Shown: positions 1 to 64,000 of the stretch, one piece after another
Numbering within the stretch: the first letter of the stretch is position 1
Layout of the letters: each line of letters begins with the position of its first letter
The notes under the pieces: model-generated
Seen by the model: only the letters and a program-made list of their open reading frames with translations
The model's database searches: none
Told to the model about the DNA's origin: nothing
Translations under genes and position numbers: made by a program
NCBI GenBank assembly: GCA_002269645.1
Contig: NIVC01001548.1
Coordinates: forward strand, 206,739-270,738
Direction of reading: 5' to 3'
DNA from: Macrostomum lignano
Taxonomy: Eukaryota
Length of the DNA: 64,000 bases

Positions 1-91
1 GAAATTGCTGCAGGATGCTCGGTCGGGTGTGTGGGGACTCGCGCTGTTATACTAATATTCCAATTCATCGTTTAAGAGAGGCCCTGGAGAT

Positions 92-482
92 GCAGGTTCA
101 GGAACTGCCTGAGACAGGTTCAGGAACTGCCTGAGGCAGCAGGAAGGCAGGTTCAGGAACTGCCTGAGGCAGCAGGAAGGCAGGTTCAGGAACTGCCTGA
201 GGCAGCGGGAAGGCAGGTTCAGGAACTGCCTGAGGCAGCAGGAAGGCAGGTTCAGGAACTGCCTGAGGCAGCGGGAAGGCAGGTTCAGGAACTGCCTGAG
301 GCAGCGGGAAGGCAGGTTCAGGAACTGCCTGAGGCAGCGGGAAGGCAGGTTCAGGAACTGCCTGAGGCAGCGGGAAGGCAGGTTCAGGAACTGCCTGAGG
401 CAGCAGGAAGGCAGGTTCAGGAACTGCCTGAGGCAGCGGGAAGGCAGGTTCAGGAACTGCCTGAGGCAGCGGGAAGGCAGGT
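92..482. repeat. 33-bp minisatellite (gcaggttcaggaactgcctgaggcagcrggaag), ~12 copies
   Basis: Tandem units read directly; source of the PEPAFPLPQAV ORF artefact. Confidence 0.95.
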
Positions 483-749
483 CGATGGAACAAAAATTTA
501 GTCAATAATTTTAGTATATGAAATGGTTGCTTCTGAAACTTCCTGTCTAAAAAGCAAAAGCTGGTTGAATATCTCTTCCAGAGCTGCAACAGACTGCCAT
601 TGCCAAAGGAACTTCACTCGGCGCATTCTTTAAAGTGCTCACCGAAATTTCTGGACCTTGTTAGTAGCGTTTCTTGATTTTAGCACCATAATCAATTTTT
701 TGATAATCAAATCTTGAGTTTTCACCTTCATCCGCCCTCTCCTAGTGCA

Positions 750-948
750 TTAGCCCAGCCTCCATCCGCTCTCTCCCCAGTGCACCAGCCTCCATCCGCT
801 CTCTCCCCAGTGCACCAGCCTCCATCCGCTCTCTCCCCAGTGCACCAGCCTCCATCCGCTCTCTCCCCAGTGCACCAGCCTCCACCCGCTCTCTCCCCAG
901 TGCACCAGCCTCCACCCGCTCTCTCCCCAGTGCACCAGCCTCCATCCG
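750..948. repeat. 30-bp minisatellite (tgcaccagcctccatccgctctctccccag), ~6.5 copies
   Basis: Tandem units read directly. Confidence 0.95.
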
Positions 949-1278
949 CCACCCGCAGTCGCCTGGGACTCCGCCGACTGCCGCATCGCGAATCCGCGCC
1001 ACAGTCGGCCCAGTCAGCCGCAGTCAAAGACGGAACGCGAGACGGTCAGCTTCCAGGTGCTGTGCCGCGGCTACCTTCTTGTTGTGGAAGTCACCGACGG
1101 CGACGCTGACGCAGCCTCGGCGTCAGTGAGCTGCGACCCGAACTTGCCGGAGCTGCGGCAGCTCTGGCCGCGCCTGGCTGAGCAAGCGGCCGCCTGCGGC
1201 ACCGATGCCGCCGCCGCGGCCGCTGGCATTCGGAAACTGATGACGGAGCTGGCGGAGAATCTCGCGTCTGCTTACTGA
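931..1278 (+). CDS. Probable terminal exon of an unidentified gene starting upstream of the window
   Basis: GC-rich open frame (...SFQVLCRGYLLVVEVTDG...ELAENLASAY*) after acceptor-like sites (cag at 930 or 1056), followed by AT-rich 3' UTR-like sequence; no family recognised. Confidence 0.35.
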   Translation, partial: CTSLHPPPAVAWDSADCRIANPRHSRPSQPQSKTERETVSFQVLCRGYLLVVEVTDGDADAASASVSCDPNLPELRQLWPRLAEQAAACGTDAAAAAAGIRKLMTELAENLASAY

Positions 1279-1715
1279 GTAGCCTGCAGTGCGCGCGCAC
1301 TAATGCGAGTCATTTATAGTCAGCCTGTAAAGCTTACAGTATTTTTGTTTAACTCGCGCATTTACGTTTGTATGTAGTCTACTGCTAAATTAAATTTAAA
1401 CATTCAATTTAAGGATGTTATGCATCTACGCTATAAAGCTTTGAAGTAACTATTGGTTTAGCTAGTTTTTGTCTCGATCCATTTAATTATTATTGTACTG
1501 CAGCGAATCGAAAAGAAAGTTTTTTAAAAGCCGGTCTGTCGATTCACAGTTAAAATTCCGAAGTTACTATAGCTACTTCAAGTAGCATACAATTCTTTGT
1601 TTCTATTTACACCTGCTTACAGCGTCATTCGTCCTGGCTGGCCTTTTAAAGTCACTGACACCTTTTTACGATTGCTCTCGGACCCCTTCTGGACACTCTG
1701 TCACTCTTCGATCTA

Positions 1716-2215
1716 CTGGGTCACTCCGGCACCATCCCAGATCTTCCATGTCACTCCGTCACCATCCCAGATCTCCCATGTCACTCCGTCACCATCCCAG
1801 ATCTTCCATGTCACTCCGTCACCATCCCAGATCTCCCATGTCACTCCGTCACCATCCCAGATCTTCCATGTCACTCTGTCACCCGCTCAGATCTCCCATG
1901 TCACTCCGTTACCCTCTCAGATCTCCCATGTCACTCCTTCACCATCTCAGATCTTCAATGTCACTCCGTCACCATCTCAGATCTTCAATGTCACTCCGCC
2001 ACCATCCTAGATCTTCAATGTCACTCCGTCACCATCCCAGATCTTCCATGTCACTCCGTCACCATCCTAGATCTTCCATGTCACTCCGTCACCATCCTAG
2101 ATCTTCCATGTCACTCCGTCACCATCCCAGATCTCCCATGTCACTCCGTCACCCTCTCAGATCTCCCATGTCACTCCGTCACCCTCTCAGATCTTCAATG
2201 TCACTCCCTCACCCT
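1716..2215. repeat. 30-bp minisatellite (ccatgtcactccgtcaccatcccagatctt), ~16 copies
   Basis: Tandem units read directly. Confidence 0.95.
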
Positions 2216-2412
2216 CAGAGCTCGCAGGTCACTCTTTCAGTCATCAATCCTTGCCCCATTTATTCATGTGTGGGTAGCAAAGAATTCTCAGAGCAGAAAA
2301 AGCAGCAATCGAAGCGGCTGTACCTGCAGACCGGTCCTGGGACCGGTTAGGCCAGGGGGCTGGGACAGTTGCTTAATCGCGTCCGCTTGTTCTCAAATTT
2401 GATGACGCGTGC

Positions 2413-2413
<1 letters not shown>

Positions 2414-2447
<34 letters not shown>
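2414..2447. repeat. (CTG)11 microsatellite upstream of the OSBP start
   Basis: Read directly. Confidence 0.9.
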
Positions 2448-2449
<2 letters not shown>

Positions 2450-2762
2450 GATGCAGCCTATTCTGTCCCTCAGTTCCAGCCTCCCCGCACGCGCTGAGCA
2501 AATCAAATTCTTTCTCCTACACTTGCCCTCAGCGGCCCTGCTGCCAAGTCTCGCCTTGCATCCCGTCCTCCCATTGTATAAATACGGAGCGAGTCTGCCT
2601 CCGCACCGCAGCTGCTTGTTCAACTCTGCAGCTGCGCCGCCTAAGTTTGCTGGCAATGAACTCACAGCTGGCCTCGCGTTCTCTCTGCTAACTGTGAGAG
2701 GCCACGGCCACCCGTTGTCTTGCGCGCCAATTCCTAATCTGCTTTCACTGCTTGCCGCTCGC

Positions 2763-5700
2763 ATGGCGGACGAGGAGAACGGTGAGCAGACCGAAGCGAC
2801 CGCCTCCTCCGCTGTCAATGGATACCGGTGAGCCGCAGCTTTCTGCAGTCAGCGCAATGGGCAGAATCGCCTCACCGCTGGTTTTGGACGATGTCGCCGA
2901 AGGCGTTGCGCCAGGGTGCGCGCAGCCCTCCTTAGCTCGTAGTAGCAAAACTCTCCTCGAAATGTGCTCTCGGGTCTCTCTTAGCCGGTTTTCACAACTC
3001 TGCAATAGTCTGACGAGGCCTTAAAAAACTAATTGAAGTTACACAGACTGTCAACTGAATCGTATCAAGCTTGAGCAGTCTCCCGGCTCTCTGTTCCTCG
3101 GTTAGGAAATTTTTCCTCTTCGTTTCAGCCGGCCCGATCGAAGGCCCGCCCAGCCATCTGCCTGAGTCCTCATTATTTCCTAAGCGTGCCTTTTCTGCTT
3201 GCAGTCTGCGCTTCGTGCCGCTCCGATCATTAGCTTGGGGCTCCTGAGGCCTGGCTGCCCACCTGCGCCTGCACCGTGCACTTTTGATGAGCCCCCATTG
3301 CCTAGCTATGCACAGCTGGACGATTTGAAACTCTGCTTTATCATTAATAGTCCTTGGCGATGCCTCAAGGACATCAAAACTGACTGGCCAACATCCTTGC
3401 CCCGTTTTCCATGACACAGCTGCCAGCTGCCCGCTGAGATGCCCTCCAGAGCTGAGTTCAACGTGTGGAGCATCCTGAAAAACTGCATTGGCAAGGTAAA
3501 GTTGAGCAGACCTGGCGCCTAGCGGAATTTTTTATTTACGCGCGTACCCTCGTTAATTACGAGCGCGAGATAAACAGTATTTACCCTAGAACCAACAGGC
3601 CTACTATATTGTTCCTAAATTCAAAGTATTAAAATGAAATTCTTTGAAATGGTTCATTTTTCAAGTCCTGAAAGGGCTGGTTGGAAACGTGTCTGTAACT
3701 CTTGAAAGACGATTCCGCTTGGGCTTGTCGTGGGGTTCACGCTCGTGAGGGTCAACAGCACAATAGTGTACATGCCTGGTGATGAGAAAGTCAGGGAAAG
3801 TTAGGAATGTCAGGAAAGTCAGAAAGTCAGAAAGTCAGGAATGTCAGGAGAGTCAGGAATGTCAGGAATATCAGGAAAGTGAGGAATGTCAGGAAAGTTA
3901 GGAATGTCAGGAAAGTCAGGAATGAGCCTCGCTTCATCATCCCCTCGATTTCAAACTTTTCCGAGCAAATCGCTTAAAAACTCCACTGAGAGTCTTGAAC
4001 GCTGCTGGACAGCCAATCGTAGTAGCATTTTTGCCTGAGAAAGTCGAGCAGAAGCTGCTCTGCCGGCCCTCCTGCTGCTAAATTAACTTTCCATCGGCAG
4101 TCCGGCCCAGCGCCCTATTTAGATAGAGAGATTTGAGTCCCCCTGCCTGCCCTCTATTTCCCTGCTTCAGTCCGTCACGCCCGGGCACTCTGCACTGCTG
4201 CCGGCCGTCTCCTCTGTTCGTGTAATTTGCCCCCCCCAGCACTTGCGCGCACCCGGCCGGCCACTAATTGCCCCGCCCGCGAAATTCCCCACCCCGCCCT
4301 CCAGCCCGTCCAGCTTCTCTCCTCCACCTCCTCTGAGCTGCGCTCGGACTTCAATCGCTGAGCCGGAACCGCGGGAAACTGCCGAGGTCACTGGCCATGC
4401 TGAGCACTATAGGTAGCGAAATTCCTGGGGAATTAATTCAAGCCGCGCAAAAAGGATCGATCCAGCCTCTCTGGCCCTCATCGATCTCAGGCTGAGGCCA
4501 TTGCAAATTTTGGCCCCCAATTCTTCCCCAATATTTCTCTTAGCACCCTTGGGGACGCAGGCGCCGTTGCCAGGGGAAATCTCCTTCCCTGTCGGCTGCG
4601 CTAATCTCACTTCCAAGTCGCCCACAGGATCCTTGAATCAGCTGTCGAAGGAGAGCGAGTTGTACTTTTGTAGCCCGCCTGCTATTGGCTGCTTATGCGG
4701 AAAGGAACTTCTTTGTACTCGCATGCAGGAAGCGATCCAACGCACACCCAGTCTTATGGGCTTGTAGTCTGGCGGGACCGAGGTTCGATTCCGTTCGATT
4801 CTATAGGGGCATTGAGGGCCCATTGCCAGTGTGCACTGCCCGTCGATGAGAGAGTTGAAAAGGCCCACGTCCCGATTCGAACCCGCGACCTTCCCCTTCC
4901 CCCGTGCTCGCAGGAGCTGACCAAAATCGCCATGCCGGTGAACTTCAACGAGCCGCTGTCGTTTCTGCAGCGAATCTGCGAGTACCTGGAGTACTCGGAG
5001 CTGCTGTTCCAGGCTGAGCAGTGCGACTGCCCGACTGAGAGGCTGGAAGTAAGTTGGCTAATTGTGCTCAGGTTTTCATTGGGCAACTTGAAGCTGGAAG
5101 ATTGCGCCTTCTGAGCCGCCGCTGCACCTCCCGCAGCTCATTGCAGCATTCGCTGTGTCGGCCGTCTCCTCGAACTGGGACCGCCTGGGAAAGCCGTTCA
5201 ACCCGCTGATGGGAGAGACCTATGAATTGGACAGGTGAGACTTGACAGGGTTAAGGATCTAGTGTGCTCTGTGCCTGGTTTTTGTGTCCCTTGGTTCGAT
5301 TCACTGTACTCCTACTGGTCCTTGGTTTGATTCACTGTACTCCTATTCGGTCCTTGGTTCGATTCACTGTACTCCTACTGGTCCTTGGTTCGATTCACTG
5401 TACTCCTATTCGGTCCTTGGTTCGATTCACTGTACTCCTACTGGTCCTTGGTTCGATTCACTGTACTCCTATTCGGTCCTTGGTTCGATTCACTGTACTC
5501 CTACTGGTCCTTGGTTCGATTCACTGTACTCCTATTCGGTCCTTGGTTCGATTCACTGTACTCCTACTGGTCCTTGGTTTGATTCACTGTACTCCTACTG
5601 GTCCTTGGTTTGATTCACTGTACTCCTACTGGTCCTTGATTTGATTCACTGTACTCCTACTGGTCCTTGGTTCGATTCACTGTACTCCTACTGGTCCTTG

Positions 5701-8700
5701 GTTTGATTCACTGTACTCCTACTGGTCCTTGGTTTGATTCACTGTACTCCTACTGGTCCTTGGTTCGATTCACTGTACTCCTACTGGTCCTTGGTTTGAT
5801 TCACTGTACTCCTACTGGTCCTTGGTTTGATTCACTGTACTCCTACTGGTCCTTGGTTTGATTCACTGTACTCCTACTGGTCCTTGGTTCGATTCACTGT
5901 ACTCCTACTGGTCCTTGGTTTGATTCACTGTACTCCTACTGGTCGTTGGTTCGATTCACTGTACTCCTACTGGTCCTTGGTTTGATTCACTGTACTCCTA
6001 CTGGTCCTTGGTTCGATTCACTGTACTCCTACTGGTCCTTGGTTTGATTCACTGTACTCCTACTGGTCCTTGGTTTGATTCACTGTACTCCTATTCGGTC
6101 CTTGGTTCGATTCACTGTACTTCTATTTGGTCCTTGGTTCGATTCCTTGTACTCCAACAGGTCCTTGGTTCGATTCCTTGTACTCCAACAGGTCCTTGGT
6201 TCGATTCCTTGTACTCCAACAGGTCCTTGGTTCGATTCCTTGTACTCCAACAGGTCCTTGGTTCGATTCCCTGTACTCCTATTTGGTCCTTGGTTCGATT
6301 CCCTATACTCCTACTGGTCCTTGGTTCGATTACCTGTAGTTCTAGAGGGTGAAGTACTTTTTTAGTCCTTTGTTTTTCACTACACTCACAGCGGTTTTTG
6401 GCCCGATCCGCGTTGCTCCCAGTGGTTAAATTGGTCTTTGGTCCGCGACACTGCCATGCCTTCCGCTATTGCCACAATCCATTTCACTGCAAAGCCAGTT
6501 TGGCAAGCGTTTCCCAGGGTGAATAAGCGCCAGTGCAGCGCCAGTGTAGTTGGACTGGACACCCGCCCTTCTGCAGCCGCTTCTAGCAATGCCTGAAACA
6601 GCTGCGATCCATGCAGCCTTGCAAGTGGGCAAGGCGAGAGGGCCAGGAAACTGGATTCTGCTTTTCCATCTCTCTCTCTCCCTCTCGTTCTCCATCAGTG
6701 CTCAGGTGAGTCCGATGAGGACAATGGAGTAGTTTTAGTCAGTTCGCTTCCCTGGCCTGGGCTCACTGTGTGCTCAGTGGAGAGCACCAACAACGGAACC
6801 TCCTGCAGCCTGCATGGCCTCTGGCCTCATCTTAATAGTGCTTCCTGCAGCCTCCTCCTGCCGCTTTGCCGCTTGCAAAGAGTGAATTAAAACGGCCCCT
6901 ATTTGATGGCAGGAGTACTGGTAGGTTGAAGTTGATTCAACCAGAATTCTAATAATATACATGTATGGGCTTGCATGTATTCGTATTATGCACCTTGTAT
7001 AAATAGCAGGAGAACTTTTGTGTGGGACTCAGGAGCTGTTGTTTGGTTTATGGCCATCTGGGACTGCTGCTGGTGCTGTGTTGGGGGGGGGGAATTGGAA
7101 TCGCATGCCTATTCAGTTTACTATAAATAAATTGATATGTTGGAGTTGGGAGAAAGCGCAGCATCCAAACTGCAGCCAAGTTGAACATGGCATGGGTGAC
7201 AGCTCAAGGTGAGAGGGACTGTCAAGAAGAGAAATGCGGGTTTAAGCAGCTATAGCCCTCTGTCTATCACTCCTAACCCTAGCCCTAGCTATAGCCCTCT
7301 GTCTATCACTAATAACCCTAGCCCTAGCTATAGCCCTCTTTCTATCACTCCTAACCCTAGCCCTAGCTATAGCCCTCTTTCTATCACTCCTAACCCTAGC
7401 CCTAGCTATAGCCCTCTGTCTATCACTCCTAACCCTAGCCCTAGCTATAGCCCTCTGTCTATCACTCCTAACCCTAGCCCTAGCCCTAGCCCTAGCTATA
7501 GCCCTCTATCACTCCTAAGCCTAGCCCTAGCTATAGCCCTCTGTCTATCACTCCTAACCCTAGCCCTAGCCCAAGCCGTAACTCTAGCCCTAGCCCTAGC
7601 CCTAGCCCTAGCCCTAGCCCTAGCCCTAGCCCTAGCCCTAGCCCTAGCCCTAGCCGCCCTAGCCCTGGCCATAGCCATAGCCATAGCCTTAGCCCTAGCC
7701 CTAGCTCTAGCCCTGCCGTAATTACTTTTAGCGCTCTGCATGAAGCGTAAATAAAGCGTAAAGCGCATGAAGCATGTTAGTCGTAAATTTCTGCCGCAGA
7801 GTGTTAACAAAATTTTTCCCAAACGCATTTACTGCTTTTGGTCTCTGAAAGATAGAGTGACGAAGCTGAAGAAAAAAAATTGACTTTTAGAGTGCTTTCC
7901 CGAGCCAGAGTCTTGAGCGCCGAGAGGCTCGTTGGAGAGCCGGAACCGCTTCAGTGCGATGCGCCTATCGGGAGGCCGGGTTTGCTGAACCGACTGGGTG
8001 AGCGGCTGCACCTTTGCTTTGCCGAGGCCCCCTGCTGGGCTAATGGCCCGCAGTGGATCAATAATTGATTGCTGGGGACTGGGAAAATGGAAGGAGGCCA
8101 TGCGGCGCTGATGGCGGAGAGAAACTGCAGCTGGGACCGCCGAACAGATGATGGCATGTCGTGCGCTCACTTTCTACGTACTGGCGCTTTGGAGAGAGCC
8201 CAGTTTCTAAGCCTCATCAACTTCATTCTCGCTCTCAGATCAAATGTCTCCTTTTCTCTATATTTCTGTCTCCCCAACCGGATAGAACAACGTGCTCATG
8301 CATGCATTTTGTTACAGTGCTTTAGTACAAGACCATTGTTCCTATGTACAAGACCATTGTTCCTATGTACAAGACCATTGTTCCTATGTACAAGACCATT
8401 GTTCCTATGTACAAGACCATTGTTACTATGTACAAGACCATTGTTCCTATGTACAAGACCATTGTTCCTATGTACAAGACCATTGTTCCTATGTACAAGA
8501 CCATTGTTCCTATGTACAAGACCCTTCCCAGTTTCTAGCACAGGATCATATGTGGACAGTCCGTTCTCCATGTAAGTTCTGTGGACCTGCAACCCTCAGA
8601 ACCCACGAGCAGGGTGGCGGCTTCCGGATGGTGTGCGAGCAGGTCTCTCACCACCCGCCAATCAGCGCCTTCCACGCCGAGTCCTCGGACAGCGCCTGGC

Positions 8701-9255
8701 GCTTCCACGGCAGCGTGACGCCCCGCCTCAGCTTCTGGGGAAAATCCGTGGAGGTCTGCCCGAAGGGCTGGGTGACGCTGGAGTTTCCCAGGCGCGGCGA
8801 GGTGTACACCTGGCAGAATGTGCAGTGCAAAATACACAACATCATCATTGGGAAGCTGTGGATTGAGCATGTAAGAAGGGACTGCACTTCTCGGAGGTGC
8901 TACATGTAGTGCACTTTAAATGCCGAGATGGGCCAAAGTGACTAATTAAAAATTTTTCACGCCCAACTGCAGTTCGGCGACATGACAATCACCTGCCACG
9001 GCAGCGGCCGCAAGGCTGAGCTCAGCTGGCACCCGGCATCCTGGCTCAGCCCCAGCCACCACCGGGTTGACGGCTACGTGTTCGATGAGGATGGCAGGAA
9101 AGTTCGGGCCTTGTACGGCAAGTGGCTTGACGCCATGTTCAGGTGAGCCTGTCTGCCTGTCTGCCTGCCTACCTGCCTGCCTGTCTGCCTTCCCGCCTGT
9201 CTGCCTGCCTGCCCGCCTGCCTGCCCGCCTGCCTACCTGCCTGCCCGCCTGCCTA

Positions 9256-9301
<46 letters not shown>

Positions 9302-9417
9302 TGCCTGCCTGCCTACCTGCCTGCCCGCCTGCCTGCCTGCCTGCCTACCTGCCTGCCCGCCTGCCTGCCTGCCTGCCTGTCTGCCCGCCTGTCTGCCTGC
9401 CTGCCTGCCTGCCCGCC

Positions 9418-9487
<70 letters not shown>

Positions 9488-10663
9488 ACTGTCTGTCTAT
9501 GTGGCTGTCTGCCTGTCTGCGTGTCATTCTCGCTAGACTCGCCACAGTAGGAGCGGTCCGCTGCGTGTGGAAACACTATGAGCGCCGCAGAGATGAAGAG
9601 TCGCTAAGAGCGGCAAACCAAAGCAGGAGCGGAGGCTGGGGGAGCTGCTTCCCGCTGCTCCATCCTCACTATTTAGCCAGCAGAAGCCGTGCAGGTGGCG
9701 GCTAGGCAATGAATTCAGCTGGGCCGGATTGAACCAGTTCGGGCTTTGAGAGGCGCCCCAGCACCGGCTGTCACCTGCTTTACCTGAGCTGGTCTGGGAG
9801 AGCTCAGCTTATAGATTAGCAAGCCCCCAGCGCGTGCTAATTCTCGAATCCATTCCGTTCCCGGGGATTCGGTTAGTCCATTACCCATATGAGTTTTGAC
9901 ATAGGGGGTGATCTGGAGAGACGGAAATAGAGAAGGCTGGGAGTGCAGCATGCTCGAATTCTAGCACCATCCACCTTAGTTCTACTTTAAGTAATGTGAA
10001 TGGCGGCTGAGAGAATTTGCCGCCCGGCTTTTCCATAGCCTGCCGGTGGAGGCCTGGAAGGAGCACAAGCGCAGCGGCGGCAGCCACCAATCGTCGCGTC
10101 GTCGCCACCATCAGCAGCGCGAAGTATCCTCATCGCCTCGCAACGGCAGCCCTAAGCTGCGCCCATCGAGTTTCATCGCCGCCAACAGCATCAGCAGCGG
10201 CTCAGCCGGCGACGAATCGCCGTCCAGGAAGGCAGCCAGCGACAGCGAGGACGGCCAGACGGGCCCGCCGAGTCGCGGGTCAGCGGCCGACCTGCGGCTG
10301 CCCGGCCAGCGGCTGCTCTGGCAGCTGGTGCAGCGGCCGCAGGGCTGCGAGCGCTACTACAGCTTCACCCGCTTCGCCATGCAGCTCAACGACTGCTCGG
10401 ACGCCGAACTGATGGCGCGCCTGCCGCCTACCGACGCTCGCCGGAAGCCTGACGTGCGCGCCCTCGAGGCCGGTGACCTTGCGCTGGCGCAGGCAGAGAA
10501 GTCGCGCCTAGAAGAGAAGCAGCGCCGGCGCCGCGCTCAGTCGGACTCCGACGGCGTCTGGTTCCGCAGGTGGCGGAACCCGCACACCGGCAAGGACGGC
10601 GACTGGCGCTTCACGGGCGAATACTGGGCGCGCGACTGGGCCCGCTGCCCGGATATTTACTGA
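2763..10663 (+). CDS. OSBPL2: Oxysterol-binding protein-related protein, ORP1/ORP2 type (ORD only, ~479 aa)
   Basis: Exons 2763-2827, 3420-3495, 4914-5048, 5137-5234, 8600-8870, 8973-9142, 10039-10663; all GT-AG with consistent phases. Motifs: [46 protein letters not shown] signature [36 protein letters not shown], terminal CPDIY. Confidence 0.92.
3788..3925. repeat. Degenerate 9-bp repeat (gtcaggaaw)n in OSBP intron 2
   Basis: Read directly. Confidence 0.8.
5287..6337. repeat. 31-32-bp minisatellite (ggtccttggttcgattcactgtactcctact), ~33 copies, OSBP intron 4
   Basis: Tandem units read directly; contains GGTTCGATTC(C). Confidence 0.95.
7248..7713. repeat. Telomere-like (CCCTAG)n / cctaaccctag compound repeat in OSBP intron 4
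   Basis: Runs of gcccta with interspersed cctaaccc. Confidence 0.9.
8324..8523. repeat. 21-bp minisatellite (tacaagaccattgttcctatg), ~9 copies
   Basis: Read directly. Confidence 0.95.
9147..9520. repeat. (CCTG)n/(TCTG)n compound microsatellite in OSBP intron 6
   Basis: Read directly. Confidence 0.95.
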
Positions 10664-11439
10664 GGCTGCAGTGCCGCCCCTCACCCCTGCTGGATTCCTA
10701 TTGGCCGCGGAGAAAACAGCCAATAGGAGCGGGTAGAGCCGTAGCGAAGTGAAGAAAGGGGAGTGAGGTGGGTGGTTGAGGCGGATAGGGATTGGCTTGG
10801 GTGCTTTAACAGGTTGTTAGTTGCGGTTGACCTGGCTTGAATACTTGTTGGCTATCTCCATACCATATTAGATGAATTCGGATGCATTCGAATGTACTTT
10901 ATGCTTGTACTGTGATGCCCAAATTCAGCTCGGAAACATTCACACAATCGCGTACTGTCACTTGCCAATTTACTATGGAAAAAATTCTCTCTGGAAAAAA
11001 CCAGACTTGATAATATTTTTAAATCCCCACTTTTCACACCCTGCGAATTTCTCTATTGTAGTGGCTCGCAGAAACAATAAATTTGACCTGCTTTCCGCAT
11101 TCCTCTACTTACCTCAGTAGCGTCTTGGTAATATCAATAATTGAAATGCAAAAATCACAATTAGATTGGAGCTGGATTGCGTATTTTTTAATCTATTTAT
11201 GTACCGGATCAAAGCGTAAATATTAAAGTCAACAAAATTCAGGATGCCTCTTGCCAAGTTTCTTATACACAAATACTGCACTGCTCAATAAATGATCATA
11301 AGAGACTAGCCATACTAGAAAATATATGTAAACCTGCAACACGGATAAAAATATATAGCATATTGTGAGCTCTGCTAGGCATGATCGACAGGCTGTTTGC
11401 ATTGATAACTGAGGAATAAAGCAGACAAAATCCCAATCG

Positions 11440-14400
11440 TCACACGCTGCTGATGGTTTGAAGGCGAAGCTGCTGCTCAAATTGCTGCTGTTGCTGCTGC
11501 GGCAGATGCAGCGGCGGCTGCACGGTCGTCGGGCGCGACTCCCGCCTGGCCGCGGCCGTGGCGGTGCGGCGCCAGAGCGCGGCAAGCAGTCGGCAGATCG
11601 CGGGCAGCAGCCAGGTGGTGGCCAGGCTGAGGACCAGCATGTAGGCCATGAGCACAGGGGCGCAGGCGGCCGGCGGCATGACGCGGCCGAAGTCGGGCCG
11701 GCCGTACAGGGCTGGCAAGATGCAGCGGCCGGTGAGCCCGGTTAGCAGGTTGCCGATGAGGAAGTAGGCCAGGCCGTGCTGGTCCACCAGCTGCAGGAAG
11801 GGGGACGCCGGCGGGGGAGGTGGCTGGGACAGGTGCTCGGACTGGTGCTCCCGCTGGTGCTCGCGCAGGTGCACATTGTTGGAGCTGACCGGGTAGGGGC
11901 CGGCCAGGGCCGCAAACAGGCAGGACGCGAAGGCGCAGGCGGCCATGTAGGCGCAGCAGAAGCCGAGGATCCACGCCACGTAGGCGGCGTTGCCCAGGCG
12001 CCGGGACTCCGGCAGGGCAAGCCCGGCAGCTGGCAGGACGCGGAGCGCCAGGGTGGCGGCGGCCACCGCTGCGCACCAGCCGGTCACGCGGCCGACATCA
12101 GCTGGCCGACGGCTGGCTAGGACGGGCAGGGCAAGACGGCCGACCTGCAGCGCCAGCAGGTAGAGGCAGTAAAGGCCCAGACAGGCCACCAGGCCCTCTC
12201 GGTTGGCCTCGAAGAAGCCGGCATCGCGTCTGGCGGTCAGAGCGGCCGCGGCCGCCGCCGCCGGAGCTTGTGCATCGGCCGCGGATTCTGGCCGGACGAT
12301 GGTGATGGCCAGCCGGCCGACCGGGCCAAGGGCCACCTCGTAGGCGGCCAACAGGAGACAGGCGGGCAGCGCCGGCGGCAGGCGCGACTGTGGCGGCAGC
12401 AGCAGCAGCTCGGTAGCGGAGCCCACCATCTTCACTGCGGCAAGCGTAAAGAACACATTCCAGTCCCGGCCGTACTCCTCCACGGCCTGGGCGGTGGAGG
12501 CAGAGTCTGGGATGAATGCATCCATTGTTTATCCCACACTCCCCATCCTCGCTCCCACACTCCTTATCCCCGCTCCCACACTCCTTATCCCCGCTCACAC
12601 ACTCCTTATCCCCGCTCACACACTCCTTATCCCCGCTCAAACACTCCTTATCCCCGCTCACACACTCCTTATCCCCGCTCACACACTCCTTATCCCCGCT
12701 CTCACACTCCTTATCCCCGCTCACACACTTCTTATCCCCGCTCACACACTCCTTATCCCCGCTTACACACTCCTTATCCCCGCTCACACTCCTTATCCCC
12801 GCTCACACTCCTTATCCCCGCTCACACTCCTTATCCCCGCTTACACACTCCTTATCCCCGCTCTCATACTCCTTATCCCCGCTTACACACTCCTTATCCC
12901 CGCTCATACACTCCTTATCCCCGCTCACACACTCCTTATCCCCGCTCACACACTCCTTATCCCCGCTCACACACTCCTTATCCCCGCTCACACACTCCTT
13001 ATCCCCGCTCACACACTCCTTATCCCCGCTCACACACTCCCCGCTCACAAACTCCTTATCCCCGCTCACACACTCCTTATCTCCGCTCACACACTCCCCG
13101 CTCACACACTCCTTATCCCCGCTCACACACTCCTTATCCCCGCTCACACACTCCTTATCTCCGCTCACACACTCCTTATCCCCGCTCACACACTTCTTAT
13201 CTCCGCTCACACACTCCTTATCCCCGCTCACACACTCCCCGCTCACACACTCCTTATCCCCGCTCCCACACTCCTTGGCCCCGCTCCCACACTTCTTATC
13301 TCCGCTCCCACACTCCTTATCCTCGCCCCCACACACCGTACCTGATCGGGTGCCACCGCCAGCCGCACCAGTCCGCAGCCGGTCAGCAGCAGGCACAGTA
13401 CGGTCTGCTTCAGCAGCGCCGCCTGCCGCTGGTGCCGGTTGAGCGCCCGAGCCCGGCAGGTGGGCGCCGTCAGGCCCATCAGAAAGACGAAGCAGCCGAG
13501 GCCGACATCCATCAGGCCGGTGCCAAAGGTGCGCGTCTTGCCGAATGGAAGCCGAAAACAGGGTAAGTCCCTGGCGGAGCAGCAGAGGGGCGGAGGCTTT
13601 GAGATTTTGTTGGCTCAATGACGATGCATTTGGGAAGGTGGCAAACCCTAGACTAGAACAGTCACGGACCAATCAGAATCTGGGACGGAAGTGAACCAAT
13701 CAGAATATGGGACGGAAGCGGACCAATCAGAATGTGGGACAGTCACGGACCAATCAGAATCTGGGACAGTCACGGACCAATCAGAATCTGAGAAAGTCAC
13801 GGACCAATCAGAATCTGGGACAGTCACGGACCAATCAGAATCTGAGAAAGTCACGGACCAATCAGAATCTGGGACAGTCACGGACCAATCAGAATCTGAG
13901 AAAGTCACGGACCAATCAGAATCTGGGACAGTCACGGACCAATCAGAATCTGAAAGTCACGGACAAACCCGAATCTAGGACGGAAGCGAACCAATCAGAA
14001 TCTAGGACGGAAGCGGACCAATCAGTACCTGGCGCTAAAGTGAGTCAATCAGTTTGGGAGAGTCACACACACCTGGCCAGAATGCAGGCGCATGTTGGCA
14101 AATAGATGAGGCCCCGAAACTCGGTGATGAAGCGCGCTCGGCCGGCCTGCTCGGCGCTGAACGCGGGCTCCCCGAGTTCCGCCGGCAGCCACCAGAGCCA
14201 CTGTCCCCGCCGCCGCCGGGCCAGCAGTCTGGCCAGGGCGGCCACATTGACCGCCACGGCGACGACAGCCGAGACTGCCACAGGCACTGCGTAGCTGGCA
14301 GCCGGAAAGGTGACGATGCACAGGCAGAAGGCGCTGGTGATGAGGCCGTGGTCAAGCAGCAGGTGGCCAAGGCGGCCAGCGCGGTTCGCCAGGCCGGGCG

Positions 14401-14581
14401 CCAGACACAGCAGGGCATTCCGGCTGCTCAGGCCCAGCACGAGGGGCAGCACGGCGACAAAGACTTCCCAGATGGCGCAGCGGACGGGCTCGGTGTGGTG
14501 CTTGAAGCCCGGCACCAGCGGGTGGTAGGGCGAGAACTCGCCAACCACCTTCTGCTGCTGCGGAGCCTGGCCCGCCACAGC
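11440..14581 (-). CDS. PIGW: GPI inositol acyltransferase PIG-W/GWT1 (start codon not found in the genomic sequence)
   Basis: Exons 14581-14073, 13570-13342, 12486-11440 join in frame. Motifs: FITEFRGLIYLPTCACILARDLPCFRLPFGKTRTFGTGLMDVGLGCFVF, EEYGRDWNVFFTL, NREGL, SRRLGNAAYVAW, NQHGLAYFLIGNLLTGL-like (VDQHGLAYFLIGNLLTG). Confidence 0.88.
12533..13330. repeat. 21-bp minisatellite (cacactccttatccccgctca), ~38 copies, fills the last PIGW intron
   Basis: Read directly. Confidence 0.95.
13662..14025. repeat. 27-bp minisatellite (ggaccaatcagaatctgggacagtcac) in a PIGW intron
   Basis: Read directly. Confidence 0.92.
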
Positions 14582-14867
14582 CTGGATGGGGAGTTTGAAC
14601 AGGCCTAGTTACTGCTGGGGATTTAACGGGCAGCTAACAAACATGAACTAACAAAACTGAACAAAAACATAAACAAAACACAGAATTTTTGACTATAGGG
14701 ACGAGAACAAACAAAGGAATCTCATTGTTGTTTAAACGGTTTAGTGATCAGGGAAGCCCCAAGCGCTTTCTTCTGGTTTCCTATCAGAGAATCCCCTGAG
14801 TATTATATAAACGACTCGAATCGAACTAACAGGGGAATACCCTAGGGTCTATGTGTTTTTAAACGAG

Positions 14868-15262
14868 TACCAATCAGGGAATCCCTAAGTGTTCTAAAAC
14901 GAAACCAATCAGGGAATCCCTAAGTGTTCTGAGAATCAATCAGGGAATCCCTAAGTGTTCTGATAATCAATCAGGGAATCCCCAAGTGCTCCAAAACGAG
15001 AATCAATCAGGAAATAACCAAGTCTTCAAAAACGAAACCAATCAGGGAATCCCCAAGTGTTCTGAGAATCAATCAGGGAATGTTCAAGAGTTTTAAAACG
15101 AGAATCAACCAGGGAATCCCTAAGTGTTCTAAAACGAGAATCAACCAGGGAATCCCTAAGTGTTCTAAAACGAGAATCAACCAGGGAATCCCTAAGTGTT
15201 CTAAAACGAGAAACCAACCAGGGAATCCCCAAGTGTTCTAAAACGAGAAACCAATCAGGGAA
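14868..15262. repeat. 32-36-bp minisatellite with core aatcagggaatccctaagtgttct
   Basis: Read directly. Confidence 0.88.
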
Positions 15263-15856
15263 TCAAACAAAAAGCAAGGCCAACAGAAGGTCGTGAATCG
15301 TGATGAGGGGAATACAAAATCCATATATATATTTAGTAGAAGCGATAAGAAATGGCGGGTAACACCGAACTCCAAGAGGCATAAAGTAGGCGATTACAAA
15401 ATCCGATCTAAAGAAAAAACTGCATGACTTGGCGCAGATTAACTGGGAAAAATGGAGCGGTTTTAGAGAATTTTTCAGTTTGCGGAAGTAGAATTAAAAT
15501 ATGGAAAATTACCGGACTGCAAAGATCAGAATGAATAGGCGGAATATTTATAAATATTAAATTATATGAAGTTCCTACAACCGACTAACAATAAGTATAA
15601 ACTATAAAACGATTTGCAATTCTAAATTATTAAAGCAAACAAACTCTAACTGCCTAGCCCAGCTTGGAGAGCAATATTACATGGATGAATTTGTTTAACT
15701 AAATAGCAGTACAAAACCGATACAAAAGGAAAGATTGGTCAATTCAATCGAATGAAAAAACACCTTTTACCAATGTTTAAATAATACGAGCGTATTAGAA
15801 TTGTACGGCGGATATTAGTATATTTAAATCAACGGCGTCAGACATGCAAGCTATAG

Positions 15857-16060
15857 AGACAGTCAACAAGCCTGTCCCAGCCAATCAGAGACAGTCAACA
15901 AGCTATTCATACTGTCCCAGCCAATCAGAGACAGTCAACAAGCTATTCATACTGTCCCAGCCAATCAGAGACAGTCAAAAAGCTATTCATACTGTCCCAG
16001 CCAATCAGAGACAGTCAAAAATCTAGTCCCACTGTCCCAGCCAATCAGAGACAGTCACCA
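15857..16060. repeat. 40-bp minisatellite (gagacagtcaacaagctattcatactgtcccagccaatca), ~5 copies, just after the CYB5R stop
   Basis: Read directly. Confidence 0.9.
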
Positions 16061-16064
16061 GCAA

Positions 16065-19000
16065 TCAGTAGGAGAACAGCATATCGGGCTTGAATCCGAG
16101 CTTCTCCAGGCTGGGCATGCAGGCAAAGTTGATCATAGGCGGCGGGCCGCACATCAGCACCAGGGTGTCCTCGCCAGGCGGGAACAGGTGCTCGCCGATC
16201 ATTTCGGAGTTGACAAAGCCCGAGCTGTAGCGCCAGTCCTCGGGCGGCCGGTCTAGGGTGTACCAGAGCTTGAACTGGCTCGGTTTCGAGTCGCGCAGCT
16301 GCTCGAGCTCGTCGCGCAGCAGGATGTCCTGCTCGGTCTGATTGGCGAATAGCAGCGCCAGCTGAGTCTTATCCGTGTCCGCGTGGCCCAGCACCTGCTG
16401 GATGAGCTGGTACATCGGCGTGATGCCCGTCCCGCCGGCGATCATGGCAACCCGGCGGACCCGCTTAGCAACCGGCGGCGACTTCTTGTCCGGCCGGATC
16501 TGGAACTGGCCGCTGCCTTCGTACACCAGCCGGCCGGAGGGGCCGCGCACGTCAACGCAGTCGCCCTCCTTCAGCGACTCGAGGTACTGCGACATTTTGC
16601 CACCGTCTGGGAACTTCGGGTGCACGTTCTGGAGAGAGAGAGACGGGGAGGGGAGAGTTGAAAATGCTAAACTGTAGCTACTAGTCTAGAAGCATCGAGG
16701 AAGCCAACCAAGACTGGACGGCAGAGACTTTGCCAGATTTCAATTTCTATTAAAACTGTCTACTATAAGTAGCTTACACGCGAATATGCTGGGTGGCCGA
16801 TCTACTTATTATAGTATCTTAATACAGCTAACTACAACTGACCCAGTTAACCTCCTATGGATGGCTCCTATATTGCAAACCCCAAGCTGTGACTCATACT
16901 TCACCATATGTATATATAGAGAGAGCCTCTCACCTTGAAGTAGACCTTAATAACCAGATCAAAGTGGCCCTTCTGCTCGTCCGAAGTTGTCGGCGTGTAC
17001 GGCCGGACAACGGGATCGCCGTCGATGCGGGCGTGCAGGTAGATGTGCTGGCCGACCGGCAGGCCGAGCACGTGGTCCCGGCTGGGCAGGGCGAAGCGGA
17101 ACCGCCTGGTGTCGTGGCTGATGATCTCCTTGTCAACCAGGCGCAACGGATATTTCACGTTGGCGTCCTGCAGTGTCACCAGGCGTTTGGGCTTGCGCGA
17201 ACCCCAGAACAGCTTGTAGACGGCCACGGACAGCAGGATGATGGCGCCGCCGCCACCGACTATCAGCATCTGTGCGATTGTTAGCGAGCAGTTAATTGTG
17301 CAAGTAGATAGCAACAGATTGGGGAATACTATTTCCCCCCTGCATCAATTCGGGAATTCCCAAGTGTTTTCCTCTGCATCAATCAGGGAATTCCCAAGTG
17401 TTTTCCTCTGCATCAATTCGGGAATTCCCAAGTGTTTTCCTCTGTATCAATCAGGGAATTCCCAAGTGTTTTCCTCTGCATCAATCAGGGAATTCCCAAG
17501 TGTTTTCCTTTGCATTAATTAAGGAATTCCCAAGTGTTTTCCTCTGCATCAATCAGGGAATTCCCAAGTGTTTTCCTCTGCATCAATCAGGGAATTTCCT
17601 GTTGTTTTCTCCTGCATCAATAAGGGGATTACCAGCTGCTTTCTCAGCTTCTCCCATAATTCTATAACTTTATTTGAATACCATTTAAAAATAGCATTCT
17701 TTGGTACATGCCATGTCAATGGTAAATACTTATTTAGTCTTCATTGATTTTTAAAGTATAACTTTTACACTCGTAAAAGTAAAAAGCCTTTTTCCAAATG
17801 TTACTTTTTCTATACAAAAAATTATAAAAATGTCTTTACAGTTAATGCACATTAAATGATAAATTGCAAATATTATAATTAAACACTGAAACATGGGCTC
17901 TCAAAACTACATTAGCACATTCCCAAAAACACATCAAAAAGGACAAAATTTGTACATTTTAATTAGCCCAATCTAGAGGTACAAGTAAAACAAACTCTCA
18001 AAAATGAACTTAAACTAACCCTAATCAAACTAATAATAACTAATATGATTAAAACAAATAACAAAAGTGAGATTATATTAATATTATGGAAAAAATATTT
18101 TGATACTCAATAGATTATATATAAGTCCTTAAAAATAGCTTTGTTGAACTCATTGTTAAAGTCATTGTTGCATTATTAAATAAAATAGTAAAAAAACACA
18201 AAAAGCATTTTAAAAGTCTGAGTTGACTGATTTGCAATTTTTTGTTTCACTTTTTTCATTTATAAACAATTAGTTTTTAGACTTGAAGACCTTAGAATGG
18301 AAGGCTAATTTTTTTACTACTTACAAAACAGAAAGTATTCTATGTTTAAATTTTTATTTTATTTAAAAAGACAAAAGATTTCTAAGGATTTCTAAGTTTT
18401 TCTAAAAAAAACTTGCAAAAATTCATACTAATTTAAAGTGCAAAGTTTGCCAGCAAACATCCATATACTAAAAATGGTCTATCGTCTTTTTCTAAAAGTA
18501 AATATACTGCTAATTCCTTGTTGCAAAATAACCTTTAAGTTGTTTTCTTTCATTTAAATATCAACTTGAATAATATTAGTATATATAATATGGCTATATT
18601 TAGACTTGAATTTTTTGGGTAAAAAATGGTATCAGAAAATGTGAACCCGGCATCTAAATCAAATGCTTCCTATAGGCTTAAGAGACAATAAAGAACAATG
18701 AAATTATACTTATTATGTATTATTGTGGCATGTATGCAAGAAAAAGAATTTTCCAAATTGCTTCAGTTCAGTAGAAGCTAAGTAAAATACAATTTTCCAA
18801 TCCTTATGGGAATTCTAATGTGTTATCCAGCTTCCAAATTAGATGCTTCCTATAGGCTTATGAGGCAACAAAGAACAATGAAATTATACTTAAATATGTA
18901 TCATTGTGGCATATATGCAGGAAAAAAGAATTTTCCAAATTGCTTCAGTAGAAGCTGAGTAAAATGCATCTTTACAATAATTTGTATGCTTAAATAATAA

Positions 19001-20076
19001 ACTTATGTTGAATACAGTATTTATTGCAAATGAACTCTAAAAAATACATATTTTCAATAGTAACAAAAGTGATGAACAAATAAACCCTCAAAAAGAATAC
19101 TAAATGTGTTATAGCATTATAGAATGTAATATTATAAGATACTTAAAGTTAATAAATACAATATTAGAGTTTTTTTATCATTTTTATGAGTCATTTTAGT
19201 CATAATTTAATTTACCATTTTAACAAATCATTTTATTAAAAATAAGGCTATACAATTGAATAATTTGTGCTTTTATAGATATTTCTAACTTTTATAAACT
19301 CAAAAAAAATTATTTTATAGCTTTATTGTTTTCAAACTGCCAAAAAAACGAATGTTAAAAAAACTTGCTACTAATTTTTGGATTTTACCAGAAGCATTCT
19401 TAATCTTAGATAAATACTTTGGTGTATATAGCAAATAGATAGCAAGGAAGCAAGGAATTATAGGTATAGCACTATATAAATATTCTAATTATTTGCAAAA
19501 GAGTAGTAGGCCTATTCTTATATGTATTATAATTAAGCTGCTATGCAAATAAGCAGGTAATTGTTGGCATGGGACCATGGGAATAAGCACTGCCTATTAA
19601 CTAGTGCAAAAACATAAATTTCATGTTTTATTTGTAAATAAAGTAAAAAAACAATTAAATTATTATAGCACAAAAACACACAAAATAGAATAACAGTTCT
19701 TTAATATAACAAGAGGACTCGATTAATTTAAAAATACAAAACTTAGAAAGCAAGTTGTTTCATTTTTTGGCTTTAATTAATATTCAACCCTAGCTTAGAA
19801 ATATACTAAAATTTGAATGACAACAATATAGAAGATTCTAATAATCTTATCATGTCAATGATTTATAATAGAAAATAGAAAAAAAAATAATAATAGAAAA
19901 AAAGCAAAGCAAACTGCACGAAACAATAAAGTTTTTTTAGCTAGAACCAAAACTGTAACTGTAAGCAAGCAAGACATTTACATACTAAATTATAGATGCA
20001 GTTTATACTACTCGTAATTCTAATTGTCGCATTACAACATAGCATCACGTGAAACGCTTACCGTTGTGTTAACCAT
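16065..20076 (-). CDS. CYB5R3: NADH-cytochrome b5 reductase, membrane-anchored form (~304 aa)
   Basis: Exons 17269-16934 and 16628-16065 (firm), plus a likely first micro-exon 20076-20062 (ATG GTT AAC ACA ACG|GTAAG). Motifs: [57 protein letters not shown]. Confidence 0.93.
17338..17600. repeat. 34-bp minisatellite (tgcatcaatcagggaattcccaagtgttttcctc), ~7 copies
   Basis: Read directly. Confidence 0.92.
18661..18970. repeat. Diverged ~180-bp tandem duplication inside an AT-rich intron segment
   Basis: atgcttcctataggctta...aaagaacaatgaaattatact...ttttccaaattgcttcag occurs at ~18663 and ~18843. Confidence 0.85.
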
Positions 20077-21801
20077 GACGTGTGCTATTCTATTTGGGAA
20101 AAGCTGAAATCTCCCAGTTATTGAGTCAACGACCAACGTTTGAAAAAAGCGACCAGACCAGTATTAAATTGTTATTAAATTTTTTCAAAGTCAGTTTTCG
20201 TGGAAAAAAGTATCGTTTAAACAAACTGTTTAATTAATATATCCTCATTTTAAACAGGGTTAAAAAAATTTAGTAAACTTTCTGCTGTTAGTTTTTTATT
20301 CCAAGACTAATCGTATTCGTTTTGTAAATTTTGACTACCGTTCAATTAAGGCGAAAGATTTCGTTAATGAAATTCAAAAGTCTTCGTCAACTAGTAAAAT
20401 CCCACCACTGTTTCTAACCTAGGACGACTGAAGTAATCTATATATAATCCAATTAAGTAGTCCTTGTTTCTAACGAAGCCCTGCACGAAGCCCTTTTTCA
20501 TTACTTCTATTTTTCTCTACCATGTCAACAATTTCACATATGGCAACGTCAGGGATCGACGACAATAGAACAAACATATGCGAAATAAGCTAGTAAAAAG
20601 TAAAACAGTCTTCGTATGTAGGTGTTGTTAGTTGAGAATAAGCGTGCCTATTCGGCGCATAAAATATTGTATTGGGGGCTGGAGTGAAAGTGTTGATCAG
20701 CTCTTGAGAGCAATGGAGGAAATACAGCCAGAGCCCTCATATCGCGGAGCAAAACTGCAGCTTATGTCTGGAAAAACTCTAGCTTTTATCATTCGGTGTC
20801 GGTGCATAGCCAGCACTACGTAAAACTGACCCGATTCGTATTCTATGCGAGCTATTCTCCACAAGAGAAGTTAAATAATAAGCATCTGTTGGTATTATTA
20901 TTACACGTATAAACACGTACACGTACACGTAAATGTAAAGTGCTTGCCTTTTCAAAATAAAGTACATCGACATCGGATGCATGTACAAATCAGTAACTTC
21001 GCGTGGACGTCCGGAATATTTTACACATATATGAACGCTGGGCATCTACAAATAGTACTACGCTTACGCACGTACATGTATAAAAACTTTTTCGTCATAG
21101 AGAAGATCGCATATGCACAATTTTTCATGCCCATCTGATGTTTCAAACTACTACTCGTATATACTGCTTCGGAAAGGATCATTCATAAAGCTGAAAACAC
21201 ATAATTAGCTCGTGACCTAAGAAGCCATGCCTGCATTACATCGCTTCACCAAGGACTTATAAATCCTTGGCTTCCATTTGTGTAAGACATGCGTACATGC
21301 GGACCATGCAGCATGGTTTATATATCGATCGTTGATACGTACGTTCGTATTAAAAATAGTTTAAGGATTTACATTTTACTGAGGAAATAGATCATAACTG
21401 TGGAAAGAAGACCAGCACCAGCAAAAAGTACAGTAATTTATACACAGGATCGCAGAAAATAGCCATGCCAGTATAATACCACACGATTAGACTGCAATAA
21501 CGATAAATAAAAATATACGAGCTTATAAAGGGTATGAGACCAGTAAAAATGCACATAGAACATTTTTGGGGCGAAGCATTATATACAGATTCCTTTCTGA
21601 AGCATAAAATCAGGCTATAATAGTGTTATTGTAATTCCACGCTGATCCTACCACGCGATAAACTGCATGGCGAGTCAAAGTAAGATCGTTTACGCGTATC
21701 ATATACTGGGCCAAAAGAGGCTACTTTACTCATTTTTATCTTGTTCTTGGCATACTGTGCATGTGAATTCACGACACAGAATTGAGAGAGAATCGAGCAG
21801 C

Positions 21802-24242
21802 TCACGGATCGATCAGCAGAGGCTGGCTGGGATCGTCGCTAGACGTTACGGGAATCGGGACAGGAGGCTCGGAAGCTCCCGCAGCGCCCACCGCCTCCGT
21901 GGTGCCGGGTAGGTCTTCAGGCTGTACCGGCTCCGGCTCGCGCCACGGCCCGAGCTGCTCTTCCTTAAGTTCCTGTGTCAGCTCTTCGTCACTGTGCAAG
22001 TAGTTTCCAGGCGGACCGTCTCCTTCCATTGCTCGACGCAGCTTCTTAGGGTAGAATTCGACCGGGAAGCCGGCCAGGTTGCGGCCTTTGCGCAAGTTGG
22101 AGTTGAGGATGTCGCTGAAGGGCAGGTCGTCAACGTCAGCTGCGTACGGGTCCATGAGGATGAAGGCAACTTTAAACCAGCCGAGGACGAACAGCAGTTT
22201 CACGAGGGCGAACACCGGCACGTAGAGGTCCGTCCAGTACTGCCGGACGTACGGGATCTGGCCGTCCGGTACTCCGCCATCCGGTGTGGTGGCGTTCAGC
22301 GGCCCGTGCCGCTCCAGAAGAGTCTGCGTGGCAACCACTTCGATAAAGAACCAGGTGTAGACAGCGATTATCACTACCTGCAGTTGGAAAGATTTGCCAA
22401 TCAGTTTCACCTGAGCTCTTTAGATGTCTCTAGCAATGTCAATAACTCCTAAATTTGAGCACTGAGCAAGGTCTATATAACTATAATTGAGAAATGAGAA
22501 ATATATAGAGCCGCTAGAAGTGTAGCAACTGGCTCACCTGAGTGTACACCAGAGGCAGGTTCTTGTTGGCGTATTTGTTGACGGTGCTGAGCAGGGAGGA
22601 CCAATCGGAGAATGTTCCCAGCAAGAACCTGTAGGCTTCATATGTGCAGATGAAGCCCTCGGCCAGGGCTTGCTGTGCTACAGCCACTGCCCAGTGCATG
22701 GGCAGCTCGTACTCAATCGAGTAGGGCCCACGGGCCTGTCTGGCGCGTTCCTCGAACACGGCAATCTCGCTGGGTGTGATGATCTCGCCGTAGTTCTCCT
22801 GAATCACTGGGTCCTGGTTGAGCAGCACCAGATCTTGAATCAGCAGCTCGATCTGCTGCTCCCGGATGTCCTCGCGCTCGGAGACGATCCGCTGCAGAGC
22901 CGGGTAGAGGCGCTGACCGCCGTCCACGCGGAAGTGGCGCATGTCAAAGTTGCTGGAGTTCTCCAGGTGGTCGCGGCTGCGACGCATCCCCGGCACTGAG
23001 GACAGGTAGGGAGGGGAAATGGCAAGGAGTAGGATGGAACAGTAGGATGGAGAAGATAAGCTAAAAGGGAAAGGACTGGATAGGTAGAAAAAGGAAAAGA
23101 CACAGAGCATATTCAACTTTTTAAGAATCTTCTCCCCCCAATTCAGCCTTGAAGCCGTACTCACAGTGCGTCACCGTAAAGCGGTTGGTCTCGCTGATGA
23201 GGTTGCGGAGCATCCGGAATCGCTGCTTAATCTTTTCGCTCACCTTCCACATGTACAGCAGCCAGGCCAGGTTGAGGTAGCGCGACATTGTCAGCCTGAT
23301 TTTCTCCGCCCTTCGCGGCTGCCCGCTGTTGAACACAATGGCCTCGATGCGCAGCGCCGTGGTTCCCATGGTTGGAATATCCTGCGGTTGGTCGGGTCTT
23401 CAATATAATCGATTCCCACTCATTCGCTCAATGAAGATGCTCAGCACTTTGTCTGTCACTGCCCTTTCTTTACCATAGACCGGCTACGCTACCTCGGGCC
23501 GAACCCGTCTATTGACGAGGTCTGCCAGCCCGACAGCATCCCACGGCTCATCCAGTTCCTTCGGGCGACAAGACAAGCCGCGTTCTTGCCTACGGAAGAT
23601 CACGCTGCAGGACGGACCGCGATCACCCTGACCGGCCCCACGCCTTTGCCTGTCTGCGGGCCTTCAGGGCCTAGCGGAATGGGCGACCCTCGCCTCCCCG
23701 CTGTGTCTACGGACCGCCCTGCAGCTAAGTGAAAGTAAGTTCGCTCTTCCTTAACTAGTTTTATCCTCTTTGCCAGTGCTTCTACCACTCCTTTCCTAAG
23801 ACGTCAGGCCACTCACCAAGTATGACTTCCACCAGCGGTCCACCACAGTGCTAACGTAGAATCCCAGCAGGAAGGTTACCGGAAGACTTGACTGCAGCTC
23901 AGCCACAGAGTGCACCAGTCGGGCAAATCTTTGCTGATGAACTTCGGGCAGCGCGTGCCGGTACAGCAGGTTCACAATTGTGTACAGAGTAGCCCACAGC
24001 AGCACGTCTGGCCACACGAGACTGTAGACGCTGACCTTCCAGTGCAGCAGGTAGCGAATCATCAGCGTGTAGTTCATCGGCTTCTGCTTGTTGTAGATGA
24101 AGGCAAACAGGCGGTGCCGCAGTCGCCGAATCTCCTTGTGCGCCTCGGCCGGAGTCTGCGGATCGTCAGCCGACGACTGGCCGGGGCAGCAACGGCGGCG
24201 CAGCCGAGCGCAGAGGGACTCACCAGATGATGATAAGGACAT
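21802..24242 (-). CDS. BEST: Bestrophin-family anion channel (~558 aa), divergent
   Basis: Exons 24242-23817, 23381-23165, 22995-22538, 22377-21802 with consistent phases. Motifs: LLHWKVSVYSL, PVTFLLGFYVSTVVDRWW, RYLNL, LPLVYTQVVIIAVYTWF, GWFKVA. Confidence 0.88.
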
Positions 24243-27200
24243 TGCAGACTCAGCTGGACGAGCGAGTGTGCGATCAAAGCTTTCAAATTTTAATCCTGTG
24301 CTTTCTTCTGGAGCGCTTTCCGCCTCTCAGTCCCTATGCAAATTGTAGCCGGGCAATGCAGGCCCTAAGACACCGCGTGCTTATTATGCCGTATTGTTTG
24401 CCTGGTGCGGGCAGCGCAGGCACCCCGAGGGAGAGCGGAGGGTGCAGAGAAATGCGAGTGCCGAGGCCGCGCCAGCTGAGCCGCGCGTGCCTGCAGGGAG
24501 AGGAGGGTTGAAACTTTTCTGTACTTCGTATGCCAGTGTGAATGCGGCGCACTCATTTAGTGTACAGTGACAGATTCAATGGAAAATTACCAGACAACCC
24601 CATGATCACGTGACTCACCTTGGCTCATTTTTCTACGTATGTTTCTACCTTGTTATTTAAAATTTGAAGTTGTTTCACAGAGAACTTTATAAGTTATAAT
24701 AAGTTTTGCTTGCACTGCTGTGCAGAATTGACACCCAGATATAGTTTGGACTGAAGCATATTGAATTAATCCAGATCCGCAATGTTGGCACTGCTGCCTT
24801 CAACCTATTCGTACTTTCAATTAATCCGCCACTTCAATTGCCAAAGACCAGTTTGATAGTGTCGGGATAGCGTTTTGCGCGCCAACATCTCCTACAGCTG
24901 CACTTAAGCGCCTACCACGTGTGGTTCATTGATCTGGCTAAACCTGCCAGCTCTGGACCCATCAGTCTCGAAGTCATAGCCGATAAAAGGGACGCGCTGC
25001 TGAGACTGGATTGCATTGACCATGCAGGACAAAGAGGCCTTTTAAAGAGGGATCTTGCAAGGCGAGACTTTATAGGTTCGGGGAATGTAGCTCGTACTAT
25101 TACATAATTGAATTCGTATATGCCAGCTTCTGGCCATAAATGTGACAACAAACTCTCCAATAGCGCTAATAGTGCAGAGCAGTCGTGGCCCTCTCAGACC
25201 CTAGCAGGTGAATTCTTACATATAAGCCGCTCTGGTGCCTGGATCAGCACTAAAGTACATGACTGGCTTGAATTCTGACTCCAAATGATTGATTGAGAAC
25301 TTTTTGGCCATTCGTTCCAACATCACCTTCAGCATATAGCTGCATGCTCATCTGAGCTTGCATTTCCAATCAAAGAATAAAAGTAAACTACATTATCCGA
25401 TCAGATTTGCCTTCTTACTGAGCTCGCAAGCACTGATTCAGAGCAAGCAAGCTACTTTCAGTATCGAACACTGTATTAAATTCTGCCTTGAAAATTTCAG
25501 CACAAGAAAAATAAGCAAGAAAAGTGCAAGCAGGCTACTGAAAACGAAGCCAGATAAAGAGTAGTCCGAGATAAGCAGGTTTAAGCAGCCTCTCAACCCA
25601 ACCAATCAGAAACTCAGACTTCTGGTGGCCAAAGACTCCTCAAATAGCTCAGAGCCTCTCGATGAAGCTCTAGGCAGTTGACGCCGTAGATGATGTCTTC
25701 TGACTTGATGACGTCACAATCCGGGGAGTGGAAATCTAAAGATTTTGGAAGAGTAGGAGGAGGTGAGCAGGAAAAATCTGCGGCTTAAATAGGAACCAAG
25801 TGGTCCGCGTTTTGTTATAGTGGAACACGTTGATTCTTATTGGCTGAGCTTGTTGACAACCAAACCCGAAAAGCCAGATCTTATCAGGCCCTGAGGAACC
25901 CCCAGAAAGTGACAGGTGCGGCCATAAATCAATCCAATCTGGATAAAAAACGATTAACATGTACATATGTACGAGTTTCAGCAATGCCAAGTCCAAAATC
26001 AACATGAAAATATAGATTAGATCAGGGATGAAGAGAAGAGTACAATCGCGATGAGTTTAGGATAAAAAGGACTATACTTTTAGCGGTAAAGGTCACAGTG
26101 GTCAAATCCGAACAACAGGCCGAAGTCTCATGGGATTGATGGCCTGTCAAAATGAGTAATGACTATTTATGGCCTATCATATCTTGACTTAGCTGCAGAG
26201 CAGTCCAGGGAGGGACACAGCAGGAAGGCGCGGACGCCCATTCCCCTAATCCCTGAACAGCCGACGCGTCGCTATGAACGAAGGGTTGGCGCCGCCCAGG
26301 CAGGTCCCATCAGTGTCGCCAGCAGCTTATCCATAGTCGGCTCAAAGGCGTTTTGGAATGAGCCAGAGCCGCACCTCTTAGCGAGGGTGTCTGCCAGCTC
26401 GTTCCCCGAAATATATATTCATATTCATATTCATATATCTCGTAATCTCATCCGGCTTAATGTACATGGCACATGCAGTAGCTATAGCTAGCCTGGGTCG
26501 TCTTAGCCGGCCGGACAAGTGCAGGCTCTGCATGGTCTTAATTCGCTAAAAATTGAGTACAGTAGAGCACATTCTGGACATTGCATGCAATGATATCTAA
26601 ACTTGTCTTGGTTCTAAAAACATTTTCTCAATGGCAAAAAAGGCATACCCTATCGATATAATTAGCTTTTAGATTTTATTCGTAATTTAATACAATACTT
26701 ATGCTGCAAAAGTCGTTTTTTTGGCGATGCTTCGAAGTAAGTAAGTAAGTAAGTTTGGCTCAGGCCAGAAGCCTGTTTGGCCAATATATTTCAGTGTATT
26801 TAAAAATAATTCAAGAGTAGAAGGCAATATTTACGCATAAGTACGATCGTACGAGTTTTGTAATAATATAGTATTTGAAAGAGCGCCTAAATGTTATTTA
26901 CGAAACTTTGAACGAGCTTTAACGACCAACGAAGAAAACGTGAGGAATTAAAAAAAGACAAGTATTGTGTGAAATTGATGTATGTAGTTGGTGATTTTGA
27001 GCAAATCAGTTTAACGAAGCTTAAATATTATCTGAAATTTAAGGAACCTTTCGAGCGGAGTTATTAGTTAAGGTAAAACAAAACTTTTAAATAATTTTCT
27101 GGTAATTCAAAGGTTATATTTAAGTATAGTGTATGCTGTAGTTTTAAAATATATTTGATTTAAGTGAATTTAACTGATTTTGCAGAAAAGTATGCAATAT

Positions 27201-27296
27201 TTATCCTTTTTCTAATTTTGACAAAAAAGAAAGGAAGGACGAGTCGATCGGTTCACTATCTTTAATTCTTATTGGCATACTGCAAAACGCGACAAA

Positions 27297-27420
27297 AGTC
27301 ATTTCGCTTTAGTAAAATATACTAGAACGTTACAAAAAGACAGACAGACGGATAGATTAAATATTTAGTGAATTTAGTTTAAAAGCGAATTTTCCTAGTG
27401 TTTTCCTAGTCTAGACCAGT
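27297..27420. repeat. Left copy of a perfect 124-bp direct repeat (putative TSD)
   Basis: Identical to 28695-28818 by base-by-base reading. Confidence 0.95.
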
Positions 27421-28694
27421 TGTTGTTGTTAAACGGGGTGGGAAGCTACGGGGCTACCCGCGGATCAGCCCTGGGAGGGGCTCTGCCGCAGAGGGCACTA
27501 CCAAGGGAACAGATACGACTGAACCCGAGATACCCAAACCAATTTAGTTGGAGAAGGGCGAGGGACCTCAAGTCTATGGTACAAAACACCGCCAAACCAA
27601 CAGTGGAATCAGGGACGGTGCTAGGACCGAGTCCACCCAGGCCACCCCCCAGCAGACAGGTCCTCGGGAGTGCGCGAAAAAACAGAAATTGGAATTACTG
27701 AAGAGCCGTCCAAGAGCGGGGAAACCCAGAAGTCTTGGAAAAGGGCTAACTATTGGAGAGAGTCTGGGCAGCTATTTACCAAGAGCGATCCTATACAGTC
27801 CTATGCACCGGCCAACTGTAGGTCTCGAGCCTCAAGGCTTTTCACTACCCAGCTCTATTTTGGAGTGAGTCTGGAAGGCTTGTATCCGAGGGGGAGACTC
27901 CAGGCGTCCAGGTCCACCTCTATTGCTACCAACCCAAGGGCATCGCCTATCCAGCTCATCTTTGGGGGCCAGGCCAAGGGGTCGGGAGAAGAGGCACCCA
28001 GGGCAAGAGGACTCCGGACTCAGCCGGTTGTCCCCGGTTCGGGACGAACATCCTTCCCAGGACACCAATCCACTGTCAGGATGAGAGCCAGAGACACGCA
28101 AGCAGGGACCTTACAGCAGGAGCCAGGAGATGGACCCGAGGACAGGGCAAGATGGACCGGGCAAGGGCAGAGCTCATAACTCCAAGAATTGGAAGGCTTC
28201 TGTTGGCCAGATAAAAGATTAAAAGAATAAAAAGCCACAAAGGCACAAAGCTAGGGATAAAACAGCGCTGGGATGCCAGCCCAGAAAAAAAGAATGGCAG
28301 TGGGGAGGAGCACCATAGCCCTAAAGCAGGCAGCTTGCCGACCTGCAGCCCGGGTGCTCAGCCTCAGGGCTGGCATGCTACTGGGTCTACCGTACACCTT
28401 TGTGAATTGGTCGTTCTTTCCTGCAGGGCGGGTACGACCAGGGGGCTCAGTCCCGTCCTAGCCACACTGCAGTCCAGAGAACCTACTCACTCCGGGCACC
28501 ACCCCCCCTAAACCAAGGCCGAGGGCCAAATAATTGGAATGTACACCTAAGAAAGATAGGGTTTATTTTTAGATGGGCACAGCCCCTCCGGGGCGGACCC
28601 TTAGAAATTGGCATAGCCAATCGGATTGCGCACAACCCTTAGACAAGCTACCAGAGAGGCAACCAGGGTAAAAACAGTCAGAGACCGTCTTTAC
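27421..28694 (-). mobile_element. Putative non-autonomous non-LTR retroposon with (AAC)n tail and spliced-leader-like 5' end
   Basis: 1274-bp GC-richer block in AT-rich DNA, bounded by 124-bp direct repeats. Minus strand starts GTAAAGACGGTCTCTGACTG and ends gtttAACAACAACA. No long ORF. Confidence 0.6.
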
Positions 28695-28818
28695 AGTCAT
28701 TTCGCTTTAGTAAAATATACTAGAACGTTACAAAAAGACAGACAGACGGATAGATTAAATATTTAGTGAATTTAGTTTAAAAGCGAATTTTCCTAGTGTT
28801 TTCCTAGTCTAGACCAGT
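28695..28818. repeat. Right copy of the 124-bp direct repeat
   Basis: Identical to 27297-27420. Confidence 0.95.
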
Positions 28819-31800
28819 ACTGACTTATTATTTTATCTGTCGTACCATTCTTTGTGGTAAATAGTATAACCATAAAACTTGAAGCTAATTACTTTAGTCA
28901 GATAACTGGTTCTGCTTTTTCATATTTTATTACTATTTATTATAGTCTTGCTTACAAGATGAACATTAAAGCTAGTGATATCAACTGAGCTGCTATTGCA
29001 TTTCAATGATTTCCGGCTGTTGAAAACCTCTTATTAAAGCCAAGACCAAGTGAATTTTGTTTAATTTTTGTTGATGAATCACACTTTTAATAAAACTATT
29101 GATTTTTGCTCAATGGATATAGTTCTATCAATATTATTTGCAATATATTGTTGCATATTATCTAAAAAATTAGTTCAAATTCAAGTTTTTCTGAGAAAAG
29201 GTAAAATAAAAGAATGAAAATGGTTTTGGTAGTATTCAATTGTATTTTACACTTCATGAATTATCAGTCACAAATATTTTTAATTAAATTTAGATAATAA
29301 AAATTTTTTCTTATAATGTAGCCTATATCAACTATTAATTTAATGTTTTGGACCTAAATATTAACAATAGATTAGATATTAAAATGCCCATTTTGTGGTA
29401 TGTCATTCAATCATAAGTCCTAGTTGCTATGATCTCTTTGAAAAATCATTTAGGTTGTTGCATATTATGCTATAAGATTTTGTAGCTTTGAACATGTTAT
29501 AAATGAATTGCTTATCTCCTTTACATTCAACTAGGTGAATAAAATGCCTAGTGTTCTTGTGAAAAATGTACTTTTTGTTGAACTAAAATGACTTGAACCC
29601 AATAGGGTTTTATCTCTAGAGTTTGTAGAATTTACAAAATTTCTTAAAGTGCAGGCCAGAAAAACTTTTAATAGCAATTTTGAACTCATTTTTATACCAC
29701 TACATAGTGACCAATGACTGACTCATTGTACAAGAATTCTTAGTCCACTTACAACACTGCTGCTCTTCTCTCTTCTCACCTTCGCTCATCTGAATTAGTC
29801 TGCAGTGCACATAATGGGCACCCAGTATAGCCCGCATCTCAAAGGAGGATAGGGGAATTAGCCAGAACCGGCTGAGCAGAAAAAATGGCTCAGAAATGAG
29901 CGAAGGGCCTCAGCTTAGTCCGTCTTCCCTGCCTGTTTTGGGCGTGGCGAGTGCAGGGGGGGGGCTGGCGCAGGGCTGGCCCGCCCGTTTCTCACAGAGT
30001 TCCGTCTGTTCTGCTCATCGAAGCATAAAGCATTGACAAGTTTCAGCGCCCCGCTTCCAGCAGTCTTAGCAAGCGCGCTTTGCAGCTTTGGTTGGTGAAA
30101 TTTTACCTGTGTGAATGTATTGCTGGCTCTTCCCCTGAAATGATTTACCTTGAGTGCTAGGTCTGCACTTTTTCTCGATAAAAGATGTTTTGAGAAGTCT
30201 TATTGAGATGTGTAAAGGATTCCGTGCAAAAGATATCTAGATTCTGAAGAGAACAATAAATAAGCTGATTATTCTCAAGCTTTTGAAGCTTGGAGTGTTT
30301 AGATGATGAGGCTTGAGAGAGTTTCCAGATGCATGAGAACTCTCCAGCTTTGCAGAGTCTTACAGGTGTGGCTTTACTTCTCAAGCTCCAATGTTTTTAG
30401 GTCGCAAAATTCCTGTCGCCGAGGGCTCATCAATTGTCACTGAACCTCCAATATCGCAGCAGCGAGCTCAGAGACCCCGGCTCAGTGAAATATGACCAAA
30501 ATCCTGTCGATCGAGGCGGCGGCAGATGGCACGCGATCTCGCGAACAAAAAAGTCCACGCTGGTACTGGATGAAGGGAGATCAATCTGCGGCATTGAGCC
30601 GTCAAGCCCGACCGAGATTGTGTATCCCAGCTTCCCATTTTCTCCCCTGGGAAGAGCAGCCCAGCGGGCGGGGGAGATTTCGACCCCAATATTGTATTGG
30701 TTTCTTCCGCTGCTGACCAAGCGAGTCCATTTTCACTCGCTCAAATTCGGATGGAGTGGCAGCAGCTCTGGCGCGCTCGTTTCTATTACCGAGATCGGCG
30801 ATAGCCTTCCAGCAGTGAGGGGATGAGGGAGAGGAGAGAGGGAGAGAGCGGAAAAGGTTGATGAGATGGGGATCGGGGAGACTGGGCGTGACGGTACAGT
30901 GTCTGATGGGGAAAATGGGATATTTTATACTCGTGGCCCAGAGTGACGAGCGAGCTGGGAGCAGATTGTCTGCTCTGATGCCGTGATCGGGACTCTTCCT
31001 CTCTGCTGCCCTGCCTCCCCCCCCCCCCCCCTGATCCCCGCCGAGGCCTGCCGAGCCACTCCCTGTTGATCCGGCCGCTCCACCTGCGGCTCTCTCATTC
31101 GTTTTTCTTTGCGATTCGAGCTCAAGACCACCCAGAGAGATTCACTCGTCAACTGGGATAACCGGGGGGATTAAAGAGGAGAGTGCGCAGCAGTTAAGGC
31201 TGATCTGGGCCTGTTTCTGCTTTGTTTGGCGTTTCGAGCTTCACAGGACAGGAAATTGCGGAGGATGCAAAATTGGTTGTATCTGGGATACCGGATTGTT
31301 CTGGATGGGAAAATTGCATTGGTTGATTTTTTAAATCAATGTAATTGAGGAATACTCTGGGGCAACTGAGCTCCAGGATTTGCGTTTTGACGATCTAAAC
31401 TTTGTATAGAGAAAAAATTGCAATAAATTTGAGGGATGGCGGTTTTCTGATGCGTTCTACTGTTACTTAAAATATTGATGCTTTTTGGGGGGATCTGAGC
31501 TACTGCGGACAGCTGCGAGACGGGCTGAGTAGTTTTTGAGTGCGAAATCTAAGAAGAGAGCGAAAAGGCTAAAAAGCAAAATCGTGAAAGCTGAGAAACT
31601 GGAAAATGAATTTTCCCAGATGTACCTGCTTCTGTTTGTTCGGCTCATATTCCAGTCGAGAGCCAAACTATTCGAGTTGCCGAGCGGGGATCAGGCCGAG
31701 TCCAGTCGAACGGCGCCGGCAATTTTCCAGTCCGCTATCCGGGTCGGCCCCTGCCCGGCAACAGAAGCCGTTTTTTTCCTTTTACTCGGGCAAGCCCCGA

Positions 31801-32254
31801 TTTCAGCCTGGCTTCTTTCCGCAGTTTTATTCTCCCCTTCTTCCCGACCCCCCCCCCCCGAATTCGGGATTAAGGGGCATCAATGGGATTCGGTCAGGCG
31901 GCGGCGTGCGCGGAGGGAGTCAGGGGGAGCAGGGTGGGCGGACACTTTGAATAATTGCTTGGCGGCGGCCCCGGCGGGACTGCGCCACCCGGTGTGCGTG
32001 CATCGCGTCGAAAAGATTGGAAAAGGCAAAGCTGTTCCGTCTGATATCGTCTTTGAGCTTTCCTGTCTTTTTTAAAAGTGCCGCCTCAGTGTAAGTGCTT
32101 TTCAAGGCATTAGCTGCGTCCCTTAGCTCTGCTCCTCACGTTGTAAGGCACCCCATATCTCTCTTCACTGCGTGAGCCCCTTTTCATTGATTTTCGCGGC
32201 AATTAAGACAAAGGCGCCAGCACAGGACAGGGGCGCCATCACAAGGCAGAGGCG

Positions 32255-33862
32255 CCATAGTTAAGATAGAGGCACCATAGTTAAGATAGAGGCGCCATAG
32301 TTAAAATAGAGGCACCATAGTTAAGATAGAGGCGCCATAGTTAAGATAGAGGCGCCATAGTTAAGACAGAGGCGCCAAAGTTAAAATAGAGGCGCCATAG
32401 TTAAGACAGAGACGCCATAGTTAAGATAGAGGCGCCATAGTTAAGATAGAGGCACCATAGTTAAGATAGAGGCGCCATAGTTAGGATAGAGGCGCCATAG
32501 TTAAGACAGAGGCGCCAAAGTTAAAATAGAGGCGCCATAGTTAAGACAGAGACGCCATAGTTAAGACAGAGGCGCCGTAGTTAAAATAGAGGCACCATAG
32601 TTAAGATAGAGGCGCCATAGTTAAGATAGAGGCGCCATAGTTAAGACAGAGGCGCCAAAGTTAAAATAGAGGCGCCATAGTTAAGACAGAGACGCCATAG
32701 TTAAGACAGAGGCGCCATAGTTAAAATAGAGACGCCAAAGTTAAGATAGAGGCGCCATAGTTAAAATAGAGGCGCCATAGTTAAGACAGAGGCGCCATAG
32801 TTAAGATAGAGGCGCCATAGTTAAGATAGAGGCGCCATAGTTAAAATAGAGGCGCCATAGTTAAGATAGAGGCGCCATAGTTAAGATAGAGGCGCCATAG
32901 TTAAGATAGAGACGCCATAGTTAAGATAGAGACGCCAAAGTTAAGATAGAGACGCCAAAGTTAAAATAGAGGCGCCATAGTTAAGATAGAGGCGCCATAG
33001 TTAAGATAGAGGCGCCATAGTTAAGACAGAGGCGCCAAAGTTAAGATAGAGACGCCAAAGTTAAAATAGAGGCGCCATAGTTAAGATAGAGGCGCCATAG
33101 TTAAGATAGAGGCGCCATAGTTAAGACAGAGACGCCAAAGTTAAGATAGAGACGCCAAAGTTAAAATAGAGGCGCCATAGTTACGACAGAGGCGCCATAG
33201 TTAAGATAGAGGCGCCATAGTTAAGACAGAGACGCCAAAGTTAAGATAGAGACGCCAAAGTTAAAATAGAGACGCAAAAGTTAAGATAGAGGCGCCATAG
33301 TTAAGATAGAGGCGCCATAGTTAAGATAGAGACGCAAAAGTTAAGATAGAGGCGCCAAAGTTAAAATAGAGGCGCCATAGTTAAGATAAGACAGAGGCGC
33401 CATAGTTAAGATAGAGACGCCAAAGTTAAGATAGAGGCGCCATAGTTAAGATAGAGACGCCATAGTTAAGACAGAGACGCCAAAGTTAAGATAGAGACGC
33501 CAAAGTTAGAATAGAGGCGCCATAGTTAAGATAGAGGCGCCATAGTTAAGACAGAGACGCCAAAGTTAAGATAGAGACGCCAAAGTTAAAATATAGGCGC
33601 CATAGTTAAGATAGAGACGCCATAGTTAAGATAGAGACGCCATAGTTAAGATAGAGGCGCCATAGTTAAGATAGAGGCGCCATAGTTAAGATAGAGGCGC
33701 CATAGTTAAGACAGAGGCGCCAAAGTTAAGATAGAGGCGCCATAGTTAAGACAGAGGCACCATAGTTAAGATAGAGGCGCCATAGTTAAGACAGAGACGC
33801 CATAGTTAAGACAGAGACGCCATAGTTAAGACAGAGACGCCATAGTTAAGATAGAGGCGCCG
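32255..33862. repeat. 20-bp minisatellite (agttaagatagaggcgccat), ~80 copies
   Basis: Read directly. Confidence 0.96.
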
Positions 33863-34511
33863 TCACAAAACAAGCGCGCCATGGTTGAAACATTGGCGCC
33901 ATCATCAAGGAGGCGTCATAGTTAAGCGCCATTACGTACAGGACAGGATTTTGACACGTAAACACCCCACTGAAGCAGTAGACAGCAAGGCAGATCTAGT
34001 TTACTATGCATTACAGGAATTGTGCAAAAAAATTCATGTTTCAATATTTTGCTTCAAGTTTTACACCCCTATTTTGCAATATTTGCGCCATAATAAAAAT
34101 TGCGTCCGAAATTGCGCCGTCAAGCATTCCATTCTGCATGCCCAATAATTTCTTTCCCTGCTTATGTTTTTAAAATCGCCACCTGCATGGCAGCATCCAA
34201 ATACCCGGTACAGCAGCTCCCTGCCAATGCGATCTTTATCAGGGCATCAGGGCGTAGTCCCCTGGCGCGGAGGCAGGCTGGTCTCTGGAAAGGCCTTCAT
34301 TGGCCATCTAGGCTGACCAACCGGGCCCTTGGGGAGGCAAAGCAGAGGACAAGGAGGGAGAAGTTGTAGGAGGACTTCTGTTCCAGCAAAGCAGTTTCCC
34401 GCTGCTCCTGGAGCTGATAGAGCTCAATTTGCATCTTTCAGCCCGCGCCCGCCACTCGCCTGAGCAGCCGCAGCCACCGGAGTAGCAACTCAGCGAGCCG
34501 CCGAGTCAGCG

Positions 34512-35046
34512 ATGACGTCGGACATTGCCAAGCGGCAGCGGACGGTGCCCTCCGCCAAGGCCTACGAGTTCAACTGGCGGCTGCCTGTGGCGGCACACCT
34601 CATGACCGGGGCGGTGTTTGACCGCTATGATGAGGTTTGTAGCTCGGATGCTGGGAGCGGTTTCCTCTATGAGTTCTGGTGACTCCGTGCCAGTGTTAAC
34701 AACGCCTCCACACACCGTTTCAGTACAATGGCTCACTCGAACTCGGTTGCGAGGTGAAAGTGGACGAGTTCGGGTTCTTCATCTACTGGAAAAGCGAGAA
34801 TGGGGTGAGCTGTCTGCCTGTTTGTCTTAGTGTCTGCCTGTTTGTCTTAGTGTCTGCCTGTTTGTCTTAGTGTCTGCCTGTTTGTCCTAGTGTCTGCCTG
34901 TTTGTCTTAGTGTCTGCCTGTTTGTCCTAGTGTCTGCCTGTTTGTCCTAGTGTCTGCCTGTTTGTCCTAGTGTCTGCCTGTTTGTCTTAGTGTCTGCCTG
35001 TCTGTCTTATTGTCTGTCTGTCTGCCTGCCTGCCTGTCTGCCTGCC

Positions 35047-35123
<77 letters not shown>

Positions 35124-38100
35124 TAGTAGCCATCTGTCTAGCCCGGAGTAGCCAGCCAGTAGCCAGTGTCAGGAGTATCAGGCTTCTCCTAGCAAAGCCA
35201 GTCTTAGACAAAGCTGAGTCGCAGGCCGGGCGATGGACTGCAGCAGCAGCCATCGAGTGGTTAACGAGGAGACGCGCTCGTTCGTTGAGGAAATTTCATG
35301 CGGAACAAAGCGCTCCTGCATAAATCAATGCCCAAGTGCTGGAGCGGAAGGCGCAGACCGCCGGGAGGCCGCGGCCGTGACTCGGCGTGAACAGCCCCCC
35401 TCCCTCCAGTATTTCCCTCGGAGCTCTCAGAGACTCGGTTGGAGCCGAGCTGCCAGGGGAGCTTCTCAGCGGGATCAAATTAGGGAAGAAGCGCTCCCCA
35501 TCTTCATCTTATGCGAGCTGGCGGGCCATGGCTGCCAGGCATCGATTGCGGGCGGGCGGACAATCGATGGCGGCGCGTGTCGCGCTGAAGTGCAACGCAG
35601 CTTTTCTCCCATTATACCGCAGTTTTATTAATCCGCCGCGGGATGGATGCTGCAGTTATCATTTAGTTTGACTGTGCTCGAATATGTAAGAATTGGATGG
35701 ATGCCACAGTTATCATTTAGTTTGACTGTGCTCGAATATGTAAGAATTGGATGGATGCCGCAGTTATCATTTAGTTTGACTGTGCTCGAATATGTAAGAA
35801 TTGGATGGATGCCACAGTTATCATTTAGTTTGACTGTGCTCGAATATGTAAGAATTGGATGGATGCCACAGTTATCATTTAGTTTGACTGTGCTCGAATA
35901 TGTAAGAATTGGATGGATGCCGCAGTTATCATTTAGTTTGACTGTGCTCGAATATGTAAGAATTGGATGGATGCCACAGTTATCATTTAGTTTGACTGTG
36001 CTCGAATATGTAAGAATTGGATGGATGCCACAGTTATCATTTAGTTTGACTGTGCTCGAATATGTAAGAATTGGATGGATGCCGCAGTTATCATTTAGTT
36101 TGACTGTGCACGAATATGTAAAAGTCGAAAAGTTAACGGAATGTAAAGATTATTGAAAGCTCCCCATCTCGCTAATGCATTGTTCATGTATTTTATATAG
36201 CAATCTCGTCGCTAATTGTTGAATGGCAGTGAGTTGTAAAGCTCTGTCCCCACCCGCAGGAGGGCCAGGTGCTGGAGCTGTCTCAGGTCAGCGACGTCAG
36301 GAATGGGACTCGGCCGAAGGTGAGCTTGTTGGCTTTTATCGTCCTTCTTAGTTAGCGTTCTCGCAAGGGGGGAGTTTCTGAGCACTGCCGCAAATGCAGG
36401 CGCACGCACGCACAAGGTATAGAGCGGCTCCGGCTTTCTCAGCGTCAGGCAGTTTAGCTATGCGCCTTTGAGTCTGGTTCTCATAGGCGTGAATGGCACA
36501 GCCAGCCAAATTAATATAGCCGGGCGCCGAATCCCTGAAGTGTTTTGCCACTCACCGAAGAGTCGCGTTGAGAGCTGCTCTTCATCCGCCCAGCAGCATA
36601 CGCTGACGAGCCATTTGGCCTCTGTTTGCCCAGCCAGCCGCTGACCTTCCTCCTCTGGCGCTGGAGTGCGGAGCCACCCCCCCCCCATATTGTCAACAGC
36701 CGCCCGCATCACTAGCCGAGCTGCTGAAGGCAATGAGGGCTTGGCAAGAGAAATGGAACTGTTGTCACAATTCTTATTACTCAGCCTCCGTGCATAGGGC
36801 GTGCGATGAGAGCCAATAGGTTAGCCTGTCCTACGGGTGTCATTTTATGCGAAACCTCACAAAAGCCAGATGTTGGTCTTAAGCAAGCAGACGTTGGTTC
36901 GAGTCGCTGTACTTCCTTAGTTTTGTCTGAATTTCCGCTCTGATAGTGAAAGAGACGGAAAAACTTGCTGGGAAGAGTTTCATATCTCACTGTCTAGCAG
37001 CTCCTTACCTGACCTGCCTCTGCTAAAGCAAGGAAAGTGCTTTCTAAAGCGACCGCAACAACCTGTTGATTGATTGCCAACAGCAAGAGGCTGCTGGGGA
37101 GGCGAGACAGGGACTCAATTTGCTGCAATGGGTGCCGCCCCCCCCCTCCAGCGACTGTCTCAACGCATTACCAGCCGGCCCGGTCGATTCCAGAATCAAT
37201 TAGCGCCATCAATTAGCGCCTGCTTCTTTTGCTTCCGCTGCCAGCCCCCGCTAATCGTGCCGCTGAGCCTCGTTAGCGGCCTAATGGCTCGGCCCAGGCA
37301 GCGGAAGCGCATAAATCTGGCATTTGATGAGCTTGGCCGCTTTATTTCCTGCAGTTCCGCTCTATTGACAGGTCGTGCAGCCGCTTGCACCTGGCTTTCC
37401 TTGCGGCTTTCTTTCGCTCACATCGTTCCCCAGATTACTCGTAGAAAACGAGCTGAGGCACGGGCTCAATTTGGAATATCTAAGTGTTACAGATTTTATC
37501 TAATGTTCATCTAAAGTTTATCTAAAGTTCAGATGGTCAAATGCTCAATGGGCCTTGCTCATATTGCCAACTGCTGAAGACTTGAAGACTTAAATACTCT
37601 TCAAGAATTTCGATTCTCCTTGAAGCTTAAAACTCACAGTTGCACAGCCCCAAGCTGGCAAGTGGAGGTTTGGTAACCAAGTTACGAATCATACAACAAG
37701 CCATTTAGTAAGCATAAGTCTGAGAAGCCGCAGTCACACTATTCAGTCTCCGTTCTCTGTTCGTCATGGTCTCAAGCCCGATGGGAAACCGTAAATTGGC
37801 TGCCGCTGCATCTGAAGAGGCCAAAGTCAATTTTCTGATCTCCGGAGCTCGTAGAGCGAAGCGACTCACTGGAGTTCGAATCGGTTAGGAGGTGAATCTA
37901 AAAATGAGAGAGACTGCTTCAGTCGTTTAAGAGTTTCGATCGCTTGATTTCCAGTCAGTTGAGAGTTCCGATCGCTTGATTTCCACTAGGATGAGAGTTC
38001 CGATCGCTTGATTTCCAGTCAGTTGAGAGTTCCGATCGCTTGATTTCCACTAGGATGAGAGTTCTGATCGCTTGATTTCCAGTCAGTTGAGAGTTCCGAT

Positions 38101-41100
38101 CGCTTGATTTCCACTAGGATGAGAGTTCCGATCGCTTGATTTCCAGTCGGTTGAGAGTTTAGATCACTTGATTTCGAGTTCCAGCAAGGTTTTCAACGCC
38201 CACTACAATAGTCATTGCGCTGTTATTGCATTGGACTGCTAATATTTATGTAAGCTTAGTTGGAGAACTTTCAATGTAACAGCGGAGCAGCATGCATAGC
38301 ATGCTAATTACACATTTTTGACCTCCAGCGCTGGAACAGCTTCTATTAGAGAATAATTCAGTTCGAATCCATGGAATTCGGATGCTCGCCTCTCTTCTCT
38401 TCCGCAGTCATTAATTTCCCCATTTTCCCGCTTGCACCCCAACACGCTGATCGGCCGTGCGTGGTTAGCCGGGAAAATCGAAAAATCCCTAAGGATTTTC
38501 GCCTCGTTTTTTACTCTCAGCCCGGCAGCCTGTGGCTCAACTTTGGTAGGGATGCTTTTTTTTTAATTTAGCAGCCTAAAAGATAACGGCGGAGTGCGTT
38601 GGGATGATTTTAGCGATCGATCCCTAACCTGTCCATAGTATTCTACTGCCGACTCTTTGTGAGTAGTGTTTAGCGGATTCCAGCACTATTTAATGACTGA
38701 ATTGTTGAATTCACCCATCCGCAGGAAGACAAGCTGGCCAACGCGCTGGTTGAACGCGGCGGCCCAATCGAGGGCCGGGTGGTGTCCATCTGCTCGGGCG
38801 CCGACCTCGTGAACGTGGTGTACACGCATATGATTGCGCAGGACAGCAAAACCGCAAATGTAAGTTTGTGAGCACCTGTGCTCTTCTTTGGTGAGCTGAT
38901 TTTGTTGTTTTAGGAATGCTGCAGTATCCCTGTCCCTCAGTTGTGCTTGAGGCTGCAGCATCCCTGTCCCTCAGTTGTGCTTGAGGCTGCAGTATCCCTG
39001 TCCCTCAGTTGTGCTTGAGGCTGCAGCATCCCTGTCCCTCAGTTGTGCTTGAGGCTATAGCATCCCTGTCCCTCAGTTGTGCTTGAGGCTGCAGCATCCC
39101 TGTCCCTCAGTTGTGCTTGAGGCTGCAGCATCCCTGTCCCTCAGTTGTGCTTGAGGCTGCAGCATCCCTGTATCTCAATTGATCTGCTCACACAGGCACA
39201 ACTGCATACAAAAGTTATCGCTTCCTGAACCCGCAGGCTTGGATCCAGGACCTGAGGCCGCTGACTCACAACACAAAGGCCAGCAATGTGTGTCCAATGA
39301 CGCAGCTGCGCAAACAGTGAGAGTCGGAGTTCCTTTTTCGTTTTGCCCTTTTCCTTCTCTTGTCCAGTTGAAGTTTTCTTCAAGCCAGCATTTTACCTGT
39401 CCTATTCCATGGTTAAAGTGCATGTCCTTACCAGCAGCTCCCCTTAGTTCTCCCCGAGTATGTTTGCTAATGTCTGCCGCGGGTCGGAGGTTCCCGGAAT
39501 TGGGGATCCTCTCTGCCTCACCGCTTGTTTTCCCGTCTCAGAGTTGAGAGGCCGAGCCAGAGCGATTTGAAGAAGAGCAGCAGTGGAAAGGAAAATGGTT
39601 GCATGGGGTTTTGTCACGGCTGGTAAATATGGGCCTGTGTGTTGGTACATAAGTGCAACTCTGCAGCCTCGTGCAGTCTTGTGTGCACGGTTCCCATCGT
39701 TTGTTATATCAGTAATTTTTACTTGTGAATAATACAGCTGCAGCTGTACACCCAATCCAAGCCCAACCCACCCGATCCAAGCCCAACCCACCCGATCCAA
39801 GCCCAACCCACCCGATCCAAGCCCAACCCACCCGATCCAAGCCCAACCCACCCGATCCAAGCCCAACCCACCCGATCCAAGCCCAACCCACCCGATCCAA
39901 GCCCAACCCACCCGATCCAAGCCCAACCCACCCGATCCAAGCCCAACCCACCCGATCCAAGCCCAACCCACCCGATCCAAGCCCAACCCACCCGATCCAA
40001 GCCCAACCCACCCGATCCAAGCCCAACCCACCCGATCCAAGCCCAACCCACCCGATCCAAGCCCAACCCACCCGATCCAAGCCCAACCCACCCGATCCAA
40101 GCCCAACCCACCCGATCCAAGCCCAACCCACCCGATCCAAGCCCAACCCACCCGATCCAAGCCCAACCCACCCGATCCAAGCCCAACCCACCCGATCCAA
40201 GCCCAACCCACCCGATCCAAGCCCAACCCACCCGATCCAAGCCCAACCCACCCGATCCAAGCCCAACCCACCCGATCCAAGCCCAACCCACCCGATCCAA
40301 GCCCAACCCACCCGATCCAAGCCCAACCCACCCGATCCAAGCCCAACCCACCCGATCCAAGCCCAACCCACCCGATCCAAGCCCAACCCACCCGATCCAA
40401 GCCCAACCCACCCGATCCAAGCCCAACCCACCCGATCCAAGCCCAACCCACCCGATCCAAGCCCAACCCACCCGATCCAAGCCCAACCCACCCGATCCAA
40501 GCCCAACCCACCCGATCCAAGCCCAACCCACCCGATCCAAGCCCAACCCACCCGATCCAAGCCCAACCCACCCGATCCAAGCCCAACCCACCCGATCCAA
40601 GCCCAACCCACCCGATCCCAGCCCAACCCACACAATCCAAACCCGACCAACACAATCCAAGCCTGACCCACCTGCCGCACTTGCAGCTGGATGAAGCTGT
40701 GCGTCTCAGTGAACGCCAACAACTGCATCCCGGTGCGCGCAATCAGCAAGACCTTCGCCTCCGGCAAGACGGAAAAAATCATCTTTCAGACGCTGAAGGA
40801 TCTCGGTCTGCCGTCTGCCAAGGTGGGGGAGGGAAGAGAGAGAATAAAACAGAGAGGAGAGACAATACAAGGGAGGAGAGACAATACAAGAGAGGAGAGA
40901 CAATACAAGAGAGGAGAGACAATGCAAGAGAGGAGAGACAATGCAAGAGAGGAGAGACAATACAAGAGAGGAGAGACAATACAAGAGGGGAGAGACAATA
41001 CACGAGGGGAGAGACAATGCAAGAGAGGAAAGACAATGCAAGAGAGGAGAGACAATGCAAGAGAGGAGAGACAATGCAAGAGAGGAGAGACAATACACGA

Positions 41101-44100
41101 GGGGAGAGACAATACAAGAGGGGAGAGACAATGCAAGAGAGGAGAGACAATGCAAGAGAGGAGAGACAATACACGAGGGGAGAGACAATACAAGAGAGGA
41201 GAGACAATACAAGAGGGGAGAGACAATGCAAGAGAGGAGAGACAATGCAAGAGGGGAGAGACAATACAAGAGAGGAGAGACAATGCAAGAGGGGAGAGAC
41301 AATACACGAGGGGAGAGACAATACAAGAGGGGAGAGACAATACAAGAGGGGAGAGACAATGCAAGAGAGGAGAGACAATGCAAGAGGGGAGAGACAATAC
41401 AAGAGAGGAGAGACAATGCAAGAGGGGAGAGACAATACACGAGGGGAGAGACAATGCAAGAGAGGAGAGACAATGCAAGAGAGGAAAGACAATGCAAGAG
41501 AGGAGAGACAATGCAAGAGAGGAGAGACAATGCAAGAGAGGAGAGACAATACAAGAGAGGAGAGACAATACAAGAGAGGAGAGACAATGCAAGAGAGGAG
41601 AGACAATGCAAGAGGAGAGCTGGGAAGAGTGGGGATTAGATCTGAGCGGAGATGTGTACCAAAAGTTCATGCAGCTTTGGGACTAGGCGTGTTTTCTTTG
41701 TGAAGTGGTAGATCGCAGGACGACTTGAAGGTCTCAGCATATTCAATGAAAGATTGACAGCTGAGCAATGGGTAGGGCTTTGTCGACGAGCAAGCGAACT
41801 CAGACTTTGCTTTGCCTGTTTTTCTCCCTAACAGAACGACGAAATCGTAAAGGCGGACTTCACCTTCGAGAAGTTCTACGAGCTGTACCACCGCATCTGC
41901 CCGCGCCAGGACATCGAAGACCTCTTCAACGAGCTGTGCGGCGGCGCTGGTGGCAGCGTCGTCTCTCAGGACAAGATGATGGAGTTTCTCAACGTCACCA
42001 GCGAGATCCCCGGCTCAACGAGATTCTGTACCCCTTTGCCAACAAGCTGACCATTGAGAACATTCTTAAGTGCTACGAGCCAAATAAGGAGAACCAGGAG
42101 AATCGTGAGTTACTATGCTGCTCAAGGTGCTCAAACAACGAGGGCGCAGCAGGTAGTTAGCCAGCTGGCCTGGCTAGGCAATGCCCCCTCCCAGCCCTGC
42201 TGTGGTTAGCCAGCTGGCCTGGCTAGGCAATGCCCCTCCCAGCCCTGCTGTGGTTAGCCATGCAGCTGGCCTGGCTAGGCAATGCCCCCTCCCAGCCCTG
42301 CTGTGGTTAGCCATGCAGCTGGCCTGGCTAGGCAATGCCCCCTCCCAGCCCTGCTGTGGTTAGCCATGCAGCTGGCCTGGCTAGGCAATGCCCCCTCCCA
42401 GCCCTGCTGTGGTTAGCCATGCAGCTGGCCTGGCTAGGCAATGCCCCCTCCCAGCCCTGCTGTGGTTAGCCAGCTGGCCTGGCTAGGCAATGACCCCCTC
42501 CCAGCCCTGCTGTGGTTAGCCATGCAGCTGGCCTGGCTAGGCAATGCCCCCTCCCAGCCCTGCTGTGGTTAGCCAGCTGGCCTGGCTAGGCAATGACCCC
42601 CTCCCAGCCCTGCTGTGGTTAGCCATGCAGCTGGCCTGGCTAGGCAATGCCCCCTCCCAGCCCTGCTGTGGTTAGCCAGCTGGCCTGGCTAGGCAATGAC
42701 CCCCTCCCAGCCCTGCTGTGGTTAGCCATGCAGCTGGCCTGGCTAGGCAATGACCCCCTCCCAGCCCTGCTGTGGTTAGCCAGCTGGCCTGGCTAGGACA
42801 TGCCCCCCTCCCAGCCCTGCTGTGGTTAGCCAGCTGGCCTGGCTAGGACATGCCCCCTCCCAGCCCTGCTGTGGTTAGCCAGCTGGCCTGGCTAGGCAAT
42901 GACCCCCTCCCAGCCCTGCTGTGGTTAGCCAGCTGGCCTGGCTAGGCAATGCCCCGGTCCCGTGGCTGTGTATGGAACTATGGCAATAAATGCCATTAGC
43001 CAAACGTAACAACTTTGAGCTCCCCTCTTCTTCCTCGCTATTTGCTGGCCAGCCTGGCGGAGCGCAAAGTTCGCCGAAAAATCTGGGCGGGGCTGTCCAG
43101 CTGAGTGCGCGTTCGGACTCTCAAAGGGGCCTCCCCTCCTTTCCTCCGCGCCCGGAGACCCGCGCGCTCGAATCGCCAAATTGTCAAATAATTGAGGCGG
43201 CCGGGCAAGATTTGGGCGGGGCCGGAGCGCGGGCTGGGCGTGTCCGAGAGTGCCATCGGTGCAAGAATCGTTTTTAATGTTTTTGAGCCAAGGGAGTTCT
43301 GATATTTCTGTTACAAGATATTGTGGATGGAGTGGGTGAACAAAGGTAAACACTCATCTATTGAGTGGGATGAAAACTGTTCATCTTTCCTATGCATTTT
43401 CGTTATTAAAAAATTCGTTATTGAGTGGTCTTTAAAGGTGGCTAACAGATAACGATTGGAATATCCGCTTGAGCAGGGGATTAAAATGATTCAATGCAGG
43501 TTCTGCATCCCGGATGTGATAAGCGGATTTTGTACTTTTAGCCGCTTCTGAACAAATTAGAGCAGCAATTTCTTAATCTCTTCAAGGCAAGATCAGCATC
43601 GACTGCTTCTATCGCTACCTGATGTCGGACGACAATGCCCCCGTGTTCCTGGACAAGCTGGAGCTGCACCACGACATGGACCAGCCGCTGTCGCACTATT
43701 ACATTAACAGCTCGCACAACACCTACCTGAGCGGTAGGCAGTTCGGCGGCAAGAGCTCGGTGGAGATGTACCGTCAGGTGCTGCTCGCCGGCTGCCGGTG
43801 CATCGAGCTGGACTGCTGGGATGGCAAGGACAACGACCAGGAGCCCATCATCACCCACGGCAAGGCCATGTGCACGGACATCCTGTTCAAGGTGAGGCAT
43901 CCGGGTTTTTGCTGGCTCTCCGTTGATCAACATCTGGTGACTTTTCCGGTGCTGAACACTTTCTTGGACCGCCACTACCATTTGGTTCTTCAGGAGGCCA
44001 CCACTATCCCTGGGTTCTCCTATTTATTAGAGGCAGGGGGCTGGGTGCACCCTGGCGCACTTTAAGCGACAGACACTCACACAGGAGTGTACAGCGGCCC

Positions 44101-47100
44101 TAATTTTATTTATCGTTAGGCATCTAAACTTCACTGTGTCTAGGTGGTTGGTCCTCAAAGACGTTAATTGCACGAGCAGAGCCAAGCCTAGATTCCAATT
44201 TAGCCTCAAATGAATGTGACTGCACTTGGAATCGAGCCAGGGCCGCTGGCATCTCCTTCAAGGGGCCGCCACTACCTTCGGAATAACCCAGTCTTAGGAG
44301 GAGCCAGTGAAATCATCATTTAGTTATATAGATTAGTATAACTGTAAGCAATAATTAGTGAATTTAGGCGAGCCGGCGCTCCGCATTGCAGGATGTTGTC
44401 AACGCCATTCGCGACACAGCTTTTGTCACCTCGGCCTGGCCTGTGATTCTGTCATTTGAGAACCATTGCAGGTGAGAGGGAGAGCTGAGGAATACGGCTG
44501 TCGCTTCTGTCAGTTGTTATTCATGACTCACCCATCGCCCCCCCCAGCAAGCTGCAGCAGTACAAGCTGGCCAAGTATTGCGAGGATATTTTCGGCGACT
44601 ACCTGCTCAATAAGCCGATTGACAAGTACCCAGTAAGCCGTTGCAATTTGCTGGCCTTCCTCTTTTGCCAGTTTTATGTCAGCCTGTCAGAGATTTATCT
44701 CAAATCCCTTCACCCCTTCATCCTCTTTGCCAGCTTGAGCCCGGAGTTCCCCTGCCGCCGCCCGAGAAGCTCAAGTATAAAATCCTCATCAAGAACAAGC
44801 GGCTCAAGCCGGAGGTTGAGAAGCGTGAGTAGCGCAGAGTCGGACTGATGCACAATGATCCTGCTTTGGGGAAAATGGTATATTGGCAGATTTTAGAATA
44901 ACGGCCCATACCCAGCCTCGCCTTGGTGATTTGCTTGCTTTTTGGTTTGCAGCGGCTGTGACCTCTAGCGACGGTCGACCCGCGACCAGCGAAGAGGCAA
45001 TTAGGCCAGGCCAGCCACCCCACCCGCTGATCCCTGAGCGCACGCGCACACGAATGCTGCCTCACTAGAGTACACCTGCCTTGGATTTCTCATTGTCAGA
45101 CGGGCGTGCCTCGGAGTGCCTGAAGAGTACGAGTTGTAGAGTTGGGCTGATTGGGTCTCCGAACTCGGGGCGACTGGGTGGACTGGTCGAATGGGATGAA
45201 GGTGCCATAATGGGATGGAGGTGCCTGGATGGGATGAAGGTGCTTTGATGGGATGAAGGTGCCTGGATGGGTTGGAGGTACCTTGATGGAATGAAGGTGT
45301 CCAGATGGGATGGAGGTGCCTGGGTGGGATGAAGGTGCTTTGATGGGATGAAGGTGCTTTGATGGGATGGAGGGGCCTGGATGGGATGAAGGTATCTTGA
45401 TGGGATGGAGGTGCCTTGATGGGATAAAGGTGTTCAGATGGGATGGAGGTGCCTGGATGGGATGAAGGTGCCTGGATGGGTTGGAGGTGCCTTGATGGAA
45501 TGAAGGTGTCCATATGGGATGGAGGTGCCTGGATGGGATGAAGGTATCTTGATGGGATAGAGTTGCCTTGATGGGATAAAGGTGTCCAGATGGGATGGAG
45601 GTGCCTGGATGGGATGAAGGTGCCTGGATGGGATGAAGGTGCCTGGATGGGATGAAGGTGCCTGGATGGGTTGGAGGTGCCTTGATGGAATGAAGGTGTC
45701 CAGATGGGATGGAGGTGCCTGGATGGGATGAAGGTATCTTGATGGGATAGAGTTGCCTTGATGGGATAAAGGTACCTAGATGGGATGAAGGTGTCTGGAC
45801 GGGAGTGAGGTGCCTGGATGGGATGGTGTCTTGATGGGATGAATGTGCCTGGATGGGATGAAGGTGTCTGGATGGGATGAAGGTGCCTGGATAGGTTGGA
45901 GGTGCCTAGATGGGATGAAGGTGCCTAGATGGGATGAAGGTGCCTAGATGGGATGAAGGTGCCTAGATGGGATGAAGGTGCCTAGATCGGTTAGAGGAGT
46001 CTGGATGGAATGCATTTGCCTGGATGCAAGAAATCCAAGAAGGTTGCATGGAGGGGCCTGGTTGGGATTGGTTGTCCGGACTGGGAGATTATAGCACTCC
46101 TAATCAAACGCGGACCCTGTGACCCTCTGCAGACCAGCTCGAGCTATTCATGAAGGGCCAGACCCCGCCAGACGAGGTTGAGGTGGCCGAGGATCCCCAG
46201 GTGATATTGGACGGCGAGGCCGGGCCGTTGAACGACCTGGATCCGACCCCGCCCATTGTGGACACGGACCCTCATCCGGAGGGCGGCGACAGCGGCGAAA
46301 AGCCGGTGGTTCCGCCGGTGGCCCCGGTGGTCAGGGCGGCCTCTCAGGCGACCCTGGGGGCTGGCGCTGCCGCCGCCGCATCTGCCGAGGAGGATGAAGC
46401 GGCCAAAGCGAAGGTATGGCGGGTCATGTGGGATTTAGGGATATATTTCCTAAATGCCGGTTAGGTTTGGGCCCGATTGCATTGGGGATATTTTCCCATA
46501 TTGGGACCGATTGCATTGGGGATATTTTCCCAGATTGGGACCAATTGCATTGGGAATATTTTCCCATATTGGGACCGACTGCATTAGGGATATTTTCCCA
46601 GATTGGGACCGACTGCATTGGGGACAGTTTGCTCAGCTCAGATCCCCGCACCATCCCGCAGGAGGTGCTGAGCGCGGAGGAGGAACAGGCGATGCTGGAG
46701 CACTACCAGTACACGGGCGCCACCACCACCATCCACCCGGTGCTGTCGGCCATGGTCAACTACGCCCAGCCGGTCAAATTCCAGGGCTTCGCTGTGGCCG
46801 AAGGTCAGCGCCAGTTCTAATTCTCAGATTAATTTAATAAAAGTAGAGTAGTAAAATCCCGCTTGTGGCTTATAAGACTCATCCCACAACTGGCCTGCAG
46901 AGGACAACGTGCACCATCACATGTCGTCCTTCTCCGAGACTATGGCGCTGGGCTACCTGAGGAACGAAGCCATCGAGTTTGTCAAGTATCCTTTTTGAGC
47001 GGATTTATGTGATGGTAGTGAAAGAGGGAATGTACAGTGAAAGGGGGAGTGTACCGTGAGAGAGGGTAAGTGTACCGTAAGAGAGGGTAAGTGTACCGTA

Positions 47101-50100
47101 AGAGAGGTTAAGTGTACTGTGAGAGAGATAAGTGTACAAAGAGAGGGTAAGTGTACAGTGAGAGAGGGTAGGTGTACAGTGAGAGATGGTAAGTGTAGAG
47201 AGAGGGTAGGTGTACAGTGAAAAAGGGAGTAAGTGTACCGTGAGAGAGGGTAAGTGTACAGTGAGAGAGGGTAAGTGTACCGTGAGAGAGGGTAAGTGTA
47301 CCGTGAGAGAGGGTAAGTGTACCGTGAGAGAGGGTAAGTGTACAGTGAGAGAGGATAAGTGTACCGTGAGAGAGGGTAATTGTACCGTGAGAGAGGGTAA
47401 TTGTACCGTGAGAGAGGGTAACTGTACCGTGAGAGAGAGTAAGTGTACAGTGAAAGAGGGTAAGTGTACAGTGAGAGAGGGTAAGTGTACAGTGAGAGAG
47501 GGTAAGTGTACCGTGAGAGAGGGTAAGTGTACAGTGCGAGCGGGCACACGCGTACAATAAAAGCCGGCGAGTGTGCGCCGAAAATTTTCCTTAACCCGAG
47601 TCGCCATGGCAACGCGCGCCCAGCTACAACAAGCGCCAGATGAGCCGAATTTACCCGCGCGGCAACCGCGTGGACTCCAGCAACTTCATGCCGCAGATCT
47701 TCTGGAACGCCGGCTGCCAGATGGTGGCGCTGAACTTCCAGACTCCCGACCTGGCCATGCAGCTTAACCAGGGCAAGTTCGAGTACAACGGGAACTGCGG
47801 GTGAGCCGCGGGGGGGAGTCGATTTTCAGCCTGCCTTACTTAGCATTCTTCGGGAATCATCTTGGTGGTTTTCTCTTCCCATAAGCTAATAGTCCTGAAA
47901 GTCTCTGAAGATCCCATCCAAGGATTCTCACCCTTAAAGTCTGCTCCCCCTCAAATTTCCCCAGTTCATTCTGTTCCACGAAGAGCCGCAGTTGTAAGTT
48001 TCAAGACTTGCCAAACCAAATTTTCCAGGAAGCACTGCGGCCTAAAGGTCTCCTCAGTCGCTGGTACAGCCTTTAATAATTGATTTTTCTAGGAATTTTA
48101 ACCCTCGCAACTCCTTTAACGTTTCTGCCCTAGACTAACTCGGCCACTTATCCGCGTTGCACTTTTATCTTAATTTCCATAATAGTATAAAAAGTTCATT
48201 AATAATTAATTAATTAATTTGTAACCAGCGGAGCCCGTCTACAACAGTTAGCTCAATAGCTTTGCATTTTTGCTTAATTCGCTGCTTCCTACTTACAGTA
48301 GACACTATGCGCATTAACAGTTCTTTTTCAACACTTCAAAATACAGCTTGCTTGACACGTGCCAAATTCACTTACTTGCCTACTTGCAGTACGCAGTAGC
48401 TTTTTTGACAAGTTACTGAGGAACCGAAGTTACTCTTAGCTATCTGACCTGTAGTTCTGATGTACATTCAGATACATTAATTTCAATCGCTTAAACCATA
48501 TAGCCTCAGCCACCTCTCTCATAGTCTTAGCCACCTCTCTCATAGTCTTAGCCACCTCTCTCATAGTCTTAGCCACCTCTCTCATAGCCTCAGCCACCTT
48601 TCTCATAGCATCAGCCACCTCTCTCATAGTCTTAGCCACCTCTCTCATAGTCTTAGCCACCTTTCTCATAGCATCAGCCACCTCTCTCATAGTCTTAGCC
48701 ACCTCTCCCATAGCATCAGCCACCTCTCTCATAGTCTTAGCCACCTCTCCCATAGCATCAGCCACCTCTCTCATAGTCTTAGCCACCTCTCCCATAGCAT
48801 CAGCCACCTCTCTCATAGTCTTAGCCACCTCTCCCATAGCATCAGTCACCTCTTCCATAGCCTCAGCTACCTTTTTCATTGCCTCAGCCACCTCTCTCAT
48901 AGCCTCAGCCACCTCTCTCATAGCCTCAGCCACCTCTCTCATAGCCTCAGCCACCTTTTCCATAGCCTCAGCCACCTTTTCCGTAGCCTCAGTCACCTCT
49001 TCCATAGCCTCAGCCACCTCTCTCATAGCCTCAGCTACCTTTTCCATAGCCTCAGCCACCTCTCTCATAGCCTCAGCCACCTTTTCCATAGCCTCAGCCA
49101 CCTTTTCCATAGCCTCAGTCACCTCTCAGCCTGAGCCGCCACCCCGCCATCCGCGCCAGCTATCTGCTGAAGCCGGACTTCATGCGCCGCGGCGACCGGC
49201 ATTTCGACCCGTTCTCCGAGAGCCCCGTAGACGGCGTGATCGCCGCCAGCTGCTCCATCCAGATCCTGTCCGGCCAGTTCCTCTCGGACAGGAAAGTGGG
49301 CACCTACGTGGAGGTGGACATGTACGGCCTGCCCACGGATACAATCAGGCGCGAGTTCCGAACTCGCATCGTGCCTGGCAACGGGCTCAACCCGGTCTAC
49401 AACGAGGAGCCGTTCGTGTTCCGCAAGATCGTGCTGCCCGACCTGGCCGTGATCCGCATCGGGGTGTTTGAGGAGACTGGCAAGCTGATCGGCCAGCGGA
49501 TCCTGCCGCTTGACGGCCTGTGCGCCGGCTACCGGCACATCAGCCTGCGCACGGAGGGCAACTTCCCACTGGCCCTGCCCACCATCTTCTGCCGCATCGA
49601 TCTGAAAACCTACGTGCCCGAGGGCCTGGCAGATTTTGTTGATGCGCTGAGCGACCCGAGGGCGTTTCTGTCCAAGGCTGAGAAGCGGGAGCAGCAGATG
49701 AAGGACATGGGCATTGGTAAGCGCGGCTGGTGGCATTTCCCAGGCTTCACAGCCAGTTTCAAGAGTTAAAGCATTAAGAGTTTCCGTTTTAGATTTTTTC
49801 TTCAATCATCTTAAATTTAGCATTTTTCAAGTGTTTCTGAAGATTGGCACTGTGACAGTAAGAGTGACAGCCAGAGTGACAGTATGAGCGACAGTATGAG
49901 CGACAGTAAGAGTGACAGCCAGAGTGACATTATGAGCGACAGTAAGAGTGAAAGCAAGAGTGACAGTATGAGCGACGGTGAGAGTGACAGAATGAAGGAC
50001 AGCATGAGCGACAGTAAGAGTGACAGCCAGAGTGACATGAGCGACAGTAAGAGTGACAGCAAGAGTGACAGCATGAGTGACAGCAAGAGTGACAGCATGA

Positions 50101-53100
50101 GTGACAGTAAGAGTGACAGTCAGACAGTCAGTGTCAATCTACTCTGTATGTTGCACTGGCCTTTCTGTTCCTGACCTTTTACTTTCCCCATGTTCATTTT
50201 GTCATTTCAATGCTTGCAGAGACATCGGAAATCGCCGACGTCCCAACAACCGCCAACCGCGGCAGGAACAACAACAACAACAACAATAACAACAAGAAGG
50301 CTGGCGGAGCGGCCGCTGCCGCCTCTGCTGACGACAAGCCCAGCCAGTCGAAGGCCGGCGGCGGCGGCGGTGGCGGTGGTGGCGGTGGCGGAGGCGGCGG
50401 TGGCGGAGGAGGCGGCGGTGGTGGTGGCGGCGGTGGCGCAGAAGTCAGACAGGAGCTGCGGCTCGAGCCGGTGACGCTGGAGCTCGTCAGGCAGGATCGG
50501 CTATTTCAGAAGCTGCTGAAAAAGCAGGTGAGTTTTATGGAGTAATTTTTATCGATTTCAAGTATTTTTTGTTTTACCTTTCATCGAGTTCTGATTCTAA
50601 AAGTGACATCACAGCTCACTGTGTTTTGATTCTAAAAATAGAAGTGACATCACAGTTCACTGTGTTTTGATTCTAAAAATAAAAGTGACATCACAGCTCA
50701 CTGTGTTTTGATTCTAAAAATAGAAGTGACATCACAGCTCACTGTGTTTTGATTCTAAAAATAGAAGTGACGTCATAGTTCACTGTGTTTTGATTCTAAA
50801 AATAAAAGTGACGTCTTCTGGCACTCGCACTTTCCTACGCGCAGACAAAAGACCTGGACCAGGTGCTGAAGCGGCAGGACAAAGAGCAGCAGGCAATGCT
50901 GAAGACGCACACAAGCGAATGCGAGCGACTCGCCGCTCAGCAGGGCAAGGCTCTGGCATCGTTGGCGAAGAAAACCAACAAGGGTGGCGGATCGTGAGTA
51001 GCTGAGTTGCCTCCTGGCTCCGCTGTTGTTTCTGTGTTGTCTGCCTATAGAATATGACTAATTGTGTTGTAAACATTGCGCTGCCGGGCAGGGTAGAGGA
51101 GAGGCAGACAATCAGGTTGCACTGTGTAGCTTCTATCTGTGTTGTATTTCTGTGCTTTCTAGCCCAGAAACCGTATCAGCCTGCGGCGGCGACGGCGGCG
51201 GCGGCAGGGGTGGCCGGCTCGCTTATCTCTGCTGCGCCTCCCGGCCTCAGCAGCGGTCGACTGGAGACCAGCCGGAGCCGCCAGGATTGGCCATAGACAA
51301 CAGGTCTTGGTTTTGGCTGGCACTGAGTCGCTTGAGCCTCACCAATCCTAGCCAATATTTCTCTCCGAAATTTTTATCGATTTCATTTCTTAGATTTTGT
51401 CACGGATTGAAATTTGCCAACTATCGTAGTTGGATGCTTCTTAATAACCCGGTTTTGAACGTGTGATTGGCTTGCTAGGCTGCTCGGGCTCTGCGCTACC
51501 TACTCACATTGCTAAGTAGTCACATTAGACTGTTTTATTTATAATTCTGATTTCTGATTTCTCAAGAAATTTAGCCGTCCTCGGACGGCGGGAACTCGCC
51601 GGGTTCCAGATTCTTTCCTGCTTTATTTGTCTTTAATTTTGGAGTTTCATTCGCGTTACTCACTACTAATAAACTCATTCCTAGCTAAGCTTTGCTTTAA
51701 GCTTTTAAATTGACTTTTTAGGTGTAAGCGGATAATTTTCCCGTAGAGCAATGCTGGTCCGCTCTCGAAACACTTTTCTCGCATTTTTACCTTGCAGAGA
51801 GAACGGCGCCTCGGATGGACAGACGAAAGAGCTGCGGGACAGCCAGGGTGAAGAGGTGAGCTTGGCTCGTGTTTGACTGCTTGATGGCGCCTCATTTCCG
51901 GTTAGATTGATTGATGGCGCCTCATTTCCGGTTAGATTGATTGATGGCGCCTCATTTCCGGTTAGATTGATCGATGGCGCCTCATTTCCGCTTAGATTGA
52001 TTGATGGCGCATCATTTCTGGTTAGATTGGTTGATGGCGCATCATTTCCGGTTAGATTGATTGATGGCGCCTCATCCCCGGTTAGATTGATTAAAGGCGC
52101 ATTATTTCCGGTTAGACTGAATGAAGGCGCCTCATCTCCGGTTAGATTGATTGAAGGCGCCTTATTTCCGGTTAGACTGAATAAAGGCGCATCATTTCCG
52201 GTTAGATTGATTGAAGGCGCATCATTTCTGGTTAGATTGGTTGATGGCGCCTCATCCCCGGTTAGATTGATTAAAGGCGCATTATTTCCGGTTAGACTGA
52301 ATGAAGGCGCCTCATCTCCGGTTAGATTGATTGAAGGCGCCTTATTTCCGGTTAGATTGATTGAAGGCGCATCATTTCCGGTTAGATTGATTGATGGCGC
52401 CTCATCCCCGGTTAGATTGATTAAAGGCGCATTATTTCCGGTTAGACTGAATGAAGGCGCCTCATCTCCGGTTAGATTGATTGAAGGCGCCTTATTTCCG
52501 GTTAGATTGATTGAAGGCGCATCATTTCCGGTTAGATTGATTGATGGCGCCTCATCCCCGGTTAGATTGATTAAAGGCGCATTATTTCCGGTTAGACTGA
52601 ATGAAGGCGCCTCATCTCCGGTTAGATTGATTGAAGGCGCCTTATTTCCGGTTAGACTGAATAAAGGCGCATCATTTCCGGTTAGATTGATTGAAGGCGC
52701 CTCATTTCCGGTTAGATTGAAGGCGCCTCATTTCCGGTTAGATTGAAGGCGCCTCATTTCCGGTTAGATTGAAGGCGCCTCATTTCCGGTTAGATTGGTT
52801 GAAGGCGCGTCATTTCCAGTTAGATTGATTGATGGCGCCTCATTTCCGGTTAGACTGAATGAAGGCGCATCAATTTCGGTTAGATTGATTGATGTCGCCT
52901 CATTTCCGGTTAGATTGATTGATGGCGCCTCATTTTCGGCTATAGTTATTCGACAGCGCCTGGCATGCTGCCAAACGCCCCCCCCCACCCACACGCCGCA
53001 GATGTCCCGCGTGGTGGCGCAGCACACTGAGCAGTGGACGGCCCTGATTCGCCAGCACTCCAAGGAGGTCTACGAGCTGCGCCGCGCTCAGCTTGAGGCG

Positions 53101-53966
53101 CACCGGGAGCTCGCAACCAGGGTGGCCCTGGAGATCCAGGCCAGCCAGGAGAAGGAGATGACGGCGCAGCACGAGCGCGAGAACAAAGACTTGAAGGCGC
53201 AGCAGGCCAAGCACAGCATGGAGTCCAGCAAAGCCGTGCAGAACGACAAGACCATCCGCAACAAGGCGGAGCGCGACCGTCGGGTTCGCGAGGTCAATGA
53301 GAACAACACCAAGCGATTCATCGAAGAGCGGAAGCGGCTGCTCAACAGGCAGGGCAACCACAGGGAAAACCTCAAGAAGGAGCACGACGAGCAGGCGGCC
53401 CGGGTTGGCAAGTCGCTAGACGAGGTTGGTTGCCGTTCAGAGAGGAATGGGTTGGGCGCTTCTTCTGGCGATGGCCTTCTAGCTCTCAAAGGGTGAACGC
53501 TTGTACGCGTGCCCTAAAATTTCTTATCATCAGGCAGTGTCCGCAGTGTAGTGGGGTTTGGCCCCCCTGTAATCGTAAATCGCACTAACATGAGCAGCAT
53601 ATTTTATGGCAACATTCCCCGCGCCGCAAGAGGGCGCGCAAGGAGAGAGAGAGGTGGGTCTGCTGATTCCAGCCAATCAGAGAGGCCGGCAGCTTCAACT
53701 GATAACGCGGGGGCGAGAGGGCGGCAGGGGTAGAGAGAGATTGCCAGCCAATCAGCGGCCTATATGCTAGGGATGCGAGTTTAACTACTGATGAGTAGAA
53801 AGTATGGAGTGTGGCGCGAAAAGCTTGTATAGCGGGAAAAGCTAGCCGGGGCACAGAGCTTCAACTCGCTACTTTTTCGCTCTGAAATCACCTGCAGGAA
53901 ATCAGCCTGCTGGAGTTGACCTACCGGGAGAGCAGTCTGGCCGCCAAACCTGTGGCGGCGGTGTGA
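34512..53966 (+). CDS. PLCB4: Phospholipase C beta-4 / norpA-type PI-PLC; one apparent 1-bp frameshift near 41995
   Basis: Exons 34512-34634, 34724-34804, 36260-36319, 38725-38859, 39237-39316, 40687-40822, 41835-42104, 43587-43891, 44392-44471, 44548-44632, 44734-44824, 46133-46413, 46662-46803, 46901-46985, 47624-47800, 49160-49716, 50220-50527, 50845-50993, (51163-51303), 51798-51855, 53002-53424, 53898-53966. Motifs: [15 protein letters not shown] box SSHNTYL...[12 protein letters not shown]...THG, Y box [13 protein letters not shown]...NFQT, C2 domain, C-terminal coiled coil. Confidence 0.95.
34810..35125. repeat. 20-bp repeat (tgtctgcctgtttgtcttag) grading into (TCTG)n, PLC intron 2
   Basis: Read directly. 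Confidence 0.92.
35640..36118. repeat. 54-bp minisatellite, ~9 copies
   Basis: Unit ggatggatgccacagttatcatttagtttgactgtgctcgaatatgtaagaatt. Confidence 0.95.
37930..38170. repeat. 32-bp minisatellite with two alternating variants
   Basis: gagagttccgatcgcttgatttcca followed by gtcagtt or ctaggat. Confidence 0.9.
38916..39172. repeat. 34-bp minisatellite (ctgcagcatccctgtccctcagttgtgcttgagg), ~7 copies
   Basis: Read directly. Confidence 0.93.
39750..40640. repeat. Near-perfect 20-bp minisatellite (cccaacccacccgatccaag), ~44 copies
   Basis: Read directly. Confidence 0.97.
40848..41615. repeat. Purine-rich ~20-bp minisatellite (gaggagagacaatrcaagag)
   Basis: Read directly. Confidence 0.95.
42158..42950. 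repeat. 48-53-bp minisatellite (gccagctggcctggctaggcaatgccccctcccagccctgctgtggtta), ~16 copies
   Basis: Read directly. Confidence 0.95.
45190..45990. repeat. Degenerate ~19-bp minisatellite (gatgggatgaaggtgcctg)
   Basis: Read directly. Confidence 0.9.
46463..46625. repeat. 34-bp minisatellite (gattgcattggggatattttcccatattgggacc), ~4.5 copies
   Basis: Read directly. Confidence 0.9.
46986..47623 (+). other. U12-type (minor spliceosome) GT-AG intron of PLCB4
   Basis: 5' site GTATCCTTT at 46986; branch consensus TTCCTTAAC at 47587-47595; acceptor CAG at 47621-47623; removal restores EFVN|YNKRQ. Confidence 0.85.
47030..47535. repeat. 21-bp minisatellite (gtgtacagtgagagagggtaa), ~24 copies, inside the U12 intron
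   Basis: Read directly. Confidence 0.95.
48500..49122. repeat. 21-bp minisatellite (ctcagccacctctctcatagc), ~29 copies
   Basis: Read directly. Confidence 0.95.
49850..50125. repeat. 12-bp degenerate repeat (gagtgacagcaa / atgagcgacagt)
   Basis: Read directly. Confidence 0.88.
50590..50815. repeat. 41-bp minisatellite (gtgacatcacagctcactgtgttttgattctaaaaatagaa), ~5 copies
   Basis: Read directly. Confidence 0.92.
51885..52935. repeat. 30-bp minisatellite (gatggcgcctcatttccggttagattgatt), ~35 copies
   Basis: Read directly. Confidence 0.95.
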
Positions 53967-55124
53967 ACAAGCGCAGCCGGCTGACTGACACATTCCTGTT
54001 CCCACTGCACCGACTCGTATTCACGATATTACTATGCGGAATTGCTTCATCACCCCCGATCAGCTTCACCCTGCCGCAGTGAAGTCCTCCGCGGGCCTGC
54101 CTGCCCTCATCGCCATCTCACTTTTTGACACCGGAATATTTTAAGATTCTTAGAAAATAGGTTAAGAAAAGTACACGGCCTTTATATTATTACTTGCAGT
54201 AGCCACGTAAACCTATTTTTGTGCAGCGTCTTGTTACGAAAAAAGACTGAAAAAAAGAAATTTTGCTTGTCTGAGTACGATCTAATGCGCCGAGACCAAG
54301 CCTTCGTTTTGCGCCTGCGATACCTGTTCCGTATTCTTACCGGCTTTATTACCTACCGTATTACCTGCTTCGCTACCTGCTGTTGCGGCAACTTCAAGCG
54401 GCTGTGCGATCTTGCGCATCCTCATTCAGCCCGATGGCCTGGGGTGGCAATTCTGTAATGCTGTCAGCACGGCAACCCATTGGAGTCTCTTCCCGCTTGT
54501 ACTTTACTCAGCAATACTCTATCCTGACTACTTTTATCACCATCATGCTTTTCTATTTTTGTTCATAAGCTGCCATTCTCCCAAGCTGCCTGAACCAATT
54601 TCTAGTCAGATATATTTTATATTTCCTGTCCCAGTCATGTCTGTATTATTTATTATCAAGAACTCTCATCGTCAGCACAATGTACTACTGTGCGCAATCT
54701 ATATAGTCCTACCATTGCTGTGTACTATTTTTGTATTGTTCTATCTCAATTATTCAAACTATACACGTGTAGCAGCAAGTTCGCACCAGTTTATTGACAC
54801 CTGTACACTTTTTGAGGACCTATACAATGCGCACAGGCTGGCCACTTCTGGCTTGTTCAAGCCGAACTCAGACAGTCTCGGATTTGATTGAGCAGACAGA
54901 CCAAACTTTTATGATTTGTTATAATCATGTCTCCGTTTTTTATCAAAATTATACCGCGGCTCGGTCACTTCGACCGTGAGCTATTGGACTGAGCAGCAAT
55001 ATACAGACAGATGCAATAATATACATTATACTGCTTCATTACCAGCGCTGATTAACACTGAGGTGTTGTTCCAGTGTCAGCTTCTTTATCTGGGTGAGAG
55101 GAAGGGGAGGACTCGCACTGGTAG

Positions 55125-56010
55125 AGATTGAGATGGGGAGACAGTGATGCTGTACCGAATCCTGAGATTGAGATGGGGAGACAGTGATCCTGTACCGAAT
55201 CTTGAGGTTGAGATGGGGAGACAGCGATCCTGTACAGAATCTTGAGGTTGAGATGGGGAGACAGTGATCCTGTACAGAATCTTGAGGTTGAGATGGGGAG
55301 ACAGTGATCCTGTACCGAATCTTGAGGTTGAGATGGGGAGACAGTGATCCTGTACCGAATCCCGAGGTTGAGATGGGGAGACAGTGATCCTGTACCGAAT
55401 CTTGAGGTTGAGATGGGGAGACAGTGATCCTGTCCCGAATCTTGAGGTTGAAATGGGGAGACGGTGATCCTGTACCGAATCTTGAGGTTGAGATGGGGAG
55501 ACAGTGATCCTGTACCGAATCTTGAGGTTGAAATGGGGAGACAGTGATCCTGTATCGAATCCTGAGATTGAGATGGGGAGACAGTGATCCTGTACCGAAT
55601 CCCGAGGTTGAGATGGGGAGACAGTGATCCTGTACAGAATCTTGAGGTTGAGATGGGGAGACAGTGATCCTGTATCGAATCCTGAGATTGAGATGGGGAG
55701 ACGGTGATCCTGTACAGAATCCCGAGTTTGAGATGGGGAGACAGTGATCCTGTACAGAATCCCGAGGTTGAGATGGGGAGACAGTGATCCTGTACAGAAT
55801 CCCGAGGTTGAGATGGGGAGACAGTGATCCTGTACAGAATCTTGAGGTTGAGATGGGGAGACGGTGATCCTGTATCGAATCCTGAGATTGAGATGGGGAG
55901 ACAGTGATCCTGTACCGAATCTTGAGGTTGAGATGGAGAGACAGTGATCCTGTACCGAATCCTGAGGTTGAGATGGGGAGACAGTGTGATCCTGTCCCGA
56001 ATCCTGATGT
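55125..56010. repeat. 40-bp minisatellite (gttgagatggggagacagtgatcctgtaccgaatcttgag), ~22 copies, intergenic
   Basis: Read directly. Confidence 0.96.
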
Positions 56011-56452
56011 CGGGACAGATGAAAACAAAAATTGAAAAGTGGGAGATTATTCAAAGATACTTTTATGTTATGCGTGTCGATTCCAAAAATTCTGAATTGT
56101 TAGGGATGACGGGAAGTAGAATTTACCTTTTCTATGTATCATCGATGCGATCGAGAGCATCATAAAACTTTAATTATAGACATTTGCTCGGACAAGTCTT
56201 GGGTTTAAATTTAATACCACTAGGATGGGGACTTGGACTAGCATTTGTTGACACTTCATTTTACAGTATTACAGTTTGTCAATTTAAGCGACGTCAATAC
56301 ATTTCCATGTTGTTCCCGTTATTTAAAAAATTAGCAAAACAGGAGCACCAAGACGACATGCATGTTTTTAATAGCGGCCAAATTCTATTAAATTTCAAAC
56401 AATGGCATAGCCGAATCAAGCAGTCTAAACAAGTAATCAATTGTTAATTCAG

Positions 56453-57940
56453 TCACAGCAGGTTGCAGCAGCTGCACCGGCGGCTTCTCCTCTTGCTGAG
56501 CATGTCGGCGGTGGTCGAGGTGAACCTGTCGAGGATGTCGTCACCGCAGTCTGCATTAATCTCCGTCCGGAAGATGTGCCTCACCAAAGAGCTAAGCAGG
56601 CGCCGCCTGTCCTCTAGCAGCCGCCAGAGCGTCTCCACGGTGATGACGGAGTCATCTTCGAGCGAATCGAAGGCCTCATCGGTGTGGCTGATCTTGGCGC
56701 CGATCTCCTGGCAGAAGAGCATCTCCAGGCGGTAGCGGGTGAGGCAGCCCTCGTTGCCCACCTGCAGCGCCTCCATGTACTCGTTTAGGTAATTCTCAAC
56801 GTTCTCGCTGATGATGCGGGCGGCGAAATTCTTTGAGGGGCGGCGGCGGTGAGCGCGAGGTTGATAGAAATGAAGTGAACAAGCATTTGCGCGAGAGCTG
56901 TGGTCACTTTATGCCGTTCCCTAATTATTAGTGAGGCAAATTCTGTCCATTTCGCAGACTATACGAAAATGTCGTACGCAAGCACGCACTCATAAACAGT
57001 GCTCACACAGCAGGGGGCCTTTTCATATTACCAATTCCAGAATCGGTTCGGAATTCCAAGAAAAACAGCAGTATAACTATTTAACTCTGTTAATATTTGA
57101 CTGCCTTTAACAACCTCACTTAGCACAATTTTTCACTTTCTTCTTGGCGATTGTCATTCAATAATAAAAACTTTATGGCACGTATCTCCCTCTAGTTATG
57201 GAGACAAAATACTTCACAAATTGGTTCTGGTACCAGAACAAGCAATATGAAAAGGCCCAGGGTGTACACTGTACAGCGGCCCTAAGTTTGTAACTGCCAG
57301 ACGTGTACCTTGGAGCTTGGCCCTCGTAGGTGTGAATCGTACGACAACCTCCGGCCAATTTTCGTGCACAAGCACCAAAATAAATGAGCCCTTGGGTCCG
57401 TTGTGTTTGCGAGACCTTTCTATCATGGCTTAAAACTTGTTCAAACATCACCAACAGGTCTATGGCTACTACATACAATAAGGTCAGGCGGGGAAACTTC
57501 GTTCAAATTTCTTGTAGCGGGTACTTGTAACCGTATTGCCAACAACTGACGGCGAGTAAGTGCAAACCCGCAAAGTTTGAGTTCTACTAGTACACACATG
57601 CAAATATCTGGAACACTCGAATCTGGACCTCCTCAACCCTAAAGTCTTCCAGCTCTCACCCGGAAGCTGGTGACGTCGACTCCCTCGGTGCCCAGAGCGG
57701 AATGGATCAGGTCGTACACGTCATTGCTGATGAACTTGTAGGGATTCTGGCGGCGCATGGCAACAATGATGTCGTCCGAGGTGAGGCCGGAGTCCTTCTT
57801 CCTGGCCATGCTCTGGAAGACCTTCAGCATCAGGGAGTCCAGGGTAACATTCTGGCTGGTGGTCGCGTGAATGTTCAGACTGCGTCGCATGTCTCTCGAC
57901 GAGTTGACGCCCCAGTTAGCCGCACAAGCAATCGGGTGGA
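56453..57940 (-). CDS. Calmodulin-like protein with degenerate EF-hands and a C-terminal CaaX motif (5' end uncertain)
   Basis: Exons 57940-57660 and 56830-56453 join in phase 0. Possible first exon 58560-58365 (phase 1) or start at ATG 57890. Segments GLTSDDIIVAMRRQNP, GTEGVDVTSFRNF, GNEGCLTRYRLEMLFCQEIG and DDSVITVETL follow the calmodulin layout; ends KRRSRRCSCCNLL*. Confidence 0.65.
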
Positions 57941-58787
57941 CTGCGCGCAGTTGTGTGCAAGATGCAAGCTTTTCAAGCTCTTTTTCTAACACAGCTTGAC
58001 AACTTTGCCATAAACTAATGCACGAATGCAACCGTAAAAACTATTCGAAATAAGTTTTTGAATAAAACAGCCAAGCCGCTAATTAGAGTGATGATAGTGA
58101 TTAGAAAAGCTGAAAAATTACTAAAAAAGTGATTATTAACTATTTATTTAGCAATCAATCGAAATGAATGAAAAGTTCCACTGCATCACAGCTATAGGCG
58201 GAGAGACAGAGAGGCACAGAGGTTCAATAGACGTCAGCTTGACCGAAAATCCAGCATCGTCGGCGACGCGGCGAAAAATGAAAAATGATGAGACAACAGT
58301 TTAAACTATCTAAGATGTACGACATCGAGAGTGCTTTGGGGCGGTTCGGCCATAGACTCCACACCTGAACTAGCGTTCTGCACCAGTGGCGCCAAGCGTA
58401 GGATGGCGCGTGGCGCAGAACTGGCGCGCCAGTTGCGCCAGGCGGCGACGCGGCGAGTCGAGTCTTGCCGCCGCTGCTGGGGCGGCGGCCGGCGCCACGG
58501 TTGCCGAGATCGACGAGAGTTCGCCGAGAATGCAGCGGCGCGTCGTGGCGCTGCCGCCATCAGCGGCACGGGCTCGCGTGGCGCTCACTGAGACGGCGCG
58601 GCGCGGTGTCGACCAGCCGACGGTGTCTACGGCTGGCAGGGGAGCGTTGGCGGCAAGCGGCAGGCAGGCGGACATTGGCGGGCGGGAGCTGAGCGCGCGG
58701 CTGCCGCTGAAACAGAGTTAAAGTGCAAGTTAACTGATTGCTTCTATAAAAGTACAACTGTATTTTCTAGCCTTAGATTTATTATAG

Positions 58788-59040
58788 AGACTCAGTGGCT
58801 ACCCGACCTGAGTATCTGGGACTCAGTGGCTACCCGACCTGAGTATCTGGGACTCAGTGGCTACCCGACCTGAGTATCTGGGACTCAGTGGCGACCCGAC
58901 CCGAGTATCTGGGACTCAGTGGCGACCCGACCCGAGTATCTGGGACTCAGTGGCGACCCGACCCGAGTATCTGGGACTCAGTGGCGACCCGACCCGAGTA
59001 TCTGAGACTCAGTGGCTACCCGACCCGAGTATCTGAGATG
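58788..59040. repeat. 31-bp minisatellite (gggactcagtggctacccgacctgagtatct), ~8 copies
   Basis: Read directly. Confidence 0.93.
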
Positions 59041-59759
59041 GCGGATCTCTGCTGTGAAGTACATCAAACAATAAAGCGATAAACGAAGGCAGACCCAGCC
59101 AGGCATTTCCTCAATCAGGGCCGGGCAGACCGGACTGTTGCCCGCCGCTGCGCGAACAAATAAAAATAGACAATATGTTTATTAGTATGGCCTAATTATT
59201 CAAGTATTAATTAATTTTCATCACCTCAGGTACGGAATCGGCCGACCAGGCTAAAACTCGCTCAGTAAGCGAAAAGAACAGCTATGAAAAATGTAACCAG
59301 TGCGCAACCCGGAACACACAGAGATTAACAATTTGATGCGCAGTTTAAAAGCGACAACAAGAAACGCAAACGCTGGGAGGCGAGTTCATTCAGGTCGGGG
59401 AGAAACGGTAAAAAATGGAAACAGCGACACGTTTTACTTTTGAAAAGTAAAGCGAGGGACTGCAGAAAGGGGGTTCAACTGGGTCGTTGAAATGCATTTT
59501 TTGCATGGCAACACGCACACACAACTGGACAAAAGCACAAATTATTCAAATCGGGGGAGGCCAGCCAGTTCATTTATCTGCCAGCACGGTGAGGGAGCCA
59601 ATGGCCTGATTCATGAACTATTCTGGAATGATAGCTGAGCCATTCATTAAATCCAAATTTTCATGATAAACATAACCTGTTTACTCGAGCAGATGATCAC
59701 CTGGCTTGCAGTAATAATCATCATTGCTGGCTATGGACTTAAACACTAATCGGAGTCAT

Positions 59760-60270
59760 AATAATCACCAGAATCGCCCATGATAATCACCAGCATCACC
59801 TAAAATAATCACCAGCATCACCCATGATAATCACCAGCATCACCCATGATAATCACCAGCATCAGCTATGATAATCACCAGCATCATCTATGATAATCAC
59901 CAGCATCATCTATGATAATCACCAGCATCACCCATGATAATCACCAGCATCATCTATGATAATCACCAGCATCACCCATGATAATCACCAGCATCATCTA
60001 TGATAATCACCAGCATCACCTATGATTATCACCAGCATCACTCATGATAATCACCAGCATCACCTATAATAATCACCAGCATCACCTATAATAAGCACCA
60101 GCATCACTCATGATAATCACCAGCATCATCTATGATAATCACCAGCATCATCTATGATAATCACCAGCATCACCCATGATAATCACCAGCATCATCTATG
60201 ATAATCACCAGCATCACCCATGATAATCACCAGCATCACCCATGATAATCACCAGCATCACCCAAGATAA
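59760..60270. repeat. 22-bp minisatellite (atgataatcaccagcatcaccc), ~23 copies
   Basis: Read directly. Confidence 0.95.
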
Positions 60271-60384
60271 TTTCATACATGATTGGCGATAAGCTCAGCT
60301 CGCTGACACAGAAAGCAACACAGCAGACAGGGCGGGGTCAAAGGTCAAATGCCGCATGCAAAGCAGTCAACAGTTGCCACAATC

Positions 60385-62917
60385 CTAGCCCTCCTTGGCT
60401 CTCTTGCTCTCACTCTCCCCAGCGGCCGCGGCGGAAGCTTCAGCGCCGGCGGCGGCCTCGGCCTCCTGGCCGGCTGATGGCAGCTGGCGCTTGCGGGAGA
60501 CGCCTTCCGCCGCCTGCTGCTGGTCGGCGCCGTGGAAGCGGACCAGCACGGCCGTCATGTTGTCGCAGCCGGTCCCGTCCGAGTCCTCGGTGTTGGGGGC
60601 CAGGCAGTGGTCGAACAGGGCCTCGCACACCTGCTCGGGGCCAAGCCCGGCGGACAGGCGCTTCTCGCAGAAGTCCACGGCCTCCTGGGAGGACATCGAG
60701 TTCCAGATGCCGTCGCAGGCCAACAGAAGAAACCGGTGACTGTCTGTGATGGTGACCGAGCGAACGTCGGGCAGCGGGCTGATGATCTGCTTGGCGGCCG
60801 TCAGCTCGGAGTTCTGCTTGTAGGCGTGGTCTCCGATGGCTCGGCTCAAGTTCAGGCCGCCGTTCACGCGGCCCTCCTTAGTCACGTGACCGCCAGCAGT
60901 CTCGATGCGCTGCCGCTCTGGCTCATCCTCCGGCTTGTGATCGTCGCTCATGTCGACCGCGACGCCGGCATCGGACAGGACAGCGCGCGAGTCGCCAGCG
61001 TTGGCCACGAACAGCCGGTCGCCAACCATCAGGGCCACCACGGCGGTGGTCCCGGAGTCCACGCCGGGGTCGTCACCGGTGGGCATGATGACCTCGTACT
61101 CTTCTGACTCGTCCGATTCCTCGGATTCGGAGTCCTCCTCTTCATCATCGTCGCCTTCCTCACCTTCCTCGCCATCCTCCTCATCTTCATCGCCCTCATC
61201 TTTGCTTTCCTCGTCTTCCTCTTCTTCCTCCTCCTCTTCCTCATCCGCTTCGCCGGGCACGTAGTCTTTGTCGTCTTCCTCTGCCTCGGCGTCTTCCTCC
61301 GCCGCTGCCTTCGCCTCCGCATTCGACGAACTGCCGGCGCCCTCGTCGTTGGTGGCAGCAGCAGCGGTGGCGGCGGCGGCAGAACCATTGACGCCGTTAT
61401 CGGCAGAGTCGGCGGTGTGGGCGGCCGCCTCCCGCTCCGTATTCTCGTTGTTCTCGTTTTCAGCGACAGCGGCTTCAGCTGACTCGACTGGCGATTGAGA
61501 AGATTAAATAAGTTTGTAGGCAATAACTGAAGAATTGCTCAGAGAGGGTGATGGTCAGAATTGGTCAGAGGATGATGGTCAGAATTGGTCAGAGGATGAT
61601 GGTCAGAATTGGTCAGAGGATGATGGTCAGAATTGGTCAGAGGATGATGGTCAGAATTGGTCAGAGGATGATGGTCAGAATTGGTCAGAGGATGATGGTC
61701 AGAATTGGTCAGAGGATGATGGTCAGAATTGGTCAGAGGATGATGGTCAGAATTGGTCAGAGGATGATGGTCAGAATTGGTCAGAGGATGATGGTCAGAA
61801 TTGGTCAGAGGATGATGGTCAGAATTGGTCAGAGGATGATGGTCAGAATTGGTCAGAGGATGATGGTCAGAATTGGTCAGAGGATGATGGTCAGAATTGG
61901 TCAGAGGGTGATGGTCAGAATTGGTCAGAGGATGATGGTCAGAATTGCTCAGAGAGGGTGATGGTCAGAATTGGTCAGAGGATGATGGTCAGAATTGGTC
62001 AGAGGATGATGGTCAGAATTGGTCAGAGGATGATGGTCAGAATTGGTCAGAGGATGATGGTCAGAATTGGTCAGAGGATGATGGTCAGAATTGGTCAGAG
62101 GATGATGGTCAGAATTGGTCAGAGGATGATGGTCAGAATTGGTCAGAGGGTGATGGTCAGAATTGGTCAGAGGATGATGGTCAGAATTGGTCAGAGGGTG
62201 ATGGTCAGAATTGGTCAGAGGGTGATGGTCAGAATTGGTCAGAGGATGATGGTCAGAATTGGTCAGAGGGTGATGGTCAGAATTGGTCAGAGGATGATGG
62301 TCAGAATTGGTCAGAGGATGATGGTCAGAATTGGTCAGAGAGGGTGATATTTAGAATTGGTCAGAAATGGTCAGTGAATGATGGTAAGAGATTGGATCCG
62401 AAAAATCTCACCTTCCTCTGCCCTACGCTGACGCCTGGCCGCTGCGGCCGCGTTGATGGTGCGCAGCAGGCGGTCCAGCGGCATGTCAGCCTCCTCGCGC
62501 AGGGCGCTGGCCTCCTCGGCCATGGCGTCCTGGTCGGACTCGGAGTCGTCTTCGGCCGATTTGGCGAGGCTCTTCAGCACGGCGGCCACCTCGGGCTCGA
62601 GCAGCTTGGCATCGAGGCCAAGAAAGGCGTCCTTGAGCGCTTGTTCAAAGTCGCCGCTCTGGTAGGTGTCAGTCTGCAGCAGGTACTGGGGAGGTGCTTG
62701 GCCAGGTAGAGTGCCACCTCGGCGCCGCCGTGGCCATCAAAGACGGCGAACAGGTGCCGGTCTGGCTGGCTGGCGTCGAAGCCGGAGCGCAGGCGTGCGC
62801 GTCCTCCTGGCTGGTGCGCCAGCCCTGCATGGTGGAGTGGCCGTAGGCGATGCCGTCGGGCAGCTGGCCGCTGCCGGACACTTTGTTTACAACAGGTTTG
62901 TCTAGGAAGGCGCCCAT
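60385..62917 (-). CDS. PPM1G: Protein phosphatase 2C, PPM1G type with acidic insert; two apparent 1-bp frameshifts in exon 1
   Basis: Exons 62917-62412 and 61487-60385. Motifs: [29 protein letters not shown], long D/E tract, [48 protein letters not shown]. Confidence 0.92.
61536..62350. repeat. 24-bp minisatellite (gatgatggtcagaattggtcagag), ~33 copies, fills the PPM1G intron
   Basis: Read directly. Confidence 0.96.
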
Positions 62918-63303
62918 TGGCAGAAAAACAGGGGTAGTTAAAGGTAAATGTCACAAAAAGCAGTTTATGATATTACACAGTTTCTCAGTTAGTATTGTTT
63001 AAGGCCTTCTTGCATGAAATAAGAACTTTTTTGCAAATTAAATCTGCATGGATTTTTTAGAAAGCTAATTTGTTTTGCTTTGCATATTTTCCAAAGTATA
63101 TATTTTCTTTGTTTTAAATAGACAATTTTTTAGTAAAAATAGATCTATAAACCAAGGACGACTTAAGTAGAAGGACGGGAAACCTCGTTTCTTAGAAATT
63201 TTTTGAAGGCACTTTTTCCCGAAAAAATACACTGCGGAGATAGGAAATTTTCATTTTTTCAGCACAAAAATTGCTATAACTTTTGATAGGAGCAGATCCA
63301 GTG

Positions 63304-64000
63304 TTGATCTTTTGATATGTTGTGCCTTTTTTATTGCTCTATCGATATTTATAAAGCTTTCTGCTTCAGAAAATTAGGATTCTATGTTAATTTTTTATTC
63401 TACGTATATTTTCATGTGTCTTGTGCTTGAAATACATTAGAATGCCACGGCTTGGCTCTTTGATTTTATGAGTCTATTTTATCCTTCTTACCTGACTGTG
63501 TACGAATATTTGTAACAGAGATGATAAAATACATACGTGCGCAACAGTCGGCCGAGTCGGCCGATCCGGCCGACTGATTTGGCAGCCAACCAAGGAAGTC
63601 GCAAAAATGTCCACCTAAAAAAATACCCAAGTAGTAGTACTAAGTAGCTGACGACGGCATTTTGGCTTAATAAAACAGTCATAGTTACTCCTGCCGTTTA
63701 CCCAAAGTTGCGTTAATTTTGCTTTAGGGTTTTTTACATGTAAGTCGCATTTTTGGCCAAAAACACGTCGCATTTTTGTTAAAACTAAGTCGCACGGCGA
63801 CCGAATTTTGGAGGTTGCGCATGTATGATAAAATAGGTTCATAAAACCAATATTGAAGCTTGTCATGCATTTTTGTGATTTTTAGATACAGGAAATATAC
63901 GTAGAATAAAAAAATTAACATAGAATCCTAATTTTCTGAACAGAAAGCTTTATAAATATCGATAGAGCAATAAAAAAGGCACAACATATCAAAAGATCAA
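63304..64000. mobile_element. MITE/foldback-like element with long inverted repeats, cut by the window end
   Basis: 63304-63411 is the reverse complement of 63893-64000 apart from one indel; ~480-bp spacer; no coding capacity seen. Confidence 0.7.

Follow-up and report, generated by a model that had tools for sequence, protein, structure and literature searches.

A PIGW/GWT1 gene of Macrostomum lignano encodes no genomic initiator codon and probably takes its start AUG from the spliced leader

Initiation at an AUG carried by the spliced leader has been described in Schistosoma mansoni, where more than 40 cDNAs need it (Cheng et al. 2006, via PMC9851317). For Macrostomum lignano, the trans-splicing account in PMC8629364 gives a single leader of 35 nt, CGGTCTCTTACTGCGAAGACTCAATTTATTGCATG, that ends in ATG, and an acceptor motif of [T/C]TNCAG. 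The share of trans-spliced genes is put at 30–39% (PMC8629364, PMC5730564), with genes conserved with human reported as enriched among them (Wasik 2015; PMC5730564; PMC8629364), and the donor consensus in the literature is GT[G/A]AG. Leader-AUG initiation has also been acknowledged as an issue in Macrostomum annotation (PMC10468722). In what follows, these reports are the source for the terminal ATG of the leader, for the splice motifs of acceptor and donor and for initiation at leader AUGs in flatworms, and the first and last of these points agree, in the M. lignano leader (PMC8629364) and the S. mansoni cDNAs (PMC9851317), with an earlier note on this locus, which had stated that flatworm leaders end in an AUG usable as initiator.

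The window analysed is a stretch of 64 kb of M. lignano contig NIVC01001548.1, and all positions are those of the window. The gene at the locus, on the minus strand, is PIGW/GWT1 (BOX15_Mlig008849g3), with the following features (a slash marks a splice boundary):

14073..14581, minus strand: coding exon 1, 509 nt, encoding AVAGQAPQQQKVVGEF...CILA plus 2 nt of an Arg codon
14071..14072, minus strand: GT donor of intron 1 (CAG/GTGTGT)
13342..13570, minus strand: exon 2, with the conserved D/K motif region and the first genomic in-frame ATG
11440..12486, minus strand: exon 3 of the gene model, ending at the stop codon

The codon split by intron 1 resumes in exon 2 at 13570 (ILAR/DLPCFRLPFGKTRTFGTGLMDVG). 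The model equals GenBank PAA66598.1 over 588 aa, exon 1 being identical to the 5′ part of that entry. The protein matches Pfam GWT1 (PF06423) at 210.7 bits (cut-off 29.6; E = 5e-62), and residues 61–536 cover profile positions 41–434 of 437, a significant match over the full length of the family. Exon 2 aligns with residues 122–266 of yeast Gwt1 (8xij), with ILARD...FGK of PIGW opposite ILAVD...FAK of yeast (8xij_A), so that the D and K at the positions of D145 and K155 are both conserved. These two residues of yeast Gwt1 are reportedly essential.

Exon 1 opens at an acceptor, ctccccatccAG/GCT, with the AG at 14583–14582 and 14581 as first exon base (minus-strand context ...CTCCCCATCCAG/GCTGTGGCG). 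The features around this junction are:

14582..14593, minus strand: proposed 3′ acceptor for the spliced leader, CTCCCCATCCAG, a match to TNCAG with 75% pyrimidine in the 20 nt upstream
14609..14611, minus strand: in-frame TAA stop, 30 nt upstream of the acceptor, which closes the frame in the genome and is conserved in paralog g4
14594..14720, minus strand: T-rich, outron-like stretch (an outron being the 5′ segment lost in trans-splicing)
14536..14568, minus strand: six further AG dinucleotides, mostly of CAG glutamine codons, after each of which the exon bases follow in frame 0

The frame is thus closed upstream, and downstream it contains no in-frame ATG for 189 codons: the three ATGs of exon 1 (14418, 14247 and 14093) are all out of frame, and the first Met is residue 190 (ATG at 13512–13510), in the GLMDVG of exon 2. 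Each of these points, namely the acceptor at 14581, the TAA 30 nt upstream and a Met-free first exon with the first Met about 190 residues in, had been read from the letters by the earlier note and was recovered here. In a protein this poor in Met (7 in 594 residues), 189 codons in a row without one would be no great surprise by chance. The weight lies on three features taken together: the upstream stop, an acceptor placed precisely where the open frame begins, and the conserved N-terminal transmembrane sequence. No genomic in-frame AUG can yield the conserved N-terminus, and the PIGW/GWT1 gene Mlig008849 encodes no initiator codon in the genome.

On sequence comparison, the N-terminus is shown to be already complete: the Pfam GWT1 profile is covered from position 41, and the stretch preceding the conserved motif exceeds that of yeast Gwt1 by about 24 aa. 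Furthermore, dN/dS of exon 1 is 0.29 against the ortholog of a related species and about 0.3 between the M. lignano copies; exon 1 is coding and, judged by these ratios, under purifying selection. These observations bear on a start at Met190, which is the first in-frame ATG of PIGW and would give a protein without the first four or so transmembrane helices. Such a start is extremely unlikely: it would discard an exon that is under selection and alignable to the N-terminal region of GWT1 proteins, it lies beyond the counterparts of yeast D145 and K155, which would both be lost, and it is preceded by the three out-of-frame ATGs of exon 1.

The acceptor fits five of the six positions of the published motif, with A rather than T/C at position −6. 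The 139 nt ahead of it (14582–14720) are 42% T, in line with the T-rich, outron-like upstream region of the earlier note. The leader ATG joined at 14581 would read M-AVAGQ... in frame and with no intervening stop, giving a GWT1 protein of 595 aa, which is the M-A-V-A-G-Q that the earlier note had predicted. Joined at the six further AGs, whose first exon bases are 14566, 14557, 14554, 14551, 14548 and 14536, it would still read PIGW, of 580–590 aa, whereas at the upstream acceptors from 14720 to 14604 it would give dead-end peptides of 1 to 94 aa, none of them PIGW. Among the seven frame-0 AGs down to 14536, TNCAG with a pyrimidine tract is unique to 14581. A search of the 64-kb window for a leader RNA gene, allowing even two mismatches, found none.

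These properties support the spliced-leader reading of the PIGW start. PIGW probably takes its start AUG from a spliced leader trans-spliced at 14581 or at a neighbouring in-frame CAG. The pre-mRNA would be trans-spliced at CTCCCCATCCAG/, with the exon starting at 14581, or at an in-frame CAG just downstream; the acceptor would receive the 35-nt leader, whose last three bases are AUG; and this AUG would act as initiator of M-AVAGQAPQQQKVVGEF..., the full-length multi-pass inositol acyltransferase of 595 aa. Both the addition of the leader at the PIGW acceptor and the start of the ribosome at its AUG are what we infer. The junction predicted for joining at 14581 is ...TTATTGCATG/GCTGTGGCGGGCCAG; the alternative predicted junctions would join the leader to GCTCCGCAGCAG or CAGCAGAAGGTG.

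The RNA-seq-based GenBank annotation flags both full-length paralog copies (g3 and g4) as 5′-partial and gives neither an upstream exon. The annotated CDS starts 18 nt past the acceptor in g3, the copy in the window, and 6 nt past it in g4; 5′-partial models with starts just past the acceptor are expected if leader-bearing reads failed end-to-end mapping, according to the method given in PMC5730564. As these starts lie 6 and 18 nt beyond the acceptor and not at it, the exact trans-splice site is putative. A query with the N-terminal 105 aa for a leader-PIGW product among RNA-derived contigs gave nine candidates, none of which scored, in an index that missed the identical GenBank protein; a query with the protein of exons 1–2 returned only genomic ORFs of the related species, and since the same index again missed the identical GenBank protein both negatives say little. 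The name Mlig008849 was not found in the paper texts and supplements searched.

Near-cognate codons in good context count against the leader-AUG reading: the GTG of codon 2 (14578–14576), with G at both −3 and +4, and an in-frame CTG (14602–14600). One of them could serve as start on an mRNA with its 5′ end upstream of 14581, which would either escape trans-splicing or receive a leader at an AG further upstream, for example 14614 (CCCGTT...CCAG/CAGTA), a site that resembles the acceptor-like one upstream of the related species' ATG. We consider this improbable. In both copies the annotated transcripts stop short of the region upstream of the acceptor, and the mRNA would bear an upstream ORF of 11 codons (ATG at 14644) as well as out-of-frame ATGs. 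Initiation at non-AUG codons is inefficient, and M. lignano has an AUG-bearing leader to hand.

A genomic ATG could also be supplied in cis. The same-strand gene upstream is CYB5R (BOX15_Mlig023370g1), our model of which reproduces PAA66599.1 exactly:

16065..16628, minus strand: last exon and stop of CYB5R, 1483 nt from the PIGW acceptor
20062..20076, minus strand: CYB5R mini-exon 1, ATGGTTAACACAACG, with phase-0 donor GTAAGC
14849..15264, unstranded: 36-bp minisatellite of 12 copies with core CCAATCAG, in the CYB5R–PIGW spacer, 270–680 nt upstream of the acceptor

The spacer from the CYB5R stop to the PIGW acceptor contains 10 candidate exons of the form ATG.../GT in phase 0, none of which (0/10) has the donor consensus GT[G/A]AG. 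The earlier note had seen no convincing phase-0 ATG exon in this interval, which holds, and its weak candidate, ATGGATTTT/GTATTC, is present at 15324 without the donor consensus. The only consensus-quality ATG donor upstream on the minus strand is that of CYB5R mini-exon 1, and this phase-0 donor in cis is a further point against the leader-AUG reading. Spliced from ATGGTTAACACAACG/GTAAGC (20076–20062) to 14581, it would give MVNTT-AVAGQ... in frame, with a 5′ exon common to two neighbouring genes on the same strand and 1.5 kb apart; the phase of the donor was checked through the exact reconstruction of PAA66599.1, and the PIGW acceptor is likewise of phase 0. However, the whole CYB5R gene (5.5 kb) would need to be skipped, the annotated transcripts of both paralog copies carry no upstream exon, the transcriptional-unit prefixes of the two genes differ (Mlig023370 versus Mlig008849), and PIGW of the related species begins, at the corresponding position, with an ATG of its own. 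A cis-spliced exon as the source of the ATG is hence hardly likely, the spacer candidates such as that at 15324 being much weaker still.

The CYB5R–PIGW spacer of 1483 nt shrinks to about 880 nt when 602 nt of tandem repeats are subtracted. This is below the repeat-adjusted threshold of 1 kb that PMC8629364 gives for operon spacing, yet the transcriptional-unit prefixes differ (see above), so that CYB5R and PIGW are no more than a candidate operon.

Comparison of g3 with g4 was of no use in finding conserved upstream exons: outside the repeat arrays the copies are 92–99% identical, so that conservation does not discriminate, and in the 200 nt upstream they differ in just 6 of 204 aligned columns. 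For the related species, DNA comparison over the 5′ flank was likewise set aside, the sequence upstream of the GEF codons being too diverged for base-level homology. Codon differences between the two copies number 9 synonymous and 8 nonsynonymous, and each copy has an intact frame of 594 codons. Mlig008849 also exists in a third copy, in fragments at the end of a contig. Two other GWT1 lineages of M. lignano (Mlig032094 and Mlig023648) have ordinary genomic ATGs and complete annotations.

These lineages could cover the function, so that efficient translation of Mlig008849 is not required, which is another point against the leader-AUG reading. Mlig008849 might accordingly be a decaying or poorly translated paralog whose missing ATG is a disabling lesion, as the complete, ATG-bearing state of the other two lineages and the fragmented third copy would allow. 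Decay is nevertheless highly improbable given the intact 594-codon frame in both full-length copies, the retention of the D145 and K155 positions, the dN/dS ratios of exon 1 and the inclusion of Mlig008849 in the RNA-based annotation.

In the related species, the ortholog (on Logan contigs L004 and L005) carries an ATG encoded in the genome, and a TGA in the same frame lies 12 nt ahead of that ATG. The 13 residues of this ortholog from Met to GEF equal in number the leader-Met plus AVAGQAPQQQKVV. As a genomic ATG is present both in this species and in Mlig032094 and Mlig023648, its absence from the Mlig008849 lineage is probably a derived state. With somewhat better than even confidence, we propose that the M. 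lignano lineage lost the genomic start codon of PIGW, a conserved gene for a housekeeping enzyme, and that the spliced leader took over initiation exactly at the position of the ancestral Met. The in-frame CAG (Gln) codons of the N-terminal poly-Q tract may have offered ready-made acceptors.

The PIGW case reveals no new mechanism, as leader-supplied initiation is already known in flatworms from the Schistosoma work (Cheng et al. 2006, via PMC9851317). What the comparison adds as new is that, by sequence, the corresponding position in the related species still has an ATG in the genome. PIGW would offer a clean, testable case of a gene from an essential pathway, GPI-anchor biosynthesis, for which genome sequence does not suffice to predict the protein; a leader-supplied start would explain its 5′-partial label in GenBank, and Macrostomum annotation pipelines should add the leader ATG for ORF calling. 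Together with the genomic ATG of the related species, PIGW may serve as a small evolutionary model of how start codons become leader-supplied. If the proposed loss is true, translation of PIGW would depend entirely on trans-splicing, and comparison of close Macrostomum species would provide a datable example of evolving dependence on the leader AUG.

Compared with the rest of the GWT1/PIGW family (PF06423; yeast Gwt1 8xij and 8xik), the gene shares the full-length GWT1 domain, the ILA(R/V)D...F(G/A)K motif and the multi-pass membrane architecture, but the other members examined, among them Mlig032094, Mlig023648 and the related-species ortholog, have a genomic ATG. With M. lignano trans-splicing as described (Wasik 2015; Wudarski 2017, PMC5730564; Ustyantsev & Berezikov 2021, PMC8629364) it would share the same 35-nt leader, assumed here, and its acceptor resembles [T/C]TNCAG, PIGW also being a gene conserved with human; these papers (Wasik 2015, PMC5730564, PMC8629364), however, are not known to analyse the leader AUG as a start codon, and PIGW stands in their annotation as a 5′-partial CDS. 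Among the closest counterparts are the slORFs of Schistosoma mansoni (Cheng et al. 2006). Those cases rest on cDNAs and reporter mRNAs, whereas that of PIGW, in the free-living M. lignano, is inferred from genome sequence; the two share a leader ending in AUG, an acceptor that coincides with the opening codon of a conserved ORF and the lack of a genomic in-frame AUG, so that the leader AUG would be needed for a protein in the correct frame.

The spliced PIGW model, encoded on the minus strand, is 100% identical in a protein search to the GenBank entry 'hypothetical protein BOX15_Mlig008849g3, partial [Macrostomum lignano]', and the contig carrying that entry, NIVC01001548.1 (assembly GCA_002269645.1), includes a stretch whose sequence equals that of the reverse-complemented window; the DNA is thus that of the free-living flatworm M. 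lignano. The three-exon model consists of 594 codons plus stop, agrees with the GenBank protein across its 588 residues and matches Pfam GWT1 (PF06423) at E = 5e-62.

14611-14609, minus strand: in-frame TAA stop, 30 nt 5′ of the PIGW acceptor
14583-14582, minus strand: PIGW acceptor AG, first exon base 14581
14581-14073, minus strand: PIGW exon 1 (509 nt), donor CAG/GTGTGT at 14073/14072
13570-13342, minus strand: PIGW exon 2 of the spliced gene model
12486-11440, minus strand: PIGW exon 3 of the spliced gene model

At the exon 1 boundary (minus strand, ...TAACTAGGCCTGTTCAAACTCCCCATCCAG/GCTGTGGCGGGCCAGGCTCCGCAGCAGCAG...), the frame leading into the conserved domain is open between the TAA and the exon 1 donor. 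None of the three ATGs in exon 1 is in frame, and the earliest Met is residue 190, within GLMDVG. The earlier note had described exactly this arrangement, with a first exon opening at 14581, a TAA 30 nt upstream and no Met before exon 2, and the minus-strand reading upholds it throughout. Initiation at a near-cognate codon of this frame (GTG codon 2, or CTG at 14602) is given a slim chance.

We take D145 and K155 of yeast Gwt1 to be essential residues. In the alignment to the yeast structure (PDB 8xij), where PIGW residue 146 is aligned with yeast residue 122, the D and K at these positions are kept. Judged from sequence, PIGW lacks no N-terminal exon, because the Pfam match begins at residue 61 (profile position 41) and because the worm protein is ~24 residues longer than yeast Gwt1, a complete protein, ahead of the conserved ILA-D...K motif. 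A start at Met190 is extremely improbable.

Upstream exons were enumerated by taking, between the CYB5R stop (16065) and the acceptor, every ATG whose frame runs without a stop to a phase-0 GT. None of the ten candidate exons in this spacer, ATGGATTTT/GTATTC from the earlier note among them, has the M. lignano consensus donor GT[G/A]AG (consensus as given in PMC8629364), so the note's view that a convincing phase-0 ATG exon is absent there was sustained. The sole candidate of consensus quality lies farther upstream, in CYB5R itself:

20076-20062, minus strand: CYB5R mini-exon 1 (ATGGTTAACACAACG/GTAAGC), ATG at 20076, 5 codons (MVNTT), donor GTAAGC

Joined to 14581, it would give MVNTT-AVAGQ in frame. 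Its phase-0 donor is verified by a rebuilt CYB5R product, 304 aa preceded by 28 residues of 5′ read-through, which matches GenBank PAA66599.1 without a difference. The GenBank annotation shows no sign of a splice from this mini-exon to PIGW, and the transcriptional-unit prefixes of the two genes differ; that a cis-spliced ATG exon supplies the PIGW start is considered improbable. In PAA66599.1 (332 aa, 'partial'; 20062-20160, minus strand) the first 28 residues are translated 5′ UTR, and CYB5R translation most likely begins with the ATG at 20076, within the MVNTT mini-exon; counted from there the product is 304 aa, equal in length to the UniRef entry.

About 30 minisatellite arrays (periods 19-54 bp) occur in the window, four of them in or around PIGW and CYB5R:

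13658-14032: array, period 27 bp
14849-15264: array, period 36 bp
15872-16057: array, period 40 bp
17340-17634: array, period 34 bp

These four share a CCAATCAG or CAATCAG core, their units differing elsewhere; on the gene strand the core is CTGATTGG, which is CCAAT box-like, and it may reflect shared origin or repeated binding sites. Within PIGW intron 2, 39 copies of a 21-bp minisatellite (12535-13334) produce spurious ORFs of 229-432 aa in either orientation. An oxysterol-binding-protein-like gene has exons at 8292-10663 (plus strand) that converge on the PIGW 3′ end, and the older UniRef models A0A1I8I985 and A0A1I8G5Z2 overrun the true C-terminus into the antisense of this region.

The single published M. 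lignano leader, CGGTCTCTTACTGCGAAGACTCAATTTATTGCATG, is present on 30-39% of genes, and the trans-splice acceptor motif is [T/C]TNCAG (PMC8629364 and PMC5730564). The site at 14581, ATCCAG, fits TNCAG and is preceded by a tract of 75% pyrimidine. Every AG from 14720 to 14536 was tabulated. Joined at the eight AGs upstream of 14581, the leader ATG yields peptides of 1-94 aa, none of them PIGW; joined at 14581 or at the six AGs downstream (14566, 14557, 14554, 14551, 14548 and 14536), it is always in frame 0 and yields PIGW proteins of 580-595 aa. Thus the leader ATG is in frame whichever nearby site is used, and at 14581 it reads in frame into PIGW, as the earlier note had stated. The leader would be trans-spliced at 14581 and translation would initiate at its AUG, which we regard as the likely PIGW start; the small probability left over by this reading and its rivals together falls to some other explanation. 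The note's observation is confirmed and its interpretation supported.

The M. lignano gene models in GenBank come from an assembly guided by RNA-seq, in which reads bearing the leader were trimmed and aligned apart from the bulk reads, the latter being mapped end-to-end (PMC5730564). Both full-length Mlig008849 copies (g3 in the window and g4 on NIVC01000495.1) are labelled 'partial', their annotated CDS beginning 18 nt (g3) and 6 nt (g4) downstream of the acceptor with nothing annotated upstream. That two models, each independent of the other, both end at one strong acceptor is the pattern expected from trans-splicing at that site but does not prove it. A third copy begins at a contig end (L003:1-544, NIVC01001256.1), hence without exon 1, and the annotation splits it into two partial genes, Mlig022311g1 and Mlig008849g1. 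Two strongly divergent GWT1/PIGW lineages, at 38-39% identity to the window gene, are also found in M. lignano (loci L006, NIVC01000459.1, and L007, NIVC01000048.1): Mlig032094 (550 aa) and Mlig023648/Mlig008311 (593 and 579 aa), both with ordinary genomic ATG starts and annotated complete. The gene ID Mlig008849 does not occur in the searchable paper texts. A word-indexed protein search with N-terminal PIGW queries gave no RNA-derived contig of the gene, but it also missed the 100% identical GenBank protein, so such a blank is no sign of absence.

An exhaustive HMMER search recovered an exon 1 ortholog (59% amino-acid identity) on two short Logan contigs of a related species (runs SRR31628391 and SRR31628434), which are genomic because a GTAGGT intron comes after ...CILAR. 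This ortholog has a genomic ATG, with an in-frame TGA 12 nt upstream, and 13 residues (SQQQQQSLEERAV) ahead of the conserved GEF; M. lignano PIGW likewise has 13 between the proposed leader-derived Met and GEF (AVAGQAPQQQKVV). Between the two, dN is 0.35, dS 1.20 and dN/dS 0.29 for exon 1; g3 and g4 differ at 9 synonymous and 8 nonsynonymous codons, the first 106 codons being identical. By the ortholog, dN/dS and the copy comparison, exon 1 is therefore under constraint as coding sequence, and the N-terminus is expected to start at the acceptor. That Mlig008849 is instead a decaying paralog is very unlikely, and its ATG-less state is probably derived. In the second Logan contig of the related species (L005, 676-680), two extra C relative to L004 (616-618; CACCACCCCTGC versus CACCACCTGC) shift the exon 1 frame (protein P0050), and could stem from allelic variation, a pseudogene paralog or misassembly.

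Reported flatworm leaders all end in AUG (PMC12582326). Cheng et al. 2006 showed that a flatworm leader AUG is able to initiate translation; 28% of trans-spliced S. mansoni transcripts have it in frame, and >40 cDNAs require it (as summarised in PMC9851317). The leader-AUG mechanism is therefore already established. The evidence here supports PIGW as one more well-defined case, from a second flatworm, and adds a comparative angle.
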